DNA of 63,008 nt, filler included, from Octopus bimaculoides (lineage: Eukaryota), in NCBI RefSeq assembly GCF_001194135.2. It is 6 parts of 5 records of this genome, joined end to end, with 100 filler letters (N's around TTAATTAATTAA, not from the genome) between each part and the next. Parts side by side here need not be neighbours in the genome. Positions count along the whole stretch, not along the records: positions 1 to 13,868 come from NC_068983.1; 5 more parts are not named here. One strand, 5' to 3'. Positions 1 to 63,008 of the stretch are shown one piece after another. The notes beneath the pieces are model-generated. The model was given only the letters and a program-made list of their open reading frames with translations. It made no database searches and was not told the origin of the DNA. Position numbers and translations under genes: made by a program. Positions within the stretch are counted from its first letter, which is position 1. The number at the start of each line of letters is the position of its first letter.

Positions 1-370
1 TGGAGGTGATGTACAGGAATTATATTATAGAAAAAAATTAAGGTACTCAGAAATCTGGATAGTTGTACATTTACAGATTTTTATTAATATGTGACATGTT
101 TTATAAATCATATAAAGCGCTTTTCACCTAATCTTGTAGGATTTTCAAATTTTTGATTTCACCTTGCGATGCCGTCTCTTTATATATATATAGTTCAGAA
201 AACAAAAGATGAAGACAGGTGAGGGAACAACAAGCAGGTTTGACGCTCGAGAAGAATGGAAAAGTCTTCGGCGTTTCGAGTCTACGCTCTTCGACAAAAA
301 ACATTGAGAGGGAAAAATGGAGAGAGAATGAAAAGAAAACAGAGAGAGAAAAATGTGTAGGGATTAACGT
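1..370 (-). mobile_element. Probable Penelope-like element terminal (pLTR) fragment with degenerate hammerhead-like motif
   Basis: Minus strand 297-270 reads TGTCGA-A-GAGC-GTAG-ACTC-GAAA-CGC, the same architecture as the motif at 47595 that follows a GIY-YIG fragment. The boundaries are approximate. Confidence 0.45.
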
Positions 371-404
371 CTTGTCTTCTTATAAGAAATATCTATAACT
401 AAGA

Positions 405-520
405 AAGCCCGTTGTCAAGCGGTTAAGTAACTGGGCTCTCAATCATGACTTTATGGGTTCAATTCCCACCGCTTCATTTCACACTGCTCCTGTCTACTCG
501 GTTGGCAAAATGAACATTAA
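405..520 (+). mobile_element. Old, diverged SINE family C 5' fragment
   Basis: tRNA-like A/B boxes (GCGGTTAAG...GGTTCAATTCC) followed by TTCACACTGCTCCTGTCTACTCGGTTGGCAAAATGA, similar to TTCACGTTGCTCCAGTCCACTCAGCTGGCAAAAATGA in the copy at 48986-49311. Confidence 0.45.
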
Positions 521-940
521 GAGTGACAGAGTGTCTGGTCAGCAACAACATAGTCTTGCAGTGTTAATAAATTAGAGGTACGACCAAAAACATACGAGCA
601 TTGACGGTGGAAACATTGAGTAGTGGGCTGCTGTGCCCTATCTTTGCCCTTTCATACCTATAACTACATTGATGTGCTTCATGTTTTTTTTTAAGACGTT
701 ATGATGTGGATTCAGGTGAATTCAGCAACTGTTTTAGCTGGCCAATATCATAGAGACTATACGTTAGCCCTTGGATGTTTTAAAGGCATATAGAGTTGCA
801 GACATAGACAGACAGTAGAGAAAGGAAGTGTTTTTTCTTCTTTTTCATATGTATTTATCAGTATAAGTAGGCAGAGACAGGAGGAAGTTTGTCTGTGATA
901 CTTGAGAACATTGTGCTCTAAAGGAAATTGTGAAATTGAT

Positions 941-1007
<67 letters not shown>

Positions 1008-1141
1008 CAGCAGCAGCAGCGCCAGAGCGACAACAACTTCTTCGGCAGGAAAATGATAACAACAGTACCTTCAGGCAGAGAAAATAACAACAAAAGCAAC
1101 AGTAACAGCTGCAACAGCTAATAATCATCATCATCATAATA

Positions 1142-1179
<38 letters not shown>

Positions 1180-1190
1180 AATAATAATAA
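941..1190. repeat. Compound trinucleotide microsatellite (GTA)n(GCA)n...(CAT/AAT/GAT)n
   Basis: Directly visible tandem repeats. Confidence 0.95.
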
Positions 1191-1852
1191 TTGTTTAAGA
1201 ACATCAGCAACCGCAATTACCGTAATAAGAACAAATACAACAGCAGTAACAGCAGACAAACAACAATAACAAAGGCAGCAGTGAATCAAATTAATAAAAT
1301 ACCAAATGCCTGGAACTCTCCAAGTAGCATTGGTGACGAATCGGAAAGGTTTCTGCACTCTCCCGCCCTTTTTTTCGGTTGTAATACAGCCAGCCCTTCC
1401 ATCAAACCATGCTGAATCAATGCTCTATCCGCCCCCTCATACACCTTCACATATATACACACGCACACACACACACACACACAGACATACACATGCACAC
1501 ATGCACACGCTCACATGTACAAATACACACACACACACATGAACATATAGACGCCATTAAAGTGTGACAGGGAGATTAAGACACTGCTTTGTCTTCCAAC
1601 TGACAGATCACGACCAGTTGACAAATGAGAATCTTGTCTACCATGTCATCTACGTTGTGTATGTTTGATTGCTTGTGCTTTTATTATCTTTTTTAAGTCC
1701 TAGCTAATCTTTTTGTTTACTAACTCTAAATCATGCAAATCGCGCTGCAAATGTTAACGTCGGCCTGCGCGCACGCACGCATATGTATGTGTGTACGTGT
1801 GCATATATATTATATACGTATCTGTGTTTGTGACTGTGTGCGCTTGTGTGTA

Positions 1853-1884
<32 letters not shown>

Positions 1885-3024
1885 AGTGTGTGTGTGAATT
1901 GGCGTGAATATGTGCGTTATAATAGATTGAATATGTTTGTGTTTAATACTTTAAATCATGCAAACTGCCCTGAAAACGTTAATATGAGCATGTATGTTTT
2001 ATTCCAATGTATATGTGCATGCGAGCGCATGTGAGTGCCTGTTTGTGTGTGTGTTTATGTGTGTGTGCGCGCGCGAGCGCATGCGTCCGGGTGTTATGAA
2101 TTTTTATACGTGTATATATATATCCGTATATGTGTATGGATTTGAGTGCATTCGCACGCATAATCATGTTTATGCGATTTTATTTTCGAGTGTACGTGTG
2201 CCGTGTGTGTATGTGTTGTATGAAAAGTGTTTGTATGAAAATTTGCCTTTGTTTATGCATAGCTTTATCTGTTTGTCTATATCTTCCTGTGAGTAAGTAT
2301 TGCTTTTAGCTAAGCAATTTAAATGTATGTATGTCTATATGTACATACTCAAGTGTATGTGTATTTTTGTGAGTGTGGGTGGATAAATATAAACATATGT
2401 GTGTAAACATAAGTTTGTAAATATCTCGAGTGTGCAGAATAGTTTATTTGTGCATATGTATGCGTGTATATTTGCTATTCTGCGTTAGCGTGAATATATG
2501 TGCTTGTTTCTGCACGCGTTTATATGAATCAGTATAAACATGTGCAAATATCAATGAACTTATTCGCATAAGTGTTTAGGAATTTAAGAAAAGTGTTTAC
2601 CTCTCTGGGGAATTTTCAGAGAAGTTGTCTGTGTCTTTGTACGTGTCTATAGACGGGCGGGATAACTGAGTGATTCAGTAGTTCATTTCTCAATCATGAG
2701 GAAATTTTGATTCTATTGCTTACCATCTTGCTATCTTTTGACAAAGCTTTGGGTTTACACAAACTTTGTGAATAAAATTGGATCGATGAAAACCGTGTAT
2801 AAGACTATCAGATGGATAGTACCTGTAAATCGAAAGGCTATTTACCTGAGTATTATGTTGACGGCACAGGTGTATGTAGAATACTCAGCTTTTTCCACCC
2901 TAATTGTGTGTAGCTAGTCTAATTGAAATAACTGGAACAAACATCGTCGAAACTGATGGAGGAACCATTCACATTATTTGTATGCGTATACGTATGCTTA
3001 CGCACATGCATATACATATGTATG

Positions 3025-3026
<2 letters not shown>

Positions 3027-3095
<69 letters not shown>
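3027..3095. repeat. (TG)n microsatellite running into an assembly gap
   Basis: Directly visible. Confidence 0.97.
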
Positions 3096-3463
3096 NNNNN
3101 NNNNNNNNNNNNNNNNNNNNNNNNNNNNNNNNNNNNNNNNNNNNNNNNNNNNNNNNNNNNNNNNNNNNNNNNNNNNNNNNNNNNNNNNNNNNNNNNNNNN
3201 NNNNNNNNNNNNNNNNNNNNNNNNNNNNNNNNNNNNNNNNNNNNNNNNNNNNNNNNNNNNNNNNNNNNNNNNNNNNNNNNNNNNNNNNNNNNNNNNNNNN
3301 NNNNNNNNNNNNNNNNNNNNNNNNNNNNNNNNNNNNNNNNNNNNNNNNNNNNNNNNNNNNNNNNNNNNNNNNNNNNNNNNNNNNNNNNNNNNNNNNNNNN
3401 NNNNNNNNNNNNNNNNNNNNNNNNNNNNNNNNNNNNNNNNNNNNNNNNNNNNNNNNNNNNNNN

Positions 3464-3639
3464 GTTGGTATGTTTAGGTCCGCGTAACTTAGCGGTTCGG
3501 TAAAAGGAGACCGATAGAATAAGTACTAGGCTTACAAAGAATAAGTCCTGGGGTCGATTTGATTCGACTAAAGGCGGTGCTCCAGCATAGCCGCAGTCAA
3601 ATGACTGAAACAAGTAAAAGAATAAAAGAATAAAAGAAT
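3464..3639 (+). mobile_element. SINE family A, 3' half
   Basis: GAGACCGATAGAATAAGTACTAGGCTTACAAAGAATAAGTCCTGGGGTCGATTTG...GGCGGTGCTCCAGCAT...CAGTCAAATGACTGAAAC plus an (AAAAGAAT)n tail; near-identical to 20365-20500 and 38660-38780. Confidence 0.85.
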
Positions 3640-3973
3640 GCTGATATGCGTATACCCATGGTAAGTGTAAATATCAATATACGTTCATGCTTTCTTGAAG
3701 TTATTTGGATACAGATATGTGTGCGTAAGTGCTTGGAGTTGTGAGTTTACATGAATATATGTATGTGTACGGTGTGTAGATGTGTGCGAATACGTACCAA
3801 GAGACATGAGTACGTAAATATGAATGCATGAATGCTCAAAGATATGCGTATATTCTAATATATCAGCAGGTGTTGTCGGGTGTATATATGAATATCTGAA
3901 CATATCAGCATGCTTACTCATTGACGTATATACGAATATATGTGCGCATGAGTGCTGAAATGCATATATATAT

Positions 3974-4036
<63 letters not shown>

Positions 4037-4303
4037 NNNNNNNNNNNNNNNNNNNNNNNNNNNNNNNNNNNNNNNNNNNNNNNNNNNNNNNNNNNNNNNN
4101 NNNNNNNNNNNNNNNNNNNNNNNNNNNNNNNNNNNNNNNNNNNNNNNNNNNNNNNNNNNNNNNNNNNNNNNNNNNNNNNNNNNNNNNNNNNNNNNNNNNG
4201 TATGTATGTGTGTATGTATGCATGTATGTATGTATATATTCACATATGAGCTGAAGCACGTATAGGTGTATTTATATGTGTTTTATATCTATATGTCTGT
4301 GCG

Positions 4304-4352
<49 letters not shown>

Positions 4353-4660
4353 GCTATTCGTATTTATTGGTCTGTTGATCCATGCGTAAGTTATGTGTTG
4401 ATATGCAAATACCCCGCATATACTTAACAAACCAATAACAACGGCATAATCTCACGCACATATAGGCGTATAGAAATGCATAAACGAAGGTATGCACACA
4501 TATGCACAAGCCTAAACTTATACACAAGCTTCATGCATGATTTTGTGTATACACATATACATACACATATATATTTCTTAATTAATGTGAATGTATTGTA
4601 TATGTATATACATACACAGACACATACATATGTATGTATGTGTAATGTATTATATATATA

Positions 4661-4702
<42 letters not shown>

Positions 4703-5378
4703 NNNNNNNNNNNNNNNNNNNNNNNNNNNNNNNNNNNNNNNNNNNNNNNNNNNNNNNNNNNNNNNNNNNNNNNNNNNNNNNNNNNNNNNNNNNNNNNNNN
4801 NNNNNNNNNNNNNNNNNNNNNNNNNNNNNNNNNNNNNNNNNNNNNNNNNNNNNNNNNNNNNNNNNNNNNNNNNNNNNNNNNNNNNNNNNNNNNNNNNNNN
4901 NNNNNNNNNNNNNNNNNNNNNNNNNNNNNNNNNNNNNNNNNNNNNNNNNNNNNNNNNNNNNNNNNNNNNNNNNNNNNNNNNNNNNNNNNNNNNNNNNNNN
5001 NNNNNNNNNNNNNNNNNNNNNNNNNNNNNNNNNNNNNNNNNNNNNNNNNNNNNNNNNNNNNNNNNNNNNNNNNNNNNNNNNNNNNNNNNNNNNNNNNNNN
5101 NNNNNNNNNNNNNNNNNNNNNNNNNNNNNNNNNNNNNNNNNNNNNNNNNNNNNNNNNNNNNNNNNNNNNNNNNNNNNNNNNNNNNNNNNNNNNNNNNNNN
5201 NNNNNNNNNNNNNNNNNNNNNNNNNNNNNNNNNNNNNNNNNNNNNNNNNNNNNNNNNNNNNNNNNNNNNNNNNNNNNNNNNNNNNNNNNNNNNNNNNNNN
5301 NNNNNNNNNNNNNNNNNNNNNNNNNNNTCAATCTTTCACTTGATATAACACCATATATATATATGTATATATATATAC

Positions 5379-5434
<56 letters not shown>

Positions 5435-5879
5435 CATATATATATATAGCCTTTAGTATCTCTAGTTTCGAGTATTTTAACCAGGTTTCCAGTCTAACGA
5501 TAACCACTAAAAACACCATCCTTTCTCTTCTCAGTTGTTAGAAATCTTTTTATGCAACTATACTTATGTAATTTTAGCTGTGCATGTGCGCATGTGTGTT
5601 TGTGTTCGTCCATGCGTGTTTACATAGTTACCGATGTTGATTAAGCAGTGGAACCATAATTGAAAGGACTGACGCTTCATTCTTGTCTCTTGTGCATGTT
5701 TGTGACTATTGCCAACAGTCTGACTACTAACGATAAAAAAAAACCCTTCCCATATATTTATCTCACTATGTTTAGCAGTAGTGGTACTGTATATTCATTG
5801 TGTATTTATAAACTGACTGTGCTAAATTCAAATGTATGTTTAAACCTGTCGATTAATTGATTGATATTGAATCATACAC

Positions 5880-6170
5880 CAATGTTCTCTAACTAATGCT
5901 ACGCGGATATATAGCTTCTCTGCAACTATACTAGATTTCCAACCTTCCTAGCACTTCCACTCAGGCCTGGTCAGTTTATTACGGCTTTATCAATAAACCT
6001 GTTTCTCTTGATATCATTGTCCTTATTGTGTATCACCCACCAGCGCCCTACACTATAAAAGTTTTCCACCTGCAACATTCTGGGATTCCCTCCCTGTCTA
6101 TGATTTTTCTGTCGGTGTTCACCAGCAAATGATCAAATTGAATATCGAACGCATCGATCTCAGAAGACTG
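5880..6170 (+). mobile_element. Degenerate CR1/L2-superfamily LINE 3' fragment
   Basis: Translates as ...FWDSLPVYDFSVGVHQQMIKLNIERIDL, resembling the LWNSLP...F...LQ.FK..IN C-terminus of CR1/L2/Crack-type ORF2. Confidence 0.45.
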
Positions 6171-6238
6171 CGAGGGCTTATAGAGCTCAATGTATGTGTA
6201 TGTGTATATATATATAAGTATACACACACACAGACACA

Positions 6239-6296
<58 letters not shown>

Positions 6297-7861
6297 NNNN
6301 NNNNNNNNNNNNNNNNNNNNNNNNNNNNNNNNNNNNNNNNNNNNNNNNNNNNNNNNNNNNNNNNNNNNNNNNNNNNNNNNNNNNNNNNNNNNNNNNNNNN
6401 NNNNNNNNNNNNNNNNNNNNNNNNNNNNNNNNNNNNNNNNNNNNNNNNNNNNNNNNNNNNNNNNNNNNNNNNNNNNNNNNNNNNNNNNNNNNNNNNNNNN
6501 NNNNNNNNNNNNNNNNNNNNNNNNNNNNNNNNNNNNNNNNNNNNNNNNNNNNNNNNNNNNNNNNNNNNNNNNNNNNNNNNNNNNNNNNNNNNNNNNNNNN
6601 NNNNNNNNNNNNNNNNNNNNNNNNNNNNNNNNNNNNNNNNNNNNNNNNNNNNNNNNNNNNNNNNNNNNNNNNNNNNNNNNNNNNNNNNNNNNNNNNNNNN
6701 NNNNNNNNNNNNNNNNNNNNNNNNNNNNNNNNNNNNNNNNNNNNNNNNNNNNNNNNNNNNNNNNNNNNNNNNNNNNNNNNNNNNNNNNNNNNNNNNNNNN
6801 NNNNNNNNNNNNNNNNNNNNNNNNNNNNNNNNNNNNNNNNNNNNNNNNNNNNNNNNNNNNNNNNNNNNNNNNNNNNNNNNNNNNNNNNNNNNNNNNNNNN
6901 NNNNNNNNNNNNNNNNNNNNNNNNNNNNNNNNNNNNCTCTCTCTCTCTCTCTCTCTCTCAAGACATTTAACTTTTACAGCAAAACATAAAGATTATATGA
7001 AGACAGAGCATCCTTCAAAAAGTACAATTAGTTCGTGCGAGAGCAAATATCATTTAATTATGAACAAAAGATGAGAGAAATTACAAAATGTCCGAAAACT
7101 TAAAGATCTCAGCACCAAATATTTCTGAGATGTTTACCTTCGATAGAGTGGTCATTTATCCAACATGAGATTTAACTTTTATCATTTAATATTAGAGAAA
7201 CCGGAATTAAATAACTACTTCCATTGGTCTATCTTACTTATTTGTTTGCTTGGTTATCCTCTCTCTGTAAAGGAAGGCTCTCTAAGATAAAACGGGATGT
7301 TATGTGGCAGCAGTCCATAACTAGAAATTAACCAAATGATACATGATGCAAATTCTATGATGAGAATGAAATAAGAGTTGAGAAGGCCGTCACTGAAGAT
7401 CATTGATTTTTTGCCAAAAACATTATATAAATAACAACAATTTATGATACATGTTGTTGGAAGTATTCACTGTGTTATAAATATTAACCAACGACCCTCA
7501 TCCAAGATATTTTAAAGTATAAATAGGTTTCCGAAAAATTATTATTATTATTTTTTTTTTTTTTTTTTTGTAAGTTGGGGATCAACTAAGGATTAATCGT
7601 ATTTAGAGGCAAACAGGTGAAATAAATATTTCGGACATTGTCCACAAGAATTCAGATTTATACAAGAAGGACAAATATTATTTTGGAAAATTCATACCTA
7701 TCATCAGACGATATTATTAACAAAGGAATGGTTTGAGTGAAATGGCTATTAGTAGAAATCGAATCCCCGTGAAAAGCTTACCCTAAAGCTTCATGATGAT
7801 GAAGAAGAGGAAGCGGGGTTTGTGTGGTGATGGTAGTCGTGATGATGATGGTTTTGCTCGG

Positions 7862-7904
<43 letters not shown>

Positions 7905-8100
7905 GCTGGGCGAAATGCTTAGTATTTCGCTCGTCGCTACGTTCTGATTTCAAATTCCGCCGAGCTCGACTTTGCCTTTCATCCTTCGGGGTCGATAAAT
8001 TAAGTACCAGTTGCGTATTGGGGTCGATCTAATCGACTGACCCCATCCCACCCAAAAATATCAGGCCTTCTGCCATAGCAGAAAGGATTATTATTATTAT

Positions 8101-8101
<1 letters not shown>
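7905..8101 (+). mobile_element. SINE family B, 5'-truncated, within an (ATT)n array
   Basis: GGGCGAAATGCTTAG...TTCAAATTCCGCCGAG.TCGACTTTGCCTTTCATCCTTCGGGGTCGATAAATTAAGTACCAG...GAAAGGATTATTATT; matches the full copy at 34969-35179. Confidence 0.85.
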
Positions 8102-8192
<91 letters not shown>

Positions 8193-8200
8193 ACAGCAGC
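8100..8200. repeat. (AGT)n(AGC)n microsatellite
   Basis: Directly visible. Confidence 0.95.
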
Positions 8201-10164
8201 AGCAAACATCAACAAAGACAAAAGCACGATCTCCAACAAGAGAAAAGCAGTACCACCTTTTGGAGGAAAAAAAAACCCAAAAAAAGAACAGACTGAAAAC
8301 AAAGAAACAGACAACTAACATCGACAATAAAGGGAGGGGGGAAAGGTGTTGTAAGTTGATGGTTTGCTCATGTATTATTTCTACAGCAGGACTGCATGAT
8401 TTAATCAGATTAGCAGCTTTGTTTTGTTCTGGCAATTGTTAAGTAAACATTTATGCCATCGTCATGTTTTCTTGCAAGTTGGAAACTGCTGCTTCTGGTT
8501 GGAAAAGAGATGTGGTGGAAGAGGGGGGAAACTTCACGAAATAAACATATAAATAAAGTACAGTAAAGTAAAATAAATGGCGAACAATCTAGCAAACAAA
8601 GTGTTTCTTTTTTAAAAAAAAATAACAAATATATACGTTAACAATAACGAAATTTTTCGATAAAATCGTGCGAAGGCGTATTTTGATCCTAGCATCTATC
8701 GACTTTTTTTTTTGTTTTTTTACTAATTTTACCTGTTTTTATTGCTGTTGTTTTTTTTGTGTGTAAGAGAGGCAGAGATTATTCTATTTTTTAATTTTAT
8801 TTCATGATTCGTTTTAAAACTTCAAAAATATAATACGAAAAAAAAATTGAACTTACAAATAATTTTTTTTTTCTTTTAAATATAACAATAATACAAATAA
8901 CAACATTCACATTCATAACGACAACAATAATATTAGCATCAATAAGAAAAATAACAACAATAACCATAACAGTCGATAACAAATTTAACAAAGACATGTA
9001 CAGAAGTTCGTAAAAAAGAACATGTCGGGAAAATAAAATAATGACAAGAAAGACAAGATTTAACAAAGAAATAATATACAAAATATTTTCCCCAACATTC
9101 TGTCGACTTGAATATTTTCCTTTTTTGTTTCTTTTTTTTTTTTTGTTCAATTGTCAAGCTGTTTTGTTATTCTGATGTGCATAGTTTAGCGTTATTTTCC
9201 CCGCTGTTGTTTACAAAATACCATTCTATTCAAGATGGCCGATGTAGTAATGCCATGCCAGAAACACAGAAGCGATCGAATGAAACGATTGCTGTCATAT
9301 TGACAGTTCTATTGATAACAGACGACACTTAATATTCAACGTTCAAACACAGTTGTTTGATTTAACATACTAAAACACTGCTTTATATACATACATACAT
9401 GTATACATACATAAACACATACATACATACATACATACATACATACATACATACATACATACATACATACGTATATATATGTCTATGTATGTATGTGTGT
9501 GCGTGCGCGTATGTGTGGGTGTGTGGGTGTGTGTCTTCTACTTTTTACTTATTATAAATCTTCCACTGAGGAGGGATCCGGTTTCCACAAAGATACGAGG
9601 CTCTTTTCCACAGGACGCCTGAAAGTGTTGCGCCCGATTTGTGAGTTTTACGGCTGTTGCAAAAAGCAGATCGAAATTGGTGGAAGAAATCCTCTATTTC
9701 AAATGCAAGGAGAAAAAATATGGACCAAAAAGGGCCACCTCTGTATACAAGATATTTACTTGTATGGTGGGGTTGAAGCTGAGGAGAGGGTGCGTAGAGG
9801 TTCAGGAGTGGGAAGGGTTGGTTTTAAAATAATGTGTGACCGAGTATATATATGTGTGTGTACTTGTCTGTATCAAAGTTGGGTGTGGGAAATCTTATAT
9901 TAATGCCTCAGATTGCAATAAGGGGAAAGTGTCGATAGGGGAAGCTCCAACGATTATATTTATGGTATGATCGGCCAAATTGATAAGATATATCTACGGT
10001 CATGAGGGCAGTAGCAAAACAGTTCACTTTTACAGTTTAGGCAAATAAAGGAAGTCCTTTAAAATTATTCTTTTCTGAGCTATGCACTGTCTACTCTTCC
10101 TACTGCTGTTAAAATACGTTTTGTACTTTTATAGTATTCTCTACTTCATGTGGTAATGCATAGG

Positions 10165-10285
10165 GTTTTTCTTCAATGCTGGTATGTGCCCCGCTAGGGT
10201 TGTAATTTCTCCTCTCTTCAATATTAAACTAGGACTTGTGGATGTTGAATTTGATTCTGAAGGGACCTTCTGTAGCGCCACATAT
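10165..10285 (-). mobile_element. Penelope-like GIY-YIG endonuclease fragment (pseudogenised)
   Basis: Minus strand translates (YV)GATEGPFRIKFNIHKS*FN, resembling the YIG.TE..FK.R.N.HKSSF part of PLE GIY-YIG domains. Confidence 0.5.
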
Positions 10286-10402
10286 CATTTCATATATGCA
10301 CAACAGGTTAAACTATTGGAAAAGAAAAATTCCTAACACCGGGCTACAAGTAACCTTACATGTCAAGAACCTTCCTAAGTACCCTAGCTGTCCTTAATAA
10401 CA

Positions 10403-10403
<1 letters not shown>
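10283..10403 (-). mobile_element. R4/Dong-like RLE LINE, extreme 3' remnant (copy a)
   Basis: Minus strand: (AAT)n then MLLRTARVLRKVLDM* and a short UTR; matches the LLGTARILRKVL* terminus seen in copy f. Confidence 0.65.
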
Positions 10404-10462
<59 letters not shown>

Positions 10463-10504
10463 CATCATCATCGTCATTATCATCATCATTATCATTATCC
10501 TCTT

Positions 10505-11030
10505 CTTTCAATTTTGTTTCTATTTCTTGCAAAGTGTTTTCCCGACACCTAGCGCAAAGAAACTCACTGTATACATTGGTAAGCCACTAAAATAAATACA
10601 CTAGATTGTTCATTTACAAAATCATGTGATAGAAAAAAGGGGAAGAAAGACAGAGAAAAAGGAAAGGAAAAGGAAAAAATGAAAAAGAAAGCAAAGAAAA
10701 TAAAGGGGGAAAAGGAATTTCTCAGCAACAATGCTCTTCTCAGTGCGTGCGACGTATCAGTTAAAACAATCTTTTGCACTTCCTGCACAGATGGTAAGCT
10801 AGGGATCATTTTCAAGTAATTTTCCGTTCCTTTTCTGATCATTCCAATTGCTCCTGAAATCACTGGTATTGTGTAACTGTCTTGAGACGCCACATGTTCT
10901 TCGATTTCAATTAGCAAATCTTTATATTTTCTGAGCTTATCAAAATCTTTTACCGAGATATTATGACCACAAGGTATGCTCCTGTCAATAAATAAACAGA
11001 CTTTATTGCTTTGGTCTTTCACAATATCTG
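10505..11030 (-). mobile_element. R4/Dong-like RLE LINE 3' fragment (copy b)
   Basis: PDIV-KDQSNKVCLFIDRSIPCGHNISVKDFDKLRKYKDLLIEI...PVISGAIGMI...VQKIVLTDTSHALRRAL (PD..D..K RLE motif), then a 3' UTR ending at (GAT/AAT)n; the 5' junction abuts (AAT)n. Confidence 0.85.
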
Positions 11031-11050
11031 ATTATTATTATCATTATTAT

Positions 11051-11667
11051 TTCTTTTATCACAGGTTTTGTTGGAAATCCCGGAGTCTTGCGTAACGGGC
11101 TTGCTGCCTGTAGCCTGTCTGCTCTTTTCAACAATCTAATACTCTCCTGATTATTCTGTCTGTGCCAAGAAGTCAAACATTTTGTAACCGTTCTACTGGG
11201 CACTCTATTCCAATTTCCTTTATATTCCTTTTGATGCCTTCTGATACTGTCCCCAAGGACCCAGCAATAATTGGCCCTATCTTCACATTTTCAATTTTCC
11301 ATAGCCGGGCTATTTTGTATTTATGAGGGTTGTATTTATCTATTTTTTCGCCTTCCTTCTTGACTATTCGTGAGTCAGCGGGTCAAAGGGACACGCAACA
11401 TCAGCTATATAGCACATGTGGCGCATCTTCGTCGACCACCTCTAGGTCCGGAATGTTATGCTCTAGCACCTGATCTGTTTGAATTAGGAAATCCCAGAGG
11501 ATTTTGCAAGTCTCCGACTCCTCCACTCTGTGCGGTTTGAGCTCATACCACGTCTTGCCTCTCTCTAACCCCCACTCTTCGCACAGTTTCCAAAGTAGCA
11601 CTTCCGCTATCTTATCGTATCGCCATAACATATTATGGTTTTGGGCAAGTCTAGAGCATTCGTTCGT

Positions 11668-11669
<2 letters not shown>
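11051..11669 (-). mobile_element. R4/Dong-like RLE LINE 3' fragment (copy c)
   Basis: ECSRLAQ...WRYDKIAEVLLWKLCEEWGLERGKTWYELKPHRVEESETCKILWDFLIQTDQVLEHNIPDLEVVD; (AAT)n at both junctions. Confidence 0.85.
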
Positions 11670-11732
<63 letters not shown>

Positions 11733-11740
11733 ATTTATCT

Positions 11741-11936
11741 CGCTGAGCGATATGTTAAGCAACATTTCGTCCGTCTTCACGTTCTGAGTTCAAGTTCCGC
11801 CGAGGTCAACTTTGCTTTTCATTCTTTCGGGGTTGATAAATTAAATACAAGTGAAACACTGTGGTCCATGTAATCGACTAGTCCTCACCAATCAATTTCA
11901 GGCTTTGTACCTTTAGTAGAAAGGATCATTATTATT

Positions 11937-11937
<1 letters not shown>
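11741..11937 (+). mobile_element. SINE family B within an (ATT/ATC)n array
   Basis: TTCTGAGTTCAAGTTCCGCCGAGGTCAACTTTGCTTTTCATTCTTTCGGGGTTGATAAATTAA...AGTAGAAAGGATCATTATTATT. Confidence 0.8.
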
Positions 11938-11989
<52 letters not shown>

Positions 11990-11992
11990 TAT

Positions 11993-12801
11993 TTACTTTT
12001 AATCTGCATGTCTGTTACAATCTCCCAGTGTCCTATAGCGAGTGAAGGATAAGAGATGTTACAGCATGACTGAAAGCTTGGGGAGGGGAAGTGGCAAGGA
12101 CAGTAGCGAAATATTTTCATTTAATGCAACACAGACATTTAAATTGATAGGGTTTTTCTAAGGATGTGGGAAGTATGTGTCAGCAAAATCTCTTGGATTT
12201 CTCTGAGACATGGTTCTCCTGGGATATTATCTAGGTGTTTCTGACATCCCTGTCTTATCATACATAGAGCACCCACAATAACAGGTACCATTCTCGCTTT
12301 AAGATGCCGCATCTTTTGTATATCAGTTTCCAGGTCCTCATATTTACTTAATTTGTCAAATTCTTTACCTCTACAAGTATTTTCTTCCCTGTCTTTAATG
12401 ACTATGTCTGGTTGATTATCCTGGATTATTTTGTCGATGCTGACTGGAAAATCCTAGAGGTTAGTGACATTTTTACTTTCAACGACTGGCTCAGGATGAA
12501 GTTCATACCAGTAAGCAGGAGTGATGTTTTTGTTGTGTTTACATACTTTCCAATGTAAATACTGTCCTACCCTATCGTGGCGACTTTTGTATTTGTTTGG
12601 TGTCTTCACAAGACATCCCGAAACGTGATAGTCTATCGTTTCATCAAATTTATCGTAGAATCTACACTTAGGATCAGAACTATTTTGAAGAATGTTAGCC
12701 TGGTACTTTTTGGTAAGTAAGTAATCTTGTGCCGCTAATATGAAACCTTTAGTCTCTACTTTCAGTCCTGAGCTTCTCAACCACTGACTGGTTGCTGTTT
12801 G
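11993..12801 (-). mobile_element. R4/Dong-like RLE LINE 3' fragment (copy d)
   Basis: QWLRSSGLKVETKGFILAAQD...DPKCRF...ETIDYHVSGC...YKSRHDRVGQYLHWKVC...WYELHPEPVVE...NQPDIVIKD...VPVIVGAL...LRKTLSI* (degenerate CCHC knuckle plus RLE); AAT/GAT repeats at both ends. Confidence 0.88.
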
Positions 12802-13203
12802 TTATTCTTATTATTATTATTAGGAATGATAGTAATAATAACATATTCCTTTAGTAATCCTGTTGTTTTAGATCGATGTATAGAATTATGTATATATAAG
12901 TATACTGTAAAGTGTTAAAATGTATGTATAATCTCGTAATATAATAATGAGCTTTGTCTTTTTGTATATTTGTATATATATATATATATNNNNNNNNNNN
13001 NNNNNNNNNNNNNNNNNNNNNNNNNNNNNNNNNNNNNNNNNNNNNNNNNNNNNNNNNNNNNNNNNNNNNNNNNNNNNNNNNNNNNNNNNNNNNNNNNNNN
13101 NNNNNNNNNNNNNNNNNNNNNNNNNNNNNNNNNNNNNNNNNNNNNNNNNNNNNNNNNNNNNTATATATGCATATACTCATTTATTATTTGTTTTATATAT
13201 ATA

Positions 13204-13330
13204 CTAGCAGAGGCACCCGGCATTGCCCGGGAATGAAATTGTTGCTTATTGGTACTTGGAAACTTTTACGAAAATTAAAATGGGGATTAAATGAAAAAAA
13301 CGATTTACGTGAATATCCTCACAAGAGTAA
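13204..13330 (-). mobile_element. Helitron 3' terminus
   Basis: Minus strand CCCGGGCAATGCCGGG hairpin, then TGCCTCTGCTAG followed by T; same terminal hairpin as at 27814-27841. Confidence 0.7.
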
Positions 13331-13686
13331 TTGAAATAAATGGCGATTGTGGAACCCCCCACGCACGCACGCACGCACACACACACACACATACACAGAG
13401 TATTACACATCAGATGAAATGGACGTGTGTGTGTGTGTGACAGAGAGAGAGAGAGAGAGAGGTTTGTTGTCATGTATACGTACATGCATAAATATGCATA
13501 ATCTTTGTGTGTGATGTCTCACACACACACACACGCACACATACATCCAAAAATGATGGATGTATATAACAACACACCCCTTGACTCACTCACAATCTGT
13601 CTCTTACAAACACACACATACATAAATGTATACAAACATATTTACAAAGACACACGTGTGTATGCGTGAGCGCGCGTGTGTGTTGT

Positions 13687-13776
13687 GAGAGAGAGAGGGG
13701 TTGAGAGAGAGAGGGGGTTGAGAGAGAGAGAGGGTTGAGAGAGAGGGGGTTGAGAGAGAGAGGGGGTTGAGAGAGA
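13687..13776 (+). repeat. (GA)n-G3-5-TT minisatellite, 5 units
   Basis: Repeating GAGAGAGAGGGG(G)TT units are visible. Confidence 0.85.
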
Positions 13777-13868
13777 ATATCACGAAGAATGAATGAAGTA
13801 AACATGAAATGAAAAAGTCTTATAAATAAAAGCTCTTGTACGGAATGTTTAAATTTGTGGACATAGTA

Positions 13869-13968
13869 NNNNNNNNNNNNNNNNNNNNNNNNNNNNNNNN
13901 NNNNNNNNNNNNTTAATTAATTAANNNNNNNNNNNNNNNNNNNNNNNNNNNNNNNNNNNNNNNNNNNN
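13869..13968. other. Artificial 100-bp scaffold spacer (44 N + TTAATTAATTAA + 44 N); same at 36750-36849, 54603-54702, 56432-56531, 59394-59493
   Basis: Identical 44+12+44 structure counted five times; the 12-mer puts stop codons in all six frames. Confidence 0.95.
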
Positions 13969-14028
<60 letters not shown>

Positions 14029-15262
14029 ACACACGCACAGGTATTGATTATGTTTTATCGCTGTGTACTCCATGCATATCTTCAATTTCCGGTAAAATTT
14101 GCATGCAGTGCAACAAGCATATGAGTTACTGCGGTAATGTGCACATTGAGTGTTGATCTGATATGCAATGAAGTCTTTTACATCATCATTAGATCCAGCA
14201 GATTGACTGCAATGGCAAATGATTATTATTTACAGTCAAGAACAGCAAAAAAAAAAAAAAATAGAAGAGGACTCTCTTATATAAATCCTCCATGTTGTCA
14301 TTTATGGCTTTGTTTTTATTGAACTTTAATAGTAGCGGTCCGTGTTCAGTATGGAATAAGTAGATTATGACCACGATGATAATACGAGGACGCAAAGCAA
14401 AAATACAATCTCAGTACACCGGATGATAGGATAAACACATATGCATACATCTTTATACACACGCACACCCACATATGCACACACACTCTCTCTCTCTCTC
14501 ACACACACACATACACACACACACACAAGTAATCTGTTAACTTAGGTTTTCCACAAAATCAGATCCAATCTCTTCCTCCTCTACACATTGCAACTCTATT
14601 TTTCTTCCAGCGGTTTGATTAATAGGTCTATCAATTCATTGTTTATTTTGTGATGCACAGTAAAATTCATTTCGACGCTGAGCGAGATGAGCTTCGTCTC
14701 TTCACATTTCTTGCTTGCCTTCTCCTCCCCACCCTCCACTACTCATGTTGAAACTTCGTGGATCCAAAAGCGCTCGTAAGCAGTTTTTCTCTCTTTTTTT
14801 TTTTTCACGATTGGACATGGCTGATACCGTCTGCGTCATCGGGATAAGAGAATTTGTTGTTTTCTAAGTTACTTCATCAATACTTTTTCTCATCTTATTT
14901 AAGCCTAAGCAACTCCCTCATCATTTTCTTTGAAGTTTTCTATGTGCATCGCGCAAATACTTAAAACGCATACTAAGGTAAACGTTTTACTCGCACGCTC
15001 AACACAACAAAACAAAGTCCCAAATAACGAAACAGATATGATATATAAATGCAATTCAACAATACTAAAAGACGATATTGCCCACCCGTCCAGAACACAG
15101 ACTGCACCTTACTGTATAGTAGAAACTTGCGTCTGTTGAAAATATGTTCATTATCATAAGGATAATGATAACAACCAGCCTCGAACATTCTAAAGATTGT
15201 TTTCTAAGACATTTCTCGTTCTTCTATTACGAAAGGAAAATAATGATGTACTTTCAAAACAC

Positions 15263-15328
<66 letters not shown>

Positions 15329-15336
15329 CGATGATG

Positions 15337-15370
<34 letters not shown>
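15263..15370. repeat. (AAT)n microsatellite with a GAC/GAT interruption; second array at 15707-15800
   Basis: Directly visible. Confidence 0.97.
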
Positions 15371-15371
<1 letters not shown>

Positions 15372-15703
15372 GTTTCCCTAAAAGAAATGGAGAAACTTTC
15401 AAAATGCAAAGACCTGGAAATAGAGGTAACTCGAATGTGGAATCTAAAAACAGAAACAATTCCTATCATAGTAGGCGCTTTAGGTATAATAAAAAAATAT
15501 TCAGACAAATACATAACAAAAACACCAGGACTTACAAATATATAACATACAGAAAATTGCACTACTGGGTACTGCACACATCCTACGCAAAACACTTTCA
15601 ATACAGTAACCATAAGAGCATCACAGCAAACCACAGCACATACCCAAGGCACACAGAGCTGCGCTCGGTAGTGAAGTGAAAGCACATTATAAAAATAAAA
15701 CTA

Positions 15704-15706
<3 letters not shown>
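15369..15706 (+). mobile_element. R4/Dong-like RLE LINE 3' fragment (copy e)
   Basis: NVSLKEMEKLSKCKDLEIEVTRMWNLKTETIPIIVGALGIIKK...IQKIALLGTAHILRKTLSIQ* plus 3' UTR; flanked by (AAT)n on both sides. Confidence 0.9.
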
Positions 15707-15777
<71 letters not shown>

Positions 15778-15800
15778 TAATAATAATAATAATAATAATA

Positions 15801-16600
15801 GACCAGAGAGAGCAGATGAAGAAAATTTGGCAGGACAAGGAAATGCACAGTCAGTTCTTGAAGAATAAAGATGAGATTGATTGGAATAGAACCTGGCAAT
15901 AGCTGCAGAAAGTAGACTTAAAAGGGCCCACTGAGGCATTAGTGTGCAGCGCTCAAGAACTAGCTCTCAGAACAAACTACTCCAAATATCACATTTATAA
16001 AAGCACTGACTCGCCACAGTGTAGGATGTGCTCTGAGAAGGGAGAAAGTTAAGGCCATATCGTTAGTGAGTCCTGTAAACTCGCACAACGCGAATACAAA
16101 AGTAGACACGACAATGTGGTCAGATACGTCTACTGGCTGCTGTGCAGTAAAGCAAACCTCGAGAGAGTCGAACAATGGTATGAACACAAGCCAGAGAGAG
16201 TAATGCAAAACGAACATTACAAAATACTCTGTGATTTTAACGTGCAGCGCGACCAAGTCATAGAGGCGAGACGATCAGATTTCGTGCTCATCCATAAAGA
16301 TGAAAAAGAAGTAAAGATGAAAGATGCTGCAATACCAGGTGATTCGAGGGTGAAATGTAAGGAAACAGAGAAGACAGAAATACTAGCAACTACGGGACGA
16401 GATAGAAAAGTTATGGGGTATGAGGAAAGTAATGGTGATATCGGTGATAACTGGAGCATTAGGAGCAGTTTCCAAGGGTTTTGAAAAACATATTAAGAAT
16501 ATTGGAGCTGCTGTCAGGTTCGAGGTGATCCAGAAGACAGCGTTGTTGGGTACAGCTCGCATTCTCAGGAAAGTATTGTCACTTTGAGTCACATGATCAT
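15801..16600 (+). mobile_element. R4/Dong-like RLE LINE 3' fragment (copy f)
   Basis: WQDKEMHSQF...LKGPTEALVCSAQELALRTNY...CRMCSEKGES*GHIVSE...YKSRHDNVVRYVYWLLC...WYEHKPERVMQNEHYKILCDFNVQRDQVIEARRSDFV...IQKTALLGTARILRKVLSL*; several stops and frameshifts. Confidence 0.9.
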
Positions 16601-18520
16601 TTTGTAATGAAGGTTAAGGTTGATTCAAACGACCTCCAGTACTATTTCATCGACTCCAGAATGAGGAAATATAAAGTTGAAAAACATAATAACACAAATA
16701 ATATACCTTACATGTGATATAATATTATAACATAATTACAGCTGAATATTTAAAACCTAGTCATCCAGCTATTACAATAACATGACACGGAAACACAAAC
16801 AGATGTTATCTTGATGATATTGTGATATGCTATATTCATTATAACTACTGATGTTGCTCGTGTGTAGGATTTCTTTTGCTTCTGCTTTATTGCAGGGAAA
16901 TATCAGAAGCTGCTACACATGATAATGTTATATAAACTATTCTATACACATAAGCTGCAGAGAATTGCTCTCACTTCATTTGTCGATTGAAATAATATTT
17001 ATAAAATCCTTCGCTGTATGAACTTTGTATGTATTTCTTCCATTATAAATCTGGAGATTTTGAGAAATCCGAAGAATGGAGAGGTTGAGATATATTTCCC
17101 TCTGTCTTGTCACTAGAGTTATGTCGAGGATGAACCTGAACTCTTAAGCAAGACATTTTACTATGTGCGCATTCATATAATAACTGAACAAAACATCTGC
17201 ATGTCTCACCGCCAGCTAGGATGATTACTTCTCGTCTTTTCCCCTTTGCTCTGGTCTACTGATGTTTCTTATATTTAGGAAGCAAGATTTGTTTATGATG
17301 TCCAACTGGTCAAGACTATTTACTCGCTTCCATGACGTATAAGTGACCGAGAATTTCACATATACATGCAATCATACAAACATGTCTACACGTACACATA
17401 CACACATACACTTATGTATTTTTCTATAGATGCTTTTGAATGCACCAAAAATGTATGAATCTTATTTATCAAACGCTTATGTAATTGAGTCCTCTTGTAT
17501 TTAAGTATCTACAATATTTAGACCGTTTGTACTTATCTGCTTAATATATTAAGATTTTTCATTGCTTTTTTCATACATTCTGAACAAGTGCACAAAATAA
17601 AAATATTGTATGAAAATATGTTGCTATATTTGCTTATAAATACTTATTTACCCTTTGTCCAGACAATGTATTTGATAAATACGAATAAAATATTTTTGCT
17701 AATGCTTCTAAATCAGTTCTTAGTACTGAACAAGCCTTAGTTGCACATAATCGCATTGACTGTTAAATACAACTCTGTGTGGAAAGAGATGAGACATTTT
17801 GCTTTTGTAAATATTGAAAACTGCTGCTATGGACCATCATAAAACTTACGTCAACACATGTAAAGTCAATAAAATTCTCAAATGGAATGTTATACTATTT
17901 CAGTTATAAATTACCTGAATAGGGCAGTTTTAGTCTATAAACAGTAAAGTATTTATCTACGGATTTTGTTATTATTATAATCATAGTATGTAGATAAAAG
18001 GAAATGTTTATCAAATATAGATATGTCATTGATACCTATAATTCAGGAAAACTTATTTTCATTACCAATGTGAAGTATGATCGACAAAATAAGTTACACC
18101 GATAATATTTAAGTAATAGCCTCATCGATTCACGTACATTTCACAATCTTAGCTATTTTAAAATCAATGCAAACATTTCAAATGAGTTCAGCTAGATTAT
18201 CCAATGTTGCTATAACCCCATTATGCTCACCAATAAAAGTGATCCTTCTCAGTTGAAGGGAGAGGGACAAACCTCCATCAAACCAGTAATTTTTCGTCTG
18301 TTTTAGAAAGTTACTTTCCTGTCTTATTAACCTTTTTGATTGTATCACATTTCTAGCAACTTCACAATTTCACCCTTGCACAAAGCTTTATTTCTATAAC
18401 TTTGACTTTTATCAGTCACAGAAACAATTATTTTTCATTATACAACACACGCACGCATACATACACACACATACACACAACATATGAATATAATACATAC
18501 ATACATACAAGCATACATAC

Positions 18521-18557
<37 letters not shown>

Positions 18558-19186
18558 NNNNNNNNNNNNNNNNNNNNNNNNNNNNNNNNNNNNNNNNNNN
18601 NNNNNNNNNNNNNNNNNNNNNNNNNNNNNNNNNNNNNNNNNNNNNNNNNNNNNNNNNNNNNNNNNNNNNNNNNNNNNNNNNNNNNNNNNNNNNNNNNNNN
18701 NNNNNNNNNNNNNNNNNNNNNNNNNNNNNNNNNNNNNNNNNNNNNNNNNNNNNNNNNNNNNNNNNNNNNNNNNNNNNNNNNNNNNNNNNNNNNNNNNNNN
18801 NNNNNNNNNNNNNNNNNNNNNNNNNNNNNNNNNNNNNNNNNNNNNNNNNNNNNNNNNNNNNNNNNNNNNNNNNNNNNNNTATGGATCTATTCCATCTCAA
18901 TTAGAGATTTTTTAATCAATTTTTTAAACTAAACAGTTTGAAACTTCGCTGTTTGCGATAGTAATCGAAGAGGAACAACTTCCAGGTCATCTCTACTAAA
19001 TGTCACCACTCTGTTCAAAAAATCAACACAATAGAGCAACGAGTCTGCAGCTAGCCTTTTTGTTGTTGACGTATATGTAGTTCCAAAATGCCTTATTTTA
19101 CAACTATGAGATGTATTTTTATTGTCATGATTTTATCTTACTATAATCAACAACAAACACATTTCATCAACATAAAAGTCTTTATT

Positions 19187-19257
19187 AAGGCGGCGAGCTG
19201 GCAGAAATGCTTAGCGGTATTTCGTCTGCCGTTACGTTCTGAGTTCAAATTCTGCCG

Positions 19258-19261
<4 letters not shown>
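19187..19261 (+). mobile_element. SINE family B 5' part, truncated at (TA)n
   Basis: AAGGCGGCGAGCTGGCAGAAATGCTTAGCGGTATTTCGTCTGCCGTTACGTTCTGAGTTCAAATTCTGCCGAGGT. Confidence 0.8.
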
Positions 19262-19333
<72 letters not shown>

Positions 19334-20151
19334 GCTTGCCTTACTTTTAATCGGCAGAAAATTATAATACTAACTCCTGGGGAGGGGGAGTTTCGTTCAT
19401 GGTACCTATCGAGTGATGTGTACGAAACTCTCACTCGTTGATCACCCTTGTAATTTTTGTGTGAGTAAGTGTGTACGTACGCGCGCGTGCGTATGAAGCG
19501 AAATGAAATGGTAATGATTATCAACGTTCAGCAGCAGGAAATATATATCTGTTACATAAAACATTCATTTGGCTAGTAAAAAGAAATAAGATGATTTTAT
19601 CTACGTACTATATACGGGATGTTTTTTGTTGTTTATTACTGATATGTTTCTCTTGTTATTTTTTGTAGACGTGGCCTCACTATGTCGTGCTGTATCTAAA
19701 TTGCTGATAAAATAATAAATGCATTCAACTGTTTGAATAAGGCGTCCTTAGTAACATCTTACATCATTCGAAAATAACACTCATAAATATTTTATTTTCG
19801 CGGTGATTATTGCATAGAGATAGCTGGACGATCTTAGCAAAAGTGTGCTTATAATAGTATTTCAATTGTTTAAATATAGCATCACATTTACCTTAATTAG
19901 CCATAGTTTTAAGATACAAAAATAGATCTACCATAAATAATAAAAAAGATTCAAATGAGGGGAATAAAATGCCTTGTAAATCTACGAGCTCTTTACTTTC
20001 TGGATTTAAATCCCGCCGAGGTCAACGTTTTTATTTGCTGAAGTCGATAGAATGAAGTACTTTTTAAGTAATGCAGTCAGTACATTTGACTTGCTTCTTA
20101 CCTTCAAAACTGCTGCCCTTGTACTTAGATGGCAAACAATTATTATTATAT

Positions 20152-20501
20152 AGGCGCAGGAGTGACTGTGTGGTAAGTAGCTTGCTAATCAACCACATGG
20201 TTCCATGTTCAGTCCCACTGCGGGGCACCTTGGGCAAGTGTCATCTACTATAGCCTCGGGCTGACCAAAACCTTGTGAGTGGATTTGGTGGACGGAAACT
20301 GAAAGAAGCCAGTCGTATATATATATATATATATATATATGCATGTGCGTGTGTGTCCAACTTAACGGTTCGGCATAAGAGACCGATAGAATAAGTACTA
20401 GGCTTACAAAGAATAAGTCCTGGGGTCGATTTGCTCGACTAAAGGCGGTGCTCCAGCATGGCCGCAGTCAAAATGACTAAAACGAATAAAAGAAAAAAGA
20501 A
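20152..20501 (+). mobile_element. SINE family A, near full length, internal (TA)n, putative 8-bp TSD
   Basis: tRNA-like head (GTGTGGTAAG...GTTCAGTCCC), CTTGGGCAAGTG..CTACTATAGCC core, internal (TA)n after GAAGCCAGTCG, and family A tail. TATTATAT occurs at 20144-20151 and 20502-20509 (low complexity). Confidence 0.85.
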
Positions 20502-20774
20502 TATTATATTCTTTCCTCATCTTAACTACTATATTCATCGAACCCTCTTACTACCCTCTAATACACAATAAACATTTTAGGTATCCTTTTATGTCTCTAC
20601 TCGTCTGAAAAGACGCGTAAACACGAAGGAAAAATAACGTTACTGTATCAAAAGATCGATTGCAGTGAAAATAGATGAAAATAGACGATGCGCGCATAAA
20701 GTGATACATATATATGTACATACAACAACAGCTGAAAGCGAAATGCCTCCCAAAGCCCCAAACCTTTGCATCTA

Positions 20775-21020
20775 TTGCCAGTCTGTTCGATACAAAGAGA
20801 GTTACATATATCTGTGTGTTAATGAAATTAAATCATGCTAAGACTGTTGTCAACAAAGATAGACTGACTAAAGAATATTTTACCAAGATTAAAATAAACT
20901 GGATCCGGCGCTTTGTTCTTACAATAAGGTAATATCTTACAATATATTTGAAATACCAGTGCTGGTGCCAACATTTGGAATACTCGACTGCTCTGTAGAG
21001 GACATCTGATCCATAGACAT
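20775..21020 (+). mobile_element. R4-like LINE RT C-terminal/thumb fragment, interrupted by a SINE
   Basis: RLTKEYFTKIK...FEIPVLVPTFGILDCSVEDI*SIDI, homologous to the fragment at 59712-60290. Confidence 0.6.
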
Positions 21021-21200
21021 TGGTTTCGTATTTTGACACAAGACCAGCAATTCTGAGGATGGGGTAAGTCGATTACATTGATCCCAGTGCTCAACTGGTA
21101 CTTATTTTATCGACCCCGAAAGGATGAAAGGCAAAGTCGACCTCTGCGGGATTTGAACTCGGAACGTAAAGACGGAAGAAATGCTGCTAAGCTCGCCACC
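21021..21200 (-). mobile_element. SINE family B
   Basis: Reverse complement contains TTACGTTCCGAGTTCAAATCCCGCAGAGGTCGACTTTGCCTTTCATCCTTTCGGGGTCGATAAAATAAGTACCAG. Confidence 0.85.
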
Positions 21201-21224
21201 TCCTCCAATTCACATTTATTAAAA

Positions 21225-21350
21225 CTTTGACATCTTTCATAAGAACTTCCATAGAAACGTTTTAACAGGCTTAATCTCAGAAGAGAGGTGAGAGGAGACT
21301 TGAAATTAGTGCAGACAGACTTAGAATGTTGTATCTGATAAACAACAATA
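21225..21350 (+). mobile_element. Possible CR1 LINE ORF2 C-terminal fragment
   Basis: RLNL-RREVRGDLKLV resembles the CR1 RL..L.L.SLE.RR.RGDLI motif; short and degenerate. Confidence 0.35.
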
Positions 21351-21825
21351 ATAATATATCAAAAAATTGAAAAGAATAATAGCCAATGAGCCAGTAGTGA
21401 ACTACTTAAGGAATACTCGCTTCACAATAATCCTCAATATTGCTGGAATAGCGTAGCTAAATGAAGATTTGGAAAATAAACTCAGCATATCATAAAAAAG
21501 TTATACTTGAGTATGTTTCCGTAAACTTAAAAGATTATGATCCACATGTTGTGTAGCGTCTCTTGGACTTGTAATCATACGTTACGTCACATTTGAAAGG
21601 GTTTTGTGGGGAACACCTACAAACGCCAAGATGCAACCGAAAATGTGTTATTTTTCACAAGATGATGTTACATATGAGATTCACAACTGCTTCAAAATTA
21701 CATCAAGGTACTACATCTCATTGTGGAATGATCTTGTTCCTGAAACATTATGTAATATCATCCGTTAAAAAGACTGCATTTGGATAAATATAAGCATTGT
21801 TCCTATTACTGAATGCATGCATTCC

Positions 21826-21914
21826 TACCTACCTACCTACATACATACATACATACCTACCTACTTACCTACCTACTTACACACATACATACAGACAGAC
21901 ACACTGACAGAGAC

Positions 21915-21952
<38 letters not shown>

Positions 21953-21990
21953 GCACACACACATACATACATACATACATACATTCATAC
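21826..21990. repeat. Compound tetranucleotide repeats (CCTA/CATA/CAGA)n
   Basis: Directly visible. Confidence 0.9.
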
Positions 21991-23778
21991 TAGTTGAACA
22001 ATATCATCAAATCTTCTGTCAAGTGAAATTATGGTAACTATTTACATTTTGACCACCAAGAATCAGTTCCGACGAAGTACTGGTGGAATCAAATAAGCCT
22101 TCATTCTCCACGGTGTATTTTTATACACGCCGATCGCTTTCGTTGAATGGACAAAAATTCTGTAGAGAGGGAATATTTGCTTTGTCCTCTTCTTTTACGC
22201 TAAATATCATATTTGTGGCGCCTTTACCAGACGATTCAGTAAAAAAGCCTTAGATGTCAGCCACCGTGTAAATGTAAACATTTCTTCCAAACCAACAGGA
22301 GAATATTTTTCAAACAACTACTTCGAAACCTTTTACTTTTCTACTTTGAATGTTTACTTATGTGCCCAGATATAACTAAGATATATCTTATATAGTAAAA
22401 CTAATGAAGTGGACTCTTTTGCGTATCTCGGAAGCAATACCGGTTAGATAAGGGCTCAAGACTTTTGCGCCAAGCTTTACTTCCGTGATGTTTGCGTCAT
22501 CACAACCCTGCTATTCTCGTCTGAGATGTAGACTCCTTTAATGACAACACATCAAATCACTCGAAACATTTCACGAGAAGTATATAGGGTTTAAAAACGA
22601 ACGTCAATTGGAAATTTTCTAACCTGATACTGAAATGCTGCTGGAACCGAAACGAATAGCGCGCGCGCGCGCGTGTGTACATGTTCAAATAATATATATA
22701 GATGGGGAAAGAAAGGTAAAAAAGAAAGAACATATTTGCACAGAAACACAGTACACATTTACACAATTGTTGGAGTGTGTATTCAACAAAGAAGCAGAGT
22801 CCTCAACACTTGACGTGCAGGCTATTTAATCATTTAATTTCCTTAGATGCATACACATGCTTTGGATAAGCTCAGATGTGTGCTAAAATTGACAGCAGTT
22901 CAAATGGTAACGACATGTTTAAAAATAAAACTAAAAGGCGGGGGAGTCTGATTTGTTTGTTCAACCTTTTTTTAAGCTTGATAACATGTGATTATACATT
23001 TGATATCTGTTATCTAAAAGATTGCAATATTAATTTCTGCTTGTTGCTTCAATGTATTGTAGTTGATAGGACGGTATCCTGTTACAAACGGTGCTAGAAT
23101 TATAACGAACGTAGGCGGCAGATTTTGCTTTACAGAATAATACCGACATTATTCCTATCGTCAATGTTGATTTAGTTGTGGCTACAGTGCTTAATACTTG
23201 TTTCTATGATAAATATACAGATCAGTAAACATACACAAATAATTTTGTGTTGACAATGAAGGTGCATTTGGATTTTATTCACTTCTTTTGAAATTATACG
23301 GTTGATTAATAAACAACAAAAAACATTTCATGTTGAAATAGGAAGATGGAAGGGTTCTACATCCATGAAAGGGTAAACTAAAAAAAATGGACTCGAAAAT
23401 AAAGGGCACTTTAAAAATGGGGGAAATGGGACCAGAAAATCTGATGTAGGAAAATGGAATTGAACAAATAAAATCAACAGCAAATAGAAAGTGACTTTTG
23501 TGAAAATAATTGAAATTAGATCACAGAGACTGAATCCTATTGCTAATTTCCGTGTTAGCGATATTTATTCATAAGTTCTCTTCACATAAAATGCTGAGAG
23601 GGTATATAGAGTATGATCACATTCATATGTGTAACGTATGATTTGAACAATTCCTGAACACTTGGTTGTTGGTTACTTAAGCGGGTTAAATAGAATTGGA
23701 AGAATTGTCTCTTTATTTGCGCCACTCATTATTTACATTTATTTCATCCTCACCCCTCTCTATCTTTCTGTCTTTTCT

Positions 23779-23819
<41 letters not shown>

Positions 23820-23857
23820 TATATGTTATACTATATCATACATGTGTGTATATATAT

Positions 23858-24176
23858 CACAATGACCATTTTGTGTGCATAGCTTGTGACAGACGATGCC
23901 TTTTTTTTGCTGGGCTCAAATCTCATTGGCGAACCCATGGAAAACGAACCTCCACCAACTATTCTGCCTAAATGTCTATGCGCACCTTTCAATACAGTGT
24001 ATGCCAGAAGATCAGCAAATCTAACAAAGATCAGAACTTAATTGCAGCTCTTGGTGGTCCAAATCATATATGCAATCTATGTGGGTGTCTTTTAAAAAAC
24101 CACATCAGATATCATGATTGTTCTAAGGTGTAGGCACAAGAGGTGGTCAAACTCTGCATAAGGAGTAGACAACCAC
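23858..24176 (+). mobile_element. Dispersed repeat encoding tandem C2H2-like fingers, probable RTE-like LINE 3' end (copy 1)
   Basis: FVCIACDRRCLFFAGLKSHWRTH, then degenerate fingers ...CQKI... and ICNLCG...HIRYH; ends GAGGTGGTCAAACTCTGCATAAGGAGTAGACAACCAC followed by (TA)n; homologous to 44991-45250. Confidence 0.65.
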
Positions 24177-24559
24177 TATATATATATGTGTGTGTGTGTG
24201 TGTTTGTATGTATGCATTATATTTGTACGTATATATTCATTATGTACACGTGTACAAGACGTATAATGTTGCAGTGATATTGATATAAAACATCAAAGAA
24301 TTTCTCTCGAAGATACATGCATATTTACTTCATATAGTGCTGAAGTTTGACATAGTAATTTCAACGTGTCATTGGAAAAGCTGAATGTGTATAATTATTA
24401 AAGAATTAAGTATATACATAAATTATTTTATGATGTTAGGGTAATACTTTCTGCACTAAATATTCGTGTTACATATGGTTACCATTGATAAATTACTGTG
24501 AATAAAATATAAAGCAACTCTGATATTCAGTAATCGGTAGAGTGAGATGCGGAAAACAA

Positions 24560-25090
24560 AAGGCGTAAGCAAAATTTGAAGCATCTAAAACTATAAGGTA
24601 AGAAAATAAAATCATAGTTTATACTACAGCCTAGACGAAAGAGAGAAATAGTAGGTAAGAGGTTTGAAATGTTCAGAGAAAAATGCATGCTTGGTTTGCG
24701 TGTTAGTAAGAAGTAATGCACGGAATTTAGGTCAGATCGGAGTCTACAAATGTCAGAGATGATGAGGGATTGTCCAGTGAGTTTAAATTTAATTTTATTC
24801 ATCAAAGAGAGCATAGCGTGTTTTAGAAGACTGTGGGGCTTATGATTACGCGGATGGTGCTAAATTGAGTATCGTGATGCATTTACTACCCTACACAAAG
24901 CAGAATGACTTACTTCGCTATATTGTTACTGATACACAGTGTTGTTGTTACATAGCTGTGGGCAATCTTTGACTGAACAAAACTTGTATTTGAAGCATTC
25001 CTGCCCCGACAACATTATTTGCTTTTGGGCATTGCTTATCTAACTGCTCAATGTGTCCCTTGATGTTCAAGATGTTACTAAAAAGTTTAA
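24560..25090 (-). mobile_element. Possible very old CR1/L2-superfamily LINE fragment
   Basis: Only weak translated resemblance to the L2/Crack ORF2 C-terminus. Confidence 0.25.
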
Positions 25091-25845
25091 AGAACTTTTA
25101 CTAGTTTTAGCAGGTTGTGCGAATACATAGCAGTTTCTTCAGAGAATTACAACATAGTTTTATGATAAGGTTCAGTCTCCTAAACTGAGCATTTCAATTT
25201 TAATCTTCACATCTAAAATATACTGTCCCTCTCTCTCACTGTATACATACATACATACACACATACATACATACATACATACATACATACATACATACAT
25301 ACATACATACATGTGCGTGTGTGTGTGTATTATACAAATATAGGAGACCAACATTCAGTACTCGAAGTTCCCCGGCAAGTCACAAATCGGATACCTTTGC
25401 ACTTGTAGCTTTCCAGTAAACTCGGAGTCCTGCATGTGAGCGTTCCATGCTTGTATCATATCAAAAATATTCTTGTTTTCAATGATATTCGGCTCTACTA
25501 TTTTGTTTTGCTGTTACACTTGTAATGCGTAACATAAGCATATGTGTGTGTATGTGTATGTGTATGTGTTTGTGTGCGTTTGTGTGCGTAATATGTATAT
25601 GTATATGGAGAGAGAGTGGGGGAAAGAGTGGGAATGAGAATAGAGATATTAATAATGTCTAGTTAGGTATTCGCGTATATTTACCTGCATACAAAAATGT
25701 ACCTGCGTATATACGTACGTGTATGCATGCATATATGCATGTATGTATGCATGTATGTTTGTATATACGTACGTATGTATGTATACAACAAAGGCATATA
25801 TATATATATATATATATATATAAATGTATATATATGTATATATAT

Positions 25846-25883
<38 letters not shown>

Positions 25884-26009
25884 NNNNNNNNNNNNNNNNN
25901 NNNNNNNNNNNNNNNNNNNNNNNNNNNNNNNNNNNNNNNNNNNNNNNNNNNNNNNAACTATTTTTCAATTCATTCCTGTTTATGAAATTCTCTGTACATA
26001 ATTTTGCTT

Positions 26010-27841
26010 TCTCGGTGCCCTAATACTGACATTGGATGACCTGATCTACAAGAACACGCTTATTGAAATCGAGGATGCCCTGCTCAAAATGGGTGGGGCG
26101 GTGTTGAACACATTCGTTTTGCCATCCTCATTGCGACAGGACGTTAACACACTCCCACCAAAGTTACTTCTGGAGTTGTCGTATGACGCTGATGGCCTTG
26201 CGGAGTACCTGAGAGTAAATGAACCGAAATTGCTCCCTGATCAGAGCCTGTACAAAACTGTCGCCAGTACCGTTGAAAAACAGGCGGGCCGCATTTTATC
26301 CCTCGATGCTCCTGGAAGTACCGGCAAATCCTTTGTAACACAATTAATAATTGCTAAGATTCGTCGCGAGAAACAAATTGCGCTAGCCGTTGCTTCCTCG
26401 GGAATCGCTGCTACGTTATTGCTGCGAGGTAGGACGGTGCACTCAGCATTCAAGCTGCCTTTATATTTGGTGAGGGCCGAGGTTCCTACATGCAACATTG
26501 GCAAAAATTCAGAGGGAGCTGAAGTTCTTAGACAAAGCTGTCTCATTGTATGGGACGAATGCACAATGACCAATAAGGGTGCCCTTGAGGCACTGGACCG
26601 GTCACTGAAAAGTATCAAAGATTCTACAGCTTCTATGGGCGGTGTAACTCTACTGCTTTCAGGAGATTCCTGCAAACCCTTCCTGTCATCCTCAAAGGAA
26701 GCCGGGCTGATGAAGTGCACGCATGCCTTAAGTCATCCACGTTGTAGCCCCAGGTTAAGCACAAATATGCGTTCGCCCTAGCTTGGTGATAGCACGTCTG
26801 CAGCATTTGCTGAAGACATTTTAGCTCTTGGAGAAGGCAAGGTCCCTAGGAATGATAGGGGCGACATATCCATCTCTGAACTGTGCAACACCGTGGACAA
26901 CCCTTCCGATCTTTTGGAAACAGTGTTCCCCAATCTGGAAATTAACTATGCAGACATCAGTTGGCTCAGTGAAATAACCGTCCTGCCCCCCCCCCCCAAN
27001 NNNNNNNNNCAACGACCAGCTCATAAGTTGAATTCTGGGAGAGGTGCGCATCAAAAAATCGATTGACCGGACCTCTGACCACCAAGACATTGTCAATTAC
27101 CCTATCGAGTTTCTCAGCTCATTGGAGCCAGCAGGGCTTCCACCTCACATTCTTAGGCTAAGGGTTGGATGCCCAACTATGCTAATCAGAAACTTGCTTC
27201 CGCCTAAATAGTGCAACGGGACCGGCTTAGTAATCAAGTCTCTGAAGCCCCACTTGATTGAGGACACCATTGTTACAGGGTGTGGGAGGGGTGAAAATGT
27301 TTTCATTTCAAGGATGCGGCTTTATCCCTCGGGGTCAGACATGCCGTTTAACTTCTGTAGATCACAGTTCCCGGTGAGACCATGCTTCGCCATGTCCACC
27401 AACAAATCCCAAGAACAAACACTATCGGTGGCAGGCATCCATTTGGGATTTTCCATTCAATCAGGATTAAAAATTGATAAACCGGTTCTTTACAGGATTT
27501 CCCACTAAAATTGGCTACACCTCATTTTCAACCATAACGTTTACCAATTTTGACATATTTTGTTCACACTTTATGCCAACATTACTTAGGACTCATGGGA
27601 TCTTTGAATGCTTTAAGTTCTAAAAAAAAAACAATCGATGAGTGGAAATAATCGATAAACTGATTCCTTATGGGATTTCCCAATCAAATTGCCTGCAACC
27701 CATTTTCAGCCAAACGTTTACCAATTTCAACGGATTTCGCTCAAATTTTATGTCGGTGTCACTTATTCTGGTTTGAAATAAAGCGCTTGATCACTTAATA
27801 ATCCTAACTTAATCCCGGGCAACGCCGGGCTATACTGCTAG
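26010..27841 (+). mobile_element. Helitron fragment: PIF1-like helicase plus 3' hairpin-CTAG terminus
   Basis: LDAPGSTGKSF (Walker A), ALAVASSGIAATLL..GRTVHSAFKLP, IVWDEC.M, GGVTLLLSGD, later LRVGCPTMLIRNL and FPVRPCFAMSTNKSQEQTL. Terminal CCCGGGCAACGCCGGG hairpin (27814-27829) and CTAG (27838-27841). Confidence 0.9.
26032..26781 (+). pseudogene. Helitron RepHel helicase domain, 249-codon open stretch (frameshifted after motif III)
   Basis: SF1B/PIF1 motifs I-III are in frame; the sequence after GGVTLLLSGD loses the expected FRQ.LPV frame. Confidence 0.85.
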
Positions 27842-27842
27842 A

Positions 27843-27888
<46 letters not shown>

Positions 27889-28660
27889 GTGTGTATTACA
27901 TATCAGTCTGTTGATAGAGAGACAGAAAGACAGACATACGGACAGACAGATAGGTGGATAGATATGTTGTGAGCATGCATAGACATGAATGTAGGCAAAA
28001 AATTTCGTTGCTTACAGAATTTCATGAATAAGTGTCTAAATTCATTTTTGTCATTCATACGTTCAAATGTTTTTACATACATATAATTTGAACCCTTTCA
28101 AGCAGCCTAAATGTATAAATCACATATGTTTGCATGTATGTGTATACCTTTATATATGTAAGTATGTGCTCTGCCATATCTAACCAGTAAATCGGTACAT
28201 TCATGTATTTTGCAGAACTCATGAATCACGTACTTTTGTACAATAAAACACACCCACACATCTAAACACACTAAAACATACACCCACACTAATTCACTCC
28301 AACGCAAACACACCGACGCAGACACACATACGTGTATGTGATTGTGTATGTTTCTGAATATATATACACACACACATATTTATGTATATATATATATATA
28401 TATATATAAACACATTTATGAACACACAAGTCTGATACATAAATCATTCATTAAGAAACATCAAAAAGCAATTAATATAGTTTTAAGCAAGAATGTTTAC
28501 TACGGGCTGTTTATCGTCGAAGCAGTCATATATTGTGATAAATTCAGAAAACTTATTGACCTATTTCTATTGATTTATTTCTCAAAGAAAACTCCTACAC
28601 TTGTAAACCCGACTGCATTGATACTACAATATAGATTTATATGTGGAGTGAGAGAGAGGT

Positions 28661-28810
<150 letters not shown>

Positions 28811-28882
28811 GATGCGTGTGTATCTATGTACGAATGTATAAATTAAGATACTTGCCGAGGGGAGCATGAAGTGAGACTGAAT

Positions 28883-28946
<64 letters not shown>

Positions 28947-29340
28947 GTTGTAATTTTACACGCACGGAGACACACATAGTAACCAGACCCTGGTTTTCAT
29001 CGCTCATAATTCAATTTTTCATTATATTAATAAGCAATTTAATATACTTCAACATTAAGCATATATCTTTTCTGCGCAAAAAATATCTGTTAACTAGAAG
29101 AACGCCCCCACAAACGCACATACACAGGCACACACACATATTCACGCATACACAAAGGAATGCACACACACATTCACCATATTTATTAAGAGATAAAACA
29201 AATATAGGCAGAAAGTAAATCCCTCTTCGCTAAAACCCATTTCCACATCAGACACACGCCAAATCAAACCATAATTATTTCTCAATCCTTGACTGTTTAG
29301 ACTCATGTAGTCTATCAACTACATAATTCCAAGAGAGCAC

Positions 29341-29445
29341 TTTGAAAGGATGAAAGGCAAAGTTCAGATCTCCCATCGCGATTTGAACTCAGAGCGCAGA
29401 TAGCCGGAATGAAATCCATAAAGTATTTTGTTCCAATTATTCTGC
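29341..29445 (-). mobile_element. SINE family B partial, diverged
   Basis: GAAAGGATGAAAGGCAAAGT...GATTTGAACTCAGAGCG matches the family B reverse complement. Confidence 0.6.
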
Positions 29446-29851
29446 CAATAATAGCTCAACATATACATGAGTGTATGCGCGTGTGCATGTGTGTGTATGT
29501 GCTTGTGTACATACATATATGTGTGTATATGTGTGTAACAATGTTCACGCTCGTGTAATAGATACACTTAGATGTGAATGTAAGGCATTACGCTTATTAA
29601 AAAAAATAAACTAATTACACTTGAAATATAATACTGAACCAAAAGGACACTAGCTGTAAAACCGTAACCAAATATCTCGTTAAGCAACATATAATATGAA
29701 TTGAACTCAAATACAATCTAACAATAATAATATACTACAAAAACTACTAGACTTAGTAAACTTATGCATAATAAACCACAAGCTCAGTTCCATTTATACA
29801 TTATTATATTATAATTATTTTATAATATATATTTTCATATAAAAAATTATT

Positions 29852-30029
29852 AAGGTGGCGAGGTGGCAGAAACGTTAGCGCGCCGGTATTTCGTTCGACT
29901 TTATTCTCTGAGTTCTAATATCACCTTCCGGGGTCGATAGAATAAGTACAAGCTGAACACGTGGACCGATTTAATCGACTTGCTCCCTCACTCGAAACTG
30001 TTGCCCCTGTGCCGAAATCTGAAGCCAAT
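29852..30029 (+). mobile_element. SINE family B with internal deletions
   Basis: AAGGTGGCGAGGTGGCAGAAACGTTAGC...CCTTCCGGGGTCGATAGAATAAGTAC...TTAATCGACTT...TGTGCCGAAATCTGAAGCCAAT. Confidence 0.75.
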
Positions 30030-30159
30030 GCAAATGTCGAGTATTATGCCTATTTCATTTTTTGGCCGAAACAGTAAACAATATTTTTGTATAAGGAGAT
30101 GCCCCAGTATGGCCACAGCCTCAAGGCTGAACATATCAAGAAATAAAAGAGTGTGTGTG

Positions 30160-30227
<68 letters not shown>

Positions 30228-30817
30228 CGTATGTATACAAATATACATACATACGAAAACTTCATGTACACAGATGTAGTAATACATTGTGTATAAACTA
30301 ATATAAATCTTAATTTTACAGCAGTATATATGTAATTATGTAAAACCAATAAAATATAGTCAATAGGGTAAAAAAATATCTGAAAATATCTATTGCAATT
30401 TAGAAATTCAGGCGTAAACACATATGAAAAATATGAATTATATTATCATGTACATATTGTAGCAAACTGGCATTCATAAGTACATCGAAAAAATATTCTA
30501 GTAAGTTATATGTAGCCAGATTATAATCATGGACATAGGCACATATACGCACACACATACACGAAATGATGGCATCTTACATGTATGCCTCGATATATAT
30601 ACACATACATGCATGCATATCCTCATATATATATATACATGATGCATACATGCACGATAGTATAAAACATATGGCATACATCCCACATTGCACAGATAAA
30701 CAATTATGAAAGATACATTAAATAATCAATCATTGAAACACGCAAACACACACACATATGTATGTATATATGTGTGTATGTATGTATATATACTATCTTT
30801 ATATATATAAAAATAAA

Positions 30818-30864
<47 letters not shown>

Positions 30865-32212
30865 TATCTATATACATATAAATATAAACATATATATATA
30901 TATAAACATATATAAATATATTTACTATTTATGAAACAAAATATAAACTACTTACGCATAACATATCCTATAAAACAAATATCACACATATACACTTACA
31001 CCTAGCCTCACACAATACAATGGGACAATAAAACTTAACGTACTGAACATGAAAAAATTATAACGTTGTCAAACGCATAAAGATTTTCACACACGCACTC
31101 ATTTACACAGATACACGCATACACACATATACACACACGCATACACACATATACACACACGCATACACACACATGTACAAATGCACTAACACATACACTA
31201 GCAAACAACATTTTTTTGTGTAGCTTACTACTAGAGATAGCACATATAATCATACACAGACACATACAGAATTACACACATCTACTCTCACAAATATACA
31301 CACACATACGCGTGCACGCTCACACACCACGCGTGCTCGCGCGTACACACATACGCATACATACACACACAAATACATACACAATGGTACTTGTAATCTA
31401 GCAAACAAACAAACAGCCAGTGTTTAACTAATTAATCACATGCTCTGACAATGATTGATTTGTATTTGTTTTAGTTATCAGCAAATTTTGTGAAAGAACA
31501 AAAATAACGTTAAAATATAAACTAAAAGAAATGGTCACCCATAGTGGTGGGGAGAGGTGGAATAGTTTTGGTAATTTCTGTGTGTAAATAGAGGAATAGA
31601 TTATGCTACATAAACGGAGGAATGAGTTATGGGGAAAAGAGCTGAAACAGTCATAACAAGATACATATATTTAAGATATTGGGCATACAATCTCTCGCCC
31701 TTCTACAAACATGATTTGAGCTTGCACTATATGCAAGTCATATTTCTGCTTACACACTTGCATACAAATACACACACACATACACAAATACAGTTGTAAT
31801 AACGAAGTCAAACCAAATATTTATATCTTGAAATCATTTAATACGTGTGTTTCAGGTTTGCGCAATATACAATAGGAAATGATCCATTACGTAAACATTT
31901 CTCAGTTAAAACATTTCAAAAATACGAATCGTACATGAAATGATTTAAACTATTTCAAAACAACACTATTTCATTTAACTTCATTATTACAACTAATACG
32001 ACTCGGTTCCAGTCAAAACGAACCGGTACTGACTCCACTTATGCGGATGTTCTAACAATGATTTGGAGTAGCTTGTTATGTTTGGCAAGAGTCGAAGATT
32101 CTGGTACCGTGCACCACTTCTTAGAGTAACACGAAATATATATGTAGTTACATAAATGTAAGATACCTTCCAAAAATTGTGTGTTCGTATGTGTGAAAGA
32201 GAGACAGAGAGA

Positions 32213-32257
<45 letters not shown>

Positions 32258-32362
32258 ACAGGCAGGCAGACAGAGACCTTTTTATAATTGAAATTATATA
32301 TAAAATAACATTAAACCAAAGGATTACTCAATACGCTTTTACATCAGAATACATATTCATTT

Positions 32363-32479
32363 TAGTTTTACAAGGAAAAGTTGATAGTGGCCTCGAGGTT
32401 TCGACTGTTATCAGACTGATTGATGATTGCGTGAAAGCCAAGCATCGAGGCCACTGTCAACTTTTACCTTGTAAAATTA
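32363..32479 (+). repeat. 117-nt inverted repeat / hairpin (34-35 nt arms, 48-nt spacer)
   Basis: Left TAGTTTTACAAGGAAAAGTTGATAGTGGCCTCGA versus right TCGAGGCCACTGTCAACTTTTACCTTGTAAAATTA; two G:T pairs and one bulge. Confidence 0.9.
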
Positions 32480-33041
32480 GCCCCCTACCCATTCACACAC
32501 ACACACCAATTCAAGCATATACACACACAGATGCACATGCACACACACACATAAACAAACACAAACACACACACACCAACTATCTATTTTATAATATGCA
32601 TCTATTTAGCTATTTCCTTTTCTATCAGTCAACACACACACAGATACATGCAGATATGCACACAAATACAACTTTCCTGATACCTGTCTGTATCTGTCAA
32701 TATATGCATGGACGTATATGCATAATACATAATAAATGACTTCCCCACGCTCTTTTTAAGTGAGCATGTGTATGACGGTTTATAAAATATACCAATAACA
32801 GTTCAACAACCCTACAATGAAAGAAACTTAAACAAAAGTATGTAACTGTATCAATAGAGTCATTTATTTATTGTTCCAGTTGCTGGTAATATTAATACTA
32901 GAGATTTCTACTTTTTAATTGAAGTATCAATTTCTCATTCTTGTAGTGATTAAACCAAACGTCATATCTTGCCTTGATGTAAACTACGAAATGGTGTAAT
33001 TTATTGATTGAATTTATTGTGCTTCGAAAGGTGTGAATGTA

Positions 33042-34260
33042 CGAGGGTGGGCTGAAAAGTTCATAGGCTGATTATGGAGGAGTGATGCTAAAGCTTTGAT
33101 GTCTCGCATGCAGTAATTTCAACCCTTCTTTTAAATAACTGCAGTGTTTTCTTTTGATAAACCGACATCTCAGTGTTCAAAGGGGGCTTCAAAAGTAATT
33201 AGTTGCGATTTGTCTTCAAAAGTGACAAAATTTAGCATCGTGGTGTCATCAAGTACCTGCAGAAAAAGGGTTTAGTCTCCCAAGGACATTTCATGCTGAC
33301 ATGGTTGCTACATTAGGGGCTGACTATCTAGCTTTATCAACAGTGCAAAGGTAGGCAACTGAATTTCGGAGAAGGGAAAGTCGGACGTTTTGCAACTGCT
33401 ACCAACATGGAAAACATTGATCTTGTTCACTACATGGTGATGGATGACAGGCTACTGACTATAAATCAAATAGTGAATGCTATAAGCATATTCCGTGAGA
33501 AATTTGAGAATATTTTGCACAATGAACTTGGCATGATGAAGGTTTCTGCTCGGTGGGTGCCATGTCTTCTGGCAACTGATCACACCAACAGAAAATCTAA
33601 TATTCAGGCAGATCCAGCTGGTTTACTTGAACGTTTCCAAACTCAGGATGAATGTTGGCTACATCACTTTGAACCAGAGACAAAGAGATAATCCATAGAG
33701 TGGAAACATTCCTCCTCATTGTCGATTCCGAAGAAGGCCAAGAATATTTCATCTGTAGGGAAGGTGATGGCTTCAAGTTTTTGGAATGCAAAAGGCATTG
33801 TGTTTATTGACTTCTTCAAAAGGGCTATACCGTGAATGGAGAGTATTGTGCCAACTTGCTGAGGCAGTTACGAAAGGCTGTTAATGACAAAAGCTCAGGA
33901 AAGCTGATAAAAGTGGTCTTGTTTCATTAGGACAATACTCCAGTACACAAAACCTTGGTTCCAGTTGGTGTGCGTGGCTGTGGCTTTGAACTGGTTGACT
34001 ACCCTCCCTATTCTCCTTATTTGGTCCTACCTAACTATCATCGGACCCCCAGCATGAAAAAATATTTAGCTGAGAACCAGTGTTACAGTGATGACGACAT
34101 CATATCTGCTGTTGACTTTTTTTTACCAGCAGGATGAAATCTTCTTCCAGTGGAAGACGTGTGTGGACCGCAAGGGTGATTATGCTGAAAAATAAGCCTC
34201 ATTTGGTTATATTCCATGAGAGTGTCTTGATCAGCCTATTAAATTTTCAGCCGGTCCTCG
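33042..34260 (+). mobile_element. Full-length defective mariner (DD34D-type) transposon
   Basis: TA + CGAGGGTGGGCTGAAAAGTTCATAGGCTGA at 33040-33071 and inverted TCAGCCTATTAAATTTTCAGCCGGTCCTCG + TA at 34231-34262 (27/32 match). Transposase motifs KVSARWVP, TQDECWLHHFEPETK, FH*DN and HPPYSP-like YPPYSP; multiple stops and frameshifts. Confidence 0.92.
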
Positions 34261-34968
34261 TAATACAAAATAACTTGATGTCGGAAAACTAACTTTAGGT
34301 ATACAAATTTTGACAAGAACTGACGTTAACCGCTTCAAATACACGTAATATCCACTTTTGTGTATTACTTTCACAGATATACGATCATAAATTACAGTTC
34401 CCAGTGCAGAGTCTCCAGTTACTGCTTCCAAAATCAAATACTTTATTCAAGGCTATATCATCCTTTACAGAAGAGAAGTGATTCACAGACAAGCAATCGA
34501 CATCCACCCACAAGGCAGAAGTTTTAGAAAAAGCGGAAATCGTTTGCTCTCAACATACTTCAGAATATTAAGGTAGAAAATATTTGCCATCTTTTTCACT
34601 CGAAATAAGCACCTAACAGTATTTTTTTTTATCTTCGTTAATAATTAGTTAACGGTGAATGCACATCCATCTGCAGTTGTCGTTAAATGAAGATAATATA
34701 TAGGCTCTGATTTCAATGTGTAGGTTTGGTTTTGTTACCTAATTTACATCTCTTATTCACTTTATATAATAGGAATGTCACAACCTCTTCCTCTAAACAT
34801 ACATCAAATCCATAAATTTTGAATAGTCATCACCTTAGAGTTGGTTCTACTTTATTAGATTGACTATACTGTTACGAAGTGTTAGTATTTTGTTCGTCAA
34901 TATTTTAGCACATAATACTCGAAATTATTACAATGCCATCCGTATATCAGTAAGATATTTGTAAACTT

Positions 34969-35179
34969 AAGACGATGAGCTGGCAAAAACATTAGCATGC
35001 CGGGCGAAATGCTTAGCGGTATTTCGTTTGTCTTTACGTTCAGAGTTCAAATTCCGCCGAGGTCGACTTTGCCTTTCATCCTTTCAGGGTCGATAAATTA
35101 AGTACTAGTTTCGTACTGGAGTCGATCTAATCGACAGGCCTCCTCCCCCAAAATTTTGGGCCTTGTGTCTAGAGTACAA
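34969..35179 (+). mobile_element. SINE family B, full length with 17-bp TSD
   Basis: AAGATATTTG(T/A)AAACTT at 34952-34968 and 35180-35196 (1 mismatch) flanks a complete copy. Confidence 0.92.
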
Positions 35180-36714
35180 AAGATATTTGAAAACTTTATT
35201 AGCTGTCTGGTTACACTTTTTATGCTTAGACAAAAGATAACTTTGAATATAAATGATAACCATAGCGATATACGAAGAAAGAATGACTTTACAAATAAAC
35301 AATAACCGTTCTTTGAAGTCGGAATCTTTCCTTCAGAATACTTTTGCTCGAAAATGCTTTGTGAACCTATATTACGTGATTCAAATAATTTCAAATGACC
35401 TAGAGATTGCTATATTTTATTATTGGCATAGGAGAGACAGTTGATGGCTTGACTTTGGAAAAAACTCTGAAACACACACGCATGCACGTACGCACGCACA
35501 CACACGCGCGAGCATACACAAACGCATGCACACACACACACACACACACACACAAGTCCATTTTTATCGGTGTGCTTATAGTATACAATATTTCTGTATT
35601 CTTCCAATTAATAGGATAAACTAATTCTGATTCATGACTTATCGTGGTCAGGTGTATATATATTTATCAGACAATCAACGCTATTGACTCAAAACGAAGA
35701 GTTGATTGTAATTTGTGTTCATATAATTATTAAAACCATCAATGTTGCAACATAAATAAAGTGGCTACCTTTAACAATCAATACCGCATCGCAAGTACGA
35801 TTAAATAAAAGCACAAGTCGCATCATATTAACACCCGAGTAATCGATTAATACTTATACACACATAAACATGCTTTTATGCATATAGGCGCACGTACGTA
35901 TGTAGTGCTTGTTTCTGTGCGTATGAGATATTTGTCCCTACCAAATAACATATATAAAAATACTATAGAGTAGGTGGAGACGTATCCGTGCGCGTACGTG
36001 TATAGTTGCACCAATCTATGATGTTTAAGAAGATATTGAGAGGATTAATGGATGGTTTATGGGATTAACCTGAATGTAATGATTAGACAATTTTCTTTCA
36101 AATATATTTATTTCCATTATCTTTTATTAGTAATTGATTGTGAAGAACAACTTCATCCCTATTAGCTTATCCTTTGACAAATGATATTCATTGGTTAAAT
36201 ACAATCGCTTAAAATATACTAGACTGTGTCATACGTTTTATTGATATTACATAGAAGGAAAAGATGCAGAAAGTGAGCTGGTAACAAGACAGAGTATTTA
36301 CACTTCATTGTGAATGAAATCAGTTAACTGATTACTTAAATAGAAAAACCTACGCTTTATGAAGTTTAGTTTTATACGCGGATATAGAAATTATGCAGGT
36401 TTATGCTGAACTTACATTTTCACTGAACATAGACGCATGCACACACGTATATGCATGCATGTATGTGTGTGTGTTATTTGTGTCAATGTGTATCAAAACA
36501 GGTATTATTTATTCACCATTACACACGTTTCATTTGCTAACAGGACTTACAAAACTGTACATGTAGGCGAAACATAAGATATCTTCCTATTACAAAGTCT
36601 TGAGACTGAGAATAAAATAATATAATAGGATACACCTTGGATTTCAGCCCTATCTACGTATGTATATATATGATTGCATTTGTTTATATACATACGTAGA
36701 TATACATATATAAG

Positions 36715-36749
<35 letters not shown>

Positions 36750-37456
36750 NNNNNNNNNNNNNNNNNNNNNNNNNNNNNNNNNNNNNNNNNNNNTTAATTA
36801 ATTAANNNNNNNNNNNNNNNNNNNNNNNNNNNNNNNNNNNNNNNNNNNNATGTATATATATATATACATACACATATCCATATGCATATATATATGTATG
36901 TATACACACACAAACATACATATATATATATATGTATGTATATATATGTTCATACATAGATATGTGTATGTATGTATGAATGGACATATGCATAGACATT
37001 CGTACAAACACAATCAAATTTATACGCATGCATAATGTATCTCTCGTACAGGCACATAAATATCCACGTACGCATGCACTCGTATTTAGTCAGGCACATT
37101 TATATGCATACATAAACGCACACACATGCACACACATGTACATGCTAAACAAGCGATGATTCCTCAGTATGGCCAATCGGCTTGCTAGATATAGAACCCA
37201 ATTGTATTTCAAACTGCACCCTTCTCGTTAAGAAAAGAAATCAAAAAAGAAAGGCCACATTGAATAATGCAGTTTAGAGAGAAAAAAAGAGGTGGGTGGT
37301 CAAGATTGGAATGTCTTCAATCACAAGATTATATTCTCTAAAAAGAGACCTTGGGTTAAAATGATTTCCACGTATTCTCACGCATGCGTACATAATCACA
37401 ATGTAATATATATACAGGTATGTGTACACTCCACATACACTCAAACTTAAACATAC

Positions 37457-37613
37457 AAGAATGGCTGTGTGATAAGTAGCTTACTTACCAACCACACGGT
37501 TCCGGGTTCAGTCCCACTGCATGACACACTGGGCAAGTGTCTTCTACTATAGCTTCGGGTCGACCAAAGCCTTGTGAGTGGATTTGATAGACGGAAACTT
37601 AAAGGAGCCCGTC

Positions 37614-37614
<1 letters not shown>
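37457..37614 (+). mobile_element. SINE family A, 5' half running into (TA)n and a gap
   Basis: Matches 20152-20315, ending GGAGCCCGTCG then (TA)n. Confidence 0.85.
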
Positions 37615-37649
<35 letters not shown>

Positions 37650-38359
37650 NNNNNNNNNNNNNNNNNNNNNNNNNNNNNNNNNNNNNNNNNNNNNNNNNNN
37701 NNNNNNNNNNNNNNNNNNNNNNNNNNNNNNNNNNNNNNNNNNNNNNNNNNNNNNNNNNNNNNNNNNNNNNNNNNNNNNNNNNNNNNNNNNNNNNNNNNNN
37801 NNNNNNNNNNNNNNNNNNNNNNNNNNNNNNNNNNNNNNNNNNNNNNNNNNNNNNNNNNNNNNNNNNNNNNNNNNNNNNNNNNNNNNNNNNNNNNNNNNNN
37901 NNNNNNNNNNNNNNNNNNNNNNNNNNNNNNNNNNNNNNNNNNNNNNNNNNNNNNNNNNNNNNNNNNNNNNNNNNNNNNNNNNNNNNNNNNNNNNNNNNNN
38001 NNNNNNNNNNNNNNNNNNNNNNNNNNNNNNNNNNNNNNNNNNNNNNNNNNNNNNNNNNNNNNNNNNNNNNNNNNNNNNNNNNNNNNNNNNNNNNNNNNNN
38101 NNNNNNNNNNNNNNNNNNNNNNNNNNNNNNNNNNNNNNNNNNNNNNNNNNNNNNNNNNNNNNNNNNNNNNNNNNNNNNNNNNNNNNNNNNNNNNNNNNNN
38201 NNNNNNNNNNNNNNNNNNNNNNNNNNNNNNNNNNNNNNNNNNNNNNNNNNNNNNNNNNNAAGCATCTTAATGAATTCTTTATACTGAAATATATATTGAA
38301 GAAGATAAATATGTTCTTTTGAATTTATACGTTTTTGCGTCTTAACTCCTTTATTATTA

Positions 38360-38392
<33 letters not shown>

Positions 38393-38394
<2 letters not shown>

Positions 38395-38782
38395 GGTTCC
38401 GTCCCACTGCGTGGCATCTTGGGCAAGTGTCTTCTACTATAGACTCGGGCCGACCAAAGCCTTGGGTGTGGATTTGGCAGACGGAAATTGAAAGAAGCCC
38501 GTCGTATATATCTATATATATAAATATGTGTGTGTGTGTATGTGTATGTATGTTTGTGTGTATATGTTTGTGTGTCTGTGTTTGTGCTCCCAACGTCACT
38601 TGACAACCGATGTTGTGATGCTGTTGTATTTCGTCCCCGTAACTTAGTGGTTTGGCAAAAGAGACCAAAAGAATAATTACTAGGCTTACAAAGAATAGGT
38701 CCTGGGGTCGATTTGCTCGACTAGATGCGGTGCTCCAGAATGGCCGCTGTCAAATGACAGAAGCATATGAAAGAAAAGAAAC
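38393..38782 (+). mobile_element. SINE family A with internal (TA/TG)n
   Basis: Core from CGGGTTCCGTCCCACTGC through GAAGCCCGTCG, then microsatellite, middle segment and family A tail. Confidence 0.85.
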
Positions 38783-39002
38783 AGAAACATTTAAACACTT
38801 ATACACGTGCACAGGTACAAACCTACACATAGATGCACAGGAAAATATAGAAGTACGTATACCCATTCACACACAGTCATGCAAACATGGTGCACTTGCA
38901 TGAAACGACTTCAAGTTCGTGTCTTTAATTGACTCAGCGTGGGGCACCGTTCCGTCGTTCCTCAAGTGTGAAGGTTCTCGGATACTGGAGGAGAAAAGAA
39001 TG

Positions 39003-39220
39003 GGAATGGTTGTATGGTTATGAAACTAGCTTTGCAACCAGATGATTTTGGGTTCAGTGCCACTACACTGTATACTGGGCAAGTGTTTATTACTATAGCC
39101 ATGGGTTGACCAATGCCTGGGAGTGAATCTGATTGACGGAAACTGCGTAGAAGCTCGTCATGTGTTTGTGCGTGCGTGCGTGCGTGTGTGTGTTTGTCCT
39201 TGCTACCATCGCTTGGCACC
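39003..39220 (+). mobile_element. Older diverged SINE family A-like 5' part
   Basis: GGGTTCAGTGCCACT...CTGGGCAAGTGTTTATTACTATAGCC...GACGGAAACTGCGTAGAAGCTCGTC then (TGCG)n. Confidence 0.65.
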
Positions 39221-39290
39221 TTCTTTTAGTTTGTTTGTATAACCGTACCTCAGTAGTCCCTCTAAAGGGCCGGTAGAAAATGCATTTAAT

Positions 39291-39380
39291 TTTTACTCTT
39301 TTACTCTTTTACTTGTTTCAGTCATTTGACTGTGGCCATGCTGGAGCACCGCCTTTAGTCGAGCAAATCGACCCCAGGAC
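39291..39380 (-). mobile_element. SINE family A 3' end
   Basis: Reverse complement GTCCTGGGGTCGATTTGCTCGACTAAAGGCGGTGCTCCAGCATGGCCACAGTCAAATGACTGAAACAAGTAAAAGAGTAAAAGAG. Confidence 0.85.
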
Positions 39381-40046
39381 ACACACACATAAATGCATGC
39401 GCGATTCTGCGACAATAAAAATCTACAAGAATTTTTTATGTTTTAAGGAAGACAACCTGTATAATATATATAAAAAAAGATCAAAAGAAAAAAGAAGTAA
39501 AGGAAAACCACAGGTCCCTTTTCTATCGGAAATTGCCACCGAATATGGCACTAATTAGATAAAACCTTGGAGGAGTCAATAAGAATAAACAACCTACAAA
39601 GAAAGTGACCATATCTTTCAAGTATAATTTGTAAGCGGAACAATAGGAACATGTAAGACTTTTCTAAAATTCTACATGGGGCGCTTTAGACATCGTTGTC
39701 CAAACTACAATGGAGCTCTGTTCCTTTGTGAGAAACTAACTCCTGTGTGTGAAGAATGAAAATAAATAAAGAAAGGAAGATAATGGAAACACAGAGACAT
39801 ATATTAATAGATGCATTCATATATACATTCATACATAGTTCACTATAATTTCATCCTTTTACTCGTTCATATACACTAACATATCCATAGAGATAGGTAA
39901 ATGTTTACATACACAAATATACAAAAAAGCACACATACACAAGTTAACAAGCGTATAAACACACACATATATACCTGTATACAAACTTATGTCAATATTA
40001 CACACATGCACATATAATTTAGACACACACACACATACACACACAA

Positions 40047-40266
40047 ACAAAGGGATGCTGAAAAGTTCCTGGCTTTTGTTAAAAGAAAATAGGGAAGGAT
40101 CAATTAATTATGATTTTATTCAACATATTCCCTTCTTATATTCACACATTTATTGGAGTGGTTCTTCAGTTTTTCTAAGTCCTATAAAAGGACTCGGATG
40201 TTTGGGGCTACAGCCAGGCCTTTCACGACACCCTTAAAACCAGGAACTTTGCAGTGACCCCTCGTA
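40047..40266. mobile_element. Mariner-type MITE (about 220 bp)
   Basis: Left AGGGATGCTGAAAAGTTCCTGG versus right CCAGGAACTTTGCAGTGACCCCTCG+TA; the TIR resembles that of the mariner at 33042. Confidence 0.7.
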
Positions 40267-41850
40267 TATATAAAAAATGTGTCTGTCTATCTATCTATCT
40301 ATCTATCTATCTATATATCTACACACAGACACACATACACACAAACACACACACACACACAGATACATGCATACCCGTATAAAGACACTATAACATATAT
40401 ATACACAGATACATACACACTTGTACGGCACGTCATGTGTAGTAGGACGCCAGCAAGGCGGCCCGGACTACCGCACATCTAGCACCGTGGTAAACAATAC
40501 ATCAACAGAGTGATGTAATTATATCTTCGCATTGTAAGCTGGATCTATGCGGATCGATATTTCTATAGTTATCACTAATCTCCTTAATATAAAAAAGGCT
40601 CTAACTGGATTATGTAGAGAGTAAGTGCTGTAGTTCGGGGTTAAAAATATCCGACATGGCAGTGATAAATGGTACGAGGAGATTAATATATACATACGCA
40701 TTCACTAGTTCACACGGGATAAAAACACACGCAACATACACACACACACATACATGTACACACACGCGCATGCTACATGCACACACACACACACACTCAC
40801 ACACATTACATGAAGAAAATAACATACGATATACATAGGCACAGACACATATATACATAGAGATCTTTATATACATGACGCTATTTAAGCGTCTCTATAT
40901 GTATATATGTGTGCGCATGTGTATGTGTTTCTGAGTGTATGTGTGTATTTGCATGTATACTTATTGAGTAGTGAATTTTATGTGTGTGCTTGTATAATAC
41001 ATATATCTGTGTAAATATATATACATACATACATACATATATATANNNNNNNNNNNNNNNNNNNNNNNNNNNNNNNNNNNNNNNNNNNNNNNNNNNNNNN
41101 NNNNNNNNNNNNNNNNNNNNNNNNNNNNNNNNNNNNNNNNNNNNNNNNNNNNNNNNNNNNNNNNNNNNNNNNNNNNNNNNNNNNNNNNNNNNNNNNNNNN
41201 NNNNNNNNNNNNNNNNNNNNNNNNNNNNNNNNNNNNNNNNNNNNNNNNNNNNNNNNNNNNNNNNNNNNNNNNNNNNNNNNNNNNNNNNNNNNNNNNNNNN
41301 NNNNNNNNNNNNNNNNNNNNNNNNNNNNNNNNNNNNNNNNNNNNNNNNNNNNNNNNNNNNNNNNNNNNNNNNNNNNNNNNNNNNNNNNNNNNNNNNNNNN
41401 NNNNNNNNNNNNNNNNNNNNNNNNNNNNNNNNNNNNNNNNNNNNNNNNNNNNNNNNNNNNNNNNNNNNNNNNNNNNNNNNNNNNNNNNNNNNNNTTTTTT
41501 ATATGTCTATATTTGGATATTTTAAATTAACTTCATGAACTTTATAAAATTTCTGAAGAGGCCTAGCGAATCATCAATGTACCTCTATTTCATCCATTTC
41601 ATCTACTTCAGGCTACTGGAGTTATATAGATAGAATGAGGCATGTCACCCATAGAATGAAACAGCTGTAAGCCATTGTCCCATTTTCGGTCACTAGATGT
41701 CCTTTTTTAATTACGGATATCACATAATATGTTACATGTGTTTGTATATTGTTATTATTGTCCTCTTAGTTAACAAATAAACAGGTAAATTGGCACAATA
41801 CAATGTCTGCAAGTTGATGAATACCACCTATTCTCCTCCATTTTCTTATT

Positions 41851-41995
<145 letters not shown>

Positions 41996-42493
41996 CTGTA
42001 TATAATATATATATCATAATGATATATATTCTCCGATTTGAGGCGACAATTTCTTTTGAAATATAAACAAATGACCGAAAATTGATGAGCTAATCCCAGG
42101 TTGAATCGAACTCTCAAAGCCATTCAGGTTTGTTTATAAAATTATTATTTATATAGTATGAAGACAGTTTAAGTATATATTAAATAAATTTGAGTACAAT
42201 TGATGAATGAGCGTTTGGCCTACCTGATTCGCAAGGAGCCACGAAAGCGTTGATTTGTGAGTTCGATTCAGATGAAAATAGCTCATCTCTTTTTGGTCAA
42301 TTGTTTATATTTAGAAAAAAAATGTCGCTTCAAATCGGAGAATAAATATCATTATGATGTATATTTTATACAGTTATTATACTCTGAGCCTTCCATTGTA
42401 GTTTTCTCTCCGTAAATCGCAAAATCTTTCGGGTTTGTTTATGAAAACATTATTTATATGTGTTTATATATATATACGCACACACACATATAA

Positions 42494-42759
42494 GGAGCAC
42501 TCCGTCAGTTACAACGACGATGGTCCCAGCTGATCCGATCAACGGAACAGCTTGCTCGTGAAATTAACGTGCGAGTGGCTGAGCAGCCGACAGACGCGTG
42601 TACCCTTAACGTAGTTCTGAGGGAGATTCAGCGTGACAAGACCGGCCTTTTGAAATACAGGTACAACTCATTTTTGCCACCTGAGTGGACAGGAGCAGCG
42701 TGAAATAAAGTGTCTTGCTCAAGGACACAACTCGTCACCGAGAATTGAACTCACGACCT
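42494..42759 (-). mobile_element. SINE family C, head truncated at (TA)n and a gap
   Basis: Closely matches 48986-49262. Confidence 0.88.
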
Positions 42760-43182
42760 ATATATATATATATATANNNNNNNNNNNNNNNNNNNNNNNN
42801 NNNNNNNNNNNNNNNNNNNNNNNNNNNNNNNNNNNNNNNNNNNNNNNNNNNNNNNNNNNNNNNNNNNNNNNNNNNNNNNNNNNNNNNNNNNNNNNNNNNN
42901 NNNNNNNNNNNNNNNNNNNNNNNNNNNNNNNNNNNNNNNNNNNNNNNNNNNNNNNNNNNNNNNNNNNNNNNNNNNNNNNNNNNNNNNNNNNNNNNNNNNN
43001 NNNNNNNNNNNNNNNNNNNNNNNNNNNNNNNNNNNNNNNNNNNNNNNNNNNNNNNNNNNNNNNNNNNNNNNNNNNNNNNNNNNNNNNNNNNNNNNNNNNN
43101 NNNNNNNNNNNNNNNNNNNNNNNNNNNNNNNNNNNNNNNNNNNNNNNNNNNNNNNNNNNNNNNNNNNNNNNNNNNNNNNNNN

Positions 43183-43228
<46 letters not shown>

Positions 43229-43383
43229 TAGATAACAATTGTAACGAATACGGAGACTAGTACATCTGAATATTGTTTTCTACAGTTACTATACAGCAAA
43301 TTTGGTTTAAGTCTGTCCGATGCACATTTCTGCAGCGTAGATAACTAGCAACCGTATTTGCATCCAGTTACTTTCGACTGGTT

Positions 43384-43477
43384 GTGGAGCCGCAATGGCC
43401 CAGTGGTTAGGGCAGCAGACTCGCGGTCTTAGGATCGCAGTTTCGATTCCCAGACCGGGCGTTGTGAGTGTTTATTG
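43384..43477 (+). mobile_element. SINE family C' tRNA-like head only
   Basis: GTGGAGCCGCAATGGCCCAGTGGTTAGGGCAGCAGACTCGCGG...TTTCGATTCCCAGACCGGGCGTTGTGAGTGTTTATTGA; matches 53010-53103. Confidence 0.8.
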
Positions 43478-43650
43478 AAAGGATTAATACTATTTAATGT
43501 CTCGTTAGATTATTGTTAAACACTGCTTGCTATGAGACTACTATTCAATCAATATTCCTTCGTTATGTATATCAAAACAATAATTTCCAGTGTATATATC
43601 TGCCTGTGTACATACAGCCTTACGTTATATATATTTATGAATGTGTGCGC

Positions 43651-43682
<32 letters not shown>

Positions 43683-44169
43683 GCGTGTCCATGCTTTTAC
43701 ATACAGATATACTTCGTATGTTAGCGTGCCGCTGCTACGGAGCATCCAAGTGAAGTATACAATGGCCAGCGTTCTCATTGTTGACACATTCATCATCACC
43801 GTCGTTGTCCTCTTCGGCGAGATCATCATCATCAAAAAACGACAGCTCTGGATATTAACGTTCGTACACACGGTTAAACAGAGACTACGACACGTACACA
43901 CACACACATTTCCATATCTGATGAGTATGTGTGTATGTGTGTATGTGTTTATGTGTATGTGTGTATTTATGTAGATGGTGCCTTTCAATAGGCAATGTTC
44001 TCCCTAACCTCTTTTTTCGTCATTGTCAGCAAACTACCTATCACTGCCACCATCTTTTCTCGGTACAGTTCATTAAAGTACGTTACAGGTTTCTTTTATA
44101 ACTTCAACGTTCGCTCAAGACCGGTTCATTGTCTTTAAACTTGCCTTCAACAATAGAAACAAGTGCGTG

Positions 44170-44212
<43 letters not shown>

Positions 44213-44990
44213 GTGTGTGTCCATGCGCGCGTGTGTGTCTGTGAACATATATATATATATAACCAAATACATGTGAGTGTATGTACTTAGGGATGTGTGT
44301 GTGTGTATATATATGTATACATATATGTATACATGCATATATATGTGTATATATATATNNNNNNNNNNNNNNNNNNNNNNNNNNNNNNNNNNNNNNNNNN
44401 NNNNNNNNNNNNNNNNNNNNNNNNNNNNNNNNNNNNNNNNNNNNNNNNNNNNNNNNNNNNNNNNNNNNNNNNNNNNNNNNNNNNNNNNNNNNNNNNNNNN
44501 NNNNNNNNNNNNNNNNNNNNNNNNNNNNNNNNNNNNNNNNNNNNNNNNNNNNNNNNNNNNNNNNNNNNNNNNNNNNNNNNNNNNNNNNNNNNNNNNNNNN
44601 NNNNNNNNNNNNNNNNNNNNNNNNNNNNNNNNNNNNNNNNNNNNNNNNNNNNNNNNNNNNNNNNNNNNNNNNNNNNNNNNNNNNNNNNNNNNNNNNNNNN
44701 NNNNNNNNNNNNNNNNNNNNNNNNNNNNNNNNNNNNNNNNNNNNNNNNNNNNNNNNNNNNNNNNNNNNNNNNNNNNNNNNNNNNNNNNNNNNNNNNNNNN
44801 NNNNNNNNNNNNNNNNNNNNNNNNNNNNNNNNNNNNNNNNNNNNNNNNNNNNNNNNNNNNNNNNNNNNNNNNNNNNNNNNNNNNNNNNNNNNNNNNNNNN
44901 NNNNNNNNNNNNNNNNNNNNNNNNNNNNNNNNNNNNNNNNNNNNNNNNNNNNNNNNNNNNNNNNNNNNNNNNNNNNNNNTATACAGGTAG

Positions 44991-45250
44991 GTAGTTGTTT
45001 ACTCCCTATGCAGAGTTTGACCACCTCCCGTACCTACACCTTATCACCGTCATGGCCTCTGATGTGGCTTTTTAAACCAGACAATGTTCTGAAAAGATAC
45101 CCACATAGATTGCACCTCCGATTTGGACCACCAAGAGCTGCAGATAAGTTCTGCTCTTTGTGGATCTTAGAATGTCTTTTGAGGCCTTCGTTGGATACGC
45201 AAACCTTCTGGCATGCACTGCATTGAAAGGTGTGTACACACAAGCACACA
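44991..45250 (-). mobile_element. Dispersed C2H2-finger repeat, probable RTE-like LINE 3' end (copy 2)
   Basis: FQCSACQKVCVSNEGLKRHSKIH and RCNLCGYLFRTLSGLKSHIRGH, then the same 3' terminus as 24125-24176. Confidence 0.7.
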
Positions 45251-45337
45251 CATTCGTTAATGTTTGCTTTAATGTGATGTCATACATAATATTAAACTAA
45301 AAGGTTATTCAAACTGTATCTTAGACCAGTGCTACTA

Positions 45338-45393
45338 CTATGCCTTTGATCGACCTGCTTGAAATACCTGCAGAATCTCCCTCAAATCACACA
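45338..45393 (-). repeat. Old interspersed repeat (family D); similar segments at 61777-61838 (+), 62021-62086 (+) and possibly 700-770 (+)
   Basis: Shared degenerate motif GTGTGATTTGAG.GA.AT..GC.G.TATTTC.AGCA.G.CGA..ACCACATAGAGACTC. Confidence 0.45.
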
Positions 45394-45876
45394 TCTCAAT
45401 CTCACGTTAGGAGTGATACATTAGGATGCTCATAGCTGGAACGCATTTGATCTTAGTACTCGATCAACTTTGAACTGTGACTTGGAATTAAGCAACATTC
45501 ACAGCAAAAACAACACACTTTCAAAATATTTTTCTTCCGTTAGTCTGTGTTTTTTTCTTTCTTTTTTTTTTTTCTGTAATCTTTAAATTTATTTCTGTAT
45601 AGAAGCTAACATAAACCCTTTTGATACCAATAGGATTAAAACCATTTCTGTGATAAATAGAGTTTATTATTTCAAAATGATCTTATGGAAAAAAAAAAAA
45701 AAACTTCCATCAAAATTTCCTATAAATTTAAATTTATATTCTAAACACCAGCTTATTAAGGACAAAATTATTTTAGAAACTCTTCATTATTTCCAAAATA
45801 ATCGAAACGAAAGGTGAACATTTCAATAGAAATATGGTAGTAAAAATGTCAAAAGTCCTAATCTGTTAGTAATATT

Positions 45877-46003
45877 GTTTTCATATGTTGGCACAAGGCC
45901 AGCAGTTTCGGGGAAGGGGATAAGTCTATTACATCGACTCAGAACTCAGAACCTGAAGACAGACGAAATTCCGCTAAGCATTTCTTTTACGGTGCGCTAA
46001 CAC
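45877..46003 (-). mobile_element. SINE family B with an internal deletion
   Basis: GGCACAAGGCCAGC...ACATCGAC|TCAGAAC...AGACGAAATTCCGCTAAGCATTTC. Confidence 0.65.
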
Positions 46004-46120
46004 TCGTAGAATCACAGTATTTATTGATACTTCGGTTTATACATAGATGAAGTTGATTACAATGATGACGATGATGAGGTGGAGGAAAATATGCAAATGT
46101 CATCATAATCTTAATGATAA

Positions 46121-46153
<33 letters not shown>

Positions 46154-46736
46154 TGATGATGATGATGATGATGANNNNNNNNNNNNNNNNNNNNNNNNNN
46201 NNNNGGAGGAGGTGGAGGAGGAGGAGGTGGAGGAGGAGGAGGTGGATAAAATGGATGAGAATGTTGAGTAAAAGCCGTAATGTTTCCTAATGCAACATTT
46301 TTGATAATTCTTCGCAAAATAGTCGGAATTGGAATGTAAGAATTATTTTCTACAATTGCTTCGGGCCGGTATTAACTGAGAATTAACATTAAATTTTAGA
46401 ACAAAGAAATAGTTACAAAGAATTTGGAATTATTAATGTTAAAATAAAAATCCTTTACTTCCTAGACATTTTGTCGTCTGATTTCTCTGTGACGATTTTT
46501 ATTTTATGTATTTATTTGTTTTATATTCTATGTCGAAGACCTATTTAATATTTAAGAATTGCATTTTGCTTTGAAAATTGTTTTAAAGCTTCGGTTAAGA
46601 TTGACTTAGAAATTTTTGTTATAAACGTATTGAGAACAAAGAACGGATGAAATCAATGGCTTACATCGGCACCATCCAATTATTGCAAGCGCTGGAAACA
46701 AATCATAGAAAACAAACAATTTTAGCGAGCCAGAAG

Positions 46737-46789
<53 letters not shown>

Positions 46790-46860
46790 GAAGAAGAAGA
46801 AGAAGAAGAAGAAGAAGAAGAAGAAGAAGAAGAAGAAGAAGAAGAAGAAGAAGAAGAAGA
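46737..46860. repeat. (ATT)n abutting (AGA)n microsatellite
   Basis: Directly visible. Confidence 0.97.
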
Positions 46861-47014
46861 GTGTAACTGTTAATGGTAATACGTAGAGATTGACTCTGTT
46901 TATTAAAATGAAACGAACGAACAATATTTCGACACTCCGTGTGTCTTTTATAAGTTCAAAATATAAAATGAAATGAAATTCAAAGATAGGAAACGCTGTT
47001 GGAGTTTCTTAACG

Positions 47015-47720
47015 CTGCACCCGCTAAAAACATCCATAAGAGCGGTAAGCTCTGTTCATTGTGCAATATCATGTGTGAGATCAATAGGATCAAGTATTAT
47101 CAGAGAAATGTTATGATCTATACTGAAGGAGGGGCCTGTAAGGATTCCCATTTGGTGTATGCAGCGGGATGCACTAAACACAAAATGATTTATGTTGGTT
47201 GCAAGACAGAACGATTACAAAAATGCTTTAACGGACATAGGTACGATGTCAGGCATAATAACAGTGGTTCCACGGAAATTGCGGAGCGTTTCACACACAC
47301 ACACACACACACAAATTTGAGATTTAAGGAAGAAACAAAACCCGATGAGTTTTATACCGTCAATGGATTAACCATGAACACTTCCAATGCATTCTGAGGC
47401 AACTGTGATCATCGCTAATATACCCAAGTTTTTCTAAATGAAAACAATTAGAGATATTTAAGAGAAGCAATAGTTTCGATTTTTGTGCTTATAAATTTGA
47501 AGCGTAGATTTTTGACATACGAACTTTAGATGAAACAAAATAACAGTCTAGACGTTATATTTCCTTCTCTTCGATCCTTTGTTCTTCCTTCCTTCAGACG
47601 AAGAGCCATGCTCGAAACGTTACACCAGCCTCTTTTTCCATCTTAAACTAATCGTCTACCTAATACATTCATTATGTACGTCATTTTGACTTCCGTTGTT
47701 GTAACTTTTATTTTCAATTT
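47015..47720 (+). mobile_element. Penelope-like element 3' fragment: GIY-YIG endonuclease and pLTR-like tail
   Basis: KLCSLC...CKDSHLVYAAGCTKHKMIYVGCKTERLQKCFNGHRYDV (VY-x-YVG-x-R/K-F-N-H, a GIY-YIG variant with CxxC). Downstream CAGACGAAGAGCCATGCTCGAAACGTT at 47595-47621. Confidence 0.75.
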
Positions 47721-48985
47721 GCCTATATATATACAGTCTATACATACCACAAGGTATGAAAATACGTATTCGCCTTTATATATTTAATTCTTTATATTGA
47801 ACACTCAATATTTCATATATTCAATAAGACACATTTCATATATTCAATAATACATTCAATACTTCATTTCATTGTACCATCTATTTTTATATTTGATATT
47901 ATATATTCCATATTCTATATCCCACATTAAATTTACAAGAATATAAATAAAACCTAAAAAACAGACAGAGTTGGAACTCTTTTAAATAAGATAATATATT
48001 CCTCTATACACGNNNNNNNNNNNNNNNNNNNNNNNNNNNNNNNNNNNNNNNNNNNNNNNNNNNNNNNNNNNNNNNNNNNNNNNNNNNNNNNNNNNNNNNN
48101 NNNNNNNNNNNNNNNNNNNNNNNNNNNNNNNNNNNNNNNNNNNNNNNNNNNNNNNNNNNNNNNNNNNNNNNNNNNNNNNNNNNNNNNNNNNNNNNNNNNN
48201 NNNNNNNNNNNNNNNNNNNNNNNNNNNNNNNNNNNNNNNNNNNNNNNNNNNNNNNNNNNNNNNNNNNNNNNNNNNNNNNNNNNNNNNNNNNNNNNNNNNN
48301 NNNNNNNNNNNNNNNNNNNNNNNNNNNNNNNNNNNNNNNNNNNNNNNNNNNNNNNNNNNNNNNNNNNNNNNNNNNNATATATATGTATATATATATATAT
48401 GTATGTATATATGTATGTATATATGTATGTATATATGTATGCATGTATATGTATATATTATCGAACACGCGTACTCAGTGCTTGTACTTTACTTGTTCAC
48501 CGGTATCATTGCGCATCATTGAACATGTGTTTGTTAATGTTTACAGTACTAGAGCTGTGTCTAATTCGTAAGTGAATATATCATATATCTACATACATAT
48601 GTGAGTGTGTATGTGTGTGTGTGCATGCGTGTGTGTGTGTGTATAACAGCTATGACAACTATACAATAATTATACATTAAATAGCACAGCATCATGCACC
48701 CTGCGTAAATGATCACGTGTTATTGATATAGCGGTGGATATTCCACACAGCATGATGATCTTTCATGGAGCATTAATTTATCTATTGAAATGTTATAGTC
48801 TTCCATCGATCATTAATATACCAATTTCAACATTAATGCAACTTGATTTGAGTGTGAACGAGCCAACTTTCCTGTACGTGAGATCGAAGGCCGTTTTGAA
48901 GTCGATGAAATTAACCGCACTAAGGCTGCTTTAAATCGCGACTCGGCTTGACGATGTTACATAACGTGTGGATCTGATCACTTTA

Positions 48986-49311
48986 GGAGCACTCCGTCGG
49001 TTACGACGACGAGGGTCCCAGCTGATACGATCAACGGAACAGCTTGCTCGTGAAATTAACGTGCAAGTGGCTGAGCAATCCACAGACACGTGTACCCTTA
49101 ACGTAGTTCACAGGGAGATTCAGCGTGACACAGAGTGTGACAAAGCCGGCCCTTTGAAATACAGGTACTACTCATTTTTGCCAGCTGAGTGGACTGGAGC
49201 AACGTGAAATAAAGTGTCTTGCTCAAGGACACAACGCGTCGCCGAGAATCGAACTCACGACCTTACAATCTCGAGCCGAATGCCCTAACCACTAAGCCGC
49301 GCGCCTTCACG
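48986..49311 (-). mobile_element. SINE family C, full length with 10-bp TSD
   Basis: Minus strand tRNA-like head GGCTTAGTGGTTAGG...GTTCGATTC, GTGTCCTTGAGCAAGACACTT core, and tail ending CGTAACCGACGGAGTGCTCC. GATCACTTTA at 48976-48985 and 49312-49321. Confidence 0.93.
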
Positions 49312-51059
49312 GATCACTTTACCGGAAGACGCTTAACTTGATAGGTTAAAAAATGAGAACAGAGAGATGCATTCGACACCGTGATAGAGGTACATCAGTG
49401 TACTGTCGCATTTTTGTTATATTGCTGCCTGAGGATCAAACATGCGGTATCAAATCAGGGATGACTCATAAACTATGACTTAGCTAACGAATTGAACTGG
49501 GACCGTTTAGAACCCCATCTACATTAACGTAATACTTGATTACCAGTCTCAGCAATAGTGGCTCAAAAGTTGGTCTTTAGATCAGTAATGAATAAATAGA
49601 AGTGATGAATGTTGCCTACTCACATCAGCAACGAGTCTGTCTGGAATGCCAGACTCTATAGAATATTACTGTTGTTGTTTGTCAACTGGAGATAAACCAG
49701 AGTTAAGAAAAACTATGGAAAAATCACGAGGCTACGAAAAACCTGCTTCAGTTTCTGTTGTGTCATTTTTAACATTGTTAAATGAAATTTATAAGATCTG
49801 GCTGCTCTTTCAAGCCACCCAAATGATGATTTAGGGGCTTGTTCTTTGTTTCAGGTGTATCACAGTAGAAGTTTGGTATATTAAGTTTGCATTAAATAGG
49901 TGCAGAAAAACTTTATTATTATACAAATTTAACTGAGGATACAGAGATTTGAAGCTATCATTCCTTTCCAAAGGTTTTATGACACGAAATGGTTATGTTC
50001 CAGAAAGCATGTCTCCTATACATTTCACCGAAACAATTGCTGACGCAGTGTGAAAAGATATTTTACACAGCTGGTGCGTTAATGGCTGCAATTTAGTTTT
50101 AACATTCAGTTCAGAAGTGAACATCAATCTAAGACGTTTTAGGATTCCTTTGAACTAAACGCTTTTTTCTTCTCTGCCATTCACAAGTGTTTTGTTGCAA
50201 ATATTTCATCGATTTCTAAATATTTCTAATCTTTTGAAATTTTTCTTTAATAATAAAAAAAAAAAATATTTAAAAAACTGTTGAATTATCAGAAATTGCA
50301 ATATACATTTCAAAACCTTTCCGTTTCTCTCTAATATATATATATATATATATANNNNNNNNNNNNNNNNNNNNNNNNNNNNNNNNNNNNNNNNNNNNNN
50401 NNNNNNNNNNNNNNNNNNNNNNNNNNNNNNNNNNNNNNNNNNNNNNNNNNNNNNNNNNNNNNNNNNNNNNNNNNNNNNNNNNNNNNNNNNNNNNNNNNNN
50501 NNNNNNNNNNNNNNNNNNNNNNNNNNNNNNNNNNNNNNNNNNNNNNNNNNNNNNNNNNNNNNNNNNNNNNNNNNNNNNNNNNNNNNNNNNNNNNNNNNNN
50601 NNNTTTTGCTAGCATAAAACTCGTACATTTTATATGAAGTGCTGCTTTAAGAATGAAGAATATTCCTTTTCTGGCAGATAACATTAAATCATTCTAATAG
50701 AAGGAGGTGACGCATCATCATTCGGTACCATTTACACCCCTATTCAGTTGAAGTTGGTGGCTTAGCGTGAGAAATTATTCTATCATAATAGAGTCAATAG
50801 GGGGCCTGATTGGATAATAAAATACAAATGCAAAAAAAAAAAAAGAAAAAAAGAAGAAAAAGCAACAACAACTGTAAACAAACAAAAATCTCTCTCTTTC
50901 ACTTGTCTCTCTTCGATGATGGTTTACATAACACGCACGCACACATCTACACAGATACATGTACGCACTGATAACACCGTTTGAGTGATAGAGAAAACGT
51001 ACGTCTCACACTTACAATATCTGTTACATGCGTGCTCTTGGATGAGTGCATGTGTAAAC

Positions 51060-51112
<53 letters not shown>

Positions 51113-51588
51113 CATATATATANNNNNNNNNNCTGGGTGCACTAGGGTTGGTTTATATGGCAAATACCTGCACGTTCTTAGCGAGATATACGCGTGTCAT
51201 AATGGAAGGAGGGATTAAATGAAATCGTAAGAGAGTGAGAGGGAAGAGGAAGAGAGATTTGAGAACGAGAGAGTGAGTGAGAGGCAGAGAGAGAGAGAGG
51301 TGGGAGGCTAAATGGTGATCATAGTTGAACAACACATGCGTGCATGCGTTTGTATGTGACGTATAGGTATCACCTAGGAAAAGGGGAGGGTGTGACTATG
51401 TGAGTTGGCGTCAGTGTGTGAAAGTGGATGCGAAGACGTGCATGCTTATGTGTGTTTGTGTGTAGGAGAGAAGGGAACGCGCGAATAAACGAATGAATGA
51501 ATGGAAGATTAATAAAAGGATCTGACATTGGAGACATGTTAGCCATTTTGGTGTCTTTTTACAAAGTTTCAGAAAGAAAGAAAGAAAA

Positions 51589-51619
<31 letters not shown>

Positions 51620-51724
51620 ATATAAGAGATAGAGAGAAGCGAGTTCTTCAATCTGAGCATTTTTCCTCAATTGTTGCTAATCTTTATCGCTACCATTCAT
51701 TATTCCTGACACACAAGAAATACA

Positions 51725-51841
51725 GCATCATTTACTACCACCATCATCACCATCATCACCATCATCAACATCAACATCATCATCATAATCGTCATCGTCA
51801 TCATAACCCTCATCATCACCATCATCACCATCATCATCGTT

Positions 51842-51875
<34 letters not shown>

Positions 51876-52140
51876 CCACCACCACCACCACCACCACCAC
51901 CACCACCACCATTACCACCACCATCACCATCGTCGTCATCACCATCATCAGCATTATACATAGCATTTCTGTTTCCAGCGTCATCCCCACCGTTACCATG
52001 ACCACAGCAAACACAACCAACATTACAAACATCCCCATCCCATCGTCACCACCCCTACCATAATCACCATAACTACCACAGGTAATATCATCACTAAAGC
52101 TATAACCATTATTACTACCATGAATCCTAATGTCACCACT
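51725..52140. repeat. Degenerate (CAT/CAC)n trinucleotide field
   Basis: Directly visible. Confidence 0.9.
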
Positions 52141-52379
52141 ACAACCGTTTCATGCGCGGCTTTAGCTCTACTGCTCAGCACATCGGGCAAGTAACTTGGT
52201 TCATATCATTGTGCTCTTCGATGTGAAACGCGTTAAAAGACTTTGTGGACACCCTGTATAAATCTACATACTGAGTGACCCTCCACCCAAACCCCCCAAA
52301 CCCCATAAAAATTTTATTAAAGCCTATAAAGTTTCAGCAAATTTCTTGAACTTCGGTCTGTGCACGATCTTTCTCTTCG

Positions 52380-53500
52380 TATAAAAGTCATGTTCTTTTC
52401 AAAATATACTCCAAATGGCCTCCGCGGCGTTGGAGGGACACTTGCGTACGTCGCGCGAAATTGTCAATTACTCGAACACATTCCTCTTTGGGGATTTCCC
52501 TGATTTCTGCTACAATTGCTGCCTTCAGTTCACCAATCGCTTGAGAGTTGTTCTGGTATACATTATCCTTGAGATGCCCCCACAGATAAAAAAAAATGGT
52601 GTGGGAAAGGGGGGGGGGGTTCAAGTACGGTGAATGCGGTGCCCACTCAACATCACACTCCCTGCTGAGTAGTCTCTCCTGAAATCGCTCTCTCAGCCAG
52701 GCTAGCGAATCATTTGCTGCGTGGGGGTAGAGGGTGGTCCCGTCTTGCTGGAAACTTCTGTTCATCTCGATCTATCCCTCTGCGTCGTCCCAGTGACGCC
52801 AAAACTTCCTCAGCACTGTCACATAGCGCTCCGTATTCACCATTTGAGCTCTCTCATTTTCGACTTCAAACCAATATGGGCGGATGATGCCATGTTTAGA
52901 GACTGTTACCCATGCTGTGCACTTTCTTGAGTGTAACGACCTCTGAATCACTTCCTCCGGTGCAGATAAACATCAATAAACATTATTCTTGCTGTCTACA
53001 TGTGACAGCGTGGAGGCGCAATGGCCCACTGGTTAAGGCAGCGGACTCGCGCTCATAAGATCACGGTTTCGATTCCCAGACCGGGCATTTTGAGTGTTTA
53101 TTGAGCGAAAACACCTAAAGTTCCACGAGGCTCCGGCAGGGGATTGTGGCGAACCCTGCTGTACTCTTTAACCACAACTTTCTCTCACCCTTTCTTCCTG
53201 TTTCTGTTGTACCTGTAATTCAAAGGGTCAGCCTTGTCACACTGTGTCACGCTGAATCTCCCTGAGAACTACGTTAAGGGTACACGTGTCTGTGGAGTGC
53301 TCAACCGCTTGCACGTTAATTTCACGAGCAGGCTGTTCCGTTGATCGGATCAACTGGAACCCTCGACGTCGTAAGCGACGGAGTGCCAACAAACAAACAT
53401 GTGACAGCAAAAACTGCGCTTCGTTAGTGTATGATTTGTTGGCTAAATAGATATTCAGGCAAAATGTCTTTTCTTTGGTTGGCCAAGACATATTAGTGTA
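52380..53500 (-). mobile_element. Internally deleted DD41D/rosa-like Tc1-mariner transposase, split by a SINE
   Basis: MSWPTKEKTFCLNIYL...NEAQFLLSH|VDSKNNVY...QRSLHSRKCTAWVTVSKHGII.PYWF...FQQDG...WAPHSP.LNP...FYLWGHLKDNVY...RRGGHLE. Motif set and catalytic spacing are like DD41D; TIRs not identified. Confidence 0.8.
53010..53396 (+). mobile_element. SINE family C', full length with 12-bp TSD
   Basis: ACATGTGACAGC at 52998-53009 and 53397-53408. Distinct tRNA-like head; the 3' ~185 bp is shared with family C; AAAC tail. Confidence 0.93.
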
Positions 53501-53863
53501 GACTATTATTCCAATCTTTCATGCACACAGTTGACTTGTAGACCCTGAAACAGAAACGAAGAAAAATTAAAGGATCTTTTTTAAAACGGGTGCCACATTT
53601 TTCATTAATGTTTTACGTAGTGTTTTTGGTACCGAAAGACATTCAAACTTCGTATACTTATCTATTTTGTGTTATAGAACAGAAAAATATTTTCGTATTC
53701 GAATTTATTTCATATAAAAAATTGTCTTATTTCGATAATTTCAACCAATCACTGACAAGTATTCAGTTGTTTATATTTACTCCTTTGACTGATTAAGCGG
53801 TGTAAAGCGTATTTAATTTCCATAGCTTCGTTTTTCTTTTTTCTTTTTAAATTTGCTGTTTTA

Positions 53864-53892
53864 CCCTAACCCTAACCCTAACCCTAACCCTA
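53864..53892 (+). repeat. Short interstitial telomere-type repeat (CCCTAA)4+
   Basis: CCCTAACCCTAACCCTAACCCTAACCCTA. Confidence 0.9.
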
Positions 53893-54152
53893 TCACCGAT
53901 AGAATTGTTTNNNNNNNNNNNNNNNNNNNNNNNNNNNNNNNNNNNNNNNNNNNNNNNNNNNNNNNNNNNNNNNNNNNNNNNNNNNNNNNNNNNNNNNNNN
54001 NNNNNNNNNNNNNNNNNNNNNNNNNNNNNNNNNNNNNNNNNNNNNNNNNNNNNNNNNNNNNNNNNNNNNNNNNNNNNNNNNNNNNNNNNNNNNNNNNNNN
54101 NNNNNNNNNNNNNNNNNNNNNNNNNNNNNNNNNNNNNNNNNNNNNNNNNNNN

Positions 54153-54202
<50 letters not shown>

Positions 54203-54469
54203 AATGTATGTATGTATGTGTTATGTGCGTATGCATGTGTATATATATACGCACGTGCAAATACACTGACGTTATATAAACGATAAAAAAAACTGAAGAG
54301 GTAACAAAAAAATGCATGCTACACATTCTTAAATGCTTAGGACTGAAATAACAGCAGAAGTATTACACATGCACGTACATACGTATATAGAATACATTCC
54401 AGCATGAATATAAATACATATAACTGGTTCTGGAATTATGGGCGCCCGCATATATATGTGTGTGTGTGT

Positions 54470-54509
<40 letters not shown>

Positions 54510-54702
54510 TGCGTGTGTGCGCATTCTGTGTCAAATGTTTTCTTTCTTACATTGTTATTTTCACTTTTTAAATTTCTTTTCAATTCTGTTAGAATTTATA
54601 TANNNNNNNNNNNNNNNNNNNNNNNNNNNNNNNNNNNNNNNNNNNNTTAATTAATTAANNNNNNNNNNNNNNNNNNNNNNNNNNNNNNNNNNNNNNNNNN
54701 NN

Positions 54703-55242
54703 TAGAGAAAAGAACCAAAGTTCATGAACTCATCCATGAAAATCCACGGTCACATATAGAAAAATTTAATAAGTAAATACACTAAAAATAACTATAATAA
54801 AAGTAATAATCATAAAATAATAAGACGACTAATGTCAAGTTTATAATTTTCGATAAGATAAGTATTACATTCATTTTTTAATAATATTATTTTTCTTTCT
54901 TGATATAATAAGTATTTTTATATAAATTCATTTGTTATTTATTGTTGGTTGATATATATATATATATATACATGCATTTTATTAATATCATTGTTGTATT
55001 TTGACCTGAAGATTAGCTATATTTTTGAATAGAATTGATTTTCGATCGATTTAATCGATTTGATTATACTTTATTTTCGATTTTAAAATTTGGTTATGAA
55101 ACACGTGTAGTCGTTTTATCATTTTATAATTATTACTTTGTATTTTATTATAGTTCTTTTTAGTGTATTTATTTATTAAATTTTTGTATATGTGACTGTG
55201 GATTTTCATGGATGAGTTCATGAACTTTGGTTCTTTTCTCTA
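54703..55242. mobile_element. Long inverted repeat / foldback MITE-like element
   Basis: 54703-54831 is the reverse complement of 55108-55242 with scattered mismatches; AT-rich ~275-bp spacer. Confidence 0.7.
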
Positions 55243-55363
55243 AATTATATATATATTTACGTTTAATATATATATATATATATATATATTCAAGGGGTGG
55301 CAACAACAAGCAACAATGCGTGCGCGCGTGTGTGTGTGTGACAGCAATAATAATAATAATAAT

Positions 55364-55738
55364 AGCACTCAGAGATCGCAAACCTCTGCCAAGGCAACAC
55401 CAAAGTCCTCTCAACGATTAGCCAGAGAGGATCTTTTAAATGAGAATATCTGAAATAAACTCGCCTGCTCTCACGAACGAGAATACTAAAAATGAACCCC
55501 ACTGCTTTCAATAATTAAGTAAAAAAAACCGGAAAAATAATCCAGAATCCTTGTCTGGTACCGGATCGATTCCAAAATCTAATTAGTTCGTGCCAGTCAC
55601 GAGGCCAAACTTCCCTGAATGTTTCATCCGAATCCATCAAGCAGTTCTTGAAATATCTTGTCTACGGCCAAATAAACAAGCAAACAAAAAATACGACTGA
55701 AAACAATACTTTCGCCTTCGCTAAGGCGGAGGCAATAA
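55364..55738 (+). mobile_element. Possible non-autonomous Helentron (HINE/DINE-like) element
   Basis: 5' AGCACTCAGAGATCGCAAACCTCTGCCAAGG, internal (AAAC)-like tract, and 3' stem-loop ACTTTCGCCTT-CGCT-AAGGCGGAGGC followed by AATAA. Confidence 0.45.
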
Positions 55739-55740
55739 AG

Positions 55741-56003
55741 GATATGAGAAACGTGTAGATAAAATACCAGGAGACCCATCTCACAAAGAAATCCAAAAGA
55801 CTGTTTTGAGAGGTACTACCCACGTCCTTAGAAAAACACCATCAAATTAAACGTGTTGTATTATATGAATATATTTCTGTACAATTCTCCCCACTTTCCC
55901 TCCGCAAACTTTCAATTACATCTAAACATCCTTTGACCTTAACTTACTATAGGGTGTGAGTGTGACCTGGCAAGTGATTGTTTCAGACATGCGCTCTGTC
56001 GGA
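55741..56003 (+). mobile_element. R4/Dong-like LINE 3' end (same lineage as copy d)
   Basis: KRVDKIPGDPSHKEIQKTVLRGTTHVLRKT..* and a 3' UTR alignable to the reverse complement of 12005-12200. Confidence 0.75.
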
Positions 56004-56165
56004 GACAGCTAGGATTTTGTGATTGGCTCTTGGGCGTTGAGTATCTTGCACGATACTTAACACTTGAGTTCCAAGTTTTATAATCTGAGACCTTGACAAC
56101 AGAATACTGTCCATTCTCACAGAATTAACCAGAGGAAGTAAGACTGTGAGATCTAAGAAGTAAAA

Positions 56166-56199
<34 letters not shown>

Positions 56200-56201
<2 letters not shown>

Positions 56202-56431
56202 AATAATAATAATAATTAATTCGTTTTATTGGCCACAAGGGCTAATATCAATTAAAAACATATAAGGACAAAGACCGGACGAAGGTTACAAAAGGTTTTG
56301 TCCGAAAAGGTAGGAAAGTTCGTCTAAACAGAGGAACTTTTACATTACCTTTTTTTTTTCTATTTTTTTTTCTACAGGTGTATTCTCAGAATTGGTCCGT
56401 TTATACTGGCCATTCTTCCAACAGTCACCCA
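56200..56431 (-). mobile_element. Probable Tx1/L1-clade LINE 3' end with (ATT)n tail
   Basis: Minus strand WVTVGRMASINGPILRIHL*, then UTR ending GCCCTTGTGGCCAATAAAACGAATTAATTATTATT. Confidence 0.5.
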
Positions 56432-56810
56432 NNNNNNNNNNNNNNNNNNNNNNNNNNNNNNNNNNNNNNNNNNNNTTAATTAATTAANNNNNNNNNNNNN
56501 NNNNNNNNNNNNNNNNNNNNNNNNNNNNNNNTACTTTCGCTGGCCTATTTATTCCCATTGTACTCCTCGTACATATTCTTCATTTGTGTTTCTATTCCAT
56601 GTTTATAATGAAATATAAGGATAAAATCTATATCAGGTTTGAGAAAGTAGTTTGACTTTAACGTCACTGTCCAGCGTGTGGCTTTATTTACAGTAACAGC
56701 CCTTAATGTAATACATATATACATATATACGCGCACGCGTACACACACATACACAAATACACTCACACACACATGTACACACACACATACACACACACAC
56801 ACACACACAC

Positions 56811-56905
56811 CTCTTTTACCGACCCGCTAAGATAAGGGAGGTAAACACACCAACACCGGATGTCAATCGGTGGTGGGAGACAAACACAGACACAAAGACA
56901 CACAC
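56811..56905 (-). mobile_element. SINE family A middle segment
   Basis: Reverse complement TTGACATCCGGTGTTGGTGTGTTTACCTCCCTTATCTTAGCGGGTCGGTAAAAGAG matches 3464-3505 and 38600-38665. Confidence 0.7.
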
Positions 56906-57850
56906 AACACACACACACACACGAACACACACACACAGACGCACACACACACACACATACACACACACAATATGTATTTTATCTATACGTGTATATGTGT
57001 ATCTTTCTCTGATTTGATATAAAATCCAGCATGCTAATGATAAAGCAGCGGTTGATGAACTAAGATTATTGACACACATGGAACTAACAAAACACTCCTT
57101 TGTCTTTTCTAACATGAGAAATGAAATGAGATAGTAATTGGCCCGTTGCAAACCAGTAATAACTAAATGATGATTTATTTGATGAAAACAAAACAATGAA
57201 GATTTTTAAATAAATACCTGTACCAATATTTTAAAGTAATATTTCAATGAATTTTCCATTTCTCCTCTCTCTTACTCCTCGGGAAATATATTAAATTAAT
57301 TTCTCGCCCTACATCTTTGAGAGCCATTGACCTTACACTGTCTGCAATTATATTGAGTAGGAGACAGACAATTATTTTACACAAAACAACCGCAAGCTTT
57401 CTTCTACACAACATATGCCAACAAAAAAAAAAAAAAGAAAAACAAGCTATGTATATACAGGTACAAAAATGTTGTTACATAGTTTTCTGAGCAATCTATG
57501 AATGTGAGTGACTTGTTAATGAGTGCGTATCTGAACATTAGTGTGCATATATGTACGTGTGTGCGTATTTCAGTATGCGAACGTGTGATTATAAGAGGCT
57601 GTGAATCTATGTTATTCTAATACAAAAGATTTACATGTCTACTGAGGATATTCCATCAATTAGACAGCCTGTCAATGGTAATGGAGCTTTCATCTTCTTA
57701 CTTTTTACTATGCATTTAACCATAATGCTAATAAATACATGTGTATGTGTGTTTGTGAGCTTCAGTGCATATATGTGTTGTGCGTGTGAGTGTACCTGTG
57801 TATAAGTATGTGTGATTTCGTATGTGTGTGTGTGCAAGCATGATCGTATA

Positions 57851-57935
57851 TTAGTGCATTTGCAAGAAATTAGGTAAATAAGTAAAAGGATGATGTACTC
57901 AATTAGTGCATTGGCCAGAAATTAGGTAAATAAAT
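57851..57935 (+). repeat. Local direct duplication, 52-bp period
   Basis: TTAGTGCATT(T/G)GC(A/C)AGAAATTAGGTAAATAA at 57851 and 57903. Confidence 0.8.
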
Positions 57936-58062
57936 AAATGTACCGAATGACGAACGTAAAACAAAAACAATTAAAATTTTCGTTTTATTTAGAGAAGGAA
58001 GATAAAAACCTAGAGGTTTTAGAAAGGGGAGATAATTACAAGAAATACACAATAAATATATG

Positions 58063-58190
58063 TACAGGGGTTGGACAAAACCCCTTAAAATTTCAAATAA
58101 ATTTAATTTAATATTGGGTTGGACCGCCTTTGGCAGTAATTACAGCTTGAATTCTACGAGGTATGGACTCGTACAAAGTTTGAATTCTTT
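58063..58190 (-). mobile_element. Tc1-family transposon 3' end
   Basis: Minus strand IQTLYESIPRRIQAVITAKGGPTQY* (typical Tc1 C-terminus), then terminal TTTTGTCCAACCCCTG+TA. Confidence 0.8.
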
Positions 58191-58868
58191 CCAAAGGGGA
58201 AGTTGTTGTGTTAAATCGGGAGAGGGTTTACATCTACCACCCAAGAATAAGGGCTGCCTTGGTATATTAGAAATGTACGTGCTGTTCTCAGCGTAAAACC
58301 TAGATATGGCTGTGGAATTAACAAATTGGCTTCAATTTCAAATCATTGATGTCCAGGTCACAAAAGCAAAATCTGAAGGCAATTTTAGTCAGTTCTTTTG
58401 ATTTCTATATAAAAGCAAATAGGAAATAACACTTACTGATCAAAAACAACAACAAAATAAAGAAATAAAATAGAATTTTTGCTACACAACGTTACTACTA
58501 TATCCAAGAGTACAGCATTACATCAGAGTAGAAAGAGTCCTAAGAAAAAACGAAATATATCATCTTAAAACAACGAACAGCTTTCCTTCTCAATAATTAT
58601 TGTTCTTACAATTTGTCGACTGGGAAGAATTTGAGCGTATGAAACAAATCTTAAACATGAAGATGTTTACGACCAATCAAGTGTAAATAGTGTAGTCATG
58701 TGATTATTGGGGGAAACGGACCAGTAAACAGTACTGGTGCTACTGACGTGTATGTAGATGATTTGTCATTGATGTATATCAAATCAGATTAGTTGATCAA
58801 CAAGCATCATTTAAATATGTGGCGAAACCTAGCAGCTATTACGAATACATTTACATTCAATGATTATT

Positions 58869-58902
<34 letters not shown>

Positions 58903-59070
58903 TTGTCTGTGTGTGTTTGTGTGTATGTGTGGATGTGTTTATGTACGTGAGCTTATACATATATCTCATGTGCGTATATATCTGTATGCGAATGTATATA
59001 TATATGCATGCACATATACATGAGTAAATGCATATATATATACATATGTGTGCGTGTGAGTATGTATATA

Positions 59071-59107
<37 letters not shown>

Positions 59108-59711
59108 NNNNNNNNNNATATATATATATATATACGTGTGTATGTATGTATATATATATATATATATGCATATAAATATGTGTATATGTATATGTATGAG
59201 TATATATGTTTCTATACACACACCCCTACACACAAACACACACACACGCACACACATACATATACATATACACCCGTATAGACAGGCGTACATAGAACTA
59301 AATCTCTCAATGTATTGAAATGTGTATGTGTATACATGTATTTATGTGAATATGTATATACATATATGCATGCCTATATATATATATATATATNNNNNNN
59401 NNNNNNNNNNNNNNNNNNNNNNNNNNNNNNNNNNNNNTTAATTAATTAANNNNNNNNNNNNNNNNNNNNNNNNNNNNNNNNNNNNNNNNNNNNTATATAT
59501 GTATATACGTGCATATATACACACTTGGGTGTGTGCATCGACAGTTTAGCCCACACACCAACTCAGCCACATATTTATAAACATCGGGAACTCCCTTAAC
59601 TTAAAAAGATTTGTCCTTTTGTTAGCGACCGGCTTGAAAACTCTCAAGCTGAACACATACATACATACATACATGCATGGGTGAATGAAAATATTTCTTA
59701 CAATGGCACCT

Positions 59712-60290
59712 GCAACAAAACACGTGTCACTAAAGAATATTACAAGCGAATAAAGAAACTTTGAACTTCAGAACTCTCTGCATTCAATAAGACAATGGCT
59801 CACAATGTGTTTGCAGTGTCAGAACACTAACATTTGGGCTGCTTGATTGGAAGCTTGATGAGATCCGAGCCATTGATGTGAAAACCTGAAAAATACTAAC
59901 AAGCACACATAACTTCCACATAAACAGTGACGTAGACAGCTTATTATCTAAAACGATAACAAGGCGACAGAGGCTTAACATCGATCCAAAATGCTTCTGA
60001 ATGTCGTATCATATCCCTTCGGCAACATCTTTTAACCACCAAGTGTCGAAGTGCATCCCTTGACCAAGTTTGCGTATACGAGGCTGATCACATCATAAGA
60101 CTTGGAAGGCAGCTCCTTGAGCAACACTCTTTGTCTGATAACCTAGAATACATTTTGATGACTTTGTTAGCGATCAGTTTGAACTTAAAGAAGAACTCAA
60201 AGGATAACCATACATATAGGTGTACGCTTGAATGCTAAACCTCTCTCAATCAGCACATCAGTTGGTCACACTCACTCTGACAATATGTTT
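59712..60290 (+). mobile_element. R4-like LINE internal fragment (post-RT thumb region)
   Basis: VTKEYYKRIKKL*TSELSAFNKTMAHNVFAV...TFGLLDWKLDEIRAIDVKT*KIL...FHINSDVD.LY...GDRGL; resembles the R4-clade EY..R..K...N...AIN..AV...DW...DVDRLY..R..GGRGL region. Confidence 0.75.
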
Positions 60291-60579
60291 ACCTCGTCAT
60301 AGGTTTGTCTCGTCAGTTTTTTTCTCATTCTAGCACGTCTTCAGTCGCATCGCTTTCTCTGTTCACGAATTCTTTTGATAAATAAGCAAAAAAATAGGTC
60401 ATCAAAGACACTCTTACAGCGTAAATGACTTACAACAACAACATTAATAATAACAGTAATAATAATAATACAAACTATTAGATGCATTCAAATATTCAAA
60501 TCAAATTTTTATTCTGAGAAATATTTTATCCGAGAAACTGTTTTAAAACATGTTAGGTGTACTATATAAGTACAATCAC

Positions 60580-60635
<56 letters not shown>

Positions 60636-60949
60636 AAAATACACTACTATCTTGATAATGTCATTAAATTTCCTTTTAATCTTATTTTCAGCTTCTAGAT
60701 TTTTCTCGCGTCACCCACATTCCCCCTCATCTTATAGACATATATATATATATATATATANNNNNNNNNNNNNNNNNNNNNNNNNNNNNNNNNNNNNNNN
60801 NNNNNNNNNNNNNNNNNNNNNNNNNNNNNNNNNNNNNNNNNNNNNNNNNNNNNNNNNNNNNNNNNNNNNNNNNNNNNNNNNNNNNNNNNNNNNNNNNNNN
60901 NNNNNNNNNNNNNNNNTGTTTATGCACATTTGTGTGTGTGTATCTTTGA

Positions 60950-60981
<32 letters not shown>

Positions 60982-61327
60982 GCATGTCTCACCAGATTTG
61001 TTGTTATTTGACATATTTGATGCTATAACCATAAATATTTCAACATTCATTTCATTATTGCGTTTACTTCAGACAGCATCTCGGTTTCGTTTGTTATATA
61101 TAGATTCTTGTTTTAATATTGTACTTTATTCTCTAATTGGACCACATTTACTTATATCATACAGCTGTCCATTGCAATAAACTTTATTCTGTAGAACTGC
61201 CCATAGTTTTGAACTTCGTTCTAAATATCTTACACGTTCGATCCAAGACTCAAGAGAGCGACGTATTCAGTCAACGTTTAAATGTTTCAGAGTGAATTTT
61301 TGTTCAATATTTACCATTGTCGAAAAA

Positions 61328-61532
61328 CACTGTATTTTTTTTTTTTACTTATAAGTCAAACTTTCAGATCAAAATTTATTGTAAAAAAAAAAGGTAGGTC
61401 GACTTATGCACCAAGACGACTTTGAAGGACCAAAAATTCCATGTGAAATACAGCAGGATTAGGAGAGATAGTGACGATGTTTGAATGTTTACACTATATA
61501 CTACATCGATTTGTATGCTGGAAAATATGGTA
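61328..61532. mobile_element. Possible degenerate Tc1-mariner/pogo-type MITE
   Basis: Ends resemble TACCGTATTTT...TATAAGTCG and TCGA(C/T)TT.TA.GC.GGAAAATA(C/T)GGTA; internal GTCGACTTAT repeat. Confidence 0.35.
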
Positions 61533-63008
61533 AACACTTCTAGACACTTAAATGCCGATCACACAATAATTATTCAGTCTACTTGTTTGTTCTTTTTGAT
61601 ATCAAATTTTATAAAATAAATCTTTAAAAAATTGTTTTTGCTATTATGGTTTAGCCACAATCAGTTCTGATCGAGCAGATGTCTGATTTATACTGTCCAC
61701 CCAAGACCAAATCTTTTTCCTTTTTTTTGTGTGTCGGATATTGCGTTCTACTCAAGCTTAGCTTATCTGATGTAAGGTGTGATTTGAGAGGAATATGGCG
61801 GTTATTTCTTAGCATGGTGAAGAACCACATACAGACTCACTCGCTGCCTTGAACTGTTGTTCTTATATTTGTTTTTATTGCTTACCTTCAGGTGAAACAT
61901 GAGTTAATAGGTTTATGATGAAATGCATTCCAGTCGTAACTATCCAAACGAAAACTATCGTTTTCCTATATGCAGCGAACACAGAACCAAATTATTTAAT
62001 GCCTGTCTTCTGAGACAGTAGTGTGAGATTTGAGAAATGATTCACTGTTATTTGTAGTAGATTAAGCGACCACATAGAGACTCCCTTGTTGAATTGTTCT
62101 TTAAGAAGTGTTCGCCTTCGTTTTTCTATGGTGTGGAAATATTTTTGTAGTTGTTAGTTAACTCCAGAAAGTCTTGCTGAAAAACTGAGAAACACTACTA
62201 ATTTTATGTCTTCTTTTTCTTCAGATTCAGTATATCAAGGGTTACTTTCAAGGTGTCTTTCCTAGTGAATTGATCGAGTATTAATTGTTTTTCGTAACAG
62301 GTGGAGAAACAACTTCGAGGATTCTTCTTGATTGAAGTGTGGAGACGAGTTTTCTACCACAGATTATCTGTTTTCTGAAATATATTCTGTAATTCTTCAT
62401 CTAATTGATTATACTTGATCCGATAAAATACCAGAGTTGTCAGCAATAGACTCATTTGCAATTATTTTTTCTAAGAAACGTTTTAGTGATATACAAACTC
62501 TCAGTATGATATTAGTAAGCAATAGACAGATGTGAATGTTATTGAAATGTAGCAATGGTCGAGCTTAATGTTCTAGAATATATATTTTTCTGTGAGGTTG
62601 GGCAAACTAAGATGTTTCTTTGAGAGAAAATGTTCCCGTAGCAGTTGACAAAAAACATATAACAGTTAAGATCAATACACAAAAGCTGCATAACGAGTCC
62701 AAACTATTTTGCGGTCATGTATGGCTGTGTGTAGCATATATGTTTGTGTGTTTTTGCGTGTTTGTGTCTCTGCTTGTGTATGTAGAACTGTGCGTGTGTG
62801 TAAATCAGTCGATTTATTGAACGACAGTATATAACAAGGGATGTTTAGATAAATATAAAAAGGCCCAGGGGTGGAGAGAGAAGGAATGCGTGGGAGAGTG
62901 AGAGTGAGGAAATGCACGCCTGATTTTCTTAACGAATGTGGATTTTTTGTGAATGCATTGTAGTAAAAAAATATATATGCAAAATTATATGTAGATAGAT
63001 GTATATAT

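What the first reader, a model, noticed from the sequence alone, without database searches (positions are those of the whole stretch)
10283..12801. Head-to-tail chain of four different R4/Dong-like retrotransposons, each delimited by (AAT)n
Seen: four minus-strand RLE-LINE 3' fragments in the same orientation, each 5'-truncated at a different point and with different protein and 3' UTR sequence. Seven of the eight junctions fall in an (AAT)n/(GAT)n tract on the element's sense strand; the 3' end of copy a abuts a Penelope fragment instead. Known: Dong elements of the R4 clade target TAA repeats. Inference: several co-existing cephalopod R4 lineages share (AAT)n target specificity, each insertion leaves a fresh target, and chains self-propagate. 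These could be an undescribed set of microsatellite-specific retrotransposons with programmable-insertion interest.
Basis: partly seen in the sequence, partly recalled or inferred. Interest (0 to 1): 0.72.

Follow-up and report, generated by a model that had tools for sequence, protein, structure and literature searches.

The report
Dead Dong-type retrotransposon pile-up in (TAA)n

Summary
The observation largely holds. Three minus-strand fragments (12142-12804, 11137-11661, 10729-11025) match the C-terminal zinc-knuckle/restriction-like-endonuclease (RLE) region of a very large LINE family. They are cut off at three different 5' points and are only 24-42% identical to each other. A fourth piece (10358-10399) is just the last 14 codons plus a stop. 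Every internal junction lies in an (AAT)n/(GAT)n tract on the elements' sense strand.

Two corrections are needed. The stretch 11736-11924 is a plus-strand tRNA-derived SINE, so the chain is interrupted. The "Penelope" neighbour could not be confirmed.

Full-length relatives from other organisms carry a central reverse transcriptase (RT), no AP endonuclease (APE) and a C-terminal RLE. All 12 whose 3' end I could see end in (TAA)n. Seven of eight visible 5' ends abut it. Two contigs hold the same kind of head-to-tail chain.

This is the published behaviour of Dong (R4 clade): (TAA)n targeting is reported in insects, molluscs and cnidarians, and Dong-R4 elements are already annotated as abundant in octopus. 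All copies here are dead, so there is no tool value. Placement inside R4 by RT phylogeny was not possible. Verdict: already known, low interest.

The parts
12802..12822 (-). Short (TAA)n remnant upstream of fragment P4. On the sense strand it reads taataataataataagaataa. It is the only 5' tract in the chain that cannot be the tail of an upstream LINE.
11990..12804 (-). P4, the longest Dong-like 3' fragment. ORF remnant 12142-12804 with its stop at 12139-12141, and a 3' UTR of about 149 nt (11990-12138). It has one in-frame stop, a degenerate CCHC knuckle, and a deletion of about 16 residues that removes the core of the RLE.
   Evidence: (best homologue E 3.7e-78, 58% identity)
11925..11989 (.). 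Shared tail tract. It reads (ATT)3(ATC)21 on the plus strand, where it is the SINE tail. It reads (GAT)21(AAT)3 on the minus strand, where it is the P4 tail.
11736..11924 (+). tRNA-derived SINE fragment in the opposite orientation to the LINEs. It is 77% identical to a second copy at 7904-8086.
11669..11735 (.). (TAT)22 tract lying between the 5' end of the SINE and the 5' end of P3.
11052..11668 (-). P3, a Dong-like 3' fragment from a divergent lineage. ORF remnant 11137-11661 with three in-frame stops, and a short 3' UTR of about 80 nt.
   Evidence: nearest relatives P0212 at 41% and P0102 at 38%
11031..11051 (.). 21-nt tract. On the sense strand it reads ataataatgataataataatc. It joins the 3' end of P3 to the 5' end of P2.
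10499..11030 (-). P2, a Dong-like 3' fragment cut off inside the PD(I/V) motif of the RLE. ORF remnant 10729-11025. Its stop codon is lost. The pyrimidine-rich 3' UTR is about 230 nt.
10403..10498 (.). Tract joining P2 to P1. On the sense strand, mixed GAT/AAT units lie next to the P2 3' end and are followed by pure (AAT)19.
10283..10402 (-). P1, the last 14 codons plus stop (10355-10399) of a P3-like lineage, followed by 3' UTR. No (AAT)n tail follows, and the true 3' end is unknown.

Best explanation
The region is a graveyard of dead, 5'-truncated copies of Dong-type non-LTR retrotransposons. Dong-type here means RLE-bearing LINEs whose target is the (TAA)n microsatellite.

Proposed mechanism:
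1. The element's restriction-like endonuclease nicks a (TAA)n.(TTA)n duplex.
2. The nicked strand primes reverse transcription on an RNA that itself ends in (UAA)n.
3. Reverse transcription often stops early, which gives a 5'-truncated copy.
4. The new copy ends up flanked on both sides by (TAA)n in a fixed orientation.
5. Both flanks remain usable targets, so later insertions of the same or other Dong families stack up head-to-tail.

Here at least two deep lineages did this: the P4/P2 type and the P3/P1 type. A SINE with an (ATT)n tail landed in the same microsatellite in the opposite orientation, because its tail is the complement of the LINE tail. P4 and the SINE therefore share one tract tail-to-tail.

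Shown: homology, truncation points, orientation, tract positions, and the same architecture in relatives. Inferred from the literature and from those relatives: the cleavage and priming steps, and that the copies arrived one at a time.
For: - Three minus-strand fragments match the C-terminal RLE region at E 1e-28 to 1e-92, and all run to the C-terminus. The fourth matches the last 14 residues.
- The family is very large: 20,549 cluster representatives at E<=0.001.
- Full-length members are 1,100-1,240 aa with a central RVT_1 domain, no AP endonuclease, and a C-terminal zinc knuckle.
- The nearest solved structures are R2 proteins, at E 9e-30.
- All 12 relatives whose 3' end is on the contig end in (TAA)n-class repeats on the sense strand.
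- Seven of eight visible 5' ends abut such a tract. L022 is the exception.
- L004 carries three full-length elements of two families head-to-tail, separated by (TAA)11, (ATA)26 and (ATA)49.
- L021 carries a chain that includes a 5'-truncated copy starting exactly at the tract.
- In the window, all four fragments share the orientation in which the repeat reads (TAA)n. The 5' ends lie 0-8 bp from tracts that cover under 2% of the piece.
- Literature: Dong targets (TAA)n, including in molluscs (PMC3812793, PMC7998251), and Dong-R4 is abundant in octopus (PMC13282606, PMC9115989).
Against: - P1 has no (AAT)n tail, and its 3' end is undefined.
- One truncated relative (L022) has only 'aataaataa' at its 5' junction, so a long 5' tract is not obligatory.
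- In a chain, a 5' tract cannot be told apart from the tail of the upstream element. Only the 5' flank of P4 is free of that ambiguity.
- No RT is present in the window and no named R4/Dong reference sequence was available, so clade placement was not tested.
- The source genome could not be searched, so no other copies of these exact families were seen.
- The piece comes from a gap-rich assembly (five N runs), and microsatellites are where misjoins happen.
Confidence: 0.82

Rival explanations
1. One integration event made part of the chain. The reverse transcriptase jumped from one Dong RNA to the (UAA)n tail of another during a single target-primed reverse transcription, producing a chimeric head-to-tail cDNA.
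For: The P3-P2 junction is only 21 nt of repeat, and each downstream element is 5'-truncated exactly where the upstream tail begins. From general knowledge, end-to-end template jumping is a documented in-vitro property of the related R2 RT.
Against: The opposite-strand SINE between P4 and P3 needs a separate event. Chains of full-length elements separated by long tracts exist in relatives, and sequential targeting explains those more simply. Nothing in the sequence distinguishes the two routes.
Confidence: 0.08
2. The chain is wholly or partly an assembly artefact. Unrelated Dong 3' fragments that all end in (AAT)n were joined through the shared microsatellite.
For: The piece has five N runs and many microsatellites next to gaps. 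Two tracts in the chain are 67 and 96 bp long, which is hard for short reads to span.
Against: The 21-bp tracts are easily spanned. There are no Ns inside 10283-12822. The same chains occur on contigs from other assemblies.
Confidence: 0.06
3. The tracts are only RT-added 3' tails with no target preference, and the copies accumulated here by chance or because the region tolerates insertions.
For: Six of the seven tract-associated junctions in the window could be read as the tail of a neighbour. L022 lacks a clear 5' tract.
Against: All four fragments share one orientation. The 5' flank of P4 has (TAA)n with no upstream LINE. Full-length relatives have (TAA)n directly at intact 5' ends. Target specificity has been published from many copies (PMC3812793, PMC7998251).
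Confidence: 0.04

Closest known systems
Dong (Bombyx mori), DongAg (Anopheles gambiae) and DongBg (Biomphalaria glabrata): the (TAA)n-specific members of the R4 clade
   Same: Relatives have a single large ORF with a central RT and a C-terminal CCHC knuckle plus RLE, and no AP endonuclease. They carry (TAA)n on both flanks in a fixed orientation and occur in molluscs. The 5' ends of two relatives fit an HDV-like ribozyme outline, as published for Dong (PMC3774820).
   Different: The window holds only dead 3' fragments from at least three diverged families. Tails contain long (GAT)n blocks next to the element. Clade membership by RT phylogeny was not tested.
R4 of Ascaris and other nematodes
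   Same: Same clade as Dong in the literature, with an RLE architecture.
   Different: R4 inserts into a specific 28S rDNA site, whereas these sit in a microsatellite.
R2
   Same: The nearest solved structures (E 9e-30). It also has an RT, a CCHC knuckle and an RLE, and uses target-primed reverse transcription.
   Different: R2 targets 28S rDNA and has N-terminal zinc-finger and Myb domains. Pfam found no such domain in the relatives at E<=0.01.
Kibi and Koshi (R4-clade fish elements in (TC)n and (TTC)n), and microsatellite-specific HERO families
   Same: RLE LINEs that home to microsatellites (PMC3812793, PMC4640811).
   Different: They target a different repeat unit. HERO could not be excluded as the clade without an RT tree.

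Membership tests
RLE-bearing non-LTR retrotransposons (R2/R4/NeSL/CRE/HERO group) | A C-terminal CCHC zinc knuckle followed by a PD...D/E...K restriction-like endonuclease | tested here: met
   The homologue consensus has C-x2-C-x8-H-x4-C, then RPDI, then LIDxSxP, then K..KY. P4 keeps a degenerate knuckle and QPDIV but has lost the LID core. P3 has IPDLE. P2 starts at DIV and keeps FIDRS and KY.
RLE-bearing non-LTR retrotransposons (R2/R4/NeSL/CRE/HERO group) | A central reverse transcriptase and no AP endonuclease | tested here: met
   Met in full-length relatives only: RVT_1 at about residues 450-800 of 1,100-1,240 aa, and no Exo_endo_phos domain. The window copies are truncated before the RT.
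RLE-bearing non-LTR retrotransposons (R2/R4/NeSL/CRE/HERO group) | Sequence relation to an experimentally characterised member | tested here: met
   Relative P0084 matches R2 protein structures 9nl2, 9nl3, 9dou, 8gh6 and 8ibw at E 9e-30 to 1e-22, across the RT and zinc knuckle.
Dong ((TAA)n-specific R4-clade elements) | Copies flanked by (TAA)n on the sense strand at both ends | tested here: met
   In the window, seven of eight junctions. In relatives, 12 of 12 3' ends and 7 of 8 5' ends.
Dong ((TAA)n-specific R4-clade elements) | The RT groups with R4/Dong/Rex6 in a phylogeny | not testable with these tools
   There is no RT in the window. No named R4/Dong/HERO/NeSL reference sequence could be obtained: supplements were checked, cluster names, and the Dong paper is not held.
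Dong ((TAA)n-specific R4-clade elements) | An HDV-like self-cleaving ribozyme at the 5' end | tested here: inconclusive
   All window copies lack 5' ends. Rfam found nothing in L001-L003. A crude P1/P2/P3 descriptor is met at the 5' ends of L004a and L004c, but not at L003 or L006, and about 3% of shuffles also meet it.
Dong ((TAA)n-specific R4-clade elements) | A divergent N-terminal Myb/SANT-like domain without zinc fingers (PMC7998251) | not tested
   Pfam at E<=0.01 shows no N-terminal domain in six relatives. The published detection needed HHpred on an alignment.
R4 sensu stricto | Insertion at a fixed 28S rDNA site | tested here: not met
   The flanks are microsatellite, and no rRNA match was found in the piece.
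   No Pfam hit in six frames of 9536-10300 at E<=5. No homologue for the 120-codon open frame 9541-9900. Only one frame was searched against the protein database.
tRNA-derived SINE (piece 11736-11924) | A conserved core downstream of a tRNA-like head, a simple-repeat tail, and multiple copies | tested here: met
   There are two copies in the window at 77% identity. The core ...GCCTTTCATCC..GGGGTCGATAAATTAAGTAC follows tRNA-like heads in SINEs on contigs L008-L020. L008 and L016 end in (ATT)n. ARAGORN finds no tRNA, because both window copies lack the 5' half of the head.

The most novel reading that the evidence does not exclude
In this genome the (AAT)n.(ATT)n microsatellite may be a two-way landing pad. 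SINEs with (ATT)n tails, perhaps driven by the octopus RTE whose 3' UTR is a microsatellite, would create and enter the tracts in one orientation. Several Dong lineages would enter them in the other. If so, the very abundant SINE tails continually seed Dong targets, and the two kinds of element build mixed nests with a fixed antiparallel grammar.
Probability: 0.35. Interest if true: 0.3.

Novelty: already known. Interest (0 to 1): 0.14.

Why it matters
It matters little beyond annotation. The locus is a clean textbook example of how a microsatellite-homing LINE builds head-to-tail nests. It also shows that a trinucleotide tract can be shared by elements of opposite polarity. For genome annotators, the practical point is that Dong 3' fragments, SINE tails and derived (GAT)n/(AGT)n blocks should be masked together. 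Such tracts are also likely breakpoints in short-read assemblies. This locus has no engineering value, because every copy lacks its reverse transcriptase and the longest has lost its endonuclease core.

Tried and rejected
- Pfam on the three translated fragments gave nothing, because Pfam has no model for this RLE region. I built a profile from homologues instead.
- Rfam found no HDV-type ribozyme in three relatives and only low-complexity miRNA-like noise in the window. ARAGORN found no tRNA.
- Cluster look-up gave no informative names.
- Supplements of two papers held no R4/Dong reference sequences. The original Dong paper is not held. I therefore did no RT tree.
- A 25-mer of the SINE found nothing in metagenome contigs. 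An 18-mer found related SINEs.
- The flank left of 10283 gave no Pfam hit and no homologue, so I dropped the Penelope label. I ran no further search on the short minus-strand frames.
- I rejected tandem or segmental duplication as the origin of the chain, because the fragments share no DNA similarity.

Full report
**What is in the sequence.** Between 10283 and 12822 the plus strand carries five AAT-class trinucleotide tracts:
- 10403-10498, (ATT)19 followed by mixed ATC/ATT units
- 11031-11051
- 11669-11735, (TAT)22
- 11925-11989, (ATT)3(ATC)21
- 12802-12822

I collected homologues of the longest minus-strand reading frame (best E 3.7e-78, 58% identity) and aligned twelve of them. I then ran the resulting profile over all six frames of the piece. 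It finds exactly three significant matches, all on the minus strand and all running to the C-terminal end of the profile:

| Fragment | Coordinates | Profile positions | E-value |
|---|---|---|---|
| P4 | 12142-12804 | 130-364 | 1.6e-92 |
| P3 | 11137-11661 | 193-362 | 2.7e-28 |
| P2 | 10729-11025 | 265-362 | 1.6e-31 |

Each is therefore a 3' fragment cut off at a different 5' point, and each 5' end lies 0-8 bp from a tract. The three share only 24-42% amino-acid identity and no detectable DNA similarity, so they belong to different families.

**The fourth copy.** This piece (P1, 10283-10402) is only 14 codons, LLRTARVLRKVLDM followed by a stop. That peptide aligns at 64-79% identity with the very last residues of several full-length relatives. 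It resembles P3 more than P4. I accept it as probable. Its 3' limit cannot be fixed, and no (AAT)n tail follows it.

**Chance.** Pure AAT-class tracts of four or more units cover 216 of 11,900 non-N bases. My rough estimate for three independently defined 5' ends falling within 10 bp of such tracts is about 4e-7. All four fragments also share the one orientation in which the repeat reads (TAA)n on the sense strand.

- The stretch 11736-11924, between P4 and P3, is not LINE sequence. It is 77% identical to 7904-8086.
  - Both copies contain the core GCCTTTCATCC..GGGGTCGATAAATTAAGTAC. On unrelated metagenome contigs this core lies downstream of a tRNA-like head, and in two cases it is followed by an (ATT)n tail.
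  - It is therefore a tRNA-derived SINE on the plus strand. Its (ATT)n-type tail is the complement of the LINE tail, so P4 and the SINE sit tail-to-tail on one tract.
  - Both SINE copies also have (ATT)n at their 5' side.
- The "Penelope fragment" left of 10283 gave no Pfam hit in any frame. Its 120-codon open frame found no homologue. That label is unconfirmed.

**State of the copies.** All are dead, and none includes any reverse transcriptase.
- P4 has an in-frame stop and a degenerate zinc knuckle. It has also lost about 16 residues that contain the LID core of the endonuclease.
- P3 has three in-frame stops.
- P2 begins inside the PD motif and has lost its stop codon.

**What family.** An exhaustive profile search found 20,549 cluster representatives at E<=0.001. 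Full-length members are 1,100-1,240 aa. They have a central RVT_1 domain, no AP endonuclease, and the zinc knuckle plus a PD...D...K region at the C-terminus. The nearest solved structures are R2 retrotransposon proteins, at E 9e-30. These are therefore LINEs bearing a restriction-like endonuclease (RLE).

**How relatives sit in other genomes.** I fetched DNA around twelve relatives.
- Every one whose 3' end is on the contig ends in (TAA)n-class repeats on the sense strand: L001, L002, L003, three in L004, L005, L006, two in L021, L022 and L023.
- Seven of the eight 5' ends with visible upstream sequence abut the same repeat. These include intact 5' ends in L003, L004 and L006.
- The exception is a truncated copy in L022, with only "aataaataa" upstream.
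- L004 holds three full-length elements of two families head-to-tail, separated by (TAA)11, (ATA)26 and (ATA)49.
- L021 holds another chain, in which a 5'-truncated copy begins exactly at the tract.
- Both deep lineages seen in the window behave this way: the P4/P2 type (L001-L003, L021-L023) and the P3/P1 type (L004-L006).

**Mechanism.** The published picture for Dong fits. The endonuclease nicks a (TAA)n duplex, and the nick primes reverse transcription of an RNA ending in (UAA)n. Incomplete copying gives 5' truncation. The copy is left with (TAA)n on both sides, and those flanks remain targets. Repeated hits in a fixed orientation build head-to-tail nests of mixed families. Homology, orientation, junction positions and the recurrence of the architecture are shown here. 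The cleavage and priming steps, and one-at-a-time arrival, are inferred.

**Rivals.**
- Template jumping within a single event could explain the short 21-nt P3-P2 junction. It cannot explain the antisense SINE.
- An assembly misjoin through shared microsatellites cannot be excluded in this gap-rich piece. It is made less likely by the same chains occurring elsewhere.
- "Tails only, no targeting" is contradicted by intact 5' ends abutting (TAA)n in relatives, and by the 5' flank of P4, which has no upstream LINE.

**Comparison with what is known.**
- TAA microsatellites are listed as the target of Dong in Bombyx, Anopheles and the snail Biomphalaria (PMC3812793).
- Dong 5' junctions with TAA repeats, and a 5' HDV-like ribozyme, were characterised experimentally (PMC3774820).
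- Dong-R4 LINEs are annotated as a major and partly recent component of octopus genomes (PMC13282606, PMC8967140).
- A full-length Dong is noted in the O. bimaculoides repeat library (PMC9115989).

The finding is an instance of a described behaviour in a lineage where the family is already annotated. I could not place the fragments inside R4 by RT phylogeny, because no RT is present and no named reference sequences were at hand. HERO is therefore not formally excluded, and I did not verify the source organism.

**Verdict.** The novelty and tool claims are wrong. I rate this as already known and of low interest.

Noticed in passing
window 7863-8192 and 11669-11989: Two copies of a roughly 185-bp plus-strand tRNA-derived SINE (7904-8086 and 11736-11924). 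Each has (ATT)n on both sides and starts at nearly the same point in the tRNA-like head. Each tail switches after 3-5 ATT units to a long derived block: (AGT)30 in one, (ATC)21 in the other.
   Followed up: partly
window 941-1020, 1119-1191 and 8101-8192: Long (GTA/AGT)n and (GAT)n blocks lie embedded in or beside short (AAT)n/(ATT)n runs. The 941-1018 block is 96% identical to 8127-8204. Variant trinucleotide expansions seem to grow out of AAT-class tracts repeatedly in this genome.
   Followed up: no
window tails at 10463-10498, 11031-11051 and 11925-11989; relatives L001, L002, L003, L006: In all three window LINE tails the GAT-containing units lie next to the element's 3' end, and the pure AAT units lie further away. 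Several relatives' tails also begin ...GATAATAAT. The first repeat unit may be part of the element's own 3' end.
   Followed up: no
L004 1086-1200, 4856-4970, 8683-8800; L005 1-110: The 5' ends of full-length relatives start directly after (TAA)n. They can be drawn as an HDV-like ribozyme, for example P1 CCCCCG/CGGGGG, P3 TGG/CCA and P2 TAGAA/TTCTA. A crude descriptor is met by two of five distinct ends and by about 3% of shuffles. Rfam gives no hit.
   Followed up: partly
L006 79-603: Directly after the upstream (ATA)46, a full-length relative begins with 5.7 copies of a 39-bp tandem repeat and then a 19-bp repeat array. The 78 bp upstream of the tract look like the end of a tRNA-derived SINE (TTCGAATCC...), in the same orientation as the LINE.
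   Followed up: no
window 9536-10282: The sequence left of P1 has long open stretches on both strands (136 codons plus, 92 codons minus) but no Pfam or database match. Its identity, and whether it is the continuing P1 3' UTR, remain unknown.
   Followed up: partly
window 400-540 and 2650-2790: Further SINE-like sequences on the plus strand. One has a B-box-like GGGTTCAATTCCCACCGC, and the other a core resembling ...GGATCGATGAAAACCGTGT. I identified these by eye only.
   Followed up: no
window 3096-3463, 4037-4199, 4703-5327, 6297-6936 and 12990-13161: Five assembly gaps, each bordered by dinucleotide or other simple repeats. The assembly evidently breaks at microsatellites, which bears on how far joins across the long (AAT)n tracts can be trusted.
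   Followed up: no
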